DNA of 64,000 bases from an uncultured Methanosarcinales archaeon. Lineage in GTDB: Archaea; Halobacteriota; Methanosarcinia; Methanotrichales; Methanotrichaceae. Positions 1 through 64,000 of the stretch are shown here, one piece after another. The translations under genes and the position numbers were made by a program. Location of the stretch: positions 1-64,000 of the forward strand of contig CAWJKV010000015.1 of assembly GCA_963843555.1 (NCBI GenBank), given 5' to 3'. The notes beneath the pieces are model-generated. The model searched no databases, was not told where the DNA came from, and worked only from the letters and a program-made list of their open reading frames with translations. Position 1 is the first letter of the stretch; each line of letters begins with the position of its first letter.

Positions 1-1217
1 TTGAGCCTGGCTACAGCTTCACCTTTTCCTCGCAGCCTCACCACAAGCTCCTCTCCATAGCTCACCTGCAAAAGCTCTGCCGTTTCATAAAGCCGGGATA
101 GCTGGCTCAATCCTTCCGAGGTGTTCGGCAGCCGGATCTGGTACTCCTGCAAGGGCTGCAGCCTCTGATAGATGCATTCTTTCAGCTCCTCATGGCCTAT
201 GCCGGATGTTGCTGAGACCTTTACGGGATTGGGAGCCAGGTCACGGATCAGCTCTTCCTTCAACGCCGCCTCGCTCTCGCCGATGCGGTCCACTTTATTG
301 AGAACGGTAATCATGGGTGCAGTAACCTGGCAGTCCCAGAGGGCTTTGTGAGATGCTACCATCTTTCTCCGCAGGAGCTCGGCGGGATCGCTCAAATCAG
401 CCACCAGAAGGACAAGATCAGCCTCAGCAATCTCGGAAAGGGTGGAGTGGAATGCCTTGATGAGAAAGTGCGGCAGGTCGTCGATGAAGCCCACTGTATC
501 AGTAAGCAAGATCCTTCGCCCTTTAACATCAAGGGCCCTGGTTGTAGGTGAAAGCGTGGTGAAGGGTTGATCCAGGGCCTCAACTCCCGAGCCGGTGAGG
601 GAGTTGAGCAAAGTGCTCTTGCCGGCGTTGGTGTATCCGGCCAGTGCCACAAGATCAAAGCCCTGTTCTCTTCGCTTCTGCCGTCTGTCCTCTCCAATCG
701 TCTCCACGTCTTTCAGTTCCGCCCTGATCTTGGCCATCCGTCCCCTGATGTCGTGGTACATCGACTGCTCATAAGCGCCGGCGCCACGAAAGCCCGGCTG
801 CTCACCGCGTTTCTTGAGGGCAAGTTCGCTGCGCACCTGAGGCGCATCATAGCTGAGCCTGGCCAGATCCACCTGCAGCTTGGCCTCGCGCGTGGATGCA
901 CGGGAGGCGAATATCTCCAAAATGAGATTGAATCGATCGATAACCTGCACCGGAAACTCGCTTCTGATGTTGAAGACCTGGTTAGGGCTCAGCGGGTTGT
1001 AAAATATCAGCTTTTCGGGATTGAAACTCAGGGCTTCATTGATCTTTCCCCTTCCCATCTGGAAGCGGTGGTCCCGTTCTCGACGCTGTTTGATCTCCGC
1101 CAAAACCCGGTATCCGGCAGCTTTTGCCAGGCCCCGCAATTCTTCCATCTTATAAAGGTCCGGGGGCTTGTTGGGGTTCTCTCGCATAAGCAGGACGGCG
1201 GTCTTTTCTTCATTCAT
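1..1217 (-). CDS. hflX: GTPase HflX (3' end runs off the window)
   Basis: Not in the ORF track because it has no stop in the window. Manual translation from ATG 1217 gives MNEEKTAVLLMRE...VIDRFNLILEIFASRASTREAKLQVDLARL...VALAGYTNAGKSTLLN..FTTLSPT..TDTVGFI. The start overlaps the upstream stop (ATGA). Confidence 0.95.
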   Translation of the reverse strand, partial: MNEEKTAVLLMRENPNKPPDLYKMEELRGLAKAAGYRVLAEIKQRRERDHRFQMGRGKINEALSFNPEKLIFYNPLSPNQVFNIRSEFPVQVIDRFNLILEIFASRASTREAKLQVDLARLSYDAPQVRSELALKKRGEQPGFRGAGAYEQSMYHDIRGRMAKIRAELKDVETIGEDRRQKRREQGFDLVALAGYTNAGKSTLLNSLTGSGVEALDQPFTTLSPTTRALDVKGRRILLTDTVGFIDDLPHFLIKAFHSTLSEIAEADLVLLVADLSDPAELLRRKMVASHKALWDCQVTAPMITVLNKVDRIGESEAALKEELIRDLAPNPVKVSATSGIGHEELKECIYQRLQPLQEYQIRLPNTSEGLSQLSRLYETAELLQVSYGEELVVRLRGKGEAVARL

Positions 1218-1591
1218 CGATTAGCATCTTCTTCCGGATCAATGATAAGCCTTCGTCCTGCCACCGATATATGATGGGCCATCTCTATCGCTGTCCTCTC
1301 AGCAATGGTCTCAGGATACTTGAAATCCCTTCCCAGGATGCTTCTGACCCTCCAGATCTCCTGGTTGTAGAAGTCCCCTGATTCTGCGACAATTGTCCCA
1401 GGAAGGCACATGCATGCCTCGCAGATGAAGTCGGCGACGACATTGAGGTCCAGAGCCCCGGCCTCGCGAGGCGTGAGCCTGACAGAATTGATCTTCTCGA
1501 TAAAATTTGGAGATACGCGGGCGGAGACGACGGCGCAGACCATTTTGTACCTGCCCTGCACAGCATGCCGGCCCGAGATGTCAATTGCCAC
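1214..1591 (-). CDS. DUF2209-family archaeal protein
   Basis: N-terminal AIDISGRH motif and ERTAIEMAHHIS; coupled to hflX. Confidence 0.7.
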   Translation of the reverse strand: MAIDISGRHAVQGRYKMVCAVVSARVSPNFIEKINSVRLTPREAGALDLNVVADFICEACMCLPGTIVAESGDFYNQEIWRVRSILGRDFKYPETIAERTAIEMAHHISVAGRRLIIDPEEDANR

Positions 1592-1639
1592 TATATCTAT
1601 TTATTCAACCCCTGAGCTCGATATTGCTGATTCGATTCT

Positions 1640-2272
1640 TTATCCAAGAATGGCGTGATGCTTTACTATCGCTGCCGCCTCATCCTGGGTTAAGCCCGCA
1701 CCTACCGCGATTTGTTGGGCTCGCTCACTGTCGATGAGATCCCTGGGAGCATGCGTGTCCGTATCCACTACCATTTTTGCCCTGGCCTGGCTTGCTATGC
1801 GCGCCACATGGCCATTGGTGATGTTATGGCCTAACCGGGATGTGATCTCCAGGCAGACATCGTTCTCCCTGGCAAGCTCTGCTTCCTCCAGGGTGATAAA
1901 GCCGGGATGAGCCAGGATATCCACTCTCGCCTCCAGGGCCGCCCGGTTGGTGCCCGGCCGGACGGGCTCTACGGGCGTCTCGCCATGTACAACCACGATC
2001 TCGGCGCCGAGCTTGCGGGCAAGAAGGGCCAGCGGCCCTATCTTTTGGGGGGGCACATGAGTGATCTCCACTCCCACAATGACCCTGATATCCAGTACGT
2101 CTTCCAAATATTTGACTCTGGAGACGCATGCCAGGACGTGTTCGATATTGGTATAGTCCACATGATCGGTTATGCCGATAGCCGTGTAGCCCAGGACCTC
2201 AGCCCGGCGAACCAGCTCGCTGGGTATGAGCTCGCCATCACTGAAGGTGGTGTGAGTGTGCAGATCGATCAT
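1640..2272 (-). CDS. PHP-domain (histidinol-phosphatase-like) protein
   Basis: DLHTHT, GITDH, LAHPG and DTDTH metal-binding motifs. Confidence 0.9.
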   Translation of the reverse strand: MIDLHTHTTFSDGELIPSELVRRAEVLGYTAIGITDHVDYTNIEHVLACVSRVKYLEDVLDIRVIVGVEITHVPPQKIGPLALLARKLGAEIVVVHGETPVEPVRPGTNRAALEARVDILAHPGFITLEEAELARENDVCLEITSRLGHNITNGHVARIASQARAKMVVDTDTHAPRDLIDSERAQQIAVGAGLTQDEAAAIVKHHAILG

Positions 2273-2311
2273 ATATCTCCGGCAGAGACACTTTTATGTA
2301 TTAAGCATTAT

Positions 2312-2731
2312 CTATGGAGAATATCTGCCGCGAAATATGCTGACCATTGATGGCGGAGAAAAACGATTAAAATGTTGGGCGGCAGGCCCGGGGTCAAATG
2401 ATCTTGATTCATTTAATATTTCTTGCCCTGAGGTGCCATGTTTCTTGTTTTTCGATTTCAAAGATCCCGCGATTCTCTTTAAGATGGCGGATTTGGGGCC
2501 GTTCTTTGCCACCAGTATTCGTCCCGCAGTCTCTGCCTGGTGCCAGGTCTTGGGATGCAACTTCCCGCGCTCGATCTCCGGCTTAAGACCGGTTTTAATT
2601 GAGGCTGTGATTATCATATCCAGATCGGGCTCGCTGACGGCATCCTTAAGTGAAACCATCCGGCCTTCAACCCTAGATCGTGATGCATCGAAGTAGATGG
2701 GCCATATCACAAGTTTGTCCTTCTCAGGCAT
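2312..2731 (-). CDS. srp19: Signal recognition particle protein SRP19
   Basis: VIWPIYFDASRSRVEGRMV...HPKTW...GRILV. The ~35-aa C-terminal tail may be an indel artefact. Confidence 0.9.
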   Translation of the reverse strand: MPEKDKLVIWPIYFDASRSRVEGRMVSLKDAVSEPDLDMIITASIKTGLKPEIERGKLHPKTWHQAETAGRILVAKNGPKSAILKRIAGSLKSKNKKHGTSGQEILNESRSFDPGPAAQHFNRFSPPSMVSIFRGRYSP

Positions 2732-2858
2732 AGTCTGCTGTTTGGTTCTACATCCTTAAAGTATCTTTGTCTTAAGGAGACGTCTTTGCCTGACACGCAA
2801 GTCTTTTAGCCTTGCTGGGCTCATATCAAAGAGCGAGGATAACCGTGGAGTTCCAATC

Positions 2859-3767
2859 ATGAGCCAAGAGACTTTTCCCGTTGCCAATGTCGGTGGAACG
2901 GAGATACCATACGACCCGGAACAGCTCAGAAGGATCCAGGAGCACCCGTGTTTCAGTGAGAAGGCGTGCCACTCCTTTGGCAGGATGCATCTGTCTGTGG
3001 CCCCCAAGTGCAATATCCAGTGCAAATACTGTGTGCGGGACTTCGATTGCGTGAATGAATCACGGCCTGGAGTAACCAGCGAGGTTCTGAAACCCGAGGA
3101 AGCTCTGGAGAGAGTGGACCAGGTTCTGGAGAAATACCACTATATCAAAGTGGTCGCGGTAGCGGGTCCAGGCGAGCCGCTGGCCAATGAGGAGACCTTT
3201 GAGACCCTGCGCCTGGTCGGTCAGAAGTATCCGGGCATCATACTCTGCATCAGCACCAATGGTCTGCTGCTGCCCGACAAGATACAGGAGCTTGATCGCC
3301 TGGGCGTCTGCAACATCACCGTCACCATGAATGCCATAGATCCAGAGATCGGCCAGCAGATCTATGACTATGTGACCTACCAGGGCAAGCGGTATGAGGG
3401 TCTGGAGGCGGCAACTCTCCTGCGCGACCAGCAGCTCAAAGGCATTGAAGAGGCCCTGAAGCTCAAGAAGATCGTGAAGGTCAATACCGTCCTCATTCCA
3501 GGGGTCAATGACGAGCACGTCTTCGACATCGCCCGCAAGATAAAATCCATGGGGGTCTTCATCCATAATGTCATGCCCCTCATTCCTCAGTACAAGTTTG
3601 CCCACATTAAACCTCCCTCGCCTGAGGAGAAACGAAAGATCCAGGAGGAGCTGGGCAAGATCATCAAGCAGATGAAACACTGCCGGCAGTGCCGCTCCGA
3701 TGCCATAGGGCGGCTGGGATGCGATGTGCAGAAGGAATTCCAGAGCAGGACAAAAGAGCAGGCTTAG
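2859..3767 (+). CDS. nifB: Radical SAM nitrogenase cofactor biosynthesis protein NifB (single-domain archaeal type)
   Basis: All NifB fingerprint motifs present: HPC, CxxxCxxC, ExRP, AGPG, TxTxN, CxxCRxDA. Confidence 0.9.
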   Translation: MSQETFPVANVGGTEIPYDPEQLRRIQEHPCFSEKACHSFGRMHLSVAPKCNIQCKYCVRDFDCVNESRPGVTSEVLKPEEALERVDQVLEKYHYIKVVAVAGPGEPLANEETFETLRLVGQKYPGIILCISTNGLLLPDKIQELDRLGVCNITVTMNAIDPEIGQQIYDYVTYQGKRYEGLEAATLLRDQQLKGIEEALKLKKIVKVNTVLIPGVNDEHVFDIARKIKSMGVFIHNVMPLIPQYKFAHIKPPSPEEKRKIQEELGKIIKQMKHCRQCRSDAIGRLGCDVQKEFQSRTKEQA

Positions 3768-3899
3768 AGGAAGAGACGTAAATTCGGGTTTAAATTTTTT
3801 AGGTGATTATGAATTGCTATAAAAACGCTATGTCCGGGCGCATTTAAGATTGCGCTCGAACCAACATTTCGCCTTTTTCCTCTCAGAGCTGGATATCTA

Positions 3900-4133
3900 T
3901 TAATGTTTGAACATTTTTGTTATGCTGCTGGTGGCACTGGAAATGCTGCTGGATATGCCTGAGATTAAGCTCTTCTGCTCTCCAGACATTGCCGCGGACA
4001 CAGATTTCGTCTCACCGGACTTGCCTGCATTGGACTTCTTGTCCTTCTTCTTGGAGAGTGAATTGCCATTTTTCATCTGATAATTGCTATTGCGATCTTG
4101 GGGACCCTTGCTCTTCTTTTTTTCGTTTGCCAT
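3900..4133 (-). CDS. Small Lys/Ser-rich hypothetical protein
   Basis: SD-like AGGTGG before ATG 4133; low-complexity basic ORF filling the intergenic gap. Confidence 0.65.
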   Translation of the reverse strand: MANEKKKSKGPQDRNSNYQMKNGNSLSKKKDKKSNAGKSGETKSVSAAMSGEQKSLISGISSSISSATSSITKMFKH

Positions 4134-4219
4134 ATTTTCCACCTGCTATTGTTTATGTCAAAATTGATATAGATTGCGGCCGGTTCCCGCACAAACCAAA
4201 GTTTTCGGCTTTTTTGCCT

Positions 4220-5202
4220 TCACGCCAGCTTCATCCTCATCCCTATACCCCTCGCCAGGGCTTTTTCATAAACGACATTTCCAGCAGCCACATCCTGGAT
4301 GGCCAGGCCTGTGGAGTCGAAGATGGTGATCTCCGTGTCGCTGGTGCGTCCCGGTTTCTTACCTGCCAGGATCTCGCCGATCTGGGCGTAGATATCCTGT
4401 GGCGCGAGCTTGCCTTCCGAAATAGGAACATTTACTTCGCCGGAGTGTACAGCCTGGGTGAGATCGTCCACAACAACTCTGGCCCTTTTCGTCAGGGTTG
4501 ATTCCAGCTCCTGTTTACCTCGGGCATCGGCCCCGATGGCGTTGATGTGGGTTCCCGGCATGATCCATTTATCTTTGACCACAGGACGGCGCGAGGGAGT
4601 GGTAGTGACCAGAATATCACATCGGCAGGCCTCCTCCGGGCTGGCGGTGATCAGATAGTCGCAATTCAGGAAAGACCGGGCATCATCTTCAAGAGATTGG
4701 GCTCGTTCCGGAGAGCTGTCGGAGACGATCACCTGCTCGATCTGAAAGTGCCTGGTCAGGCCCAGGAGCTGTGTTCGCGCCTGCACTCCTGCGCCGATCA
4801 TTCCCACCACGCGGGAATTAGGCCGGGCGAGATTTCTGGCGGCCACGGCGTCCGGCGGCGCCCGTGCGCATGCTGGTGAGATACGTCGCACCCATGATGG
4901 CAAGTGGTGCGCCGGTCCTGGAAGAGTTCAATACCAGGAGGGCCATGACAGTGGGAAGCCCAATATCCTGATTCCTGGTATGAACATTGACGATCTTCAC
5001 CCCTGCCAGGTCTTGCCCTTCCAGATAGGCGGGCATGGTTCTCAGGTCGCCATCATATCTGGAGAAGTAGAGATAGGACTTGGGCGGCATCTGAGTCTGG
5101 CCCATTCCGTGATCAATAGAATGCCTTCTCGACTGCAGTAATTGCCTCATCCATGGTCAAGAGCGACTTCACTTCCTCCTCGGTGAGCCAGAGTATCTCC
5201 AT
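4220..5202 (-). pseudogene. ala: Alanine dehydrogenase (ornithine cyclodeaminase/mu-crystallin family), two frameshifts (probably assembly errors)
   Basis: Three consecutive frames join: MEILWLTEEEV.. / [34 protein letters not shown] / GAGVQA..HINAIGADARGKQE..IFDSTGLAIQD. Shifts near 5115 and 4852. Confidence 0.9.
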
Positions 5203-5608
5203 CAAAACACCCGGGTTCATGGAGGCAGTGGAGGGGAAATAGGCTTTGGCTGAGGGCTCGGAATTGAAGAGGCGATAGAAGAGATAGTGGGGGCGAGAGC
5301 CTTCGAGATGTAAGGGATGGCAACTCATCGGAGGCTCCAATAGATTACTTGTAATTTAAACTATTTAAGTTTAATTAAATGTGCAGCGGGCACATTATTC
5401 CTCAGGAATAGTCGTCGTAGTAATACCGGTATTATCGATATTGTTGATAGTAATCAATTCTAAGAATTCTAACGGGATTGCCAAGAGCTACTTAAAATAC
5501 CTTCCAGATTAGTCCCACAGCAAAAAAAGAAATGAGGCGAGGGAACTTTATCGCCGACGGCCTGCGCCTGACGAGCCCCGGCCTTTCCAAAAAAGATAGA
5601 TCTGAGCC

Positions 5609-5881
5609 TTAAAGCTCATCCAGCTTCTCAACACCCATTTTCTTTACTCTCGGCTTCCAGATCTTGTCTGGCATCCAGGTTGGCGCGCCTTTGGGCTTCT
5701 TTACCTGAACCCTTTCGCCTACGAATATGTGCACCTTCTTTGTACCGCGCTCTCTGAGCCGTATATCTGTGTGGCCCCTATTTGCTGCCTTCAAGGCTGC
5801 CTGTCTCGGCTGCTTTCCTGTAAAGACACCAATCTCATTGCCCTTCTTATCCCTGAGGGCAAAATTTCTCGTCTCTGCCAT
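5609..5881 (-). CDS. Non-histone chromosomal protein MC1
   Basis: RNFALRD..GVFTGKQPRQAALKAANRG..IRLRERGTKKVHIF; SD GGAGG upstream of ATG 5881. Confidence 0.97.
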   Translation of the reverse strand: MAETRNFALRDKKGNEIGVFTGKQPRQAALKAANRGHTDIRLRERGTKKVHIFVGERVQVKKPKGAPTWMPDKIWKPRVKKMGVEKLDEL

Positions 5882-6230
5882 TAAATCCCTCCTTTCTTCC
5901 TGACTGCACAACTCTATTTGATACATTGTTATTCCGAATACCATTATATTAATTTTATCCAGACGGCAAGAAAAACAATGGACCTTTTATCTCCAGAAGG
6001 GTCGAAGGAGCCCAAAATAGGGCTTTCACCCACCTCGAGACTGGATGGGTGCGCGGAATCTGATTCCGACTTGAAATCCGAATCTATGGGCAGGAATGAA
6101 ATTCGATTATATCAAGGAATTGATTATATTATTGTCATAAAGATGCTGGGCATGGACTCCCTCTGGAGCCATTCCCGCATTTTGATGTGGCAAAATGGTG
6201 ATCCCACGGTGGCTGTGAAAAAAGCTCGTT

Positions 6231-6602
6231 TTACTCCTCTTCCAGTCGGCAGAACTGGCAGCTATGATGCCATATCGGCTCGGCCTGTATCTGGACAGGA
6301 TTCTCGCTGCTGTAGTGGCCTGCACTCATCTCCTGGATGAACTTATGCGCCTCTTCGGGGGACATGCCCCTGGGCTTGATCCTGCCCACCTCGCGGCCAT
6401 GAACCCCATGATGGCCCTCCGTTTTATCTATGGTCATGACAGCGTACTCGGGATTGTCCTCGCTCTCGCCATCGCCCAGGTAGAGCAGATTCCCATAGTA
6501 GAAGCCATAGCATAGAGGCCAGTTATGGTTGATCATAGCCTCCACCAGATCGTCTTCAGTTTCGAGCTCCTTGAAGGAGAATACGCGGTCGGGATGAATC
6601 AT
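6231..6602 (-). CDS. Hypothetical protein
   Basis: 123-aa ORF with SD AGGTG and a C-terminal HHSCQFC motif. Confidence 0.75.
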   Translation of the reverse strand: MIHPDRVFSFKELETEDDLVEAMINHNWPLCYGFYYGNLLYLGDGESEDNPEYAVMTIDKTEGHHGVHGREVGRIKPRGMSPEEAHKFIQEMSAGHYSSENPVQIQAEPIWHHSCQFCRLEEE

Positions 6603-6836
6603 TATTTTTCACCTTTCTCGAGGGTATTATTGTTATCGTTCTATCGTTAAAATAGTTTCGTCAAGAAGTCAGCGGGATCAATTTCGCGAGCAAACATGGC
6701 AGGAAAATTGGAATCCGCAAAACCTTATATACGATAATAGCCGTAATTCAAGTCTTTCACAATTGTGAATGGAGATTCCTGAGGCTCAGCTGCCTGCATT
6801 CATCAGCACGCCGGTACATTTCATTAGCAAAACTGA

Positions 6837-7121
6837 TTGCAGGCAGCTTCCGGAGTTGAAGAATCGTTGATCGTCGCCAACGACCCTGCAATCATCCTGG
6901 CAGATGAGCCCACAGGCAATTTGGATTCCGCCACGTCGGAGATGATCTTCGGGCTCTTCCGGGAGCTGAATCGCCAGGGCCTGACGCTGGTTGTGGTGAC
7001 GCACAACCTGGACCTTGCGAACAAGGCGGGGAAGATGTACACTCTCAGGGATGGACGGATCGTGAGCTGCGAAAGCAGGGCCTGCCTGGAAGGGATGGAT
7101 GTGAGCCGGATGGTTGGGTGA
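6837..7121 (+). pseudogene. C-terminal fragment of a LolD/MacB-type ABC ATPase
   Basis: ANDPAIILADEPTGNLD...LVVVTHN present; Walker A and signature motif absent. Confidence 0.8.
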
Positions 7122-7388
7122 GAGGAAGTGCATAATCGTACCCATGTCCTGCATTGGAACTGCCCGGCGCCGGTGGCCAGCGCACCCGTAGCCAAGGGCA
7201 GTAGTCGTTTCGCCCGACCTTTGATAGATATTATTGCCTTTAGCTATGCAAATCCTTGTGTCCGGAAATATTTAAGTAGTAATAAAGCCAAATATATGTA
7301 AATGCTGAAAAGATCTTGATACAAATGTTACCCACTATTGCAGATCGATTCGGCCTGAAAGATATTTCATAAATCTGGTGGTGAATTA

Positions 7389-8300
7389 ATGAGTGTACCG
7401 TTGAAGGATCTGGGAATTAGTTCGAAAGACAACACAGAAGTAAAAGGAATGGGCTGGCGTCCTGAGCTTCCCGACTTTAGAGACTATACCATGCTAAGCA
7501 GTGGGATTGCCAAGATTCTTGTCTCGCTGGGACTGTCAAAGACGACGGCTACCAGTCTGTCAGCATCGGCTGATCTGAGGAAATGGTGCTCTCCCATCGA
7601 GGACCAGGGCCAACTGGGATCGTGTACCGCGCATGCCGGTGTGGGCGTGTTCGAGTATTTCGAAAATAGGTCGTTCGGAACATACGTCGATTCATCCAGG
7701 CTGTTCCTGTACAAAGTGACAAGGAATTTAATGCAGGAGACAGGCGACACAGGTGCCTATCTCCGAACGACAATGGGTGCTATGGTGCTGTTTGGCGTTC
7801 CGCCGGAGAAGTACTGGCCATATGTCATCGCTAAATTCGATATCGAGCCTTCTCCCTTCCTCTATGCTTTTGGAGATAATTATAAAGCTCTCCAATACGT
7901 AAGTTTAGATCCGCCGGGAACTTCTCCAAGTGCACTATTGACGAGCATCAAGACGAGTATATCAGCAGGTGTTCCGGCGATCTTCGGATTCACAGTCTAT
8001 GATTCAATTAAACAGGCAGCAACCACTGGTAAAATACCTTTTCCCTGTAAAGGCGAAACTGTGCTGGGTGGCCATGCCATAGATGCTGTGGGTTATGACG
8101 ATAATATGAAGATCAAGAATACTAAATGTGGCCTGGAGACCACAGGCGCTCTACTCATAAGGAACTCCTGGGGCAAATCCTGGGGAGACGCAGGCTACGG
8201 ATGGCTTCCATACGAATATGTGCTAAAGGGTCTGGCAGATGATTGGTGGACCCTCATAAAGGCATCATGGTTTGAGACGGATCAGTTCGGAATCAAGTAA
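7389..8300 (+). CDS. Papain-like (C1) cysteine peptidase
   Basis: DQGQLGSCTA (catalytic Cys), GGHAI (His), IRNSWG (Asn). Confidence 0.95.
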   Translation: MSVPLKDLGISSKDNTEVKGMGWRPELPDFRDYTMLSSGIAKILVSLGLSKTTATSLSASADLRKWCSPIEDQGQLGSCTAHAGVGVFEYFENRSFGTYVDSSRLFLYKVTRNLMQETGDTGAYLRTTMGAMVLFGVPPEKYWPYVIAKFDIEPSPFLYAFGDNYKALQYVSLDPPGTSPSALLTSIKTSISAGVPAIFGFTVYDSIKQAATTGKIPFPCKGETVLGGHAIDAVGYDDNMKIKNTKCGLETTGALLIRNSWGKSWGDAGYGWLPYEYVLKGLADDWWTLIKASWFETDQFGIK

Positions 8301-8512
8301 TTGGACAATATACATTTTTTTGCGTCTCTAATTTTTCTGGTTGTCATAACGAATGCAAGCTTCGAATCATCGATCTTATTTGCCTCAATCCCATATTTTA
8401 TATAGCAAATCCTCATCAAATGCTCTGTTCCGATTATGATAATGCTGTCACCCTTGAATGGCAAACATTACGAATTGCACCATTGAGCTTACAGGGAGCT
8501 TGAGGAGCCGAG

Positions 8513-8707
8513 ATGAAAATCACTTTACCAGATGGCAGCAGAAAAGAGATGTCAGCGCATAATGTTCGGATTGAGGATGTCCTGAAAGAGCTGGGGATAA
8601 ATCCGGTCGAGGTCATAGTGGCCAAGAACGGCAAAATAGTCACGGAAGAGGAGAATGCCGGCTTTGCAGATGAGCTGAAGATCGTGCGGGTCGTGCACGG
8701 CGGCTAG
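8513..8707 (+). CDS. ThiS/MoaD-family ubiquitin-like sulfur carrier (SAMP2-like)
   Basis: 64 aa, beta-grasp pattern, C-terminal VVHGG. Confidence 0.9.
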   Translation: MKITLPDGSRKEMSAHNVRIEDVLKELGINPVEVIVAKNGKIVTEEENAGFADELKIVRVVHGG

Positions 8708-8768
8708 GATATGACGATAACAAAAAGGCTCTGGCAGATCGGCCTCTGATCTTCCGGTCACTGAGAAC

Positions 8769-9506
8769 ATGTTGAGTGATGTCGAGATAAAGAGGTACTC
8801 CCGCCAGATTCGCCTCTTTGGAGAGGCTGGCCAGGAAAAGCTGAAGAGGACTCGTGTCTTCATAGCCGGAGCTGGTGGTCTGGGCTCCATCATCTCCATG
8901 TACATGGCGGCAGCCGGCTTTGGCAGGATTCGAATCGTGGACTGCGACTCGGTCGAGCTGAGCAACCTGAACCGGCAGATTCTGCATGAGAGCAGTGACG
9001 TGGGCCGGGACAAAGCGTTGTCGGCATACGAAACCTTGACTGGCATAAACCCGGAGGTTGAGGTTGAGGCGATTGTGGAGACAATATCTGAAGACAATAT
9101 AGACCATCTCCTGCAGGATTCTGATCTGATAATGGACGCCATGGACAACTTCTCCACCAGATATCTCTTGAACGGGGCCTGCCTGCATAGAAATATCCCT
9201 CTCTTCCACGGCGCCATCAGCGGCTATCAGGGTCAGGCGACGACCATAATACCAGGACAAACAGCATGCCTGCGTTGTATCTTCCCCCGCGCTCCTCCGG
9301 CCGCAATTTTTCCTGCACTGGGCTCCACCTGCGGAGTGATCGGCTCCATTCAGGTGACTGAAGCCGTGAAATATGTGCAAGGCTCTGGCGAGCTTCTGGC
9401 GAACCGCCTCTTGCTCTGGGACGGACGTAACGCATGTTTGGACGAAGTGGCTTGCGAGCGGAATTTGGGCTGTATGGATTGCAGAGCGACTTGGCGAAAT
9501 GAGTGA
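8769..9506 (+). CDS. ThiF/MoeB/E1-like adenylyltransferase (UbaA-like)
   Basis: RYSRQI, GAGGLG, SNLNRQ, CLRC and CMDC motifs. Confidence 0.95.
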   Translation: MLSDVEIKRYSRQIRLFGEAGQEKLKRTRVFIAGAGGLGSIISMYMAAAGFGRIRIVDCDSVELSNLNRQILHESSDVGRDKALSAYETLTGINPEVEVEAIVETISEDNIDHLLQDSDLIMDAMDNFSTRYLLNGACLHRNIPLFHGAISGYQGQATTIIPGQTACLRCIFPRAPPAAIFPALGSTCGVIGSIQVTEAVKYVQGSGELLANRLLLWDGRNACLDEVACERNLGCMDCRATWRNE

Positions 9507-9632
9507 TCGATAGTGAGTCTTAATAGTAATGTTAAACATCGAACTACATCGGCAATCATTATCAAAGAACCTTAGATGGAAAAACAAATCGAGGCACTGT
9601 GAATCCTGAAATCATAATCAAGAGATGAGCGT

Positions 9633-10082
9633 ATGACCGAAAGCAAAAAAGCGCTGTTGGTGATGGGCTGCCCGGAAGTGCCGGTGCAGATGAGCATGGT
9701 GATCTATCTGGCTCACAAACTCAGCCTTGCAGGCTGGGATGTGACTGTGGCGGGAACGGATGCAGCAGTCAAGCTGCTCAAAGCCGCCGATCCGGAGAGC
9801 TATTATGTGCAAAAGACGGTTGATGTGGACCAGCTCATAGGAGAGATCGTGGAAAAGAAGATCGACTTCGACATCTGTTTCGCCTTCATGCATAGCGATG
9901 CCGGCATGACCTATGGAGCCACATTCAGCGCCATTTCCCAGGCCAAGCCTTATGCCGTGGTCTTTGGCAAGAATGCCGAGGCCCTTGGGGAGAGCATCGA
10001 TTATCCGGCAACGAAGATCGTGGCCAAGGCAACCCATAACCCCAACCCTCTGAAGAACAAGATCGACAAGGTGGTCCTGTGA
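9633..10082 (+). CDS. DUF1890-family protein
   Basis: LLVMGCPEVPVQ...FMHSDAG...HNPNPL. Confidence 0.85.
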   Translation: MTESKKALLVMGCPEVPVQMSMVIYLAHKLSLAGWDVTVAGTDAAVKLLKAADPESYYVQKTVDVDQLIGEIVEKKIDFDICFAFMHSDAGMTYGATFSAISQAKPYAVVFGKNAEALGESIDYPATKIVAKATHNPNPLKNKIDKVVL

Positions 10083-10450
10083 GCTGTGTCGAGCAGATGA
10101 AGTACAAGCTGTACCTGGAGCGTACCTCCTTCAAGGACGCCCGTGATTATATCGAAAAGAACTCCGAAGAGGTCTATTACGTCGATCCGGGCTACAAGAT
10201 ATTCAAGGACTACTATATCATCGGCGTGCCGCCGGTGGCAATGGGAGTCAGAGGATCAGAGATGCTCTTTACCTATGTCAAGCCCTGTCACGGCACCTTC
10301 GTCATGGGCATCGATTCCGAGGAGGAGATCTCCAGGCTCCGGGAGAATGAGGCGGAAAAGATCAAGAAATCCTTGAAGAAGGGCGGCCAAAAGATGAAGG
10401 CCGAATCAGGGACAAAGCCCATCAGCTTCAGCGATATATATAAGAAATAG
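10079..10450 (+). CDS. DUF1894-family protein
   Basis: MSCVE..SFKDARDYI..YVDPGYKIF..IIGVPP..YVKPCHGTF; overlaps the DUF1890 stop. Confidence 0.85.
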   Translation: MSCVEQMKYKLYLERTSFKDARDYIEKNSEEVYYVDPGYKIFKDYYIIGVPPVAMGVRGSEMLFTYVKPCHGTFVMGIDSEEEISRLRENEAEKIKKSLKKGGQKMKAESGTKPISFSDIYKK

Positions 10451-10481
10451 ATATTTGCGATTGCTTGTAAGTGATCAGGCT

Positions 10482-10760
10482 ATGTTGGTGAAGGTCAGGG
10501 CATTTGCCGGCTTCCGGGAAATCTTGGGAAAAGAACGAGAGCTGGACGCAAGGGAGGGCTCGACGGTTGCAGATCTATTGAATGAACTGGCGTCTTCCAA
10601 TTCCATATTCAAAGAGTCGGCCTTTGACAGTTCGGGCAACCTGCAGGATTACGTTCTCCTGATGGTCAATAAGAAGAGGATAGATCCCCTGCAGGATCTG
10701 TCCCTGATGATGCACGAGGGTGACGAGCTGGCCATATTTCCCCCGGTGGCAGGAGGTTGA
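10482..10760 (+). CDS. moaD: MoaD/SAMP1-like ubiquitin-like protein
   Basis: VKVRAFA.FRE...GDELAIFPPVAGG; adjacent to moaE. Confidence 0.9.
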   Translation: MLVKVRAFAGFREILGKERELDAREGSTVADLLNELASSNSIFKESAFDSSGNLQDYVLLMVNKKRIDPLQDLSLMMHEGDELAIFPPVAGG

Positions 10761-11161
10761 AGTCCATGATCGAGATCACCAATCAGGACTTCTCCCTGGA
10801 CGAGATGATCAAGAGGGCCAAGAGATTGGATGCAGGCGCAGTTGTCACGTTTTTAGGCACTGTCCGGGACGATGGAATTGAAATGATGGAGCTGGAGGCT
10901 TTTCAAGAGGCAGCACTGCCAGAGCTGGAGAGCATTCGTGGTGAGGCCATGAGCCGCTTCGACCTGTTGTCGGTGGAGATCGTCCACCGCATCGGTCGTC
11001 TGTCTGTGGGCGACAACATAGTGGCCGTTGTCTGCTCGGCAGGGCACCGGGATGAGGCCTTCCAGGGATGCAGATATATCATTGAGGAGCTGAAAAAAAG
11101 AGCGCCCATCTGGAAGAAGGAGATCGGAAAAAATGGCGAGCGATGGGTCGGACGCGAATAG
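10757..11161 (+). CDS. moaE: Molybdopterin synthase catalytic subunit MoaE
   Basis: GAVVTFLGTVR, HRIGRL, HRDEAF, LKKRAPIWKKE. Confidence 0.95.
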   Translation: MKSMIEITNQDFSLDEMIKRAKRLDAGAVVTFLGTVRDDGIEMMELEAFQEAALPELESIRGEAMSRFDLLSVEIVHRIGRLSVGDNIVAVVCSAGHRDEAFQGCRYIIEELKKRAPIWKKEIGKNGERWVGRE

Positions 11162-11465
11162 TTTTTGTGTGGCATTATGCACTACCGCTCCAGGCGAAGC
11201 GGAGTGGATTGCCAGAGCGTTGGTGGAAGAGAGGCTGGCAGCGTGTGTGAATATCGCTCAGGTCAAATCCTGCTACCTATGGGAAGGGAAGCTCAATCTT
11301 GAAGGAGAGGAGCTTTTGATCATCAAAACAGAACATAGGATGGTCGAGCAGGTCATGGCGAGGATTAAAGAGCTGCATAGCTATAAAGTACCGGAGATCA
11401 TTGTGCTTCCCATAACGAGCGGTCATCAGCCTTACCTGGACTGGCTATCCCAATCGGTAGGATAA
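11133..11465 (+). CDS. cutA: Divalent-cation tolerance protein CutA
   Basis: LVEERLAACVN..YLWEG..ELHSYKVPEI. Confidence 0.95.
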   Translation: MASDGSDANSFCVALCTTAPGEAEWIARALVEERLAACVNIAQVKSCYLWEGKLNLEGEELLIIKTEHRMVEQVMARIKELHSYKVPEIIVLPITSGHQPYLDWLSQSVG

Positions 11466-11497
11466 TGCTATATTTTTACAGGGCATTGTAGGTTAAT

Positions 11498-11845
11498 ATG
11501 GGCAGAGATCTGAATGAGCAGGACTTGCAGATTTTAAAAAAGCTGGTTCCTGAGCTGGAGGAGCTGCAAAGCCAGGGAATCGATATTGAATACATGAACA
11601 TTCTGCCTCCTGTAGCCAATCACCACTCTCGGGATGTGCCGGATTTCGAGCAGCGCCTGAAAAAACTGTCTGCCGAGGATATGCGCTATCTGATGAATCT
11701 GATTCTAGAGGGTAGGGAAAGCCTGTGCTGTCTCGAGCCCCACTTCGCTGAGGTCTTCTTCACCGTGGCCGGGCAGAGGCTCTCCAGTGACGTAGCGGAT
11801 AGGCTCCGGGAAGCCTACGAATCAGGTGGAGAGTGCAGCGGATGA
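11498..11845 (+). CDS. Hypothetical protein
   Basis: 115-aa ORF in operon context with normal composition. Confidence 0.75.
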   Translation: MGRDLNEQDLQILKKLVPELEELQSQGIDIEYMNILPPVANHHSRDVPDFEQRLKKLSAEDMRYLMNLILEGRESLCCLEPHFAEVFFTVAGQRLSSDVADRLREAYESGGECSG

Positions 11846-12683
11846 ATCCGGATATTTTTGCGCTTTTTTGGCCGGAGGAAATATGGCTCTGATTATGTCC
11901 GCCGGGCATCCGAGCATTAACATCGATGACGGTGGTACAGGAGGAATCCCGGTGGTATTCATTCACTCCCTGGCGGGAAATGCCGCTCATTGGCTCATGC
12001 AGCTCGAACATCTCCGAAAGGAGCGGCGAGCGATTGCCTTAGATCTGCGCGGCCATGGCCAATCGGACCCCTCCTTGGATGGAGACTATGCAATAGCATC
12101 TCTCGCCGAAGATATTGATTCTGTGATAAGCTCACTGAGTTTGCAGCGATTTGTCCTCGTGGGCCACAGCATGGGAGGATCGGTTTCGATCGCCTATGCA
12201 GGAATGTATCCGGATAAGGTCGCAGGGCTTCTACTGGCTGATCCCTCAGGAGACGCGAGAATGGTTCCAAAAGAGATTATGATCCCGTTTATAGCCTCAT
12301 TAGAGTCGGAATCCTACGCACAATCTATTGAAGAATACTGGCAGGGAATGCTGGTCGGATCGAGGCCTGAGGTCCGGGAGAGGATCTTAAGAGATCTTCA
12401 TGACACCCGACAGGAGACGGTTGTCGGCGTATTCAGATCATCTCTTCAGTTCGATCCTGCAACCACGCTCCAGCGCTTCAAAGGGCCAAAACTGTCAGTC
12501 ATAACGCACCTTAACGACACTCCTCTCAGCCTGCATAATCTCCTGCCTGATCTGCCCGTCCTCAGAATAACAGGAACAGGGCACTGGATGCAAATGGACC
12601 GGCCTGATGAGTTCAATAGAATAATGGATGAGTTCTTGCTGTCGATCGAAACATCCAGCTCGAGTATAGGAGTTGCTAAATGA
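11826..12683 (+). CDS. Alpha/beta hydrolase (start uncertain, possibly 11883 or 11895)
   Basis: DLRGHG, GHSMGG nucleophile elbow, TGHW. Confidence 0.9.
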   Translation: MESAADESGYFCAFLAGGNMALIMSAGHPSINIDDGGTGGIPVVFIHSLAGNAAHWLMQLEHLRKERRAIALDLRGHGQSDPSLDGDYAIASLAEDIDSVISSLSLQRFVLVGHSMGGSVSIAYAGMYPDKVAGLLLADPSGDARMVPKEIMIPFIASLESESYAQSIEEYWQGMLVGSRPEVRERILRDLHDTRQETVVGVFRSSLQFDPATTLQRFKGPKLSVITHLNDTPLSLHNLLPDLPVLRITGTGHWMQMDRPDEFNRIMDEFLLSIETSSSSIGVAK

Positions 12684-13486
12684 CTACAGTAGGCTTTATC
12701 GGCACCGGCCACCTGGGAAGCATGCTGGTCCGTAAGTTCGTCGAGACAGGAGCGATAAAAGCGGAGAACATCCGTGTCAGCAACCGCAGCCCGGAGAAGG
12801 CCGAGCAATTGGCGAGGCAGGCGGGAGTGCGAACCGGAGATAACCGGGAGGTGGCCCAGAGTTCGGATATTCTCTTCCTGTGTGTGCGACCTCTGGACAT
12901 CAAAGGCCTTTTGAATGAACTCGGCGAACTGCTGACTCCGGAGAAGCTTGTCATTTCTGTGGCCGTGGATTTCTCTTTGCGCCAGCTGCAAGACCTCTGC
13001 CTGGCAAGAGTTGCCCGCGCTATCCCCAGTATTGCCTGTGAAAATCGAAACGGAGTTACCCTCATTGCAATGGCAGACAATACTACGCCGCTCGATCGAT
13101 CCCTACTTTTCTCTCTATTCGGGGCTATCGGAGACCCGGTCGCGGTTTCAGAGGACCATTTCGAAGTGCTGGGCGATCTAACCAGTTGTGGGCCGGGCTA
13201 TATCGCAGCCCTCTTGAGAGAGTTTGCCCTGGCAGCTTCCTGGAAAGGCATCCCAAGAGAACTGGCAGAAGAGCTGGTTAAGAAAACCATGATCGGCACA
13301 GCCCGCCTGCTGGAAGATGAGGGCTTTGAGGAGCTCATCTCCTGCGTGGCGACAAAGGGCGGAATAACCGAAGAGGGTGTGAGAGTCATTCATGCCGGGG
13401 CTCCCAGTATGTTCTGCCAGCTCTTCTCGGCCACGCGGGACAAGCATGATCTGGTAAAAGGCCTCATAAAAGATCAGGAGATATGA
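12680..13486 (+). CDS. proC: Pyrroline-5-carboxylate reductase family protein
   Basis: GFIGTGHLG, TSCGPGY, VATKGGITEEG. Confidence 0.85.
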   Translation: MTTVGFIGTGHLGSMLVRKFVETGAIKAENIRVSNRSPEKAEQLARQAGVRTGDNREVAQSSDILFLCVRPLDIKGLLNELGELLTPEKLVISVAVDFSLRQLQDLCLARVARAIPSIACENRNGVTLIAMADNTTPLDRSLLFSLFGAIGDPVAVSEDHFEVLGDLTSCGPGYIAALLREFALAASWKGIPRELAEELVKKTMIGTARLLEDEGFEELISCVATKGGITEEGVRVIHAGAPSMFCQLFSATRDKHDLVKGLIKDQEI

Positions 13487-13697
13487 TTATCCACTTTGCG
13501 CCCCAAGGGCAGGCCTCCTGAGTGTGGCATCATGTCTCGCGAAATCTCTCGCGCGAAATCCATTGTGCCGCCAGCGAACAGAGCAGCTGTCTTTTTTGCC
13601 CGGCAAGTGGCTTTATGATTTGTGAAGCCTATTGTTGCCGGTAATGATGAAACTCTTCTTAAATCTATCGATCTATGATATGAAGTCTACAATGTAT

Positions 13698-13772
13698 CTA
13701 ACCTTCTAACTCTAACCTCTAACCCTCTAACCGTAAGATTTAAATAAGAATTTGTCACTAACTAGAAGTTAG
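13698..13772 (+). promoter_or_regulatory. cdc48 promoter: TATA box TTTAAATA (13739-13746), HSR1-type palindrome CTAAC-N5-GTTAG (13758-13772) and five upstream CTAAC half-sites
   Basis: Exact match to the Archaeoglobus HSR1 operator consensus, upstream of a cdc48 gene. Confidence 0.75.
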
Positions 13773-13954
13773 TAATATCAAGTATCATATGTCCAGATAG
13801 GAAGATCGGGTCTCAGAGATCGCCATCTTCAGGATAATTCGTCATCCTGATGAGATGCTTTCAGCAGGAGATGAAATTTAGGTATCTGGGTTTGAAAAGT
13901 GGCAAAGATTAAGAAATTATTTAAGCTTACGAGGACAAAATATACTGGAGGATT

Positions 13955-16129
13955 TTGATGGCAGGAGATATCACACTCAAAGTTATTGAAGCACGCCCCA
14001 CGGATGTAGGACGGGGGATCGCACGGATTGATCCGGCAGTGTTCAGCGAGATGGGCTGGCAGGCAGGCGATGTGGTCAGCATTCAGGGAAAGAAGAAGAC
14101 CGCAGCATTGCTTTGGCCTGGCTACCCAGATGACACAAATACAGGTGTTGTACGTCTGGACGGAAACACTCGCCGGAATGCAGGCGTGAGCATAGACGAT
14201 AAAGTGCCGGTAAAAATTGCCCAGGCCACCATGGCCGAATCGGTAGTCTTTGCGCCCACGGTACCTCTGCGCATCACAGGCGGTGAGGAGTACCTGAAGA
14301 GGTACATGGAAGGCCGTGTCATCACCCGGGGAGACATCATTGAGATCTCTGTCATGGGCCGGAAGATTGAGCTCATGGCCACCCGCGTCGCGCCCGCTAA
14401 AGAAGCTGCAGTGATAGGCGACCGGACCAAGATCGAGATCTCTGACAAGCCTGCCAAAGAAGAGAAAGCAGGACCTAGGGTGACCTACGAGGACATCGGA
14501 GGCCTCTCTGCCGAGATCAAGAAGGTCAGAGAGATGATCGAGCTACCCATGAAGCACCCTGAGCTCTTCGAGCGCCTGGGTGTAGAGGCCCCCAAAGGCG
14601 TTCTGCTCTACGGTCCGCCCGGCACGGGCAAGACATTGCTCGCCAAAGCCCTGGCATCCGAGACCAATGCTCACTTCGAGACCCTGAGCGGCCCGGAGAT
14701 CATGTCCAAGTATTACGGCGAGTCTGAGGAGAAGCTGCGCCAGCTCTTCAAGAACGCTGAGGAGAACGCTCCTTCCATCATCCTCATCGATGAGATCGAC
14801 TCCATTGCGCCCAAGAGAGAAGAAGTGACAGGCGAGGTGGAGCGGCGGGTGGTGGCTCAGATGCTGGCTGCCATGGACGGCATGGAGACGCGCGGCAAAG
14901 TGGTTGTCATCGGTGCCACCAACCGGCCCGACTCTATTGACCCGGCTCTGCGCCGGCCTGGCAGATTCGACAGGGAGATCGAGATCGGCGTTCCCAACAG
15001 GCAATCCCGTCTGGAAGTCCTGCAGATTCACACCAGAGGCATGCCTCTTTCCAAGGACGTGGACCAGGAGAAGCTGGCCGATGTGACGCACGGCTTCGTG
15101 GGCGCTGATCTGGCCGCGCTGGCCCGCGAAGCTGCTATGCGCGCTATCCGCCGCGTTCTGCCCGAGATAGACCTGGAGGTCGAGTCCATACCCGTCGAGA
15201 CCCTCAACAAGATCGAGGTTAACAACGACGACTTCCTGGCGGCACTCCGCGAAATGGATCCTTCCGCCATGCGCGAGGTCCTGGTGGAGTCGCCCAATGT
15301 GCATTGGGACGAGATCGGCGGCCTCGATGACGTCAAGCAGCAGCTGATAGAGTCTGTGGAGTGGCCTCTGACCTACGCCAAGCTCTTCCTGCATATGGAC
15401 GCCAAGGCCCCCAAGGGCATACTCCTCTACGGGCCGCCCGGCACAGGCAAGACCATGCTCGCCAAAGCTGTGGCCACGGAGAGCCAGGCCAATTTCATCA
15501 GCATCAAAGGCCCGGAGTTCCTGAGCAAGTGGGTGGGCGAATCCGAGAAAGCCGTACGTGAGACCTTCCGCAAGGCAAGACAGGCGGCTCCGTCCGTGGT
15601 CTTCCTGGATGAGATCGACTCCATTGCCCCATCCAGAGGCGGAATGAGCAGCGACTCGCATGTCACTGAGCGCGTCATATCGCAGATCCTGACGGAGCTG
15701 GACGGTCTCGAGTCCCTGAACAGCGTGATGGTGATAGCGGCCACCAACAGGCCGGATATCATCGATCAGGCATTGCTCCGTCCGGGTCGATTCGACAGGC
15801 TCATCGAGATCGGCCTGCCTGATGAGACGGCCCGCCAGGAGATCCTGAAGATCCATATGGCCAAGAAGCCTCTGGCAGAGGACATCAAGGTGGAGGAGCT
15901 GGCCAAGAATACCGATAAGTACTCCGGAGCAGACCTGGGAGCGCTCGTCAACGAGGCGGTGATGCTGGCTATTCGCGAATACGTCCAGAGTGGAGCCTGC
16001 AAGATTGATGACGTATCTTGCGACTACAAGGTAGAGAAGAAGCACTTTGATGAGGCTTTGAAGGTGGTCCAGCCCACTGCTTCTGAGATGGACCTCTACA
16101 AGAAGTTTGCCAAAGCCAAGGCGAAATAA
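13955..16129 (+). CDS. cdc48: CDC48/VAT family AAA+ ATPase
   Basis: N-domain plus two AAA modules (GPPGTGKT twice, DEIDS twice, [18 protein letters not shown]). Confidence 0.98.
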
Positions 16130-16451
16130 GTCCGAAGCGATATCGTGGGGGCCGACAGATCCGGCCTCGGACATTCTTTATTAGAAGATATGACCTCGTA
16201 GGAAATGAGTTAGCTTCCCTCTTTCTTTTTTCAATGATGTTAATTCGATTCTCTGATGTTGATCGTAATTGGCTTTCGCCAGAGTTTAAATACCACTTTG
16301 CATCCGAATAGCTGGCGAATAGACCCCTTTCGAAAGGACCATTCAGTCGCAAGATTTAAGCAAAATCAGCTCTTCTAGAGGCCGCAAGGCTCATCCAGAT
16401 GAAAGGGTGGTGAATAATGTTAAATCTCTTCAAGGCATATCGGATCTTGAA

Positions 16452-16703
16452 ATGTTTGATGAATATATTACGGCGGCACTATCCAAAGCCAATTATAAGA
16501 TCCTGGATAACGGCGAGTATGTTGCTACCGTCCCTGGTCTGCAAGGTGTTTGGGCTAAAGGCAAGACTATCGAAGGAGCACGTACCGAGCTTGTCGAGGT
16601 TATTGAAGGTTGGAAAGCCTTACGCTTGAGATTAGGCTTGCCACTTCCATCGATGGATAACCAGGCCATAGAAGCATCAGCGGAGCCTATCGCAGGTGTC
16701 TAG
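16452..16703 (+). CDS. HicB-family antitoxin
   Basis: EYITAAL..YVATVPGLQGVWAKGKTIEGARTELVEVIEGW. Confidence 0.85.
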   Translation: MFDEYITAALSKANYKILDNGEYVATVPGLQGVWAKGKTIEGARTELVEVIEGWKALRLRLGLPLPSMDNQAIEASAEPIAGV

Positions 16704-16750
16704 ATTAACCACATTCGGGAACGGGATGTACGAGATTGAGGTTTAAGAAC

Positions 16751-17254
16751 TTACTCCGACCTCATCCAAGAGGGCTTCCAGACAGTGATCCAATTCACTT
16801 TCTCGAAATCCGAGTCATTTGTGGCAATATCTTGAATCCCGTTGCATCTCATGATATGGAGATTCAATGAGTCGTTAGTAAGCAGGCAATAAGCCTCTCT
16901 CAAGGCTCTGCTCTCAAATATTCCATCCCTGCCGAGGGGCAGTATGCCTATGTTGAACCTCGGTATTTCTGCGATTGCGTCTTCGCTTTTTTCAAGGGAC
17001 TTCAATGCTTCAGGATTCTTTTTCAGGAATTTTACTGCCTGTCCTGGCCGTATTCCATGATTTTCTGCAGCTTCCGCAATTGTCAATCTATGAAGAACCT
17101 CTGCCAATACAACCGTGGAAGTGCAAGCCGTTATGTCCCGTTTTTCAGCTTTGACTAGAAACGCAGTGCATGAATCGGATAAGTTTAGAAAATGATAGAT
17201 GAATATATTTGAATCGATGAAGATCCTGCTGCCATTCGGTACATTATCTAGCAT
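16751..17254 (-). CDS. PIN-domain (VapC) toxin
   Basis: IFIDSNIFIY..VLAEV..NDSL..IATNDSDF. Confidence 0.9.
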   Translation of the reverse strand: MLDNVPNGSRIFIDSNIFIYHFLNLSDSCTAFLVKAEKRDITACTSTVVLAEVLHRLTIAEAAENHGIRPGQAVKFLKKNPEALKSLEKSEDAIAEIPRFNIGILPLGRDGIFESRALREAYCLLTNDSLNLHIMRCNGIQDIATNDSDFEKVNWITVWKPSWMRSE

Positions 17255-17443
17255 CTATCCTACCAGCACGGAAAACTCATCACCATCTGCAATCGCTCTT
17301 GCAATCTCCGGATCAAGCTTGATGATGCCTCTGGTTCTGAGAACAGCGTTTTTTATTTCGATCTCGACCTCTTCCCCCTGCCGCAGGTTCAGCTTCTCAA
17401 GAGGCCTGAGAACCCCATTCTCATAAACCGCTTTGGTTATCAC
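17255..17443 (-). CDS. DUF104/AF2212-like antitoxin
   Basis: KAVYENGVLRPLEKLNLRQGEEVEIEI; directly upstream of the PIN gene. Confidence 0.9.
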   Translation of the reverse strand: MITKAVYENGVLRPLEKLNLRQGEEVEIEIKNAVLRTRGIIKLDPEIARAIADGDEFSVLVG

Positions 17444-17865
17444 AGAGAAGAACAGGATGTCATTCGATTTAAATCTGTCTCATAATAATTCGATATCACC
17501 TTGCCTATCTGCCGGCGAGCATTTGGCTATGTTCGTTTCAGCGTTTGGGCATGGCTGCCGCTTGTCTGGGAGAGGGCCTGCGGGCGGGCCCGCGGGCGCT
17601 GGCGGCAGGCATGTTCCACAGAGGCGATTGCCTGCTGGCCAGGTGAAGGACTATCTGGTGAATATGGGGATCAATGTTAGACGGTGATTTGCGGGCTGAA
17701 AAGGATTCCGAGAAGGCGTTGAAAGAGGGCTGGTAGCCTTCTTTGGCTCTTCTCATCAAAATCATAATGGTCCCTCAGATAGGTCTATCTTTCGGACTTG
17801 GTGGCTAATGTCTTTGGTAGGTAATGTCTTGATTCCCAGGTCTTTCCTGTCGCGCTTATCTTTCC

Positions 17866-17911
17866 TCTTATGTAATCGAGCAATATCTTTATCTAAAGTC
17901 ATTACATAAGA
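17866..17911. promoter_or_regulatory. Perfect 11-bp inverted repeat TCTTATGTAAT-N24-ATTACATAAGA around a TATA-like TTTATCTA
   Basis: Read directly from the sequence; ends 8 nt before the GTG start at 17920. Confidence 0.65.
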
Positions 17912-17919
17912 ATAATACT

Positions 17920-18246
17920 GTGATTCCCAAAACGATCAGCAACTGCCTTGAACATCAAGATCTACCAGTCCTTTATGAGGTAAGAGATCTTGTGGCGGAG
18001 CTGATCTTGAAAAAAGAGGGGGCCTTAAAACCGGCCGACGAGCCTCACGATAGGAATTCGAGGCGGGAGGTTTTGGAGGAGAGGCATTCCGGCTCCATCA
18101 CCTACCGGCAGGAGCGCGTCTCCTGCGGCAAGAACTGCAAAGGCTGTCCGCACGGGCCTTACTGGTATGGCTACTGGCGGGAGGGCGGCAAGACGCATTC
18201 CAAATACATCGGCAAGAATCTCAGAAAATCGGGTGCAGAAGTATGA
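17920..18246 (+). CDS. Small Cys/His-motif protein (DUF6788-like C-terminus)
   Basis: ERVSCGKNCKGCPHGPYWYGYWREGGKTHSKYIGK; stop overlaps the znuA start. Confidence 0.75.
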   Translation: MIPKTISNCLEHQDLPVLYEVRDLVAELILKKEGALKPADEPHDRNSRREVLEERHSGSITYRQERVSCGKNCKGCPHGPYWYGYWREGGKTHSKYIGKNLRKSGAEV

Positions 18247-19100
18247 TATATAATATTAATAAAATAGTGATACTGGTTTTGCTATTGCTCGTGCCGCTTT
18301 TTTGCGGTTGCGTCTCCCAGGATGAATCGCCTTCCGGAAAGGTCAATGTGGTCACAACCATTGCCCCCCTGGGCGACTTCGTCACAGCAGTGGGAGGCGA
18401 CAGGGTCGAGGTTACTGTGCTGGTCCCGCCTGGAGCCGAACCACATACTTACGAGCCTGCTCCATCTCAGATGAAAGATGTGGCAAAGGCGGATCTATAT
18501 GTCATGAATGGGGCGGGCCTCGAGTTCTGGATGGATAAAGTGCTGGGCATCAATGAGGAAATGTTGATAGTGGATTCTTCTCAAGGGATCGAGCTCATCA
18601 ACGAAACCGGTGGGGAAGCAGACCCGCACATCTGGGTTTCGTTGAGAAACGCGGCCGTGCAGGTAAACAACATCTGCTCCGGGCTGATACAGGTCGACCC
18701 GGAGAATAGAGATTACTATAGCAAGAACAGAGATGAGTATTTGCAGAAGCTGACGGCATTGGACGGAGAGCTGAACCAGACCTTTGCCGCCAGGACGGAC
18801 AAGACCTTCGTCGTATACCATCCTGCCTGGACCTATTTCGCCCGGGATTACGGCCTTGATCAGGTCCCACTACTGGAGAATGAGAAAGAGCCGGGGCCCA
18901 AATATCTCGCGAGCATAATCGATCTGGCAAAGAGAAACAATATTACTACTATATTTGTGGAGCCCCAATACAATCCCAAATCGGCAGAGGTTATAGCCAG
19001 GGAGATGAAGGCAAGCGTAGAAGTTTTGGATCCTCTTGGGCAAAATTATCTCGAAAATATGCGCTATTCCGGACAGGAGATCGCAAAGAGTCTAAAATGA
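18243..19100 (+). CDS. znuA: Zn/Mn ABC transporter substrate-binding lipoprotein
   Basis: Lipobox-like CGC, EPHTYEP, DPHIW, YHPAW. Confidence 0.92.
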   Translation: MIYNINKIVILVLLLLVPLFCGCVSQDESPSGKVNVVTTIAPLGDFVTAVGGDRVEVTVLVPPGAEPHTYEPAPSQMKDVAKADLYVMNGAGLEFWMDKVLGINEEMLIVDSSQGIELINETGGEADPHIWVSLRNAAVQVNNICSGLIQVDPENRDYYSKNRDEYLQKLTALDGELNQTFAARTDKTFVVYHPAWTYFARDYGLDQVPLLENEKEPGPKYLASIIDLAKRNNITTIFVEPQYNPKSAEVIAREMKASVEVLDPLGQNYLENMRYSGQEIAKSLK

Positions 19101-19852
19101 CGATAGTATCTATTAATAACCTCTGGGTCTGCCGGGCAGAGCACGCCGTCCTGGAGGACATAAACCTGGAGCTGGAACAAAGCGACTTCCTCGGGCTGAT
19201 CGGCCCCAACGGCGGCGGGAAGTCCACACTGCTGAAGGTGATGCTTGGCCTGATAAAGCCCGACCGGGGCGAGATCAGAATCTTTGGAATGAGGCCCGAG
19301 GCTGCGCGGGGGCGCGTAGGCTACATGCCGCAGAAGACAGTGTTCGACCAGAGCTTTCCTGTCAAGGTCCTGGATGTGGTGCTCATGGGAAGATACACCA
19401 GGACCGGCCTGTTCCACCGCTATGGACCACATGATCGCAAGGCAGCGCGCCACGCGCTGGAGGCGGTAGCAATGGAGGATCGCGCCGAACGCGAAATTGG
19501 CGCCCTCTCCGGTGGAGAACAGCAGAGGGTATTTGTGGCGCGCTCCCTGGTCTCCGATCCAGAGCTGCTCTTGCTGGATGAGCCCACCGCAGGTGTTGAT
19601 TCCGCTCAGCAGACGGAGTTCTATGATCTGCTCTGCCACCTGAACCATGATCTGGGAATTGCTATTGTGCTGGTATCCCACGACGTCACAGCCATCTCCA
19701 AATATGTCAGCAAGATCGCCTGCTTAAACCAGCGGCTTTATTACCATGGCTCCAAGGAGATCACCAACGAGGACATCGAGAAGGCTTATGGCTGCCCGGT
19801 GGAGATGATAGCCCATGGCACGCCTCATCGGGTCTTGAGGGAACATGATTGA
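19097..19852 (+). CDS. znuC: Zn/Mn ABC transporter ATPase
   Basis: GPNGGGKST, LSGGEQQR, LLDEPT. Confidence 0.92.
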   Translation: MTIVSINNLWVCRAEHAVLEDINLELEQSDFLGLIGPNGGGKSTLLKVMLGLIKPDRGEIRIFGMRPEAARGRVGYMPQKTVFDQSFPVKVLDVVLMGRYTRTGLFHRYGPHDRKAARHALEAVAMEDRAEREIGALSGGEQQRVFVARSLVSDPELLLLDEPTAGVDSAQQTEFYDLLCHLNHDLGIAIVLVSHDVTAISKYVSKIACLNQRLYYHGSKEITNEDIEKAYGCPVEMIAHGTPHRVLREHD

Positions 19853-20651
19853 GCTGCAATGGGATTTTTTCCGGTACGACTTCATGCGAACTGCCCTTGC
19901 CGCGGGCCTGGCAGCCTCGGTGCTCTGCGGCATAGTAGGGATATATGTAATATTAAATAAAATAGTTTTCATCAGCGATGGTATAGCCCATGCTGCCTTT
20001 GGCGGCATCGGCCTCGGCTACTTCCTAGGTTTCGACCCTCTGGCCTTTGGAATAGGGTCGGCGATTCTGACGGCTTTGGGTATTGGAGTGGTCAGCCACA
20101 GGGCCCGCGTCTCGGAGGACACAGCCATCGGCGTCTTCATGGCCACGGGCATGGCCCTGGGAGTAATGTTTTTGACGCTTTCCCGAGGATATGCCAGAGA
20201 TCTTTACGGCTATTTGTTCGGCAATATACTGGCGGTAACCTGGAATGATGTGCTGATGATGTTAGCCCTCACCCTGATCATCCTGGTCCTGGTCTTCATT
20301 CTCTACAAAGAGTTTCTCATTATGAGCTTCGATCCAGTCTATGGAGAGGCCATCGGCCTTCCTGTGCAGGGTCTTCGGCTCTTGCTCCTCACAATGGTGG
20401 CATTCAGCGTCGTCGTTTTAATCAAGATTGTGGGGATAATCATGGTCATAGCCCTCTTGACCATTCCTGGGGCCATAAGCCGGCAGCACATGAAGGGATT
20501 GCCCGCCATCATGGCCGGGTCCGTAATCTTAGGCGCCATCTTTGTAACCATTGGCCTATTGGTATCCTATATTTTGGACGTTCCCTCAGGAGCGACCATA
20601 ATTCTGACGGCTGCGGCATTCTTCTTCCTGAGCACGATTGCAGGCAGATAG
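19845..20651 (+). CDS. znuB: Zn/Mn ABC transporter permease
   Basis: ABC-3 motifs SDGIAHAAFGG and YLFGNIL. Confidence 0.92.
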   Translation: MIELQWDFFRYDFMRTALAAGLAASVLCGIVGIYVILNKIVFISDGIAHAAFGGIGLGYFLGFDPLAFGIGSAILTALGIGVVSHRARVSEDTAIGVFMATGMALGVMFLTLSRGYARDLYGYLFGNILAVTWNDVLMMLALTLIILVLVFILYKEFLIMSFDPVYGEAIGLPVQGLRLLLLTMVAFSVVVLIKIVGIIMVIALLTIPGAISRQHMKGLPAIMAGSVILGAIFVTIGLLVSYILDVPSGATIILTAAAFFFLSTIAGR

Positions 20652-20694
20652 ATTCAGATAGGCTTAATTAATGGATGCAGACTAACCTGTTGGC

Positions 20695-21715
20695 ATGAAG
20701 CTCTTCGAGATCATCTGTGTCCTGATGGTTCTTTTCGGGACCTGTCTGGCAGAAGATCTCATCTTTTTCGCGGATGATCATTACAAATCCCTTGGACTTC
20801 TTGAACTCGAGGCATCTGTCATAAATCCCGCTCTCTCCCCAGGGAATCGCATACTCAGAATTAACCTGGCCAATACTGGCCAGCTGGAAGAGCTGATGCC
20901 CATAAACGATAACGGCTCAGTAGATGACATAAAACGGGAGATGTTGGAGGAGATGCACAGTGTCGATGCCCTTAACATCAATGCCGCATTGGATGCAGTG
21001 GAATCAATAAACGTGACCTCAGGGCCGCAGCATATCGCTATTCTTCGCGCGGGAGATGTTTCTCTGCTGCAATTCAATATCACCGCTGAGAAGAGCGCCC
21101 GGGGCGAATTTGAGCTTCCTCTCCACATCGAATTCATGCGGCAGGTAGATGTGAGCGTGAGCAATGGAACGGTCTCGCCCCTCTATCAATCGCTCAATCA
21201 GAGCTTCAACCTCAAAGTATCTGTGGCGGGAGATGAGGAGCCATTACGCATCTTATCGATCAGGTCCGAACTCTTGAGAGGAGGATCAGGGACCCTGAGT
21301 CTGGTGATCGAGAATAATGGGGCTGAAGACTTTGAAAACTGTTCTGTCGGACTCTTGGCTGCGCCTCCTTTCCATGTCGAAAGCCCGGATATCTTAATGG
21401 GAGACCTATCGACTGGCTCTATGGCTCTGGCCAGCTTCACCGTTGCCGTGGATGCAAACGCCAGCTTGCAGGATTATCAATTGGGCTGCCTGATTCGATC
21501 TGGCGAAAAAAGTGTGGAACTCGCCATACCGTTGACCCTGACCGGATCCGGCTATTTCTCCGGCCCGCCCAGCTGTGTTGCTATTCGGAGGCTTGATTTT
21601 CGCCTCCCTGGCAGCCTTTCTCCTCCTCAAAAATTATGAGCATCTTTATCGGCGCAAAGGAAGACGTCTCAGGTTGCAGCAATTCTGGCAAAGAGATAAA
21701 GGAAGATCGCGATAA
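20695..21715 (+). CDS. Secreted/surface protein (COG1361-like); frameshift near 21560 separates its C-terminal TM anchor
   Basis: Signal peptide. The shifted frame gives PAVLLFGGLIFASLAAFLLLKNYEHLYRRKGRR..* ending at TAA 21713-21715, which overlaps the next ATG. Confidence 0.7.
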
Positions 21716-22647
21716 TGATAGAAAAATCGGTCGTAGCTTATGGGATCTGCAAGAGATATAAGAGATTCTTTGGGGCCGGCGCCACTGTCCTTAAGAATAT
21801 ATCTCTGGATATAGAAGTTGGAGAGATATTTGGCTTGCTGGGCCCCAACGGTTCCGGCAAGACCACGCTCATCTCCATATTTTCCACTCTGATATACCCG
21901 GAAGAGGGCAGTCTGTCCATCCTGGGCCTCGATGCACGCCGCGACCGGGGAGAGATACGCAAGATAATAAACATCAGTACTGCCAAGCCCAACTTCCCCT
22001 GGAGCCTGACAGTGCGGGAGAATCTGCGCCACTACGGCATGCTCTATGGTTTGTACGGCTCCGGCCTCTCCCGGACGGTTGAGGACCAGATAGATGCCTT
22101 TGAACTGGGCGAGTTTCGGGACATGAAGTTTGAGGATCTATCCACAGGCATAAAGCAGAGGCTCTCTCTGGCAAAGGCCATGCTCAACCGTCCTCGTCTG
22201 CTCTTCTTAGACGAGCCCACAACCGGCCTAGACCCTGACATATCCATAAGAACCAGGGCATTGATTCGGAGAATTCACGAAGAAGAGAACGTAGGCGTGG
22301 TCTTATCCACGCATTATATGCCCGAGGCGGAGATGCTCTGCGATAGGATTGCATTCTTAAGAAAGGGTGAAATCGTGGCTCTGGATACGCCCCAAAATCT
22401 GAAGAACCATCTCGGTTTGGGAGAAAGGGTTGTGGTAACCTACTCCGGCCAGGCGGATATCGAGGCTCTTGAGAATCTGCCGGAGGTCATCGGGCTCAAA
22501 TCCAAGGCCGGCAGGGTGGAGATAGTGATCGATAGGAGAGAGGATAGCGTGGATCGGATCGTCAAGCTCTTTCAAGGGGCCTCGATCCTGGATATAAACA
22601 TAGAAGAGCCGGATTTGGAGGATGTCTTTATTGAACTGGCAAGGTGA
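21715..22647 (+). CDS. ABC transporter ATP-binding protein (DrrA/CcmA-like)
   Basis: GPNGSGKTT, LSTG, FLDEPT, STHY. Confidence 0.93.
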   Translation: MIEKSVVAYGICKRYKRFFGAGATVLKNISLDIEVGEIFGLLGPNGSGKTTLISIFSTLIYPEEGSLSILGLDARRDRGEIRKIINISTAKPNFPWSLTVRENLRHYGMLYGLYGSGLSRTVEDQIDAFELGEFRDMKFEDLSTGIKQRLSLAKAMLNRPRLLFLDEPTTGLDPDISIRTRALIRRIHEEENVGVVLSTHYMPEAEMLCDRIAFLRKGEIVALDTPQNLKNHLGLGERVVVTYSGQADIEALENLPEVIGLKSKAGRVEIVIDRREDSVDRIVKLFQGASILDINIEEPDLEDVFIELAR

Positions 22648-23416
22648 ATTGAATAAGTATCTGGCGTCGGCCTACAAGAACTGGATAATCTCCAAGAGGA
22701 ATATATTCACCATCTTTGAGCTCTTCTTCTGGCCCATGATCAGCTTGCTCTCCATCGGTCTGCTCACGCGATTCCTGAAGTTGGACGAGTCGATGATCTC
22801 TTTTCTGCTGGTGGGTTCCATCGCCCTTACCATTCTGCAGGTAGCCCAGATCGATGTGGCCTATGTTCTTCTGTTCGATATGTGGTCCAAGAGCATCAAG
22901 AACACCTTCATTGCCCCCGTGCATAGTTACCATCTGATCTTTGGAGCTCTGCTCTTTGGCGTCGTCCGGGGAAGCATTGTCTTCGGCATCCTGATAGTCG
23001 TAAGCAGCTACCTCTTTGGCTTCGACTTCCTGGCAGGCGGCCTCCTGCCGGTGCTGATATTTCTGGCAGGAGTTTTTGCCATGGCTGCGATTATAGGCAT
23101 CACTGTCTGCATATCCATTCTCACCTTCGGCCAGAAGGCGGATGTTGCAGCCTGGAGCCTGAGCGGATTGATACTGCTCGTCAGCGGGATCTACTATCCA
23201 GTGGATGTGTTGCCTCTCTTGCTTCAGAAGGCGGCCTGGGCCATCCCGCTGACTTACTTCCTGGAATACTACAGGACAATATTTATTCCCGGCCCGCACC
23301 ATCTGGTTACGGGAACAATTCTGGCCGCGTTCTACCTCATACTGGGGCTGATCCTCTTCGATCGAGCCATAGATAGGGCCAGGAGGACGGGCATTTTGCT
23401 GCGTCTGTCGGAATAG
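22622..23416 (+). CDS. ABC-2 type permease
   Basis: About six TM segments; SGIYYPV..LP..PLTY motif. Confidence 0.88.
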   Translation: MSLLNWQGELNKYLASAYKNWIISKRNIFTIFELFFWPMISLLSIGLLTRFLKLDESMISFLLVGSIALTILQVAQIDVAYVLLFDMWSKSIKNTFIAPVHSYHLIFGALLFGVVRGSIVFGILIVVSSYLFGFDFLAGGLLPVLIFLAGVFAMAAIIGITVCISILTFGQKADVAAWSLSGLILLVSGIYYPVDVLPLLLQKAAWAIPLTYFLEYYRTIFIPGPHHLVTGTILAAFYLILGLILFDRAIDRARRTGILLRLSE

Positions 23417-23459
23417 TCATCAGGATTCTTTGCAGAAGGTATGAGCACATGAATTTTGG

Positions 23460-24689
23460 GTGTTGGGCTTGATAGAAGGTATGGTGGGAAAGGTCCGTGT
23501 GGGAGACGATCAGCCTGTGCGGCTGATGAGCGTTATCAACCTCAGCCGGGAGTCTTTCTACAAGGGTTCTGTGGCCGGCCCGGATGAGGTTCTTTCCATG
23601 GCCATGGATCTGCAGGAGCAGGGCGCAGATATTATAGATCTGGGGGCAGTCTCCACGGCGCCCGGTTCCCCTCCTGTAAGCGAAGCCGTAGAGAGGGAGC
23701 GGCTCTTTCCCGCCTTAAAAGAGATCCTGGACAACCTGGATATCACCATCTCAGTAGATACGCAAAGGTCAGCTATTGCAGATGATGCTCTGTCCTGCGG
23801 CGCCGACTGCATAAACGATGTATCGGGCCTCTGCGACCCAAAGATGGCGGCAAATGTGGCAAAATGCGATGGCTCTTTGATCATCATGGCCTCAGAGAAA
23901 AGAGCGGGAGATGTCCTCTATCTGAATCAGATAATTCCATTGCTCGGGGAAAGGGTGCGAACTGCAATCCAGGCAGGTGTATCCCCGGCAAAGATCTCTG
24001 TGGACCCTGGGATCGGCAGATGGATACCAGAGAAGACGGCTGAATATGATCTGGCCCTTCTGGATGGTTTTGAGCGGCTGCGCATTCTGGATAAGCCCGT
24101 GGTCGCAGCTCTGTCACGCAAATCCTTCATTGGAGAGCGTCTCAGACAGCCCGATCCCTTAGAGCGGCTCTCAGGAACTCTGGCGGCCACGGCCATTGCC
24201 GTTTATCTGGGTGCGCATATCGTTAGGACGCATGATATCACCGCCAGCAGGGATACAGTGGCCATGGCAAAGGCCATCAGAGGCCACCCTGCGAAAGTCG
24301 ACGATGAGGATCTAGATGTGGAGGTATTGGGATACCTGGGCCGGGGAGAAGATTTGTTCGAGATTATGCAAAGAACAGAGGTGGATGAGCGGGGATGGGG
24401 CGTGCTCTCCAGGAAAGGATCTTTTCGCGTCCTAATTGTCCGGGGCGTAAGCAGCATGGAAGCCCTGATAATAAAGCAGGAGATGCTGGCACGCGGCGGA
24501 GATGCTGCCATTCCAAAGCTTGCGCTGCGCTGTGACAAGCGGCCGGAAGAGGTTTTAATATTTGGCACCATGGTTCAGATATCCGGCCTCGTGAAGAACC
24601 TGAAAGACCAGCCCTTCCGGCTCTCGCGCCTGGCCAGGTGCATAGATGAAGCAATGGAATCGATCGAAAGCCTTGAACGCTACAGGTGA
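23460..24689 (+). CDS. folP: Dihydropteroate synthase-like protein with extra C-terminal domain
   Basis: MSVINLSRESF, IDLGAVST, SVDT, INDVSG, DPGIG, SRKSF, RTHD. Confidence 0.9.
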   Translation: MLGLIEGMVGKVRVGDDQPVRLMSVINLSRESFYKGSVAGPDEVLSMAMDLQEQGADIIDLGAVSTAPGSPPVSEAVERERLFPALKEILDNLDITISVDTQRSAIADDALSCGADCINDVSGLCDPKMAANVAKCDGSLIIMASEKRAGDVLYLNQIIPLLGERVRTAIQAGVSPAKISVDPGIGRWIPEKTAEYDLALLDGFERLRILDKPVVAALSRKSFIGERLRQPDPLERLSGTLAATAIAVYLGAHIVRTHDITASRDTVAMAKAIRGHPAKVDDEDLDVEVLGYLGRGEDLFEIMQRTEVDERGWGVLSRKGSFRVLIVRGVSSMEALIIKQEMLARGGDAAIPKLALRCDKRPEEVLIFGTMVQISGLVKNLKDQPFRLSRLARCIDEAMESIESLERYR

Positions 24690-25849
24690 GTTGGTTGCAG
24701 GTCTTGGGCATTAAGACGGATCTGATAAGACCGGGCGATGACCTGGTGGAGTCGCTTGACAAAGCAATGGCAAAATCAGGCCTGGCCTTCCAGGATGGTG
24801 ATATCCTCGTCGTCTCGGAGAGCACAGTTGCTACGGCCGAAGGGAGAGTTGTGGCTTTGGATGATGTCACTCCCGGTGATAGGGCCCAAACATTGGCTGC
24901 CAGGTACGGCAAAGACCCGCGAGAGATGGAGCTGATACTCAGGGAATCGGACGAGATAGTGGGAGGCATACCGGGCGTGGTTTTGACGCTGAATAAGGGT
25001 TTCCTTTATCCCAATGCCGGGATCGATAACTCTAATGCCCCGGCAGGACATGTTGTGCTGTTTCCGGCCAATGCAGAAAGGTCTGCGCAGCTAATTCGGG
25101 AACGAATGGGGAAGGGCAGGAAGATCGGAGTCATCATCGGAGACAGCAGGACTCATCCCCTGCGGCTGGGGTGCGTGGGAGTGGCACTGGCGTGCGCGGG
25201 CCTGGAGGCAGTTGAGGATGCGCGAGGCCAGAAGGACCTCTTCGGCCGGGAGCTCAAGATCACACGCAAGGCTGTGGCCGATAATCTGGTATCGGCCGCT
25301 CAGATTGTGATGGGCGAAGGCGATGAAGGGATTCCTGCGGCGATAGTAAGAGGTTCGTCCGTTCCCATTCGGGAAGTCAGCGGCGAGATTCCTACCATCC
25401 CGCCCGCGGAATGCATGTACATCGGCGCTCTGGGCTTCGGTCCCCGTCCCTACACAGGAGGATATGACGATCTGATTGAGCAGGCCAGAGGGGCACGAGC
25501 AATGGCCTATGCTCCTTACTCAGGATTCAAGGTGGGGGCTGCGCTTCTCTCCCGAAGTGGTCGGGTCTATTCCGCGGGAAATATTGAGAATGTCTCTTCG
25601 GGGGCAGGCATCTGCGCGGAGAGGGCGGCCATGGCAAAGGCCATCGCATCTGGAGAGAGAGATTTTGAGGCAATAGCTATTGTCGGCGAGACCATTGAGC
25701 CCATAACACCATGCGGCATATGCCGGCAGAGCCTGATAGAGTGCGGGGAGGATATTCTGGTCATCATGGCCAATGTCAAGGGTGAGGCAATAACCGCGTC
25801 GATTAATGATCTTCTGCCCAGAGCCTTCACTTCCCGGTGCCTAAAATAA
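24686..25849 (+). CDS. cofE: Coenzyme F420:L-glutamate ligase (CofE) fused to cytidine deaminase
   Basis: N-terminal NAGIDNSN, GQKDLFGRELKIT, MGEGDEG; C-terminal AYAPYSGFKVGAA, CAERAA, PCGICRQ. Confidence 0.9.
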   Translation: MSWLQVLGIKTDLIRPGDDLVESLDKAMAKSGLAFQDGDILVVSESTVATAEGRVVALDDVTPGDRAQTLAARYGKDPREMELILRESDEIVGGIPGVVLTLNKGFLYPNAGIDNSNAPAGHVVLFPANAERSAQLIRERMGKGRKIGVIIGDSRTHPLRLGCVGVALACAGLEAVEDARGQKDLFGRELKITRKAVADNLVSAAQIVMGEGDEGIPAAIVRGSSVPIREVSGEIPTIPPAECMYIGALGFGPRPYTGGYDDLIEQARGARAMAYAPYSGFKVGAALLSRSGRVYSAGNIENVSSGAGICAERAAMAKAIASGERDFEAIAIVGETIEPITPCGICRQSLIECGEDILVIMANVKGEAITASINDLLPRAFTSRCLK

Positions 25850-25928
25850 ACTATTATTAAAATATTACTATTATAATCATTGCTTTTAAAAATGTGATAG
25901 AAAAGATGTCCGGCATTCCGGGCATCTC

Positions 25929-27299
25929 TTATTCGGCCTCGCCTACCAGATCCTTGCCAGGTTCCTTGCGCTCCACAGTGTCGAGCTTGCACTCAATTGG
26001 GGTGCAGACCAGAACATCCTGGGATTGGAATTTGGTGTACGGGTTCTCGGGTATGGTCGTGTCCAGGCCCATGGAGGCGGCCATCATCTCAACAATATCC
26101 ACCATCTTTATGGGGGATTGAGCGGCATTACGACCGTCGATCAGATTCAGCCTGCAGAACGGACAGGTGGAACAGATTACCTCTGCCTGAACATCCGTTG
26201 CATCCTGAACTCTGGCCTTGGCGCAATCCAGAGCCAGGTCGGGAATTCCTGCCTTCACACCGCCGCCAGCTCCGCAGCACCTTTGCAGAGCCCTGTTTCT
26301 CACCATCTCCTGGAACTTGACGCCAGGGATGGACTGAACGCATTCCCTGGGTGCCTCAAAGGCCCAATCTTTTCCCTTGAGGTGCATGAGATGCCGTCCA
26401 TTGTGGCAGGGGTCGTGGTAAGTGAACCTGTAGTTGAGAGGTATCTTGTACTTAACCTCGCCATTCTTTATTTTATCTCTCAGGAATACGGAGAGAGGCA
26501 TAGTCTCATAGGGGATGTAGCCCTCGTACCACATGGGCCAATCGATGGCTGCATTCCTGAGGCAGCCGGCGCAGGCGAATAGCACGTTCTTTGCTCCGGC
26601 GTCCTTCAGGGCATCGATATTGTGCACAGCATGCTCGGCCATGACCTCACGCTGGCCGGTTCTGATCAGAGCCGAAGCACAGCACCATTCATCCTTGCCC
26701 AGCATGGCGAAGGGCACGCCAAGATTATCCAGAATCCTCACAGTGGCGACGCCCAGTGCTTGCTGTCGGTATGCTGCAGTGCAGCCTGCGAAGTATACTA
26801 TATCTCCCGACTCTTGCACCTTGATATCTTTTGGAACCCAGCTCAGCCTCTCATCTTGCTTGGCCTGGTAGGGATTTCTATCTCCCTTGATGAGCTTGGG
26901 GAAGAAGGACTGTTTTCCCACGGGTCCATCGCCGCGCTTTACCAGGTTGGGCCGCATGGCCTCCCAGAGCTCTACGGTCTTGATTCCTGCTTCGCAGACC
27001 GTTCCGCAGACACCGCATGTGGTGCAGCTGTATGTATCTTCGGTGAAGACCTTCATCTCATCTTCGGTGAGGGGCTTGGCTCCGAAGATCTTGGCGCGCA
27101 GGCTCTGGCTCTTGGCCAGCAACTCTCTCCACCTTGCGTTCTTATACATGGGAGTAATGCCGGGCCGATCCTGTCTAACCGCGAAGGTCGGGCACCACTT
27201 CATACACTCCTGGCATCTGTTGCAGCCGTCAACCTCAAGGAGCTGAGTGGACATCATATAGCCCGTCATTAAGGGCTTGGAGCCTTTTTCATCAGCCAT
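25929..27299 (-). CDS. hdrD: Heterodisulfide reductase subunit D
   Basis: Two 4Fe-4S motifs plus two CCG-type domains (YFAGC, WCCAS, YHDPCH, CCGAGGG, CPFC). Confidence 0.9.
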   Translation of the reverse strand: MADEKGSKPLMTGYMMSTQLLEVDGCNRCQECMKWCPTFAVRQDRPGITPMYKNARWRELLAKSQSLRAKIFGAKPLTEDEMKVFTEDTYSCTTCGVCGTVCEAGIKTVELWEAMRPNLVKRGDGPVGKQSFFPKLIKGDRNPYQAKQDERLSWVPKDIKVQESGDIVYFAGCTAAYRQQALGVATVRILDNLGVPFAMLGKDEWCCASALIRTGQREVMAEHAVHNIDALKDAGAKNVLFACAGCLRNAAIDWPMWYEGYIPYETMPLSVFLRDKIKNGEVKYKIPLNYRFTYHDPCHNGRHLMHLKGKDWAFEAPRECVQSIPGVKFQEMVRNRALQRCCGAGGGVKAGIPDLALDCAKARVQDATDVQAEVICSTCPFCRLNLIDGRNAAQSPIKMVDIVEMMAASMGLDTTIPENPYTKFQSQDVLVCTPIECKLDTVERKEPGKDLVGEAE

Positions 27300-27300
27300 T

Positions 27301-28053
27301 TTATTCTCCTCCTCTGTTTGCCAGAAGGGTCATGGGTGTTGCAATCACGTGGATGTACTTGCTCCATGGCAGGATAAAGGCGAACAGACCAAGAGCCAGC
27401 AAAGTATGAATCAGGGCAAAGTGAGGCGCATAGATGGGATTCTCAAAGGCACTTCCCACCAGGAAGGAGTTCCCGCGCATCCACTCGGCATAAAATCCGG
27501 TGATTGTAATAAGAAATACTGCGCCGATCAATAAGGCATCATAGGCGCTGGTATTGTCTCGCACGAACTTGAGCAGAATCCTTCTGGATATGGCAATGGT
27601 TGCGCCGAATAGGAGCAGATAACCGAAGATATCGAAGGGCAGCGCCAGGTATTCTTTTGCCAACATGGCCTGTTCTTCCAATCCCAGCAGGTTGAAGTGC
27701 TCGACGATATCAATCATGAGTCCAAGGCCGGAAAGAGCCGCTAACATCAGGAATCCATAGAACATGGACATGTGCATAACCCATCGCACCGGGCTCCTGG
27801 CCAGAGTTCTCCTGAGAATAAGGATATCAAGCACAACTGTCCTCAAAAATACCCAAATGCCGTCTTTAAATGCCTCATGAATCCAGGTGGCAAGGAAGAG
27901 CCAGAAGCTATTGCGCAACTGGTCGTGGTAGCCGGTGGATCCGAGACCCCATTTCTTAAAGTTGAAATATATACCATATATCCAAACAGCAAGTACAATA
28001 ACTGTTAGGAGTATCACAAGATTAAAAGTGAGGCCCAACGTGTAGAACGCCAT
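27301..28053 (-). CDS. hdrE: Heterodisulfide reductase cytochrome b subunit E
   Basis: NarI-like membrane protein with RWVMH, ITGFYAE, LIH and SKYIH; directly upstream of hdrD. Confidence 0.9.
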   Translation of the reverse strand: MAFYTLGLTFNLVILLTVIVLAVWIYGIYFNFKKWGLGSTGYHDQLRNSFWLFLATWIHEAFKDGIWVFLRTVVLDILILRRTLARSPVRWVMHMSMFYGFLMLAALSGLGLMIDIVEHFNLLGLEEQAMLAKEYLALPFDIFGYLLLFGATIAISRRILLKFVRDNTSAYDALLIGAVFLITITGFYAEWMRGNSFLVGSAFENPIYAPHFALIHTLLALGLFAFILPWSKYIHVIATPMTLLANRGGE

Positions 28054-28419
28054 CTCATTTCCTCCTCTTTATATTTATCACTATATCGGGGCGATACAAC
28101 CATCATTTGTGACCAACTTACCTGACAACTAATACTTAAATATTCCCTAGCCGTCGCCCGAAATCGCATCCCAATCGACGGTGCTCATAAGAGACAATGA
28201 TCTGAAATAGTCGCCCTTATTGTTCCCTGTGTGGCATCTCGCCGTCGGCTTTTCCCGGACTATTGTGGCAGGGAAGAAAATAGGAAAATCGCCAGAAAAT
28301 CGAATTTCCAGCTCCAACCATCAAACCCTGCGGCATGGTTGGCAGGAGTCTTGGTTATGGATCAAAAACAGATTTGCATTTGGGTCTGGACTGAAAAGGC
28401 ATCCAGGCCCATTTGATCT

Positions 28420-28560
28420 TCAAAGGATTTGTGGTCTTTTCTTTTTGGGCATCTCGGGCCCTGGTTCTGGTCCCCGGGGGAGATCCCATATTCCATATCT
28501 CACGCCTGTGCGGATGCATATAGCATCTTCAAATAAGAAATCCTCTTCGAGTCTGAGCAA
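28420..28560 (-). CDS. Putative 46-aa small protein (below the ORF-track cutoff)
   Basis: TTG start with strong SD GGGGAGG, an upstream TTTATATT and a downstream hairpin; MLRLEEDFLFEDAICIRTGVRYGIWDLPRGPEPGPEMPKKKRPQIL. Confidence 0.45.
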   Translation of the reverse strand: MLRLEEDFLFEDAICIRTGVRYGIWDLPRGPEPGPEMPKKKRPQIL

Positions 28561-29005
28561 GGTTCCTCCCCATTTGCGGGTTTGGTAGTTTGCTAAGCAG
28601 TCTAATTTATTTCGATATTAGACGAAATAGAGGTAGACAATAATCGAATATAAAGGTTTCGGTTTCACTGAACAATGGGACAACTGGATTTAAGTCAAAA
28701 TCAGAGATTTCCCGACTTCCGAGCAAGGAGGCCCTTCTCTTGATGGTGGAGAACGTCTCCTACCTGCAGTCTTGATATCGTGTCCTGATCTGGATGCCGG
28801 CAATCCGCAAAAGCCCCTCCTCTTCAGAAAGGGCGGCTGATGTGCGGCATCTGCTTCTGATGGTGGCGGGAAGAGATCACGCGATTTTCGTTTGGTCTGG
28901 GGCAAATTGGCGATCATCCTTGCCATCCCGAGGCGGATTTGGCATTTGATCATTTTCGTAGCATTTTTATACGACTACAGATGTAATCTACCACGGGGAC
29001 TTTAA

Positions 29006-29587
29006 GTGAAGACTTCAAGATTATTATTTGGGAGCTTAGTATTAAGCATTATCGTGGTGGGTGGACTGTTTCTATCAGGCACGAGCCAGGTTTCGTCATC
29101 TCTGAAGGATCCGGCAATATCTGATTTAGGCTTTACTCCATCTGGCTGGATGGGAGACTATCAAGATGTGACCTTTGCCGACAATTATGAAAAACAGGCC
29201 AATACAATGAAAATCACCTACAATCCCCGCGGAGAAAATGGATGGGCTGGAATTTACTGGTTGTATCCATCTTCGAATTGGGGCGATCAGCCAGGCAAGG
29301 ACTTAAGAGGATACCAAAAAGTGTCCTTCTCGGCTAGAGGAGATAAGGGTAACGAGACAGTGGAGTTCCTGGTTGGCGGCGTGGATACGGGAAAGCAGTT
29401 CAAGGATTCAATTCAGCCTGCAATATCCAGAACCTATACCCTTACGCAGGATTGGGAATACCACGAAATTCCCCTTTCTGATGCGACAGACATATCAAGT
29501 GTCATTGGAGGTTTCGCCTGGCTTATCGATACGAAACAGGGTGGCAAGGCTTCCACATTCTACTTGAAAGATATAGCCGTAAGCTGA
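29006..29587 (+). CDS. Secreted carbohydrate-binding-module-like protein
   Basis: Signal/TM N-terminus; GWAGIYW..NWGD..DLRGYQKVSFSARGDKG..LTQDW..IPL..FYLKDI jelly-roll pattern. Confidence 0.65.
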   Translation: MKTSRLLFGSLVLSIIVVGGLFLSGTSQVSSSLKDPAISDLGFTPSGWMGDYQDVTFADNYEKQANTMKITYNPRGENGWAGIYWLYPSSNWGDQPGKDLRGYQKVSFSARGDKGNETVEFLVGGVDTGKQFKDSIQPAISRTYTLTQDWEYHEIPLSDATDISSVIGGFAWLIDTKQGGKASTFYLKDIAVS

Positions 29588-29619
29588 TAACCGGATAGAA
29601 GTGTCGGCCCTGGCCGGCA

Positions 29620-30162
29620 CTAATTTCTATTAAAGGGCGGATTCGTTCCTACATACGTATTACGTGTATTAGGTCTCTTATCCAAAGGAACAATTTCACT
29701 TACTAAGAGGGTGGTATTGCGTCTCTTTCCATCTCCCCCCATCCCCATAATTACTATTTCGACCCTTCTCTTATTGCTTCGATTGATGGGCCATACAGTT
29801 ATTTCTGTTTCAAAAGGAGGCTTTACATTATTTTTTCCAAAAGATGCGTTTAAGTTGTCAGGCATTATGGCTTCCAAATGTACAGAATGACCGTACGGAC
29901 GAATATATTTGTGGCTATCTTCCACGATGATTTTTGACGTCGTAGTTGGGGGAATCAGTCCTAATTCTCCTGCGGGAGGATCGACAATTATATTAAAATC
30001 TGCTGTATCCACCGGACCGTACATTATCGGTAGGACTGTAGTGAGTATCTGTGTACCAAGAAGAAGCAATAACGGAATAAATAGCATTTGAATGATGGAT
30101 TTTAGTTCAATCCCAGTTGGCTTCCCTTCTTTTTCTGGCTTTCCTTCTTGATCTTTCGGCAT
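29620..30162 (-). CDS. Hypothetical membrane-anchored protein
   Basis: Single TM helix followed by a beta-rich domain. Confidence 0.7.
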   Translation of the reverse strand: MPKDQEGKPEKEGKPTGIELKSIIQMLFIPLLLLLGTQILTTVLPIMYGPVDTADFNIIVDPPAGELGLIPPTTTSKIIVEDSHKYIRPYGHSVHLEAIMPDNLNASFGKNNVKPPFETEITVWPINRSNKRRVEIVIMGMGGDGKRRNTTLLVSEIVPLDKRPNTRNTYVGTNPPFNRN

Positions 30163-30341
30163 TTCCTATTATTACTAGTGTCATTTACGTTCTTAAATAC
30201 CTTCCGATAACGATGGTGGCATCTAATCATCCGGATCATTACATTATTGGTGGGATCCAGTAACCTGATCCTTCATGGAACACAATCAAATGGTTTACGA
30301 GTATTCTGGCTTGATTGATTGTATTCCCTGGAGCCAAACGT

Positions 30342-30803
30342 CTAACTGCAGGGCAGCCAGTTCGGGCTAATAAAACCTATAGTGCTGTTGCTCCAGAGCA
30401 TAATGAACTTCTCGATGCTGAATACGCCCGTCAGATCCTCAGTGGCGAGGCCGTAGACGGCATGGCGGCCTGATGCACCCGGCATCACATCTCTGGACTG
30501 CCAGGCGATGTGGGCTTTGCCGACGACATTGGAATTCATATTGACTTCCAGGGAGCCGTTGCCTCTGCTATTGTCATTTCCGTTATTGGAGGTGTTAAAA
30601 GATCGGCTCACAACCTCCGTTACCTTGTCCAGATGCTCGAAATCAGTGTAGGACTCGGTGACACTCGCACCGGCATCGTAGTTCTTGATGCAGAGTGTAT
30701 TTTCTGTGTCCATATTATTCAAGCCCTGATAGAATGAGGCAGGCATATCTGCAGCGGCAAGGCTGATCAGGATAAAGATAATAGACAATGCAATCGGCTT
30801 CAT
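30342..30803 (-). CDS. Hypothetical secreted protein
   Basis: Signal peptide; EDLTGVFSIEKFI C-terminal pattern. Confidence 0.75.
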   Translation of the reverse strand: MKPIALSIIFILISLAAADMPASFYQGLNNMDTENTLCIKNYDAGASVTESYTDFEHLDKVTEVVSRSFNTSNNGNDNSRGNGSLEVNMNSNVVGKAHIAWQSRDVMPGASGRHAVYGLATEDLTGVFSIEKFIMLWSNSTIGFISPNWLPCS

Positions 30804-31193
30804 AACTTCGCCTTACCTCTATTATCTCTCCGGCTACCTTCTATTTAAGACGCATGCGTGTCTCTAAAAAACAAGAAAACGTATGGCAGACGTTGGTCGT
30901 CTACTATCAGGCAAAGCTTCTTTAGTAATAGTCGTATTATTTTCAGGTTTTTTGATGCTCGAAAAGTATGTTATTCTTACCTCATTGATCCTGGCAGTGA
31001 ATGTCTTTTCGGTGTATTCTTACGACGGCCAGGCGGCCACGACGACCCGTGATGCCGGCGACGTCAATGCTCCGGACTCTTAGGATTCTCTGGCAATGTA
31101 CATGGAGTTCTACGAGCAGAACCCGAAATCTCTGGGGTCGGACTCGGGTTCCGTCAGGCTCTGTCCAGTTCGATCTCAATGCTAATAAGCCCG

Positions 31194-31226
31194 CTTACTT
31201 GATAACAAAACTTACTTGATAACAAA
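31194..31226. repeat. Tandem 16-bp duplication CTTACTTGATAACAAA
   Basis: Exact copies at 31194-31209 and 31211-31226. Confidence 0.9.
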
Positions 31227-31540
31227 CGGTCGAGACATAGCGTAGATAACGGGTTGGATCCCATGGCGCCGGTGCCTGGAGAGGAGATCTGAGAACGATT
31301 TCAAAATGTCAAAGCGCACTGACGAGCTCCTAAACGGATTTCTAACTGGCTCAGCAGAGTGCCAGCCCTGCATCGTAGAGGCCTTTCGCAATAGGAAGTG
31401 ATCGAATGAAATGCCCACGATCCTCAGGAGGGCTTATACGTGGCGGACGAAGATCGAGATGCTTTGACATCATTAACTCGATTTACATACGGAACAAACA
31501 CGGCTTAACATTGAAACTCTATATTTAGTCTGCAGCTTAA

Positions 31541-31820
31541 CCGCCGTCGCTTGGCCGGCCGCGGCCTTGAGCGGCGCCCCCAACCATAGCGCGGGAGGCC
31601 CGCAGGCCGACTCGCGGTACCCCGGAAGAATGTGCGGATGCTGTCCTTGACCGCATTAGACAGGTCCATCTGCAGTTGAATGACACTAGCAAATCTTCCA
31701 ATGAGGCGTTTAAAAAAAAACATGCTACCTCTTCCGGGGTTCCGCGCGGTGTTACGCGCTGGGGCAACGGGGCCCACTCCAGGCCGTGGCGGCCCCCTTA
31801 ACCCCGCGCGGCCGCGGGGG
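31541..31820 (+). ncRNA. Candidate structured non-coding RNA of unknown family
   Basis: Very GC-rich arms with long-range pairing (31558-31571/31777-31790; 31588-31593/31755-31760; 31613-31629/31730-31746) and internal hairpins. G-U pairs mostly favour the + strand. Confidence 0.55.
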
Positions 31821-31967
31821 ACAAACTACGAAGTCTTGCCCTTCATCCTTGAACGTGTTTGAGAAGGCACCTGACGAAGTGTGCATCCGAACAAATGCCA
31901 CGCCATCCAATTTTAAATGCGAAAAGTGCTGGAAAAACCCGAAAAAGTATTGATAGTCCCGCTCAAT

Positions 31968-33143
31968 TTACTTCGTCGAGACTATCTTTATCACATCCCC
32001 ATCCTTCAGCTCGTGCTTCTCTCCCAGGCGCATCTTGGTCTTGGCATCGATGGCAAAGAGGAAGCTCTCACCGATATCAGAGTGTACCCGAAACGCCAGG
32101 TCCCGGGCCGTGCTGCCCCGCTTCATGAGGAAGGCGTCAGGCAGTATCACTCCCTTGCGGTCTGTGAACTTTCCCTCATCCTCCACGGGATAGAGGACGA
32201 TGTAGTCCAATAGCTCGAATATGGCCCGGTTGATGCACTCTTGCACCCCCGTTCCGCCATACTGCTTCATGAGCGCCCTGATCTTCTCCAGGCCCGCCGT
32301 CTGGGCAGCGCTGAGCTGGCCCTTGACCACAAAGTCAGGGTCGCCTGGGCGGTAGCTGATCAGGCCAGCCTTCTCTGCCATGCGCAGAGCAATCTCCGCG
32401 GCTCCGCTTACAGGTATCACCAGCTCTTCCTTCAGGGCCAAAAGCCTTAAAACATTCTCCGGAGGCGCGACATCCATCTTGTTAGCCGCCAGGATCATGG
32501 GCTTGCTGTACTCGCGGAGGAGCATGGCGAACCTCTTCACATCCACATCGTTCCAGCTTCCCAGATCCTTCTTCATCTCAGTCAGAGCGCGCCGGATTTG
32601 GTTATCCGAGACCCCTGCGCCTGCCATCTGGTCTATGAGAACCTGCTCGGGCTTGCCTCCTATGCCCTTATAATTCCTCATCAGCTTCTCCCAGTTGCGT
32701 TTGAGGATGCCGTTGAGCCACATGCTGATCTCGTACTCCAAAAACTTGACATCTGAGACGGGATCGTAGTTGCCCGTTCCGACCGGATTCCCTTCCGCAT
32801 CCGTGCCGCCCGAGGCGTCCAGCACATGAATGACGGCCTCCGCCACCCTCAGTGCGTCCAGGAACTCATTGCCCAGGCCTTTTCCGAGGTGCGCATCGGG
32901 AACCAGCCCGGCCACGTCGATCAACTCGATGGCGATGAAACGCACGCCGTCCTTGCACTTTCCGCAGCCCTTCTCGATGCCGAGGTCCCTGCATGGACAG
33001 GGCACGCGCACGTAGGAGACACCGTGATTGGCATCTATGGTTGTAAACGGATAGTTGGCAATATCCACATCTACCAGGGTCGCTGCCTTGAAAAAAGTGG
33101 ATTTGCCAGAGTTCGGCTTTCCAGCCAGCCCTATGGAGAGCAT
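31968..33143 (-). CDS. ychF: Redox-regulated ATPase YchF (Obg family)
   Basis: GKPNSGKST, YPFTTI, DVAGLV, NKMD, C-terminal TGS domain. Confidence 0.95.
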   Translation of the reverse strand: MLSIGLAGKPNSGKSTFFKAATLVDVDIANYPFTTIDANHGVSYVRVPCPCRDLGIEKGCGKCKDGVRFIAIELIDVAGLVPDAHLGKGLGNEFLDALRVAEAVIHVLDASGGTDAEGNPVGTGNYDPVSDVKFLEYEISMWLNGILKRNWEKLMRNYKGIGGKPEQVLIDQMAGAGVSDNQIRRALTEMKKDLGSWNDVDVKRFAMLLREYSKPMILAANKMDVAPPENVLRLLALKEELVIPVSGAAEIALRMAEKAGLISYRPGDPDFVVKGQLSAAQTAGLEKIRALMKQYGGTGVQECINRAIFELLDYIVLYPVEDEGKFTDRKGVILPDAFLMKRGSTARDLAFRVHSDIGESFLFAIDAKTKMRLGEKHELKDGDVIKIVSTK

Positions 33144-33164
33144 ATCAGGTCAGAGATCCAGGGC

Positions 33165-34256
33165 TCAGCGAGAGATGCCGGTGACATTCATCTCTGCAGA
33201 CTTGCTCTCAAAGCGCTTGACCTTGCTCTCAGCCAGCCTGCGGGCCAAGGCCAGACCCTTCTCGGAGACGGCCTTCTCCTGCACGACCCCGGCCGCCAGA
33301 GCAGAAGAGTAGAGCTTCTCGCCCGCATCCGTTCGCGTGAGAACGGTAGACCAGCCGTCGGACGAGCCCACGCTTCCCACGGAGATGTCCGCCAGCTCGC
33401 TGGCAAAGTCAAAGCAGGGACCGCATCCCTTGAAGACAAACTCATCCGTCTCCTCGATCTTCACCTCATGAGCCTTGCCCTCTTTATCGATGACCCGGAA
33501 CATGCCCTTTTTGATCTCGAAACGGGCTACATTCTTGGGGTCCATCCCGAACCTGCCCTTCACAAGTCCCGTCATGAGCAGATCATAGTCGAAGTTCTCC
33601 ATGCAGAAGAGGCCGACCAGCAGAGCGATCTTCTTCTGGCCAAACTGGTAGGGCTCCTCCAGGAGCTGGACTTTTCGCAGAGCTTCAATCTGGCAGGGGG
33701 TGCCCACAAATCCAATCTTCTCGCAGCCCTTCTCCAGGGCCTCCTTGACGGCTATGACGCTGTTGTTGATGGTGTACTTGGTGCCGGCAGCGGCCTTGAT
33801 CTCGTCTGCGGTGGTGGCAACCCGGGATACTGTTCTCCACTCCTCATCCCTGTCTGTGATAACGGCGCAGTCAATCACGCCCGACTCCAATGCCTGGACC
33901 AGCAGGGCGGTAGCCACACCTCCGTCCTGGGCTTTGCCCTCACGTGACTGCGCCTGGGCGGAGACTGCCTTCTTGAAAATTCCCAGGGATTCGTCCGATT
34001 TGCGAGCCCGGCCGAAGAGCTTGGACTCCATATCTCCCATATCAAGGAATGTTCTGGGACAGTAAGTAAAGCAAAGGCCGCAGAGGGGATCGTATTCCAC
34101 CAGGGCAGGCCTGTTCTCTTTGTGCTCGATCTTGGGGCAGAAGGCCTCGCAAGTGCCGCAACGGCAGCATATCTCCGATGTTATGACCTTATGTTCCAGC
34201 TCTCCGAATCCACATTCTAAGTAAGTGGGCTCAGCAAACTTCTCCTTGGCAGCCAT
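33165..34256 (-). CDS. F420H2 dehydrogenase FpoF-like / FrhB-family protein with N-terminal ferredoxin domain
   Basis: CCRCGTCEAFCP, CGLCFTYCP, QDGGVAT, GTKY, VGTPCQ, GLFCMENF, ADISVG. Confidence 0.88.
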   Translation of the reverse strand: MAAKEKFAEPTYLECGFGELEHKVITSEICCRCGTCEAFCPKIEHKENRPALVEYDPLCGLCFTYCPRTFLDMGDMESKLFGRARKSDESLGIFKKAVSAQAQSREGKAQDGGVATALLVQALESGVIDCAVITDRDEEWRTVSRVATTADEIKAAAGTKYTINNSVIAVKEALEKGCEKIGFVGTPCQIEALRKVQLLEEPYQFGQKKIALLVGLFCMENFDYDLLMTGLVKGRFGMDPKNVARFEIKKGMFRVIDKEGKAHEVKIEETDEFVFKGCGPCFDFASELADISVGSVGSSDGWSTVLTRTDAGEKLYSSALAAGVVQEKAVSEKGLALARRLAESKVKRFESKSAEMNVTGISR

Positions 34257-34337
34257 GATCCAGATCTCCAAAAGTTGGTGGCTTAAAGTCACCTCCCGAC
34301 CTAAAGCTTTTATGGTTCGAAGGGCCAAAGGCCCAGG

Positions 34338-35303
34338 ATGATTTTGGGCCTGGATATTGGCGGAGCCAATACAAAAGCCGCCAGCTCAGACGGCCTTTAT
34401 GCGGAGAGCATCTATCTGCCCCTCTGGAAGAAGGCGCCCCTGGATGAGGTGCTGGTCCGGCTCGCGGCCTCCCGGCCGCAGGCGGTGGCTGTCGTCATCA
34501 CAGGCGAGCTGGCTGACTGCTTCTCCTGCAAGAGGGAGGGCATTGAGTGCCTCATGACCGCCGTGAAGAGGGCCTTCTCCTGCCCGACCTGCTTCTGGGG
34601 CGGGAACGGCTTTGGCTGGAAGGACCCCCTGGAAATTGCGGCGGCCAACTGGGCGGCATCAGCCGAGCTTGTGGCCCGCGAGTTCGGTGACTGCCTCTTT
34701 GTGGATATGGGCAGCACAACCACCGATTTTATACCCATAAAGGGAAGGCCGCTGGCCGCAAAGACAGACTTTCTGCGCCTGGCGAGGAGCGAGCTGGTCT
34801 ACATGGGGCTGCTGCGAACCCGATTGGATGCCCTGCTGCCTGTGGCGAGGATAAGAGGAGACAGGGTGCCGCTTGCGCCTGAATTTTTCGCCACCATCGC
34901 CGATGCCCATCTCGCCCTGGGCCGGATAGAGGAGAATCGTTACAGCTGCGAGACAGCCGACGGAGCGGATAAAAGCCGCGTGTCTGCCCTTCGCCGTCTG
35001 GCGCGCTCGGTCTGCGCCGACCTGGAGGAAATAGGCGAGGCGGGAGCGCTGGCGATTGCAGAGCAGGCATGCGGGCGGCAAGAGAGAATCCTGGTTGATG
35101 CTATGGAAAAGCAGTCAGAAAAACACGGGCTTTCCAGGGTGGCCGCAGCGGGAATAGGAGAGAAATCGATTGAAGATGCAGCCAGGTTTCTGGGAATGGA
35201 GTGCATCCGGCTTTCGGAGCGGTATGGTCCCAGGATCTCGGAAGTCTTCCCCGCTTATGCTGTGGCGAGAATGCTGGAGATGGACCCCAGTTTCGCGGAG
35301 TAA
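34338..35303 (+). CDS. mfnF: Methanofuran biosynthesis protein MfnF (hydantoinase/oxoprolinase family)
   Basis: GLDIGGANTK, YLPLW, TGELADCF, AAANW, DMGSTTTD, RRLARSVCAD, FPAYA. Confidence 0.85.
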   Translation: MILGLDIGGANTKAASSDGLYAESIYLPLWKKAPLDEVLVRLAASRPQAVAVVITGELADCFSCKREGIECLMTAVKRAFSCPTCFWGGNGFGWKDPLEIAAANWAASAELVAREFGDCLFVDMGSTTTDFIPIKGRPLAAKTDFLRLARSELVYMGLLRTRLDALLPVARIRGDRVPLAPEFFATIADAHLALGRIEENRYSCETADGADKSRVSALRRLARSVCADLEEIGEAGALAIAEQACGRQERILVDAMEKQSEKHGLSRVAAAGIGEKSIEDAARFLGMECIRLSERYGPRISEVFPAYAVARMLEMDPSFAE

Positions 35304-35386
35304 ATCAAGAGATTCAAGCTTATCATAATCCAACCGCCTCAATCCACTAACTTGATAACGGTGAGATGGCATAAGTTCTCCCAGAG

Positions 35387-36571
35387 GTGCAGGCCCTGAA
35401 TAAGAGCATCATTCCCGTCTTTGAGCTTTCCGTAGTCTCGAGGCATATTACCTATAGAAAAAGAGGAACCTTTCTCTCTGTGGCAGCCATAGCCCTGGCG
35501 GTGGCCATTTCTCTGATGTCCGTCTCTCTCCAGGATGGTTTTCAGGGGATGCTTTTTGATATCATAGTTGAGGATCTTCCTCATGTTACCGTCACCCCCA
35601 AGGAGGGAGACGATTACATCTACCTCTACAGAAGCCTCACGGATCGCATCTGGGCTATTCCGGGAGTGGTTGCCGTCTCGCCCGGACTGGGCTCAGAGGC
35701 GACCTTCACTCACAAGGATAACGTAGAGAATGTGGGAATGTCGGGTGTAAACCCGGTGGATTTGGATAAAATCTACAATATAGGAAAGTACGTAATCCAG
35801 GGAGATCTGAATTCCATCCAGGATGGAAATAAGGTGGTTATGGGGCAAAAACTCGCCGATAGGCTGAAGGTAAAGCTGGGCCAGACGGTGTTTGTCAGCT
35901 TTCCCGATGCCCGAGGCACTAGCCTGATTGTATCTGGAATCTTCAATGCACCTACCGGGTGGCCGGAGGATATCGCCTTTGTATCGCTCTCCACCGCCAG
36001 GAATTTTCTGAACAAAGGAGATGTGGTGTCATATGTGGATGTAAAGCTGGAAGACGTCTATCAGGCAGATGCAGTGGTCGGAAATCTGCGAGAGTACGGA
36101 TACGAAGCGGATTCCTGGCAGCAACTTTACCCTGAGATCCTGAAAACGCTGGCCATTGAAAACTTCCAGAACCGGCTGATAATGTTATTGATCCTGATCA
36201 TCGCCGCCTTTGGGATTGGGAGCGCGATGTACATGCTGGTCAATGAAAAAACCAGCGAGATTGGCATGCTCATGGCCATGGGGGCACGCAGACAAAACAT
36301 AATGAGTATCTTCCTGTTGGAAAGCGCAATCCTGGGTCTGATGGGCGGGGTATTGGGTGCTGTCCTGGGCTTTATCATGGCCCTCTATCTCCGGAGCCTG
36401 AAGATAATGATGGATACACCTGGCGGACAGCATATCAGCTTGCCTGTAGTGATCAATCCCGAGAGCTTCTTATCTATTGTGCTCGTGGCTGTAGCATTGA
36501 GCGTCGTCGCAGGTCTATATCCTGCCTGGCAGGCGTCCCGGCTTGATCCTGCTCTTGCTATCAACGGATGA
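35387..36571 (+). CDS. ABC permease, LolC/E-FtsX family
   Basis: EKTSEIGMLMAMGA..IFLLES..YPAWQAS. Confidence 0.92.
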   Translation: MQALNKSIIPVFELSVVSRHITYRKRGTFLSVAAIALAVAISLMSVSLQDGFQGMLFDIIVEDLPHVTVTPKEGDDYIYLYRSLTDRIWAIPGVVAVSPGLGSEATFTHKDNVENVGMSGVNPVDLDKIYNIGKYVIQGDLNSIQDGNKVVMGQKLADRLKVKLGQTVFVSFPDARGTSLIVSGIFNAPTGWPEDIAFVSLSTARNFLNKGDVVSYVDVKLEDVYQADAVVGNLREYGYEADSWQQLYPEILKTLAIENFQNRLIMLLILIIAAFGIGSAMYMLVNEKTSEIGMLMAMGARRQNIMSIFLLESAILGLMGGVLGAVLGFIMALYLRSLKIMMDTPGGQHISLPVVINPESFLSIVLVAVALSVVAGLYPAWQASRLDPALAING

Positions 36572-37737
36572 GATCAAAGATGTACGAATTCACCATAGCC
36601 CAGAGGCATATCCTGAGAAACCCCAAGATGGCGTTCTTCACAGTTGCCGCGGTGACACTGGCGGTGGCCATCATTATCGTTCTCATGGGCTTGATGAGCG
36701 GTTTTGAGGAGGAGGTCATCACCACAACGGTTGAGAATAATCCTCACATTTATATCCAGCCAAAGGAGGATGAGAAGTACATCTACCTCTATCGAACCGT
36801 CTCTGCCATTTTATGGAATTATCCCGAGGTGGAAGCGGTCTCGGCAAGGCTGGCCGGAAAGGCGGCTGCCAAGTACAAAGACAAAGTCCGCGGGGTCGAC
36901 TTTTTGGGCGTTGATCCAGGCGACGAAGACCTGTTGATGAACGTTCAAAGAGATATCGTCATCGGCAACTTTCAGGACCTGAACCACAGAAAGTATGCTG
37001 CATTCATAGGAACGACTCTGGCGGACGATCTGAAACTGCATCCGGAAGACGATTTTATTCTGGTGAGAGGAAATAAATCCATCCGGCTCAAGGTTGCCGG
37101 CCTCTTTGAGACGGGCTCGGCCAACGACCAGTCGCTGATCTACGTTCCTCTGAAAACGGCCCAGGATCTGGTAGAAAAAGGAGATGTGGTCTCAGAGGTG
37201 GACGCTAGAGTCTCAGACATATATCAGGCGCCCTATATAGCTGCAGATCTCAGGGGTCAATTTCAATATCAGTCCAGGTCCTGGCAGGATACGAATGCCG
37301 ACATCCTCGAACTGATCCAAACACAGAAATATTTCTCCATAATATTCTACATTCTCATATTCTTGATAGCAGGATTTGGCATCGCCAATACCATGATCAT
37401 GATAATATCTCGCAAGACCAAAGAGATCGGCATCCTTATGGCTATGGGGGCTACAAGGCGGTCGATTCTCAAAATTTTTATGCTGGAGAGCCTCATCCTG
37501 GCTCCGCCTTCGGCCTTGCTCGGGAGTGTACTCGCATATCTCGCAGCCAGGCTCATAATGTCTTACAGTATTGAGCTTCCTTCCGAGATCTACATGGTCT
37601 CCAGGATGACAGTCACCATGAAGCCCGAGTTCTTTATTTACGCAGTGATCTTCGCCCTTATCATCAACTTCGTGGCAGGACTCTATCCGGCCTGGAAGGC
37701 TTCCATGATGGATCCAGTGGAGGCGATAGGAAGTTGA
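36568..37737 (+). CDS. ABC permease, LolC/E-FtsX family (paralog)
   Basis: KTKEIGILMAMGA..IFMLES..YPAWKASMMDPVEA. Confidence 0.92.
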   Translation: MRSKMYEFTIAQRHILRNPKMAFFTVAAVTLAVAIIIVLMGLMSGFEEEVITTTVENNPHIYIQPKEDEKYIYLYRTVSAILWNYPEVEAVSARLAGKAAAKYKDKVRGVDFLGVDPGDEDLLMNVQRDIVIGNFQDLNHRKYAAFIGTTLADDLKLHPEDDFILVRGNKSIRLKVAGLFETGSANDQSLIYVPLKTAQDLVEKGDVVSEVDARVSDIYQAPYIAADLRGQFQYQSRSWQDTNADILELIQTQKYFSIIFYILIFLIAGFGIANTMIMIISRKTKEIGILMAMGATRRSILKIFMLESLILAPPSALLGSVLAYLAARLIMSYSIELPSEIYMVSRMTVTMKPEFFIYAVIFALIINFVAGLYPAWKASMMDPVEAIGS

Positions 37738-38615
37738 TGAGAGATTAGAGAGAATTTTAGTCACGTGTGCTATTGATCATGGGATACACGCATTTTTTTT
37801 AGAACCAAAGGTCTTTGTCCGAAGGAATTTTCCATTTTGGTTGCTTTGCCAAAATGCCCTGAAGCCCAAAAATTAGGATAGATTATTGCGAGTCATGTAC
37901 TTTCGCGTCGCGAGTCATATGAAGCTAGGTCTCGATCTTGACTCTACGCCTCTCGAAGAACTCAATTAGAGCCTCTTCCACAATCTGGCTTTGAGCATTC
38001 ATACTATTCCTGGTCTGGGCAGCATAACCGATTAGGGCTTTTGCCAATGGTTCTGACAGATCGAAGTCAATTATTTTGGGCATAAATGAACTCCTTTTCG
38101 CTTAGTAGCGTTCCATTTTTTGGGAGATCGGTCCAGTTCTCCACTCTACTGAGGTGTTCTGCACTAATAAGGATTTTATGGCACAAATTACAATTTCTAG
38201 CACAAGGTATGAACTATCAATTGCCACTTCATATCAGCATTTTGCAGTCTTAATGCTTCTTTTGTGGCCCTAAATCCGGAAACCTTATCGTTAATGTAAG
38301 CTTAGACATTAATACTTTAAAGTACCATAATCTGTATAAATATAAAGTGTAAAAATCAACTCGCTTATAATGCAACTATATCGACTGCCTCCCAGCTGAT
38401 AGCCAAAACCGGCGAGTCTATACTGCACAATCGAGCAAGAGAAATCACTTACTGATGGTTGGTATATGACATTTTTGTGCAGTAGCGCTTCGGAATCATC
38501 CCAGTTGCTGCAGAACATTGACAACAGTTTCGCTTGTCTGGGAAATATTATTAATATTAATTGAATAAGTAGATGATATTTTAGTATGATCTGTACATTA
38601 TTGCCTTCAAACTTC

Positions 38616-38630
38616 ACATAATCGTCTATA
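38616..38630 (+). promoter_or_regulatory. 15-bp motif ACATAATCGTCTATA (copy 1), upstream of a wHTH gene
   Basis: Identical copy at 40436-40450. Confidence 0.5.
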
Positions 38631-38860
38631 TATCATATTGGATTTCATCTTTGATATAAAGGATGGAGAAATGCCCAGGATCACCATAATTTGGGTAAAG
38701 CAATAAAATTTCCTTCAAAACCGGAGGTTCTCTTCGCACTCGTGGATCTGATGCCATCCAAGAGCGGAGATATAAAGATGGAATTAAAAGACGCCGGCTA
38801 TAGATCAAGCTTCCGACGGGTCGTCTACAATCGCATTATAGATCAGCAAGGAGGGGTACC

Positions 38861-39112
38861 ATGAAGAGAAGCAAGCAAGAGATCTTCTCCCAAATCCTGG
38901 ACATATGCTTGACCGGTGCAAATAAAACTAAAATCGTATATCAGGCGAACCTTAACTTCAGAACTGTAAATCCGTATTTAGAAATTCTAATTAAAAATCA
39001 GCATCTAATAGAGATCGGTCAGGGAGCGCAGATACTATACAAAACCACACCAAAGGGCACATATCTTCTGGAAAGCATAAATAAAATCAATAACACATTA
39101 TTCGAGAAATGA
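38861..39112 (+). CDS. Small winged-helix transcription regulator (COG3432-like)
   Basis: MKRS..EI..ILDIC..GANKTKIVYQANLNF..YKTTPKG; SD GGAGG. Confidence 0.9.
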   Translation: MKRSKQEIFSQILDICLTGANKTKIVYQANLNFRTVNPYLEILIKNQHLIEIGQGAQILYKTTPKGTYLLESINKINNTLFEK

Positions 39113-39783
39113 AGGGATAGATTAAATCTTTCTTTTGCTTAATCCCTCAGTAATAGAGTTACTGTCTAATTCATTTGATGATAATTCAAGTCGTTTCCAA
39201 GGAACAATTGCGACCCATTGTTCGCGCTTTGTGCTATCATCCACAATCTGTGTCAATAATTTTAAATACACTCTGATACCAATACTATTACTGGCCCTCG
39301 AGTGGCCAGGCCATTTTGGAAAACCTCCTTCCTTACTGGAGAGCTTTAGTTTCTCCTCTTCGGAGCTCTCCAGACCATTCTACCATATTGTCCCGTCCCC
39401 ACGCAGCAGAAGGATGGGGCGATAAGTTTTGCAAAGCTTAAAAAGCGTTATTTTACTGAGATATATCACTGAAAAAGGCTCGGTAAGCAAGGTGGCGAAA
39501 ATCCAGTGTAAGGTTGCCAGGTCATTGAATGATAAACCACTATTTGGTGGTATTTATTATGGCCGTTAGATTCCCAGGGGCATGCTTGGATTCATATTTG
39601 ACTCTTCTGCATTCATTATAGGGAACTTTTTGACAAACATCATGAAATGAAGCTGGCTATGCTTCATGCTTTGTACTAAAATTCGCAATCTGTGTCATAA
39701 AACACTTATACAAATGTTGGAAAACAGACATTGCAGGATGCCCGTGTCGTAAGTACCCCGGTCTTAGATGGAGTGGATGAAAA

Positions 39784-40053
39784 ATGAGGTCTAATGATAA
39801 GGTGAAGAAAAAGGAGAAATCTGCCAAGAAAACCGCCCTTAGCACTAGCAATAGGGCCTCTGACCAAGATGTGTATGCCTCAGAGAACGGAGGAGGATAC
39901 ATGGATAATAGGGGCATATTGACGCTAAAATATGAAGTAGATGAGAAGGGTATTGGACAACTTCTCTTGCCACCCAGCCTTTCGTTGCTGCTCCAATCAG
40001 ATCGAGTATCGATATCGCCGTCCGCTGGCGGGCTATTCATTCGATCGGTTTGA
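39784..40053 (+). CDS. Hypothetical protein with AbrB/SpoVT-like C-terminus
   Basis: VDEKGIGQLLLPP..DRVSISPSAGGLFIRSV resembles a swapped-hairpin DNA-binding domain. Confidence 0.55.
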   Translation: MRSNDKVKKKEKSAKKTALSTSNRASDQDVYASENGGGYMDNRGILTLKYEVDEKGIGQLLLPPSLSLLLQSDRVSISPSAGGLFIRSV

Positions 40054-40435
40054 AAATTTTTCTGGCATCCCCAATTTCAAAATAGTGAAGTGTCAAAGAT
40101 GAGAACACAAAGATCGGATAAAAAAAATGGGTCCGGAAAATGTATCGCTTGCGGCCAAATGACCACATCCGGGTCATTCTGTCATTATTGTCAGGAGATG
40201 AGAGAGGATCTTCGTTGCTGGCCAAAATAATTGCAGGCCCCCGGGATTTTGATGCTCAAATCTAGCTGCGGAGATCATGCCAAGTTGTCGTACCGCGGTA
40301 TGATCTCTTTGCTTTTTGGAATGCCCTCAGCATAAGTGGCTAAAAAACTCCGACGAAAGTTCATACTTATGATAAGTATGGATGATAAGAATAGAATCCA
40401 TAGTTGATCCAGTACAGTACTTCTTTTAGAAATGA

Positions 40436-40450
40436 ACATAATCGTCTATA
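40436..40450 (+). promoter_or_regulatory. 15-bp motif ACATAATCGTCTATA (copy 2)
   Basis: Ends 38 nt upstream of the second wHTH start. Confidence 0.5.
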
Positions 40451-40488
40451 ATACTGAACAAGATGATCAGTAAAGAAAGGGGAAAACT

Positions 40489-40770
40489 ATGAAAAGGAAT
40501 AGAAACGAGATCATCTCAGAAATCCTGAACATATGCATTAAAGGTTCCAGCAAAACTCGGGTAGTATATCAGGCGAACCTAAATTTCAGAACCGTAGATC
40601 CTTACTTGCAGCTCCTGATAAAAAATGAACTGATAAAAGTTCAACAAGGCCGACATGCAATTTACGAAACCACAGAAAAGGGCATAAGCTTAATGAATAC
40701 CATCAATCAGGTCAATAACACTCTATCGGAAAATCAGAGAATATTCGTCCTGCCAACTTCGCCCCTATAA
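40489..40770 (+). CDS. Small winged-helix transcription regulator (paralog of 38861)
   Basis: MKRNRNEIISEILNIC..KTRVVYQANLNFRTV..YETTEKG. Confidence 0.9.
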   Translation: MKRNRNEIISEILNICIKGSSKTRVVYQANLNFRTVDPYLQLLIKNELIKVQQGRHAIYETTEKGISLMNTINQVNNTLSENQRIFVLPTSPL

Positions 40771-40957
40771 AGCCATTTTTTGGGGCAGCGTCTATAGAGC
40801 ATGATGAAGTCTCTTACCGCAGAATCTGCCATCGGGAAGAGGCATTCAGCCGCTCATGGATAATCTCAGTTTATGGAAGCATATCTTCTCTAATTGTTGA
40901 CAGGGCATGACTAAATACCTTCTGATTTTTAACCTTTTTAGATGACCTGCCCGATCA

Positions 40958-42976
40958 TCATGGCAATGCATTTTGAATTGGCTGATATTTCCCAAGAAGC
41001 TTCGCCAGATCGTTCATGCGCACGGGTTTGCTGATGTAGTCGTCCATGCCTGCAGCCAGGCACTTTTCTTTGTCTCCTTGCAGGGCGAAAGCGGTTATGG
41101 CTATTATCTTCAGGCCTTTATCCGGCCAGCGCTGGCGGATGATCTTTGTAGCCTCCAATCCGTCCATCTCGGGCATTCTGACATCCATCAGCACAATATC
41201 GTATTGCTGGTGTTCCAGCGCTTTCAGAGCCTCTATTCCGTTAGCTGCCACATCAGCGCTATATCCCAGGCGCTTGAGCATGGTCATTGTGACCTTTTGA
41301 TTGGACACATTGTCTTCAGCCAGCAGAACCCGCATAGAACTCGGACCGATTTCCACAATAGTTGGCACAGTCTCTTTCAATGGCGCTGCTCGGGCCGCAA
41401 ATACTGCAATGAGGGCATTATGCAACTGAGACAACTTTATGGGTTTGATCAGTGTTACATCCGATAAGTCGGGCTCTATTCGCTGGCCCATGAAAGCTAG
41501 GATCAGTAGGGGCAAAGTTTTGTTGTATTTGCGAATTATTCTGGCCAGGGGCATGCCATCTATTTCCGGCATATCAATATCCAGGGCAACAGCGTCGAAG
41601 GGATTGCCGCTCTGGACCAATCGGACGGCTTCCTGAACCGAGTCGATGACTGTGGGAATCATGCCCCAATCCCAGGCCTGAAGGCTAAGGATATTTCGAA
41701 TGGTCTTATTTCCTTCAACAATGAGAAGGCGTTTTCCCTGAAGAGAGGGCTGGATTCCGGCAAATGGCAATGTGCTGATAACATGCTCCGCCCTGATTGT
41801 GAAATGGATGGTGGATCCAACTCCAACCTTGCTTTCCGCCCAGATCTTTCCGCTCATCAATTCGACGAGTTTCTTGCTTATCGCAAGTCCCAATCCCGTT
41901 CCCGTGTATTTTTTTGTGATGGGATCATTGGCATTGCTAAACGATTCGAAATCAGCCTGGCTAAATGACTCGGAAAGGCGATCCATCGCCTGGCTATACG
42001 ACTCAAAAAGGTGATCTATCTTATTTGGCGGGATGCCGATGCCTGTATCCTTAATCGCGAAATGAATTTCATATGGAGAACCAGAAAGCTTGGAAGAAGC
42101 TGATACCAGGACTTCTCCCTTCTCTGTGAATTTAACCGAGTTATTGAGCAGGTTGACCAGGATCTGACGCAGCCTGTCCTTATCTCCAATGATCACCCCG
42201 GGCGTATTTTTATCTATTATGCAGGCCAGATTTAGCTTCTTCTCTGCCGCCTTTAATGCCACTGAATCAAGAGCTTCTTCAATGCAATCGCGCAAGTTGA
42301 AATCCTGGACTTCGAGAGTTATTGTTTCCCGCTCAATCTTTGTAAAATCCAGTATGTTGTTTATTATCGACATCAGAGCATCGCCGCTGACCTTGATAGT
42401 CTCTACGAAATCTCTCTGCTCAGGAGTCAGTTTTTCATCAAGAAGGAGGCTTGTCATGCCTATTATTGTATTCATGGGAGTACGAATCTCGTAGCTCATA
42501 TCAGCCATGAATTGCTTATACGTTGTCAAAAGCTCGATAACGCTCTTTTCATCATTTATATAATACTTTTTTTCTCGCCCTGATTTCTCATGAAATAATA
42601 TTTTTCTATCTTCTAAGGTATTGATGTATTTGGATGCGGTGGAGGAGCCTATCGATAATTTGTCAACTATTTGGGAAAATGTCATACCAGGAGAATCGAT
42701 TAAGACCAGGATAATATCACGGAAACGCTTCTGTTGAAGCAGCGGAGTCAAAGTCTTCTCGAGAGGTTTGAGTTTACCGGATGCAAAATATACCTTCAGA
42801 TTTTTTTGTTTTTGGCAGACTATTGACCCCTTCTTTTCCAAATAATCGAGATGATATCTCAGAGTACTCAGGCGGATATCAAGATCCCTTGCTATTTTCC
42901 TCAGATGAGAGCCAGGGTTGTCTGATATGTATTCCAGAACCACTCTACGATTATCGACGCCAACGTCCTCTTGCAT
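40958..42976 (-). CDS. wHTH-HisKA-HATPase-REC-REC hybrid kinase-like protein with H-box His replaced by Tyr
   Basis: N-terminal tandem HTH (NPGSHLRKIARDL..LRYHLDYLE; SPGMTFSQIV), MSYEIRTPMN, NLLNNSVKFT, DTGIGI, GTGLGL, two receiver domains. Likely start ATG 42976. Confidence 0.9.
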   Translation of the reverse strand: MQEDVGVDNRRVVLEYISDNPGSHLRKIARDLDIRLSTLRYHLDYLEKKGSIVCQKQKNLKVYFASGKLKPLEKTLTPLLQQKRFRDIILVLIDSPGMTFSQIVDKLSIGSSTASKYINTLEDRKILFHEKSGREKKYYINDEKSVIELLTTYKQFMADMSYEIRTPMNTIIGMTSLLLDEKLTPEQRDFVETIKVSGDALMSIINNILDFTKIERETITLEVQDFNLRDCIEEALDSVALKAAEKKLNLACIIDKNTPGVIIGDKDRLRQILVNLLNNSVKFTEKGEVLVSASSKLSGSPYEIHFAIKDTGIGIPPNKIDHLFESYSQAMDRLSESFSQADFESFSNANDPITKKYTGTGLGLAISKKLVELMSGKIWAESKVGVGSTIHFTIRAEHVISTLPFAGIQPSLQGKRLLIVEGNKTIRNILSLQAWDWGMIPTVIDSVQEAVRLVQSGNPFDAVALDIDMPEIDGMPLARIIRKYNKTLPLLILAFMGQRIEPDLSDVTLIKPIKLSQLHNALIAVFAARAAPLKETVPTIVEIGPSSMRVLLAEDNVSNQKVTMTMLKRLGYSADVAANGIEALKALEHQQYDIVLMDVRMPEMDGLEATKIIRQRWPDKGLKIIAITAFALQGDKEKCLAAGMDDYISKPVRMNDLAKLLGKYQPIQNALP

Positions 42977-43267
42977 ATGATATTGAACCCTTTTTAGTTT
43001 AAATTTTATACAATGACGTATCCGAAACTGATGCAATTTTGGGTCTATTTAAGGATTTCCTATTAAGAGTTCGGAAATTGTCCCAAATTGCTCTATTTCA
43101 TTCTGACATTGCATTCTGATTGACTCACACTTATTAATAGTATATGCTCTCCGTCAATTATCATGATTCCAATTTGATGAAATCACACGACGAGCTTAAG
43201 AAATTTGTCAACCAGAAATTTGCTGGCTGAAAAAGTAGATATGATACATCCTACTAGCATTTGAAAG

Positions 43268-43612
43268 ATGCCAAACTTCAACGTCTTGCTGGAGGGTGCC
43301 TGGCTGGTCAGAGATGTCAAGACAGAAGATGACGCCATCGGAGTGGCCATTTCTGAGGCAGGCAAGAGATTGAACCAGAGAAAGATGGATTTTGTAGAGG
43401 TAGAGATGGGCCAGTGGGATTGCCCTGAGTGCAAGGAACCCCTCGCGGGCGTCTTTCTCGTCGCCAGCACCGCACTGGTGGCCCTGCTCTTTGAGATAAA
43501 GATCTTCAATGCAGAGAGCCAGGAGCATGCAGGACGAATAGCCAAATCCACGATAGGAAAGGCCCTGGGAACCATCCCCCTTCGAGTGCTGGAGATAGAT
43601 CCGATCAATTAG
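43268..43612 (+). CDS. DUF555 (UPF0212) family protein
   Basis: EGAWLVRDV..DDAIGVAISEAGKRLN..CPEC..EHAGRIAK. Confidence 0.9.
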   Translation: MPNFNVLLEGAWLVRDVKTEDDAIGVAISEAGKRLNQRKMDFVEVEMGQWDCPECKEPLAGVFLVASTALVALLFEIKIFNAESQEHAGRIAKSTIGKALGTIPLRVLEIDPIN

Positions 43613-43651
43613 ACAGCCATTCTTTCCTTAAAAGGCGGGTCTTGAGGACGA

Positions 43652-45952
43652 TTATTTTTTGCCCAATCCGGAAATTCCGGTCTTTGTATCCCCCAGAGTG
43701 GAATAGCCCTTACGACCTGTATCTCCCAGCCCCAGCGATTTTGCCAGCTCCCTGAGATCCCTCTTGCCAGGTTTTCTGGTTTTGGTCCTCTTTGGCGTCG
43801 GTTCCACATTGTATATGCGTTTCTCAGGAATTTTCTCCATCCTCCACTGCGCGATCTTCTCCTTGATCATTTCCTGGCCCTCTTTTGCGTCTACCAATAT
43901 CAATTCCGATCTCACCCATTCGGGGAAGAACTGGTTGACGCCGCCCAGATTGTCGTCTCCAAAACGACGATCGCAAAACAGAAGGACGCCTCTTTCAGAC
44001 TCGGCGCGAATGACCCGGCCCGCAGCCTGCAATCCCCGATTCATAGCGGGCAGGGTATAGGCTATGAGCATCCCTTTCGTCTTGCCATATTTTTTGATGT
44101 AGTAGCCATTGATCTCTTTTTGAATCTCATCATAGGCAGCCAGCGGCAGGCCCACTACGGCCACGCCATTGAGGGCTTCTCCCTTGTAATCAATTCCTTC
44201 CGCCAGCTTTCCGCCACATACTCCCGTCAAGACTGCGCCTGCACGGCGGCCGAGGGAGAAGAACTCCTCCAGCAACTCTGGAACCTCGTCAGCGCTGCGA
44301 GGCTCAATGCAAAGCTTCTTTCCCACCTTTCTTGAGGATACGAGGCACACATCCCTGTAATTATTCATCATGGGGTAAGAGGTAAAGAAGACAGCCACAT
44401 TTCCAGGAACATACTCAATTATCGATCTGATATGTCCGGATATTTCCTCCCTGTTGTCTGCATCGTCCCTGATCTCCAGCTGGGTTGTTGCCTTTTTTGC
44501 AGCCAGGAGCAGGCGGTTTTCTCTGGGAAATGGATTGGGCAGGCTGAGCTTTTGCGCTCTGCCTTCTTCCCCCAGACAGTATAGCTCGTACGCCTCCAGC
44601 GGCGAAAAGGTGCCGGAGAGCATTACAGTAGCGCTGATGTTATCGGTGATGCGCCGGATGTTGGCAGCGGGATCGATATTATTGACCTCCAGGCGGACGA
44701 ACCTCTTTTGCCCTGAGCCGCTCACCACAATCTTCCTCTGGTAGGATGGATCATTTTCAGCCGTCTCCACATCCCTGAGAAAGAGAAGCACAAGCGCAAG
44801 ACTCGGCTGGATGTCTCCTTGCAGGTTTTCTTTGTCCCCCTCGGCCAGATTCAGATCGGCGACAGCCACAGAGACGTCTGAGAAATAGGATAGAGCTTCG
44901 TCAATATCCGCCACACCATTGTAGAGGAAGGAGCGGAACAGATCTGCATCCAGCAGAACTTCTCCCTCCGGCATCCTTTCCTGGCGGCTCTGCAAAAATC
45001 TCTTCAGACGGGGAAGCAGCATCCGTATAACCCTGATTCCTTCCCTCCTCCAGGAAGCTCCCGCTCGCGTTTCCTCGAGCCTTGCCTGGCCCAATGTGCC
45101 TTCGAACTTTTCCACCTCCTTCTCGGCAAGATCTACCATGCGAAGTGTGAGAAGCCGCGAGTTCATAGCCCGCACTGCATCGCCCAGGTTATGGGCTTCA
45201 TCTATAATCAGGGTAACCTTTTCTGAATCTATCTCCAGCCATTGGAATATGATATCCTGAAAGTCAGGGCTGAAGAGGTGAGAATAATTCATTATCACAA
45301 TGTCGCTATTCTTGGCATAGAGGCTCATTATCTCATAAGGGCAGATGCCCTGGCACGAATCAGGAAGCCCGGAAGGAGGCGTGACCCTCTTCTTCAAGCC
45401 TTCCACCACGTCAATAGCACGGCTGGATCTCCGAAAATGGACTTTTCCATTAAGCTCGAAGCCCTCCCTGCTTTTCAGGTAATAGGGGCAGAAGGTCCTA
45501 TAGCCAGGCTCTTCTTCGGGTATGCTGTCGGAACTGGGATCATAGACGCTGGCATTACTTTTGCCGATGCGGGTGGAGACATAATTTTTTGTCCATTCTC
45601 GAAGCCTGGAGCAGCCGGCATAAACGCTCTCACCCCGAAACTCCTTTTCCAGGGGACAGATCCTCTGCTTGCCGACCATGTAAGCGATCTCCGGCTTATG
45701 ACGGGTTTTGGACCATATGCGGTTAATCTCATCGATGTAGATATCGATCTGAGATACTGTTCTCACAGCTACCACTATCTTTCCGGGGGCCGCGGATAAA
45801 GCAGCGCTGATGCAACTCGTCTTTCCTGTGCCGGTGGGCGCATCTATCATCAGCACACCATGCTCTCCAATGCTTACCACATCGTAGACCGCGTCCAGCA
45901 TCCTGTCCTGGTAGGGCCTGAGGGACTCATAAGGGAAATAGTCCAGGTACAC
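43652..45952 (-). CDS. XPD/Rad3/DinG-family Fe-S DNA helicase
   Basis: Q motif, APTGTGKT, CPY Fe-S cysteines, DEAH, SGT, EGID, QAAGRVIR. Confidence 0.95.
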   Translation of the reverse strand: MYLDYFPYESLRPYQDRMLDAVYDVVSIGEHGVLMIDAPTGTGKTSCISAALSAAPGKIVVAVRTVSQIDIYIDEINRIWSKTRHKPEIAYMVGKQRICPLEKEFRGESVYAGCSRLREWTKNYVSTRIGKSNASVYDPSSDSIPEEEPGYRTFCPYYLKSREGFELNGKVHFRRSSRAIDVVEGLKKRVTPPSGLPDSCQGICPYEIMSLYAKNSDIVIMNYSHLFSPDFQDIIFQWLEIDSEKVTLIIDEAHNLGDAVRAMNSRLLTLRMVDLAEKEVEKFEGTLGQARLEETRAGASWRREGIRVIRMLLPRLKRFLQSRQERMPEGEVLLDADLFRSFLYNGVADIDEALSYFSDVSVAVADLNLAEGDKENLQGDIQPSLALVLLFLRDVETAENDPSYQRKIVVSGSGQKRFVRLEVNNIDPAANIRRITDNISATVMLSGTFSPLEAYELYCLGEEGRAQKLSLPNPFPRENRLLLAAKKATTQLEIRDDADNREEISGHIRSIIEYVPGNVAVFFTSYPMMNNYRDVCLVSSRKVGKKLCIEPRSADEVPELLEEFFSLGRRAGAVLTGVCGGKLAEGIDYKGEALNGVAVVGLPLAAYDEIQKEINGYYIKKYGKTKGMLIAYTLPAMNRGLQAAGRVIRAESERGVLLFCDRRFGDDNLGGVNQFFPEWVRSELILVDAKEGQEMIKEKIAQWRMEKIPEKRIYNVEPTPKRTKTRKPGKRDLRELAKSLGLGDTGRKGYSTLGDTKTGISGLGKK

Positions 45953-46051
45953 AGAAAGAGGATGTTGCTGGGAAGAGATAAATGCTATCCATAGGGCGGA
46001 ATAGAAAAGTTGAAATTGTATTAATGACTTTCTAATTTTGTAGCTCTGAAG

Positions 46052-46630
46052 GTGGGGATGATGAAGGGGATAATTACAGTTCTGATTATATTAATAGCGG
46101 CCTATCTCTTTTCGGCAACGTCTTCTGGGGGCGGCGAGAGCGCCTCGAGCATTTTGGGGTATGAGAATTCAGGGGCGCTGGAAACCGGTGCAGATATGAA
46201 GAGGGTTGAGGTCAGGATGAGTGAAGCTCTGAGTGAACTTGAAGCTCACAGGCGAGTCGCGATTGACAAAAAGAAAGCTTCCGACATTATTAACACCAAT
46301 CTATCTGTGTCAGAGAATAATTCCACAAATTCTTCCGCCATGAATTCCTCGGCACTCAACTCATCTGTGGCCGATCTCCCTGCCGACAAAGCAATTAGAT
46401 CAGCATTCAGTGAATCCGGGGAAGAAGCATCTTCTGAAGGCTCTCTCAACGAAAGCGGTTATGCGGAGCCAGAAGAAATTGGTGCCAATTCCAGGGCCAG
46501 CTTCAAAGGCTTTTACGGCATCACTGCCTCCCAGCATGAGGTGGGCAAGAACGATATCGATTCCAGGACTTTCCTGAGCGGAACCTTTTCCATGGACAAG
46601 ACGGTAAAATTCCAGGATAGAGGCATCTAG
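46052..46630 (+). CDS. Hypothetical secreted protein
   Basis: Signal peptide, Asn/Ser-rich linker, LSGTFSMDKTVKF C-terminus. Confidence 0.75.
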   Translation: MGMMKGIITVLIILIAAYLFSATSSGGGESASSILGYENSGALETGADMKRVEVRMSEALSELEAHRRVAIDKKKASDIINTNLSVSENNSTNSSAMNSSALNSSVADLPADKAIRSAFSESGEEASSEGSLNESGYAEPEEIGANSRASFKGFYGITASQHEVGKNDIDSRTFLSGTFSMDKTVKFQDRGI

Positions 46631-46635
46631 GGTCA

Positions 46636-47925
46636 ATGGATGTGCCAATGACAATGAATTGTTGCCCCAAAAAGATCCTATCGATCGCCCTCGTCTCTCT
46701 CATCTTTGTCTCGTTAATCTCTATTTTTCTTGTTCTGGCGGAATCCAATTCAGCCTATGGAGCTGAGCCCAGAGAGGAATGGAATAAGACCTATGGGGGA
46801 AGGTATGGAGATGGCGCCTGGTGCCTGCAAGTGACGTTGGATGGAGGTTATATCCTGGTCGGCAATACGGCAACCAGAGGAGAGGGAAGCGACCTGTGGC
46901 TGATTAAAACAGATCAATATGGAAACCCTATCTGGAGCAGAATTCTCGGAGGATCAGGCGAGGACATCGGATATTTCGTGAAGGAGGCAAATGACGACGG
47001 TTTCATCATCACGGGAAGCACGAAGTCCTTCGGCATGGGCGAGGAAAGGCTCTGGCTGATCAAGACGGATGGCAATGGGAGCCTAATCTGGGATAAAACC
47101 TTTGGGGGATTCGTATCCTCTTCCGGTGACGGTGGGTGGTCCGTCGATGAGACCAAAGATGGGGGTTACATCGCCACGGGCTATACCCAGTCTCTGGGCA
47201 GAGGAAGAAAAGACCTCTGGCTCCTGAAGACCGATGATCTGGGAAACAGGGTCTGGGATCGTACTTACGGCGGACGGGAGGACGATGTGGGTATTTCGGT
47301 TCTGCAGAGCCGGGATGGGGGATACATTGCGGCAGGTCGGACAGCATCCTTTGGAAAAGGTGGAGATGACATCTGGCTCTTGAAAACCGATTCACAGGGA
47401 AAAGAGGCCTGGAATGCTACTTTTGGGGGCAGCAAGGATGACGCCGGCTTTCAGGTGGTGGAGCTCAAGGACGGCTATGCTCTGGTGGGCAGGACAGAAT
47501 CTGGCTCCGATAACAATAGAATCATTCTCATCAGAACCGATCTCGCGGGTCGAGAGCTTTGGGAGAGTACCTACCAGGGGGGTTCGGGCGCATCTCTGCA
47601 GCCGACAACCGACGGCGGCTTCATCATCGCAGGACGGATTGATAGCAAGGAATCGGGAAGAGATGCCCTCATTATCAAGATCGATTCCAGGGGTAACGAG
47701 GCGTGGGCACGAGTCTTTGGAGGTGGGGCAGATGATATCGGCACCTTTGCCGTGCAAAACCGAGATGGAGACTATATTATGGCAGGCATAACCAACACTT
47801 TTGGATCTGGAGCAGAAGACGCCTGGCTTATCAAGATGCGAATGGAAATCCCTCTTCACAATTCGACGAAGTTGCAGAATTTGACTCGGTCATTTCATGC
47901 CATAGCTCTACATCCTGTGACTTAG
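46636..47925 (+). CDS. Secreted repeat protein (beta-propeller-like)
   Basis: About 7 repeats of W..TYGG...D.G..V....DGGYI..G.T.SFG.G..D.WL.KTD..G. Confidence 0.85.
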   Translation: MDVPMTMNCCPKKILSIALVSLIFVSLISIFLVLAESNSAYGAEPREEWNKTYGGRYGDGAWCLQVTLDGGYILVGNTATRGEGSDLWLIKTDQYGNPIWSRILGGSGEDIGYFVKEANDDGFIITGSTKSFGMGEERLWLIKTDGNGSLIWDKTFGGFVSSSGDGGWSVDETKDGGYIATGYTQSLGRGRKDLWLLKTDDLGNRVWDRTYGGREDDVGISVLQSRDGGYIAAGRTASFGKGGDDIWLLKTDSQGKEAWNATFGGSKDDAGFQVVELKDGYALVGRTESGSDNNRIILIRTDLAGRELWESTYQGGSGASLQPTTDGGFIIAGRIDSKESGRDALIIKIDSRGNEAWARVFGGGADDIGTFAVQNRDGDYIMAGITNTFGSGAEDAWLIKMRMEIPLHNSTKLQNLTRSFHAIALHPVT

Positions 47926-47998
47926 TTGGATATCATTGTCGTCAGCATCCCTCAACCAATAGACAAAAAATTTTTAAAAGATGAGATGCAATAGCTGA

Positions 47999-48718
47999 AT
48001 GATGCCAACAACCGTCAGGATATCGGATATAAGCCTCTATCTGCGTTGCCCCAGGCTGGTTTACTTTGAGGCTCTGGGAAGTATGCCCAGAAAGAACAAT
48101 GCCCGGCATATCCTCATACGTAGCCTGATGCTCACCCTATCAAAAAAAAGCGATCTGGAAAGCCAGCTAAGAGAGGCTCTGATGAGGTTGGAAGAGGAGC
48201 TGCCTCTGGTTTATGAGATTGAGGTCGCAGAGCTCGGACCCGTCTGCCGGGAGATGGAGGGAAAGATTGCATCGATCGCTGAAAACCTCGCTGAATACAT
48301 CGATTATCTCCTGCCGTATGAACCGGAAGTGGACCTCTGTTCAGAGAAACTGGGTCTATCGGGAAGGCTGGATCGACTTGCGCCGGGCAGTACCCCGTCT
48401 CTCATCCGCACTTGTCAGGCACCAGAGAACGGAGTCTGGAAGAGAGATAGGCTCACAATAGCTGGTTATGCTCTGCTATTGGGAGAGAAGCATAAGATGA
48501 GAATAGATCACGGGCTTGTGGAATATGCGAGCTTTGGCCTTATGCGAACGGTTCAGATTCATAGCGTGGATAGAGCCCGGGTGTTGCGCATACGCGATAG
48601 AATAAAGCAAATAAAAGAAGGCCAGCTTCCCGATCGCCCGGATGGTTCCCGTTGCCAGACGTGTATGGCGTCGGAGATATGCGAGACCCGTCAAACCCTA
48701 GCTTCAAGATTTTTTTAG
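47999..48718 (+). CDS. Solo Cas4/Dna2-like Fe-S protein
   Basis: SDISLYLRCPRLVYF, LSGRLD, C-terminal CQTC....IC; no CRISPR array or cas genes nearby. Confidence 0.85.
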   Translation: MMPTTVRISDISLYLRCPRLVYFEALGSMPRKNNARHILIRSLMLTLSKKSDLESQLREALMRLEEELPLVYEIEVAELGPVCREMEGKIASIAENLAEYIDYLLPYEPEVDLCSEKLGLSGRLDRLAPGSTPSLIRTCQAPENGVWKRDRLTIAGYALLLGEKHKMRIDHGLVEYASFGLMRTVQIHSVDRARVLRIRDRIKQIKEGQLPDRPDGSRCQTCMASEICETRQTLASRFF

Positions 48719-48859
48719 CTTATGAAGAACCCCTGACAGAAGACCGGCTAAACCCATAACTTATAAAGGGGTAGCCTCCTTTATATTGCAGACTCAGCAC
48801 ATTTCAAGCTGATGGCAGGCTGCCCCTTGGGCCGCCTGCCGATTAAGAGGACGTATAAG

Positions 48860-49963
48860 ATGGCAACCATAGAGGAGCAGATTAAGGCGCTGGAAGAGGA
48901 GATCTTTAACACCCAGAAGAACAAGGCCACTGAGCATCATCTGGGTAAGATCAAGGCCAAGATCGCGAAGTTAAAGGCACAGCAAGAACTTCAGAAAATC
49001 AAAGGCGGCGGCGGTGGCAGAAGATACTATATCAAGAAGTCCGGCGACGCAACTGTGGCCCTGGTTGGTTTCCCATCCGTAGGAAAGTCCAGCCTGCTCA
49101 ACTACCTGACGGGATCCAAGTCTGAGGTTGCCGCATATCAATTCACTACCCTGGAGGTCATTCCGGGCGTCATGAAATACAAAGGCGCTGAGATCCAGAT
49201 ACTGGATATGCCGGGCATCATCAAAGGAGCTGCGAAGGGCAAAGGAAGGGGTAGAGAGGTCATAACGGCAGCTCGCGCGGCAGATATAATACTGCTACTG
49301 GGAGACGTATTCAACTATAAGCTGAATATCCTGGAGCGCGAGCTCTATGACGCAGGCATCCGGCTGGACAGGCAGCCTCCTAACATTCACATTACTCAGG
49401 AGAAGAAAGGCGGAATAATCGTGCGCAGTACGGTCCCTCTCACCAACATGACCGAGTTCGAGATCGCAGAGATCATACGCGCCTACGGCATAGTGAACGC
49501 CAATGTCACCATCCGCGAAGATATCGATACGGATAGCCTGGTAGACTTCCTGGCTGGTAACAGAGTCTATATTCCATCTGTGGTGGCCATAAACAAGTTC
49601 GATCTGCGCTACGGAGGAGTCGAGAACAGGATTCGAGAGGAGCTAGACAGAGACTATCTCCCTGTCTCTTGCGCGACACTTGAGGGTTTGGAGGAGCTGA
49701 AGGATATGATTTACCAAAAGCTGGGCTTCATTCGTGTCTATCTCAAGCCGAAAGGGGGCAAAGCGGATCTGGAAGAGCCGTTGGTGCTCTTGGACGGAAG
49801 CACTGTTAAGTCGGTCTGCGAGCATCTTCATCGCGACTTCGTGAATCTCTTCCGCTATGGTCTGGTCTGGGGCAAGAGCGCCAAGTTCCCGGGCCAATCG
49901 ATCGGTCTGGACCATGAGCTCAAGGACTGTGATATACTCTCCATAATCACGAAGAGAAGGTAA
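48860..49963 (+). CDS. DRG/Rbg-family GTP-binding protein
   Basis: NKATEHH, GFPSVGKSS, YQFTTL, DMPG, NKFD, TGS domain. Confidence 0.95.
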   Translation: MATIEEQIKALEEEIFNTQKNKATEHHLGKIKAKIAKLKAQQELQKIKGGGGGRRYYIKKSGDATVALVGFPSVGKSSLLNYLTGSKSEVAAYQFTTLEVIPGVMKYKGAEIQILDMPGIIKGAAKGKGRGREVITAARAADIILLLGDVFNYKLNILERELYDAGIRLDRQPPNIHITQEKKGGIIVRSTVPLTNMTEFEIAEIIRAYGIVNANVTIREDIDTDSLVDFLAGNRVYIPSVVAINKFDLRYGGVENRIREELDRDYLPVSCATLEGLEELKDMIYQKLGFIRVYLKPKGGKADLEEPLVLLDGSTVKSVCEHLHRDFVNLFRYGLVWGKSAKFPGQSIGLDHELKDCDILSIITKRR

Positions 49964-50113
49964 GCGACAATTCCGCATTCTAACCAACAAGTATATATGC
50001 CAATCTATCCTTTAGACGATGCTGCATTATTGCGTCGATCAAAGAGATTTGTTGAGATGTTTTCTGTGGCAGTTTCGATTCTTTGAATCGATTCAAAAGG
50101 TACGTGAATTAAA

Positions 50114-50314
50114 ATGTTTGAGCGAAAATATGAAAACAGCGGTAGCAGCAGCAGAGGCGGCTACAATAGCGGTCCGAGAGAAATGACAGATGTTACTTGT
50201 TCAGAATGCGGGAAGCAAACCCAGGTCCCCTTCAAGCCGGATGGATCCAGGCCGGTTTACTGCAGCGAGTGCTATCAGAAGCACAGACCTGCCAGGGCAC
50301 CCAGAAGATACTAA
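50114..50314 (+). CDS. CxxC-x17-CxxC zinc-ribbon protein
   Basis: CSECGKQTQVPFKPDGSRPVYCSECY. Confidence 0.93.
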   Translation: MFERKYENSGSSSRGGYNSGPREMTDVTCSECGKQTQVPFKPDGSRPVYCSECYQKHRPARAPRRY

Positions 50315-50385
50315 GCCGATTTGATTATTCCTATAATCGATCTGTTCTAATTGACAGCGTTCGCAACAGGGCGTACAAAAAGAAC

Positions 50386-50420
50386 GCGCGGCGAAGATCT
50401 TCGGCGCCGCGCAGATTTTT
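50386..50420 (+). terminator. GC-rich hairpin followed by a T tract
   Basis: GCGCGGCG (50386-50393) pairs with CGCCGCGC (50405-50412), then TTTTT. Confidence 0.45.
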
Positions 50421-50486
50421 AACTCATCGCCGCTTGGTGCGGCTCTTTGAAAAGTTGGACTATTTGGCAGGGGCTGGCAAAGGAGC

Positions 50487-50936
50487 ATGAAGATGATTGA
50501 GCACAAGCAGATCGCAGTTTTTGATCCGACATCAAACGGAGTGATTGAGGTGGACGAAGGAATAGCCCCTCTGCTCAAAGCCATCTGGGATTTTGGAATC
50601 ACGACCTGCAATTCTTGCCAGGAGAACAGGCCGGGAGTTGTGTGGATAGAATTTCTCACGACAGGAGATGCAGAGACGTTCTTGACTCGTGTGATATCCG
50701 GCCTCGATCCGTTTAATAGCCCAGACGCTGATAATTGGCTTTACTCCAGAATAATTGGCGAAAACGGTGGCTGGAAGTATAACGCTCATCCACATGACAT
50801 AAGAGAATACCTGGACGATGATTTAGGGGTAATCGAATTGAACTCCTCCCAAGCATGTGAAATAGGACTCTCGTTATCGGTTCGATTTCCGGTTGCAGAT
50901 TACGAAAGGTTGCTCGAACTGGTGGGGAGAAGATAG
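50487..50936 (+). CDS. Hypothetical protein
   Basis: SD AGGAG; VDEGIAPLLKAIWDFGITTCNSCQ motif. Confidence 0.75.
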   Translation: MKMIEHKQIAVFDPTSNGVIEVDEGIAPLLKAIWDFGITTCNSCQENRPGVVWIEFLTTGDAETFLTRVISGLDPFNSPDADNWLYSRIIGENGGWKYNAHPHDIREYLDDDLGVIELNSSQACEIGLSLSVRFPVADYERLLELVGRR

Positions 50937-51036
50937 TGTTGCTAAGCTGGAATAATTGTATCGATAATAGACTTATGATGATGTTAAATAATTAGCAGAT
51001 AATCGATATCAGAATAGGGTATGTGGAGGAATCTAT

Positions 51037-51366
51037 ATTAAACATGCTGAGTCACCAGAAATTGAAAAGTTTGACGACATAATCTCGGAGCTCGAAAAGA
51101 GAGGCGTTGCGGTGCTGATGCATCGTCCTACGCGCTGGGGCTATGTCGTAGATGCTGTAATCCCTTCGGCAAAGATCGTAATTCTAAAGATGCCGGATCT
51201 GACCAAGCAGGTCAAAGTGGCCATGAGCCAGTTCAGGGATCTTATAAATAGACTGGAGAGTGATGGATACCAGGTAATCGTAATTCCCAAGAACATCATG
51301 AACCAGGAGCAGATCAAAGCCTTCTGTGATAAGATCTCTGTTGAGCCTGCTCTTGCAGCAGCCTGA
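51037..51366 (+). CDS. Hypothetical protein, degenerate DUF559/Vsr-like; possible ATT start
   Basis: The frame stays open upstream of GTG 51112 to an SD GGAGGA (51025-51030) followed by in-frame ATT at 51037; GYVVDAVIPSAKIVI..RLESDGYQVIVI. Confidence 0.6.
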   Translation: MKHAESPEIEKFDDIISELEKRGVAVLMHRPTRWGYVVDAVIPSAKIVILKMPDLTKQVKVAMSQFRDLINRLESDGYQVIVIPKNIMNQEQIKAFCDKISVEPALAAA

Positions 51367-51628
51367 TGGAATCGAGGATTTATGCAACTGGAACCGGCGA
51401 GAAGAATTCCCGGGTCCGTTACTTTTCTATTTTGTATAATAAAACTTCAAAGGCATAATTTTCAAAGGTTTCACATCCCCCCTCCTATCCACCTGCTTCA
51501 ATTATATTATCGGGACTCCTAACCAGGATTTTCAAGCGTCAGGATCATATAAATAGAGCACGAAGCCGCCCGGGAGACAGTCAATTCCCGTTCACGCTGT
51601 TAAGTCGACTGATCAATGAGGTGAAGAT

Positions 51629-52325
51629 ATGAAAAATTTAACACCATTTCTGGTTTGCATCGCTTTCTTGATGGCGATGACTGCATCGGTTTCAAGCGCT
51701 TCCGCCGTATGTTCGACCTGCGCCCAAGAAGGGGATTGGAGCCAAAGTGCAAGCAGCTTTCTTGAAGGCAAGCCCTTGAGCGATGAGCCCCAGGAATACG
51801 GTCCAAAGGCAGTTCGCAAGACCACATCCCAGTTTGAGAATGAGTCCAAGGCCGCCCAGGAGGCCCCCAGCAGCGATGCGAATGCTGCCGCAACTGCGGC
51901 TGTGGATGCCAGCGCAGCAAATGTCGCCATCAATCTTAAGAGCATTAATGCCAGTCCGAGTTCTGTGAACTCAGGAAGTCCTGTTAAGATCACTGCCATC
52001 TTTTCAGTGGGCAGTCCAGTGCAACCGGAGAACCAGACGGAGATTGCCAATAACGCCTCAACTTCCTTGGATGACGAGCCTGCTGACAGCAAGCGCCGCC
52101 GTCAAGGATTCGACAGGCAAAGATGTTGGAAATGTTAACCTGCTAAAATTTGCAGGAAATGAGTATTTCGGATACTGGAATGCTCAAGTCCCCGCTGGCG
52201 TATACAATGTAAATGTATTTGCCTCGTCCCCACAAGGATCAGAAACCTTCAATAATGCCCTGCAAATAAGCGTTGTCGCATCCGGCAATGTGTCCGGCAC
52301 TCCTGCTGTCAAGAATCTGGAGTGA
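51629..52325 (+). pseudogene. Secreted protein with Ig-like C-terminus, one frameshift (~52070)
   Basis: The signal-peptide ORF continues in a second frame (LLTASAAVKDSTGKDVG..YWNA..GVYNV). Confidence 0.75.
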
Positions 52326-52452
52326 GATCAGTCCGGCAACTGCTGGCCCGATCTCCGTTCTTTTTTATTTCCTGGGGCGAAATCCCAATTGTTTTTGTGT
52401 CGGCTGGAATTATTTAGCAATTCCATATCGAGATCCCACAAGCCGTTAATGG

Positions 52453-53160
52453 CTAAAGGAGCTCAGACAGCAACCGCCTTCTAAGTCCCTCAGTCTCTTT
52501 GAGGAAGAACCTGGAACGAAGCTTTCCCCGTACTTTTGCGCGTGTGTAGACCAGCATCTCATTCTCCATTTGCACCTTCTGCAGGCCCTCCAACTCATCT
52601 TTTTCGGCAAGAGACAGCTCGATCTCGCCAACTTTTCCTGCCGTCCAGTCGAAGACCCGGGCCTTGTAGATGGTTCGGATATGCTTTTGGCGGCCCCTGG
52701 ACCAATCCTTTTCCGACACCAGAACTGCGGCATACTCTACAGGGCCAATAAATTCCCGGCACTTTTCATCCGGCTGGCAGAGCCCGAGGTCTGATATGCC
52801 AAGATCCGGGTAGCCTCTGCTTTGCATCTGCATAGTTTTGCATTTGGGGCAGTGCATCATCCCAAACCACTCAGTGAAGATCCGCTCTTCAACGGCGACG
52901 GCATCCGACCAGAGCGACTTCGCCTCGGCGCTGCCCCAGCCCAATTGACCCAGGAATGAGGCCAGGATCGCCGCCCTCCTGTATCTGCCCTTCTCGCCTG
53001 CGGCTTTCCCAATTATATTCTTGATGCAGGGTGGAAAGGCAGCAGGCAAGGCTGGATCCATTGCCACCCACAGCGTCTCCTGACAAGGCTCGATCTCAAG
53101 GAGTGATATGGGAAGCTCCTTTCCTACTGCGGGCAACAGGCGGTCTCCTCTGGAGGGCAT
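52453..53160 (-). CDS. Protein resembling the PriL C-terminal Fe-S domain
   Basis: FPPCIKNII..R..LASFL..HCPKCKTMQ..GLCQPDEKC..GPVEY. Confidence 0.65.
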   Translation of the reverse strand: MPSRGDRLLPAVGKELPISLLEIEPCQETLWVAMDPALPAAFPPCIKNIIGKAAGEKGRYRRAAILASFLGQLGWGSAEAKSLWSDAVAVEERIFTEWFGMMHCPKCKTMQMQSRGYPDLGISDLGLCQPDEKCREFIGPVEYAAVLVSEKDWSRGRQKHIRTIYKARVFDWTAGKVGEIELSLAEKDELEGLQKVQMENEMLVYTRAKVRGKLRSRFFLKETEGLRRRLLSELL

Positions 53161-54681
53161 CTACGCTCTTTTGTGCCCTCCCACAAAATAAGCCTGCGTG
53201 TCCTTCTCCGGATGCGCTTGCTGAGGCACGGCAGCGCCCCCTTTCTGGGTCTCGAAATCCATTCTGTTCTTGAGGATGCATCGACCTTTGCGCAGCCCGC
53301 CCAGAGGATTTTTAGGTGTGCCCATGGAGTTCATGCAGCGTGCCATCACGGCAGCCCCCCTGGCCAGTCCATCGTCCACGAAGACTACATTCGTCTCCGG
53401 CAGGTCATAGAGCCCGAGCTTCTCGATTTCCTCCAGGATCAAACGGGGCTTATTGCCGCTGATTCCGGCTCGACCGGTGACGCCGATGGCAGTATTTCCT
53501 GTGACAATGCCCTCATCGATTCCCACCTGCACCAGCCGGCGCGCCACACTGGCCATGACCAGGTCCAGAGTGCCAAAAAGGATCTTCAAATTCTTGGTTT
53601 TATGGATATCAGCGCCAATCTCGGATAGCTTTTCCAGGTCGCTTCCGTTTACACCCACATCGCAGCCTATGAGGACGACGTTGTTCAGGGCCGCAGCCTG
53701 CGGGCTCACGGGCACAAGGCCGTATTTATTGCGACTTTGAGGCACCTTCTCTATTACTACTAATTCCTCAATCAGATCCGCGAAGGCTCGAGCCTCTTTG
53801 CCGTACTCTGGCTTCATCCTGGCGTCAAAGATGTCCAGCGTTGCCCCAGTTTTCTTGTCTACCAGCCCAGTGCCCTGCACCACAGCATCGGGGATGGCTC
53901 CCGCCAGGCCAAGCAGATTTCCGATGGTGTGGGCATAGGGCAGCTCTTCGCTCGTCACCCTGCCGTCCAGTGTAGTGCCGAAGTCCATAGAGAGGCAGGG
54001 GTTGCGAAAGTCCACATCTGTCCAGCGGCTCCCTTCCTTAATGCCGGCTGTGGCCAGCTCGCCTTCCATCTCATTGGCCACGACTTCTACACCTGTAGAC
54101 CCCTGCGGTGGGAAGCATGAGGCTACTGCCCCCATGAAGGTCACCTTTTCAATCATGGTGTAGCTCTTGAACTTATCGAGTATATTGTGGATGCTCATGG
54201 CCGGGGTCATGAGCCGGGGCGGAACACCTGCATCAAGGCAGCCTTTCGCCAGGGCCTGGATGAAAGCGCCCACCTGTTCCGGTGAATCCAGCTCAGCCAC
54301 GACGCCGGTGGAGCGCACCACGAAGTTCAGATCGGTCTTGATATCCAGTCGGGCCTTTTCATGGCTCTCGATAAGAGTGTTTTTCACCAGTTCCGCAATG
54401 GATTCTTCGGTTAGGGGCGTGCCGTTGATGGTATGAGCGAAGACCTCTTCACCTGGTTTTGGCAGCCTCACGTCTCTGGTCATCTTCACAGTTTTGTCGA
54501 CGATGTAGGTCTTGCCTGTAATCAGGTCAGTAGCGGTTAGAATGCATTTGGTAGTAGTATTGCCCACCTCGACCGAGGCCACGATGTAGTAGGGCTTGGT
54601 CCGAAGATCCAGGTAGTTGACAGGCGGGCTTTCTGCAATGCGGGGTGTGGGTTTGGACTTGAAGAGGCGACCAAGGTTCAT
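53161..54681 (-). CDS. Methanogenesis marker protein 14
   Basis: YYIVASVEVGNTTTKCIL, FVVRSTGV, ANEMEGEL, DFRNPC.SMDFGTTL, DDGLARGAAVMARCMNS. Confidence 0.92.
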   Translation of the reverse strand: MNLGRLFKSKPTPRIAESPPVNYLDLRTKPYYIVASVEVGNTTTKCILTATDLITGKTYIVDKTVKMTRDVRLPKPGEEVFAHTINGTPLTEESIAELVKNTLIESHEKARLDIKTDLNFVVRSTGVVAELDSPEQVGAFIQALAKGCLDAGVPPRLMTPAMSIHNILDKFKSYTMIEKVTFMGAVASCFPPQGSTGVEVVANEMEGELATAGIKEGSRWTDVDFRNPCLSMDFGTTLDGRVTSEELPYAHTIGNLLGLAGAIPDAVVQGTGLVDKKTGATLDIFDARMKPEYGKEARAFADLIEELVVIEKVPQSRNKYGLVPVSPQAAALNNVVLIGCDVGVNGSDLEKLSEIGADIHKTKNLKILFGTLDLVMASVARRLVQVGIDEGIVTGNTAIGVTGRAGISGNKPRLILEEIEKLGLYDLPETNVVFVDDGLARGAAVMARCMNSMGTPKNPLGGLRKGRCILKNRMDFETQKGGAAVPQQAHPEKDTQAYFVGGHKRA

Positions 54682-54786
54682 GGCTCAGGGAAGTGGTCAG
54701 GGAGACATTAAGGCTTTGGGTGGACGGGCAAGCTGCGGACTATGTCGAAGCCTCATTGAACTTTATCCAAGGCATATTTATTCTCT

Positions 54787-55086
54787 TTAATATAGGTTCC
54801 TGAATTTCCTCTCCAGGGGGTCGGTCAAGACTTGCATATCCTCCGTCATTGGTTTTTCTGTAGGGAATATTTTTCCGGCCAGTTCCAGATCGTCATACCT
54901 AATATCAGCCAATAACAGATCCGGAGGCGTTGTAAAATTCAGCTTCGATGAATTATTGAACCAATCATCAACTGAGCTGGAGTTATTGAGCAGCGTATCA
55001 TTTATGCTTGAGTTGTTGATTGAAGTAGTATTTATTGATGCATTATTCGATGCTAATAGGATGAATATTGCGATAAATTTTAACAT
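54787..55086 (-). CDS. Hypothetical secreted Asn/Ser-rich protein
   Basis: Short signal peptide and many NxS/T sequons. Confidence 0.65.
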   Translation of the reverse strand: MLKFIAIFILLASNNASINTTSINNSSINDTLLNNSSSVDDWFNNSSKLNFTTPPDLLLADIRYDDLELAGKIFPTEKPMTEDMQVLTDPLERKFRNLY

Positions 55087-55286
55087 GATGATCTGATACC
55101 CCCCAGACTTTTTAAAACCTATTAATGACTGAATTCACAGAACTGCAAACCCAGTAATCTAATTCTCGTCTCCTGCATTTAATAGTTTATGATCCAACAT
55201 TTCGGGTTAACTGGATTCTGCCATCAAGATCAAAAAGACCACAAAGCCGATATACCTCCTTATCTTAGCGCATAGCGAAAGGCGAG

Positions 55287-56974
55287 ATGAAAATGCTTAT
55301 TGGAATTGATGTGGGCGGCACCACCACCGATGCCGTTGTCGTGGACGGCAATAAGGTGGTCAAGACCGCATATGTGCCAACAGATCACGATAACCTGTTG
55401 AAGTGCCTGCTTGGGGCAATGGATGAGCTGGTGCAGGGCATCGATACCGGCAAGATCGAGCGAGTGGTCCTGAGCACTACACTGATTACTAATATGATCG
55501 CTGAGGGCAAGACCGATCCCGTGGCTTTGGTGCTCATACCGGGGCCCGGAACCAATCCCAAGGACTACGCGCTGGGCGAGAGCATCATCTTAGACGGTGC
55601 TATCGATTTCCGGGGCAAAGAGATCGATCGGCTCAATGAGCCCCAGATCAAAGAGGCCGCCTCCAAGATCCGGGCCCAGGGCCTCTCCCGCGTGGCCGTG
55701 GTAGGAAAGTTCTGCCAGAGAAATCATGCCCACGAGCTGAAGGTCGCCGAGATATTGGCCTCTGCTCTGCCAGGTAGCAAGATCGAGCTGGGCCACAAAG
55801 TCTCCGGCCAGCTCAACTTCCCCCGCCGGGCAGCGACAACCATGCTCACGGCCGCCACCAAAGACAGCTATGAGCGGTTTGCCAAAGATGTGGCCAGAGC
55901 TCTGAAAGAGCGCAAGATCTCGGCACCGGTCTACATCCTCAAGGCGGACGGCGGCACTCTGCCCCTGGACAAATCGGTGCAGATGCCTGTAGAGACCATC
56001 TTCTCCGGGCCTGCTGCCAGCATCATGGGCGTTTTGGCGCTGACGCAGCCGGGCCAGAGCTGTGTGGTCGTGGACATCGGCGGCACCACCACCGACCTGG
56101 CGCTCATCCTCTCCGGCAAGCCCCTGCTCTCCGCCAAAGGGGCGAAGGTGGGCTCTCTTCTCACCCACGTGCGGGCTTTTGCCGTCAAGTCGATAGCCAT
56201 CGGCGGCGACAGCGCCGTTGCCGTTTCCGGCCAGGGCTGCGGCGGCAGCCTCCGTCGGGCCGCACCGGGATGGCCCGCCGCTTTGCATGGGCGGAAATGG
56301 GCCCACGCCCACCGATGCCCTGCGAGTTTTGGGACTGTCGAGCATCGGCGACGCCGCAAAGGCTGAGAAGGCCATGCAGATCGTGGCCGACAGGCCTGGG
56401 CTGCACTGCCAAGGAGGCGGCCCAAAAGGTCGTCGATGCCGTGGTGGACAAGATCGTCTTTGAGGTCAATGAGATGTTCCGGGAATGGGAGCAGGAGCCC
56501 GCTTATCGCATCTGGGAGATCATGAAAAGAGAGTTGCTTTCTGCCCAGAGCGTGGTCGGCGTGGGCGGAGGCGCGCCTCCCCTCGTGCCGCTGGTGGCCG
56601 CCCGCCTGGGCGCAGCAGCCATTGTGCCCGAATATGCGCCCGTGGCCAATGCCATCGGGGCCGCCGTGGCCCGGCCCACCTTAACCCTGAACCTGCACAT
56701 CGACACTGAGAAAGGTGAGTTTAGCGTGGCCGAAGAAGGCCTCACGGGCCGGGTGACAGACCAAAAGATGACGCCTGAGGATGCAGAGCGGCTGGCCAAA
56801 CGGCTTTTGGCCGAGCGGGCAGCGCGCCTGGGCATAGGCGAGTATGCCGGCGAGGCCGAGGTTACTTACAGCGAGGTTTTCAATATGATTCGAGGCTGGT
56901 CAACCGTGGGAAGGCTGATGGACGTGCGAATGGAAATTCCAGCAGGTCTTCTACCATCCTGGGGGAGGTGCTGA
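55287..56974 (+). pseudogene. Hydantoinase/oxoprolinase family protein, two frameshifts (probably assembly errors)
   Basis: GIDVGGTTTD, SGPAAS, DIGGTTTD / GPTPTDAL / ANAIGAA lie in three frames; shifts ~56245 and ~56390. Confidence 0.9.
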
Positions 56975-56975
56975 A

Positions 56976-58342
56976 ATGTCCTCCAAAGGCAAGACCGGCA
57001 AGACGGGCCTCATATTCTTCCCCGCCTTCGACTGGGCCATCTCGCCCACTCACCCGGAGCGAGAGGAGCGGCTGCTCTACACCCGCGACCAGATCTTCGA
57101 GGAGGGGCTGATGGACCTCCCCGCAATCGAGGAGTACAAGCCCCGCCTGGCCGAGAAAAAGGACGTCGCTCGCGCCCATTTCTGCGTTCCCGATGTGGAG
57201 AGCCAGGTGACAGAGGCTCATCTCATCGCCGCCGGCAGCACCCTGACCCTGGCTGATGCCCTGGAGAAGGGCGAGATTCGAAACGGCTTTGCGCTGGTGC
57301 GCCCGCCCGGCCACCACAGCATGCGTGTGGTGCACGGCAACCGCGGCTTTTGCAATATCAACAACATGGCCATCCTGGTCGAGTACCTGAGGACGCAAGT
57401 ACGGCCACAAGAGGATCGCCGTCATCGATACCGATGTGCACCACGGCGACGGAACCCAGGATATATTCTGGCACGACCCGGATGTGCTCTGCCTATCCTT
57501 CCACCAGGACGGCCACACCCTCTATCCGGGCTCGGGCTTCGTCAATGAGATGGGCGGACCGCAGGCGCTGGCCCGAACGCTGAACGTCCCCCTGCCGCCC
57601 GGCACCACGGACGAGGGCATTCACTACGTTCTGGACAATCTCATCCTGCCCATCCTCGAATGAGTTCAAGCCCGATTTGATCCTGAACTCGGCCGGCCAG
57701 GACAACCACTACACTGATCCGCTGGCCAATATGCGCTTCTCAGCCAACGGCTACGCCCGGCTCAATGAAAAGCTGGCTCCCGACCTGTGCGTCCTGGAGG
57801 GAGGCTACGCCGTGGAGACGGCTCTGCCCTATGTGAACACGGGCATCATCCAGGCCATGGCCGGCCTTGATTACTCGCATGTCAAGGAGCCGGACTATGT
57901 GCCCGGTCGCTTCGTGCAGACGGAGGGAATGGTGCGGGAGATCGAGCACACGGTAGCGCAGGTGCAGAAGATCTGGGACCAGAGGGACGAACTGGTAGAA
58001 GAGGCGCTGGAGAGCCTGGGCGACTTCTACCGCCGGAAGAGGCGCGTCTTCTACGACACGGACATGATCAACGAGAACCAGGAAGAGGTAGTTCGCCTCT
58101 GCCCGGACTGCGCCGGCTACATGACCATTCTTACCTCCGCCCAGCGCGGTTACGGCATTTTGAACAGCGCCTTTTGCGTCTCCATTCCCCGCGGCGTTTG
58201 CTCCTCCTGCCGGGATGACGCCAAAGAGGAGTATGCAGAGCATGTGGACGACAGAAGGATCGGTTATGTCTTGATGCAGGACAAGGACAAAGACAAGTTC
58301 AAGTTCTACAACAACATGACCCGGACGGAGAGGGGTTACTGA
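56976..58342 (+). pseudogene. Histone deacetylase family protein, two frameshifts (probably assembly errors)
   Basis: HPERE, RPPGHH, GFCNINN / DTDVHHGDGTQ, SFHQ / SAGQDNH..D, LEGGY; shifts ~57398 and 57661. Confidence 0.92.
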
Positions 58343-58427
58343 GGCCAGAGGCTCCAGTGATCGGACCCTCCGGCCACCCAAGCTCTTTTATTCTTGCAGT
58401 TTTTGTTTTAATGCTATCACTACTGAT

Positions 58428-59040
58428 ATGACCGATAGAGCCGGTGAGCTGGAAGCTGCGGCGTCGTTGATAGATAACGAGTCCCTGGATACAGCCAAAG
58501 CTGCAATCATCATAGTCTGTCAGGAATATCTCTGCTGGGCAGATCTTTTCATCCGGAGACTGGAGACAGTCGAGCCCGACCAGCTGCACAAGTTCGGACG
58601 GGCTCTGGCTCTCACCATGCTCGGCCATCTGCCCACCCGGCCTGGAACATGCCCTTTTTGCATCCAGTACGGAAAAAGTCAGAGCTGTCAGGGCTGCGGC
58701 TATGCAGCAACGCATGGCCGCTGCGATGCAGATGATTCCTCATTCAGCCTTTTTATCGAGGCCTTCCAGGATCTGGGAAGGGCCATCTACCAGGATACGG
58801 GCCAGTTAAGCTGCCCTCCGGATGATGCCAGGAGACGTCTCAATGAAATCCATTCAGGCCTCACGCGGTCTGGCCAGGAAGATGATGGAGGATCTGCCCT
58901 CCACCTCTGCTTTGATGCTGATGGAGCGAAAGGCCTGGTACCTTGATCAGATGATCAGGCTCCTTCCTCTGGAACTACTAGATCAAGAGGTCACTGAGAG
59001 ATGCCGTCAGGTGCAAAAGGAGCTCTCGAATTACTGGTAG
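58428..59040 (+). pseudogene. Cys-rich hypothetical protein, one frameshift (~58845)
   Basis: CPFC..CQGCGYAATHGRC; continues in the frame of ORF 58822-59040. Confidence 0.65.
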
Positions 59041-59153
59041 ACCGATGTGAAAAGCAGGCTCATAAGAATTTATGAAATCGATATGACCTCTGAGCATGAT
59101 CATAAAAAACGCCGGAAGGTCGCAAGAGACTTTGGCCCGTAAGAAAAAGCCAA

Positions 59154-60248
59154 TCACGTCAGATGCTTCTTCAGCACATCCAAATAGAGCTTCTGCACAT
59201 TCTCCCGGGTCTTGGTCATCTCCGGGAATCCACTATATTTCATGGCCTTCTCTGCATCTTCGGGGAGATTGAGCTTGTACTGGCTGCGGGAGAGGAACCA
59301 GCCCTGTTTGGCATAATAGCGGGAGAGGTACTCCTGCTCTGTCTGGCCGGGAGTGGGAGTGAAAAGCCCATGCTTCTTATCCAGCTCCACCATCTCCATC
59401 ATAGTGGTATAACCGGATCTTGTGATCAGGAACCGGGCCCGGTTCATAAGCTCCACCTTTTCGTCCGTGGAGAGGTAGGAGTGCACAGCGGTATGCTCAT
59501 CCAGTTTCCTGTGCGATTCTTTTTGCGGGCTACCCAGGAGGACGACCTTCTCTCCGGGCAACTTCGTCACCTGCTTGAGAATGATCTCCTCGAGCTTGGT
59601 CCTCTGCGGCTCAGGGCCGGATACTATTATCAGGTAATCCAGGTCTTCGTCCATCTTCATCTTCTTGGTGCTGGTCAGGATTCCGGCGAAGTACGCCCTT
59701 TTGTTGGTAGCATCCAGGTTGGAGCGGCAAAGCTTGCCGCTGAGGTTGAGGCAGCCGCCATTGGGATCGATGTCTGGCACGATTACTCCGTCATATTTGG
59801 TGTGGAAGAAGCCATTGAGGGGAAGGGTCAGCAATTCAAAAGGATAAAGATAGTCCGGCAGGCTGAAGCGAAGCTGGTGGGTGATGAAATAGCTGGGAAT
59901 CCTGTTGGAGTAGACTCCCATGCGGTTATCGCTTATGATCAGGTCATACTTATTCTCGGATAAGATCTGGGCCAGCTTTTTTCTCTCCCTGGCCACGGCC
60001 CGGAGGAGGATGGGAATGCTGGCCGTAAACTTGGGCAAGAAGAATTGTGAAGCACTGTAGGGCGCAGGATAGTCCTTGAAGAGTATAAAGTTGCATTCCG
60101 GGCATTCTCTCTTGAGAAGAGCCAGGGCATTGCCACTGGTGCCTACCGTCACCTCATGGCCGCGTCTTATGAGCTCCTCGATGATGGGAATGTCGCGAGT
60201 GGAGTGGCCCAAACCCCAGTTTAGAGGGCTCAAAAATACTTTCCCCAT
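59154..60248 (-). CDS. Glycosyltransferase family 28 (MurG-like)
   Basis: LNWGLGHSTR, ISDNR, ITHQ, RSGYTT, PTPGQTEQ. Confidence 0.9.
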   Translation of the reverse strand: MGKVFLSPLNWGLGHSTRDIPIIEELIRRGHEVTVGTSGNALALLKRECPECNFILFKDYPAPYSASQFFLPKFTASIPILLRAVARERKKLAQILSENKYDLIISDNRMGVYSNRIPSYFITHQLRFSLPDYLYPFELLTLPLNGFFHTKYDGVIVPDIDPNGGCLNLSGKLCRSNLDATNKRAYFAGILTSTKKMKMDEDLDYLIIVSGPEPQRTKLEEIILKQVTKLPGEKVVLLGSPQKESHRKLDEHTAVHSYLSTDEKVELMNRARFLITRSGYTTMMEMVELDKKHGLFTPTPGQTEQEYLSRYYAKQGWFLSRSQYKLNLPEDAEKAMKYSGFPEMTKTRENVQKLYLDVLKKHLT

Positions 60249-60334
60249 TGTGCGGAAGAGGAGCAGGCTGATGGTATAAAACATTTTCTCGGACGGAAAA
60301 GGGATAAATACGAATCACATGCAGCTATGATTCC

Positions 60335-60580
60335 GTGTATGAACAGATAGAAAAGGCCCTGAAAGAGATTGATGCCAAAAATATTCCAGATCAGGAGAAG
60401 ATGAGAGCCATTCTCAAGAGATATGTGATGGGAGATATCGGCTTGGACGAGGCTTACTACAATCTACTGGAGGAGGAGCTCATTCCCATGCCCCAGAGGT
60501 GCGCCCTGTCCACCAAGATACCTCACACGGCAGAAGATGAGATGAGGCTCAAAGAGGAGATAAGAAGCAAGCTCCTCTAA
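60335..60580 (+). CDS. Hypothetical protein
   Basis: 81-aa charged helical ORF. Confidence 0.7.
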   Translation: MYEQIEKALKEIDAKNIPDQEKMRAILKRYVMGDIGLDEAYYNLLEEELIPMPQRCALSTKIPHTAEDEMRLKEEIRSKLL

Positions 60581-60646
60581 GAGCCAGCCGCTCGCAGGTC
60601 CTCTCGGTATCTATCTTCGGGGGGAAAGTGGATTAAGCGGAAGGGA

Positions 60647-60877
60647 GTGCATCTTTTCGGAGAAGAAAAAGCAGGCGACCTGGCAGTGGCAGTGGTGAGC
60701 ACAATGGTGGAAAAGAGCGATGCAATGAGGCAGCATGAGAAATGGATAGAAGAGACCATGAAGCGCAAACCCAAGCATAAGAGAGAAGGGTTGCCGATTC
60801 AACCCTGGCATGCACTCGTCTTCATGGGGGTGTTATTCGTCCTGATGGTATTGATTGGAGAATTGATCCATAGATAA
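60647..60877 (+). CDS. Small membrane protein (start possibly 60704)
   Basis: Basic N-terminus and a C-terminal TM helix. Confidence 0.55.
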   Translation: MHLFGEEKAGDLAVAVVSTMVEKSDAMRQHEKWIEETMKRKPKHKREGLPIQPWHALVFMGVLFVLMVLIGELIHR

Positions 60878-61001
60878 CACGGCCAACCCATATTCTTGAT
60901 AATAGGACCAATCTCCAATTTTTAAAAAACGGAGAAATAGTCTTCTCATAGCCAACATTGCATCAACAAAGAGATATAGTCAGTATGTATCATCCTGGAT
61001 C

Positions 61002-61647
61002 ATGAGCATCGCGGGCCGCACGAGTCCTATAGAACTGAGGGATCTATTCATATCGCTGGTAGCGCTGGTTATAGCCTTCTCCTTGCTGGTACGAGCGAAG
61101 AATGCCGGGACTTGAGACGATTTTGATTACGGCATTGGCCGTGAGCACCGGGTTCCTGTTGCATGAGATGGCTCACAAATTCGTGGCCTTGCGCTTTGGC
61201 TATTGGGCAGAGTACAGAGCCAACATGATGGGATTGGGGCTGGCTATCGTCATGGCCCTCGGCGGCTTCCTCTTTGCAGCTCCTGGAGCTGTCATGATAA
61301 ACAAATCCAACGCCACCCAGGAGTTCTATATGCAGGACACCTTCGGCCAGGAGGAGCAAAAGAGCCGGATTACGAGGGAAATGCTGTTGATTTCCCTGGC
61401 CGGGCCCATGACCAACATCGTACTTGCGGTATTTTTCTTTCTGCTGTTTTTGGTCGGCGAGGCAGGCAGCGATCTATGGGCCCGGGCAGCCTACTTCGCC
61501 TTCTTCATAAATCTCATTCTGGCAGCCTTCAATATGCTGCCCTTCGGACCCCTGGACGGCAAGAAGATCTTCGATGGCAATAGAGTGGTATGGGCGCTGG
61601 TAGGCTTTCCCACGATTCTGGTGGGGCTGCTGGTTTATATGGGATAG
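61002..61647 (+). pseudogene. M50 (site-2) zinc metalloprotease, one frameshift (~61090)
   Basis: HEMAH, AGPMTN, FNMLPFGPLDG; the N-terminus MSIAGRTSPIELRDLFISL is in another frame. Confidence 0.88.
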
Positions 61648-61759
61648 ATATGGAGAGAAAAACGCAAATCCGACTGCACAACTGAGCCGATCCTGAAGCA
61701 GGACCACCTATGGCTGGAGGAGAACAGCCTTATATCATCGATACATAAATTTTCTTAAG

Positions 61760-62242
61760 ATGAAGAGGTTAATCGCCCATATCTCGGGAAGGGTCCAGGG
61801 AGTAGGATACAGGTCGATGGTAGTGATGTTGGCCAGGACCCTGGGCATCAAAGGATATGTCCAGAACCTCCCCAATGGCAAAGTCTTCATTATTGCCGAG
61901 GGGCCCAAGGAGGACCTGGCGAGATTTGTCAAGTCCATCAGGATCGATAACTCCAGGATTATGGTGGATGACATCTTTATTGATTGCAAAGATGCGAAGA
62001 AAGAATTTGATGGTTTTTATAAAATAAATTCAAAGCAACTGAAAGAGGCACTGCCTGATATTGCTCCCCAAAGCCGGAAAGGACGATTTACGAAAGCAAA
62101 CGGCAGATATCTGCCAGCATCCTCCGGGCTGGAAAAGATCGGCTTTGAAACAGAAAAAGTTAATTATAAGCTGGAAAAGATGGTCAAAAGCCAGGAGGAG
62201 CTGAAGGAAGAGATAGAGTCGAGTTGTGATTCAGGGAAATAG
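61760..62242 (+). CDS. acyP: Acylphosphatase with C-terminal extension
   Basis: ISGRVQGVGYR..GYVQNLPNGKV..AEG. Confidence 0.88.
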   Translation: MKRLIAHISGRVQGVGYRSMVVMLARTLGIKGYVQNLPNGKVFIIAEGPKEDLARFVKSIRIDNSRIMVDDIFIDCKDAKKEFDGFYKINSKQLKEALPDIAPQSRKGRFTKANGRYLPASSGLEKIGFETEKVNYKLEKMVKSQEELKEEIESSCDSGK

Positions 62243-62352
62243 TCTGGCCGAAAAACGAGAACAACAGGATAAAGGCTCTACAAGAGGCTTCGGCAATCTC
62301 GGGGGATCAGCTATATTTATTTCCTGACTCAAAGGGAAAGAATGGACGTGAA

Positions 62353-62589
62353 ATGACAATGGCAGAAGATGAAGTTCTCCAAGAGATTTCGGATACGCTT
62401 ATTTCGATCAGCGACAGCCTGGAAGGGATTAATGCAGAGCTCGCTGATATCAGTATGTCGAGCAAAATGCTGATATTTTTTAAGCTGATAGAATTGAGGC
62501 CGGATATGAAAGACAAGCTCGGGCCATTGATCAATGACCTGGCCGCGTCTATGGATTTTGATATGGGGGACGAGCCGGAAAAGGTCTAG
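62353..62589 (+). CDS. Hypothetical acidic helical protein
   Basis: 78-aa ORF with a coiled-coil-like N-terminus. Confidence 0.65.
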   Translation: MTMAEDEVLQEISDTLISISDSLEGINAELADISMSSKMLIFFKLIELRPDMKDKLGPLINDLAASMDFDMGDEPEKV

Positions 62590-63027
62590 CGCGAGAGAGA
62601 CTCTGGGCCAAATAATAATAACTCGCGACGACTGGCGGGCGGGAAGGGCCCAGTCCACCCGCGCGAGCGCTCGAATGAAGGCAAGAGTGCTGGAGGCGGG
62701 GCATGTGCCCGGAGAAGAATGAAGCCCCAGAAGTCTGCCGGAATTGAGAAATGGTGGAGGACGGCGTGGTCATGCTTACTTGAAGAGGGGATCGTCGTCG
62801 GTTAAGAGGCAGCCCGCAATCTTACCGGCCAATATTTGAGGATCAAAAATCGTAATACTGCGGCCCATTTTTCTATCTTATAAACATCGGCCTGAATTAT
62901 TCCCGGTATTTTTCAACATATGCGTCTTATCTGTTAAGTAGAAATATACAGTATCAGAATTACGAAAGTTTTATCAGTATCTATGTTATATGATGATTAT
63001 AAGCCGATATTGGGGGGTTGATGGAAG

Positions 63028-63303
63028 ATGGCACGGAGGAATAGGCTGGAGATACTCGGCTGTATTCTGAACATCTGCAAAGAGGATGGATCGAGCAAAA
63101 CAAAAGTTGTCTATCAGCTAAACCTAAATTTTAGAAATGCAGGCTTATATCTCGAATGGCTAACCGAACAGGGGTACCTGGCCAAGCAAGATAAATTGTA
63201 CAGGATAACACCTTCCGGCCAAAAGTTGCTGGAAAATCTCAATGATATTAATTCTATGATTAACTGCGATATTGGCGATGCTCTGGCAAAAGATGACGAG
63301 TAA
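63028..63303 (+). CDS. Small winged-helix transcription regulator (third paralog)
   Basis: RRNRLEIL..IL.IC..SSKTKVVYQLNLNF..YRITPSG. Confidence 0.9.
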   Translation: MARRNRLEILGCILNICKEDGSSKTKVVYQLNLNFRNAGLYLEWLTEQGYLAKQDKLYRITPSGQKLLENLNDINSMINCDIGDALAKDDE

Positions 63304-63460
63304 CCCATTTTTGACTTCGAGCAGTCCCTATTAATTCATGCGCAGCAAGTCATGGCTATGCATAACTGTCTCCCAATAGCCTTCTTTTCATTATGAAAAT
63401 TGAATGATCCCAACATTGCTTCGAAAGCACAAGGCAGCTCACCAAAATAGTCTTTCGTCT

Positions 63461-64000
63461 TTAAGGCATTCCAAGCCGTCCCTTTATCGCTCTGATATCC
63501 GACTGCATCTGCCTCAATTGCATCGTGATTCCCGGTTGGACCTCTTCTTTCAGTCCCTTGATCTCTTCATGAATCTGTGTAATTGCATCGGTATTCTCTC
63601 TCACAGCTTTCATATCGTTCTTCATCTCCTTCATATCGCCCTTCATCTCTCTAATGTCGCCCTTCGTCTCTTTTATGTCACCCTTCATCTCTTTTATGTC
63701 ACCCTTCATCTCTCTAATGTCGCCCTTTGTCTCTTTTATGTCACCCTTCATCTCTTTGATGTCGCCCTTTGTCTCTTTTATATCGTCTCTTATCTCCAAC
63801 AGGACCGGTATGGCCTTATTCATCTGTATCGTGGTGCAGAATTGGGCATACTCTCCAATTGTCATAATCTCTCCATCACAGTCCTCGGCCTGTATTCGGG
63901 ATACCTCGCTGAGGTCTGGGCGCTTGGTCTCCACCAGAGCATGGAAGGCTTCGACTGCCACTTTGCCGCCATCAACGAAGACCAAGACCTCTTCGCCCTC
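63461..64000 (-). CDS. Coiled-coil protein, probably with an acylphosphatase-like N-terminus (5' end outside the window)
   Basis: Frame open to the window edge (EGEEVLVFVDGG..AVEAF), followed by heptad repeats. Confidence 0.75.
   Translation of the reverse strand, partial: EGEEVLVFVDGGKVAVEAFHALVETKRPDLSEVSRIQAEDCDGEIMTIGEYAQFCTTIQMNKAIPVLLEIRDDIKETKGDIKEMKGDIKETKGDIREMKGDIKEMKGDIKETKGDIREMKGDMKEMKNDMKAVRENTDAITQIHEEIKGLKEEVQPGITMQLRQMQSDIRAIKGRLGMP
63618..63785. repeat. 8 tandem 21-bp repeats encoding DIKE(T/M)KG heptads
   Basis: Unit approximately CCCTTCRTCTCTYTWATGTCR, read directly. Confidence 0.95.

Follow-up and report, generated by a model that had tools for sequence, protein, structure and literature searches.

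In bacterial genomes, REP and BIME repeats occur as single units, inverted dimers and clusters, the same layout that we describe below, according to the accessible portions of PMC6006769 and PMC3733652. The same portions report that CGTC-type REPs occur without a dedicated transposase, and for the Archaea those of PMC6006769 report only the IS200-type subclass 1.1. From another direction, the accessible portion of PMC12288879 on ISPpu9 shows that an IS110 element can move a neighbouring module. No repeat of such a kind was found for Methanothrix or Methanosaeta in the literature searched, a scope outside which ISfinder, subscription papers and supplements may hold a mini-IS or repeat.

In this study, we analyse a strongly paired stretch at positions 31541-31820 of a window, that is, of the whole stretch of DNA under analysis, 64,000 nucleotides in length (G000:C15:1-64000, G000 being the genome to which it belongs). 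An initial annotation had put this stretch forward as a novel structured archaeal ncRNA, with a non-autonomous ssDNA-type element as its fallback. The ncRNA is contradicted both by homologs that lack compensatory changes and by many scattered copies; the fallback is the better reading of the two, with the qualification that the element is not a classical MITE, no target-site duplication having been found. We consider it probable, at about 0.62, that the stretch is an inverted pair of a ~90-bp GC-rich unit, here called unit U, and likely a non-coding, non-autonomous mobile DNA element built like the bacterial REP/BIME (REPIN) repeats, not an RNA gene. The locus is made up as follows.

31407..31412, + strand: TGAAAC-like core (here TGAAAT), start point of a mini-IS110; the same core stands before the left end of autonomous IS110 copies and of other mini copies with unrelated upstream flanks.
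31413..31495, + strand: module F, a decayed non-autonomous mini-IS110, its left end (~55 bp) fused to its right end, by profile match to IS110 ends.
31496..31524, + strand: module P, a linker in which ATTGAAAC occupies 31510-31517; it is likely a decayed remnant of the 3' half of a CRISPR repeat and holds a TATA-like site.
31525..31632, + strand: module L, unit U in forward orientation, with a GGCC-loop-GGCC hairpin (31597-31608), the conserved core GACTCGCGG and a purine-rich tail; 40 matches in G000.
31633..31727, no strand assigned: module M, a variable inner spacer (the hairpins A and B of the initial annotation); 65% mean identity.
31728..31850, - strand: module R, an inverted variant of unit U, with a GCGCG-loop-CGCGC hairpin and a terminal CCCCGCG hairpin (31802-31819); 27 matches in G000.
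31846..31905, + strand: module T, a semi-conserved tail (profile T); in other copies a second decayed mini-IS110 comes next.
31912..31926, + strand: remnant of a second IS110 right end, a short direct repeat with the end of F, judged from the alignment and too short to score.
31968..33143, - strand: Obg/YchF-type GTPase gene (Pfam YGR210-like_G4, MMR_HSR1, TGS), ending ~40 bp from the element.

Elsewhere in the window, positions 30342-30803 of the minus strand hold a gene of 153 aa that matches no Pfam entry and has a hydrophobic N-terminus, and by eye a similar gene stands directly after the GTPase gene in loci L181 and L182.

The pairings originally proposed for the stretch are present in the sequence. 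The long-range helix 31558-31571/31777-31790 has 12 Watson-Crick pairs, one G-T pair and one mismatch, 31587-31593 pairs with 31755-31761, and 31613-31629 pairs with 31730-31746 at 16 of 17 positions; the GGCC hairpin, the TAGCA/TGCTA stem and the 3' hairpin of CCCCGCG are likewise where they had been placed. The plus strand of the 290-nt stretch folds at -138.7 kcal/mol (z -3.37, with 0 of 200 shuffles as good) and the minus strand at -147.3 kcal/mol (z -3.58). Since the minus strand folds at least as well as the plus strand, the plus-strand preference that had been read into the pairs does not hold, and the fold is beyond chance without picking a strand. In line with the initial annotation, which had recognised no RNA family, the Rfam search gave no gathering-level match in the window and none at E<=10 within 31541-31820; the matches at E<=10 are chance matches only, all outside the element, and a search for tRNA and tmRNA found none. 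The SRP helix-8 and RNase P P4 motifs, previously reported to be lacking, are absent from the whole window, and the true SRP RNA gene sits on another contig, where an array of units lies ~1.8 kb from it (C3:25393-25707 and C3:27546-27954) with no sequence likeness seen between the two. An HDV-like ribozyme fold was considered and set aside by eye, having no partner for P1.

A reading of the stretch as a unique RNA gene fails on copy number. Profiles built from the left arm (L, 31525-31632), the middle (M) and the right arm (R, 31728-31850) match G000 40, 23 and 27 times, respectively, with 21 doublets of L and R and 40 clusters in all, essentially every one between called genes, and the stretch is therefore a member of a dispersed repeat family. 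A pattern search for the exact core found 29 occurrences in G000; of 58 further genomes in the genus 25 carry it, and there was none in other genera (0/46 other genomes of the family and 0/196 genomes of other families, 0/242 together), while the reversed core, used as a control, gave no match throughout. High counts of the core are limited to six genomes, G079 (49), G030 (34), G000 (29), G009 (25), G077 (23) and G027 (20). A scan of the sequence collection returned 77 loci, 74 of them titled Methanothrix, Methanosaeta, Methanotrichaceae or Methanosarcinales and the remaining three bearing bacterial titles and likely misbinned; the unit was also found in 4 viral and 89 metagenome loci, and in four DNA runs many related copies pile up on L and R. 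The viral contigs with single units (L116-L119) also carry terminase or ParB-like genes, and in L116/L117 a start codon with a ribosome-binding-like site comes right after the end of a hybrid unit.

When reverse-complemented, R aligns to L, and hybrids that join an R-type start to an L-type hairpin occur in L104, L117 and L122, from which it follows that both arms are versions of one ~90-bp unit U. This unit consists of a variable GC-rich leader, a short hairpin, the conserved core and a purine-rich tail, and is found singly, as an inverted heterodimer around a ~95-bp spacer, as a hybrid and in tandem arrays; 63 of 207 distinct clusters are a single L, and the rest are mostly L-M-R doublets, truncated doublets and tandem arrays. 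Mean pairwise identity among 16 doublets of G000 is 81% for L, 76% for R and 65% for M, and the closest two doublets are only 86.5% identical, ruling out a recent burst. Of 216 units, 203 have an intact GGCC stem, over 41 different loops in all, a count inflated by the many loci collected by this motif, and the ratio of 29 exact cores to 40 L matches in G000 is a less biased figure. The fold of a single unit is no stronger than that of shuffled sequence (z -1.15 to +0.57). The spacer M was rejected as a guide to its own insertion site, since it shows no excess match to its own flanks (longest match 9.2 bases, against 8.7 for foreign flanks, and driven by tandem copies). A second subfamily (L015, L029, L083) has a ~245-bp tandem period and a TATA-like TTAATATATC ~60-70 bp upstream of a degenerate unit, and to judge from that string its copies could be transcribed.

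Covariation and pairing were assessed on a set of doublets, 54 of them distinct. Pairing of an L arm with the R arm of its own copy is not stronger than with the R arm of a different copy (-92.1 vs -91.8 kcal/mol, p=0.29), nor is the match of the inner 12 bases closer in cis than in trans (p=0.47), and compensatory changes are found in 17 of 3153 long-range cells; the comparison of homologs for such changes, which the initial annotation had itself named as a possible refutation, goes against it. A paired ATAAG/CTTAT block in two copies was rejected as compensatory, mismatched combinations being equally common. Departures from Watson-Crick pairing comprise 108 G-T and 138 A-C, and since selection on a plus-strand RNA would favour G-T, there is no sign of such selection. 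The minus strand is lower in RNA energy in 49 of the 54 copies, and the mean z-scores of the two strands are equal (-2.6 and -2.5; 20 copies, 12 shuffles each). Neither the proposed kissing loop nor the TATA box before L is a feature of the family, for CATT and AATG co-occur in 1 of 54 copies, and a TATA-like string is seen in 3 of 54. The long rod is a by-product of inverted doubling, without sign of selection as an RNA fold. As to position, clusters are enriched between convergent genes (16/40, against 135/715 long intergenic gaps, by heuristic gene calls), and those in co-directional gaps face either way (9 vs 8).

The history of the site can be followed through the neighbouring GTPase gene, by which orthologous sites were located. 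Over 30 of the 53 orthologous GTPase loci, only G000 and G079 have the doublet. G027 carries F alone at this site, with ~430 bp between two right-end copies missing, a state equally compatible with a doublet gained elsewhere and with one removed here by deletion between repeats. At other pairs of filled and empty sites the ends vary. Between G000 C12 and L104/L066 the left part is inverted, with a hybrid unit at the junction, and the IS left end is the precise starting point of the insertion in L093. The unit has been gained, lost and inverted among related genomes without target-site duplication, flanking direct repeats measuring 4.70 as compared with 4.76 between unrelated copies (23 clusters).

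Part of the element derives from IS110. The profile of module F matches the first 50-56 bp of IS110 elements (L083, L317-L323), and stand-alone mini-IS110s of ~85 bp, with the left end fused to the right end, are found in L369, L370, L372 and L374 and at C18:109064 of G000; such copies occur across the genus, some of them in genomes without the unit core, and start after a TGAAAC-like core with unrelated upstream flanks. Module F shares these properties, its left and right ends being homologous to those of autonomous IS110 and its start lying at the target core. In a survey of 118 distinct doublets an IS left end stands upstream in 14/107 and a right end upstream in 20/107, while 20/109 have a right end on the downstream side, its distance nearly constant; some IS110 part lies beside 36/98, both a left end upstream and a right end downstream in 4/98, and reversed controls gave 0. 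G000 holds broken IS110 genes only, and related genes with intact frames are present in G005 and G009. The left end of autonomous IS110 is non-coding and folded, with a loop that matches its own target, and is a putative bridge RNA. For the IS110 family at L083 1100-2800, L317-L325, L330, L360 and L375 the left-end fold has a z-score of -4.75, and the predicted target loop matches the element's own left flank, which is ATTGAAAC in L083 and L318-L321, CCCTAAAC in L325, CTGCGGAAAC in L330 and AAAAAAC in L375. ATTGAAAC is also the 3' end of local CRISPR repeats, and the IS110 copy of L083 lies inside a CRISPR array.

Module P has 11 exact bases in common with the CRISPR repeat of L029 in three G000 copies, F splits repeat-like sequence in L099/L170, and 4 of 183 loci have a unit no more than 230 bp away from CRISPR repeats. 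In L169 and L171 (both G022) there are tandem blocks of a leader, a mini CRISPR array of 2-3 spacers and a repeat unit, with no cas-sized ORF seen nearby. Genes for family A DNA polymerase, unusual for archaea, adjoin units in L094 (247-2133), L083 (3242-4303) and L278, and at two of those loci they also adjoin CRISPR repeats. A mini-IS200, with its left-end hairpin fused to its right-end hairpin, is inserted in the tail module downstream of R in L230.

Toxin-antitoxin (TA) genes are frequent neighbours of the units. Of the hicB matches in G000, 9/18 lie within 600 bp of a unit, against 46/881 small genes (p 9e-8), and in five relatives 10 of 30 fetched hicB loci (from 59 matches) are near a unit, 4 of them bracketed on both sides. 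Neighbouring clusters within 3.5 kb of each other are in direct orientation in 34 of 36 cases, and the segments between units carry a match to a TA-family Pfam entry (HicA, HicB/UPF0150, ParE, PIN, TumE or MazE) in 20 of 38, a nucleotidyltransferase in one more (21 in all) and mini CRISPR arrays in 3/38; the TA-linked loci are related, and these counts overstate their independence. Neither the orientation of the cargo nor its distance from the unit is fixed, which speaks against a role of the unit as operator or promoter.

A search for the enzyme that might act on these sites gave mainly negative results. No reverse transcriptase or TnpB was found in G000, an assembly 82% complete; among 59 genomes none had an integron integrase over the cut-off, which no control genome passed either, and none had an IS91-type Y2 transposase, the control being equally blank. 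No unit lies near the three tyrosine recombinase loci of G000, and among 20 such loci from relatives there was one weak match (13.8 bits). RAYT/REPtron was not found: of 109 Y1 matches, 41 loci were examined and three had a unit nearby, all of them IS200-like with their own ends, and ORFs of the unit-bearing loci gave no other Y1 match. One of these IS200-like loci (L122/L225), and a ParE gene with it, is enclosed by two single units in direct repeat. IS200 TnpA is thus the only HUH Y1-type enzyme found, and IS200 ends were rejected as the source of unit U, because the ends of 40 TnpA loci match the unit profiles at E>=1.8 only, bar one locus that holds a unit, and short motif likenesses are by eye only.

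How far can other explanations account for these data? Action as RNA, either as a multi-copy structured ncRNA or as a 3'-end stabilising hairpin in read-through transcripts, would suit the strong fold on both strands, the enrichment downstream of convergent genes and the retention of the element at the same site in a second species (L175), but we regard it as distinctly improbable, given the lack of covariation, the excess of A-C over G-T departures, the lower energy of the minus strand at equal z-scores, the failure of both promoter and kissing loop to be conserved, the variable and modular architecture, and the absence of the element from the same site in 28 of 30 orthologous loci. REPs are reported to influence mRNA stability, and the element may do so too as a side function. 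A MITE of the classical type, bounded by terminal inverted repeats and target-site duplications, would likewise be dispersed and non-coding with long imperfect inverted repeats; the inverted repeats here are internal, however, the ends are not constant, one half can stand without the other and the direct repeats at the flanks do not exceed those of unrelated copies in length, and the chance that this description is correct is very slight.

A more inclusive role for IS110 would make the whole family passive cargo of IS110-derived composites and the copies without IS ends their decayed remains. The recurrence of IS ends beside doublets with blank reversed controls, the insertion that starts exactly at an IS left end in L093, the mini-IS found alone in G027 and the intact frames in G005 and G009 all point in this direction, yet no more than 4 of 98 doublets combine a left end upstream with a right end downstream, IS ends are mostly missing from the single units of viral contigs and of the second subfamily, and mini-IS copies occur in genomes without the unit core; we think it improbable that the family as a whole arose in this way. 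Unlikely, though less so, is a dedicated integron-like cassette system that stores and shuffles TA and defence genes, with unit U as its recombination site and the recombinase elsewhere. The hicB proximity in G000 and its relatives, the direct orientation of neighbouring clusters and the TA matches and mini CRISPR arrays between units are what such a system would give. Simple tandem duplication and a shared tolerance of insertion hot spots yield the same pattern, however, most clusters are isolated, the loci are not independent, the cargo takes either orientation at variable distance, and no integrase came over the cut-off. The boxes of attC sites follow the consensus R''/R' = RYYYAAC/GTTRRRY, and a box-like pair is seen in 14 of 54 doublets, where it is unpaired in the consensus fold, so that a consistent pair of attC type is absent. 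A broader and still speculative version, to which we give a small but appreciable chance, is that unit U is the recognition site of an undescribed archaeal cassette system in which a putative recombinase or HUH nuclease would capture, duplicate and shuffle TA genes and mini CRISPR arrays, while IS110 bridge-RNA recombinases would carry modules as a whole to new sites; if true, it would be an integron-like platform for defence genes using neither attC nor IntI.

We return to the preferred reading, an inverted pair of REP-like units. It is favoured by arms that are better conserved than the spacer between them and by units that often bracket TA genes or mini CRISPR arrays in direct orientation. 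Against it stand the search beside the units, which found neither a RAYT nor another dedicated enzyme, IS200 ends with no significant likeness to the unit, single units that are longer than REPs and fold no better than shuffles, the lack of a clear GTAG/GGAG guide at the hairpin foot and, at 20-49 per genome, a copy number low for REPs. Under this reading the short hairpin, conserved core and tail would form a protein-recognition site on single-stranded DNA. The most plausible agent is an HUH Y1-type nuclease acting in trans; through nicking and rejoining at such sites it would multiply the units, and the DNA between them would be duplicated, deleted or inverted. The long rod follows from inverted doubling. 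For copies bounded by mini-IS110, such as the present one, a second route may exist in which an IS110 bridge-RNA recombinase acting in trans moves the doublet as cargo into TGAAAC-like sites. In our own judgement an HUH Y1-type enzyme in trans, as for REPs, deserves a little less than half of the weight; recombination or conversion between copies, which could do much without any dedicated enzyme, somewhat less than a third; and IS110 hitch-hiking, which would account for the copies bounded by F and for no more than a part of the others, about a quarter. The IS110 route has against it that 62 of 98 doublets lack any IS110 part and that G000 has only broken IS110 genes. Since no two doublets in G000 are near-identical, any present-day mobility is putative.

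Among described systems, the PATEs and SMRs of Haloquadratum walsbyi resemble this family, as far as the accessible part of PMC3119063 goes, in being archaeal, transposase-free, palindromic and heterogeneous, in causing no target duplication, in being nested with other small mobile repeats and in losing their core by repeat-mediated deletion. They differ in that PATE palindromes resemble IS605/IS200 ends, to which the unit here has no significant match, and in that this unit forms inverted doublets and arrays. ISPpu9 and MITEPpu9, in the accessible part of PMC12288879, likewise combine IS110 ends with palindromic repeats and have a non-coding module between IS-end-like boxes that is movable in trans; there, however, REPs are the insertion target of the IS, an sRNA gene makes up the module and circles were shown by experiment, whereas here a mini-IS flanks the doublet, the target is a TGAAAC-like core and movement in trans is putative. 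Integron attC arrays and CALINs, as covered by the accessible part of PMC9668308, are similar in having directly repeated hairpin sites with small genes between them, many of these TA, with no integrase nearby; here there are no consistent R''/R' boxes and no single long bottom-strand hairpin per site, and the score of 0/59 genomes with IntI over the cut-off is to be read with the facts that no control passed it and that CALINs lack IntI by definition.

The closest likeness is to REP, BIME and REPIN repeats, which in the accessible portions of the sources likewise consist of intergenic GC-rich hairpin units. There, too, the units stand alone, pair as inverted heterodimers around a spacer or form tandem clusters that include flanking DNA; they favour the 3' ends of genes, persist within a single lineage and are associated with IS110-family elements. 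By eye, CGTC stands before the first hairpin of L and GGAG before the GGCC hairpin, with a different register in R and in a unit of ~90 bp. The differences from these repeats, to the same extent of the sources, are the archaeal host, the unit of ~90 bp as against 20-40 in REPs, the lack of a RAYT/REPtron or clear guide tetranucleotide, the 20-49 copies and the strong TA link. The family thus has the multi-copy extragenic palindromic unit and the singles, inverted dimers and tandem clusters of REPs, and no cognate RAYT (TnpA-REP) flanked by the repeat was found among the 41 Y1 loci examined. What is new here is an archaeal family of the REP/BIME kind, set apart from REPs proper by the cognate RAYT and by unit size, and not a new ncRNA; it also illustrates that a rod which folds strongly and has no Rfam match can turn out to be a doublet of inverted repeats instead of an RNA gene. 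REP/BIME mosaics and RAYT enzymes have been described from bacteria, and an archaeal family with such a layout can be used to ask how palindromic repeats that are orphans, having no cognate transposase, are able to spread. Being TA-linked and expanded in six related genomes to 20-49 copies, it can equally be used to ask by what means archaeal TA modules move.
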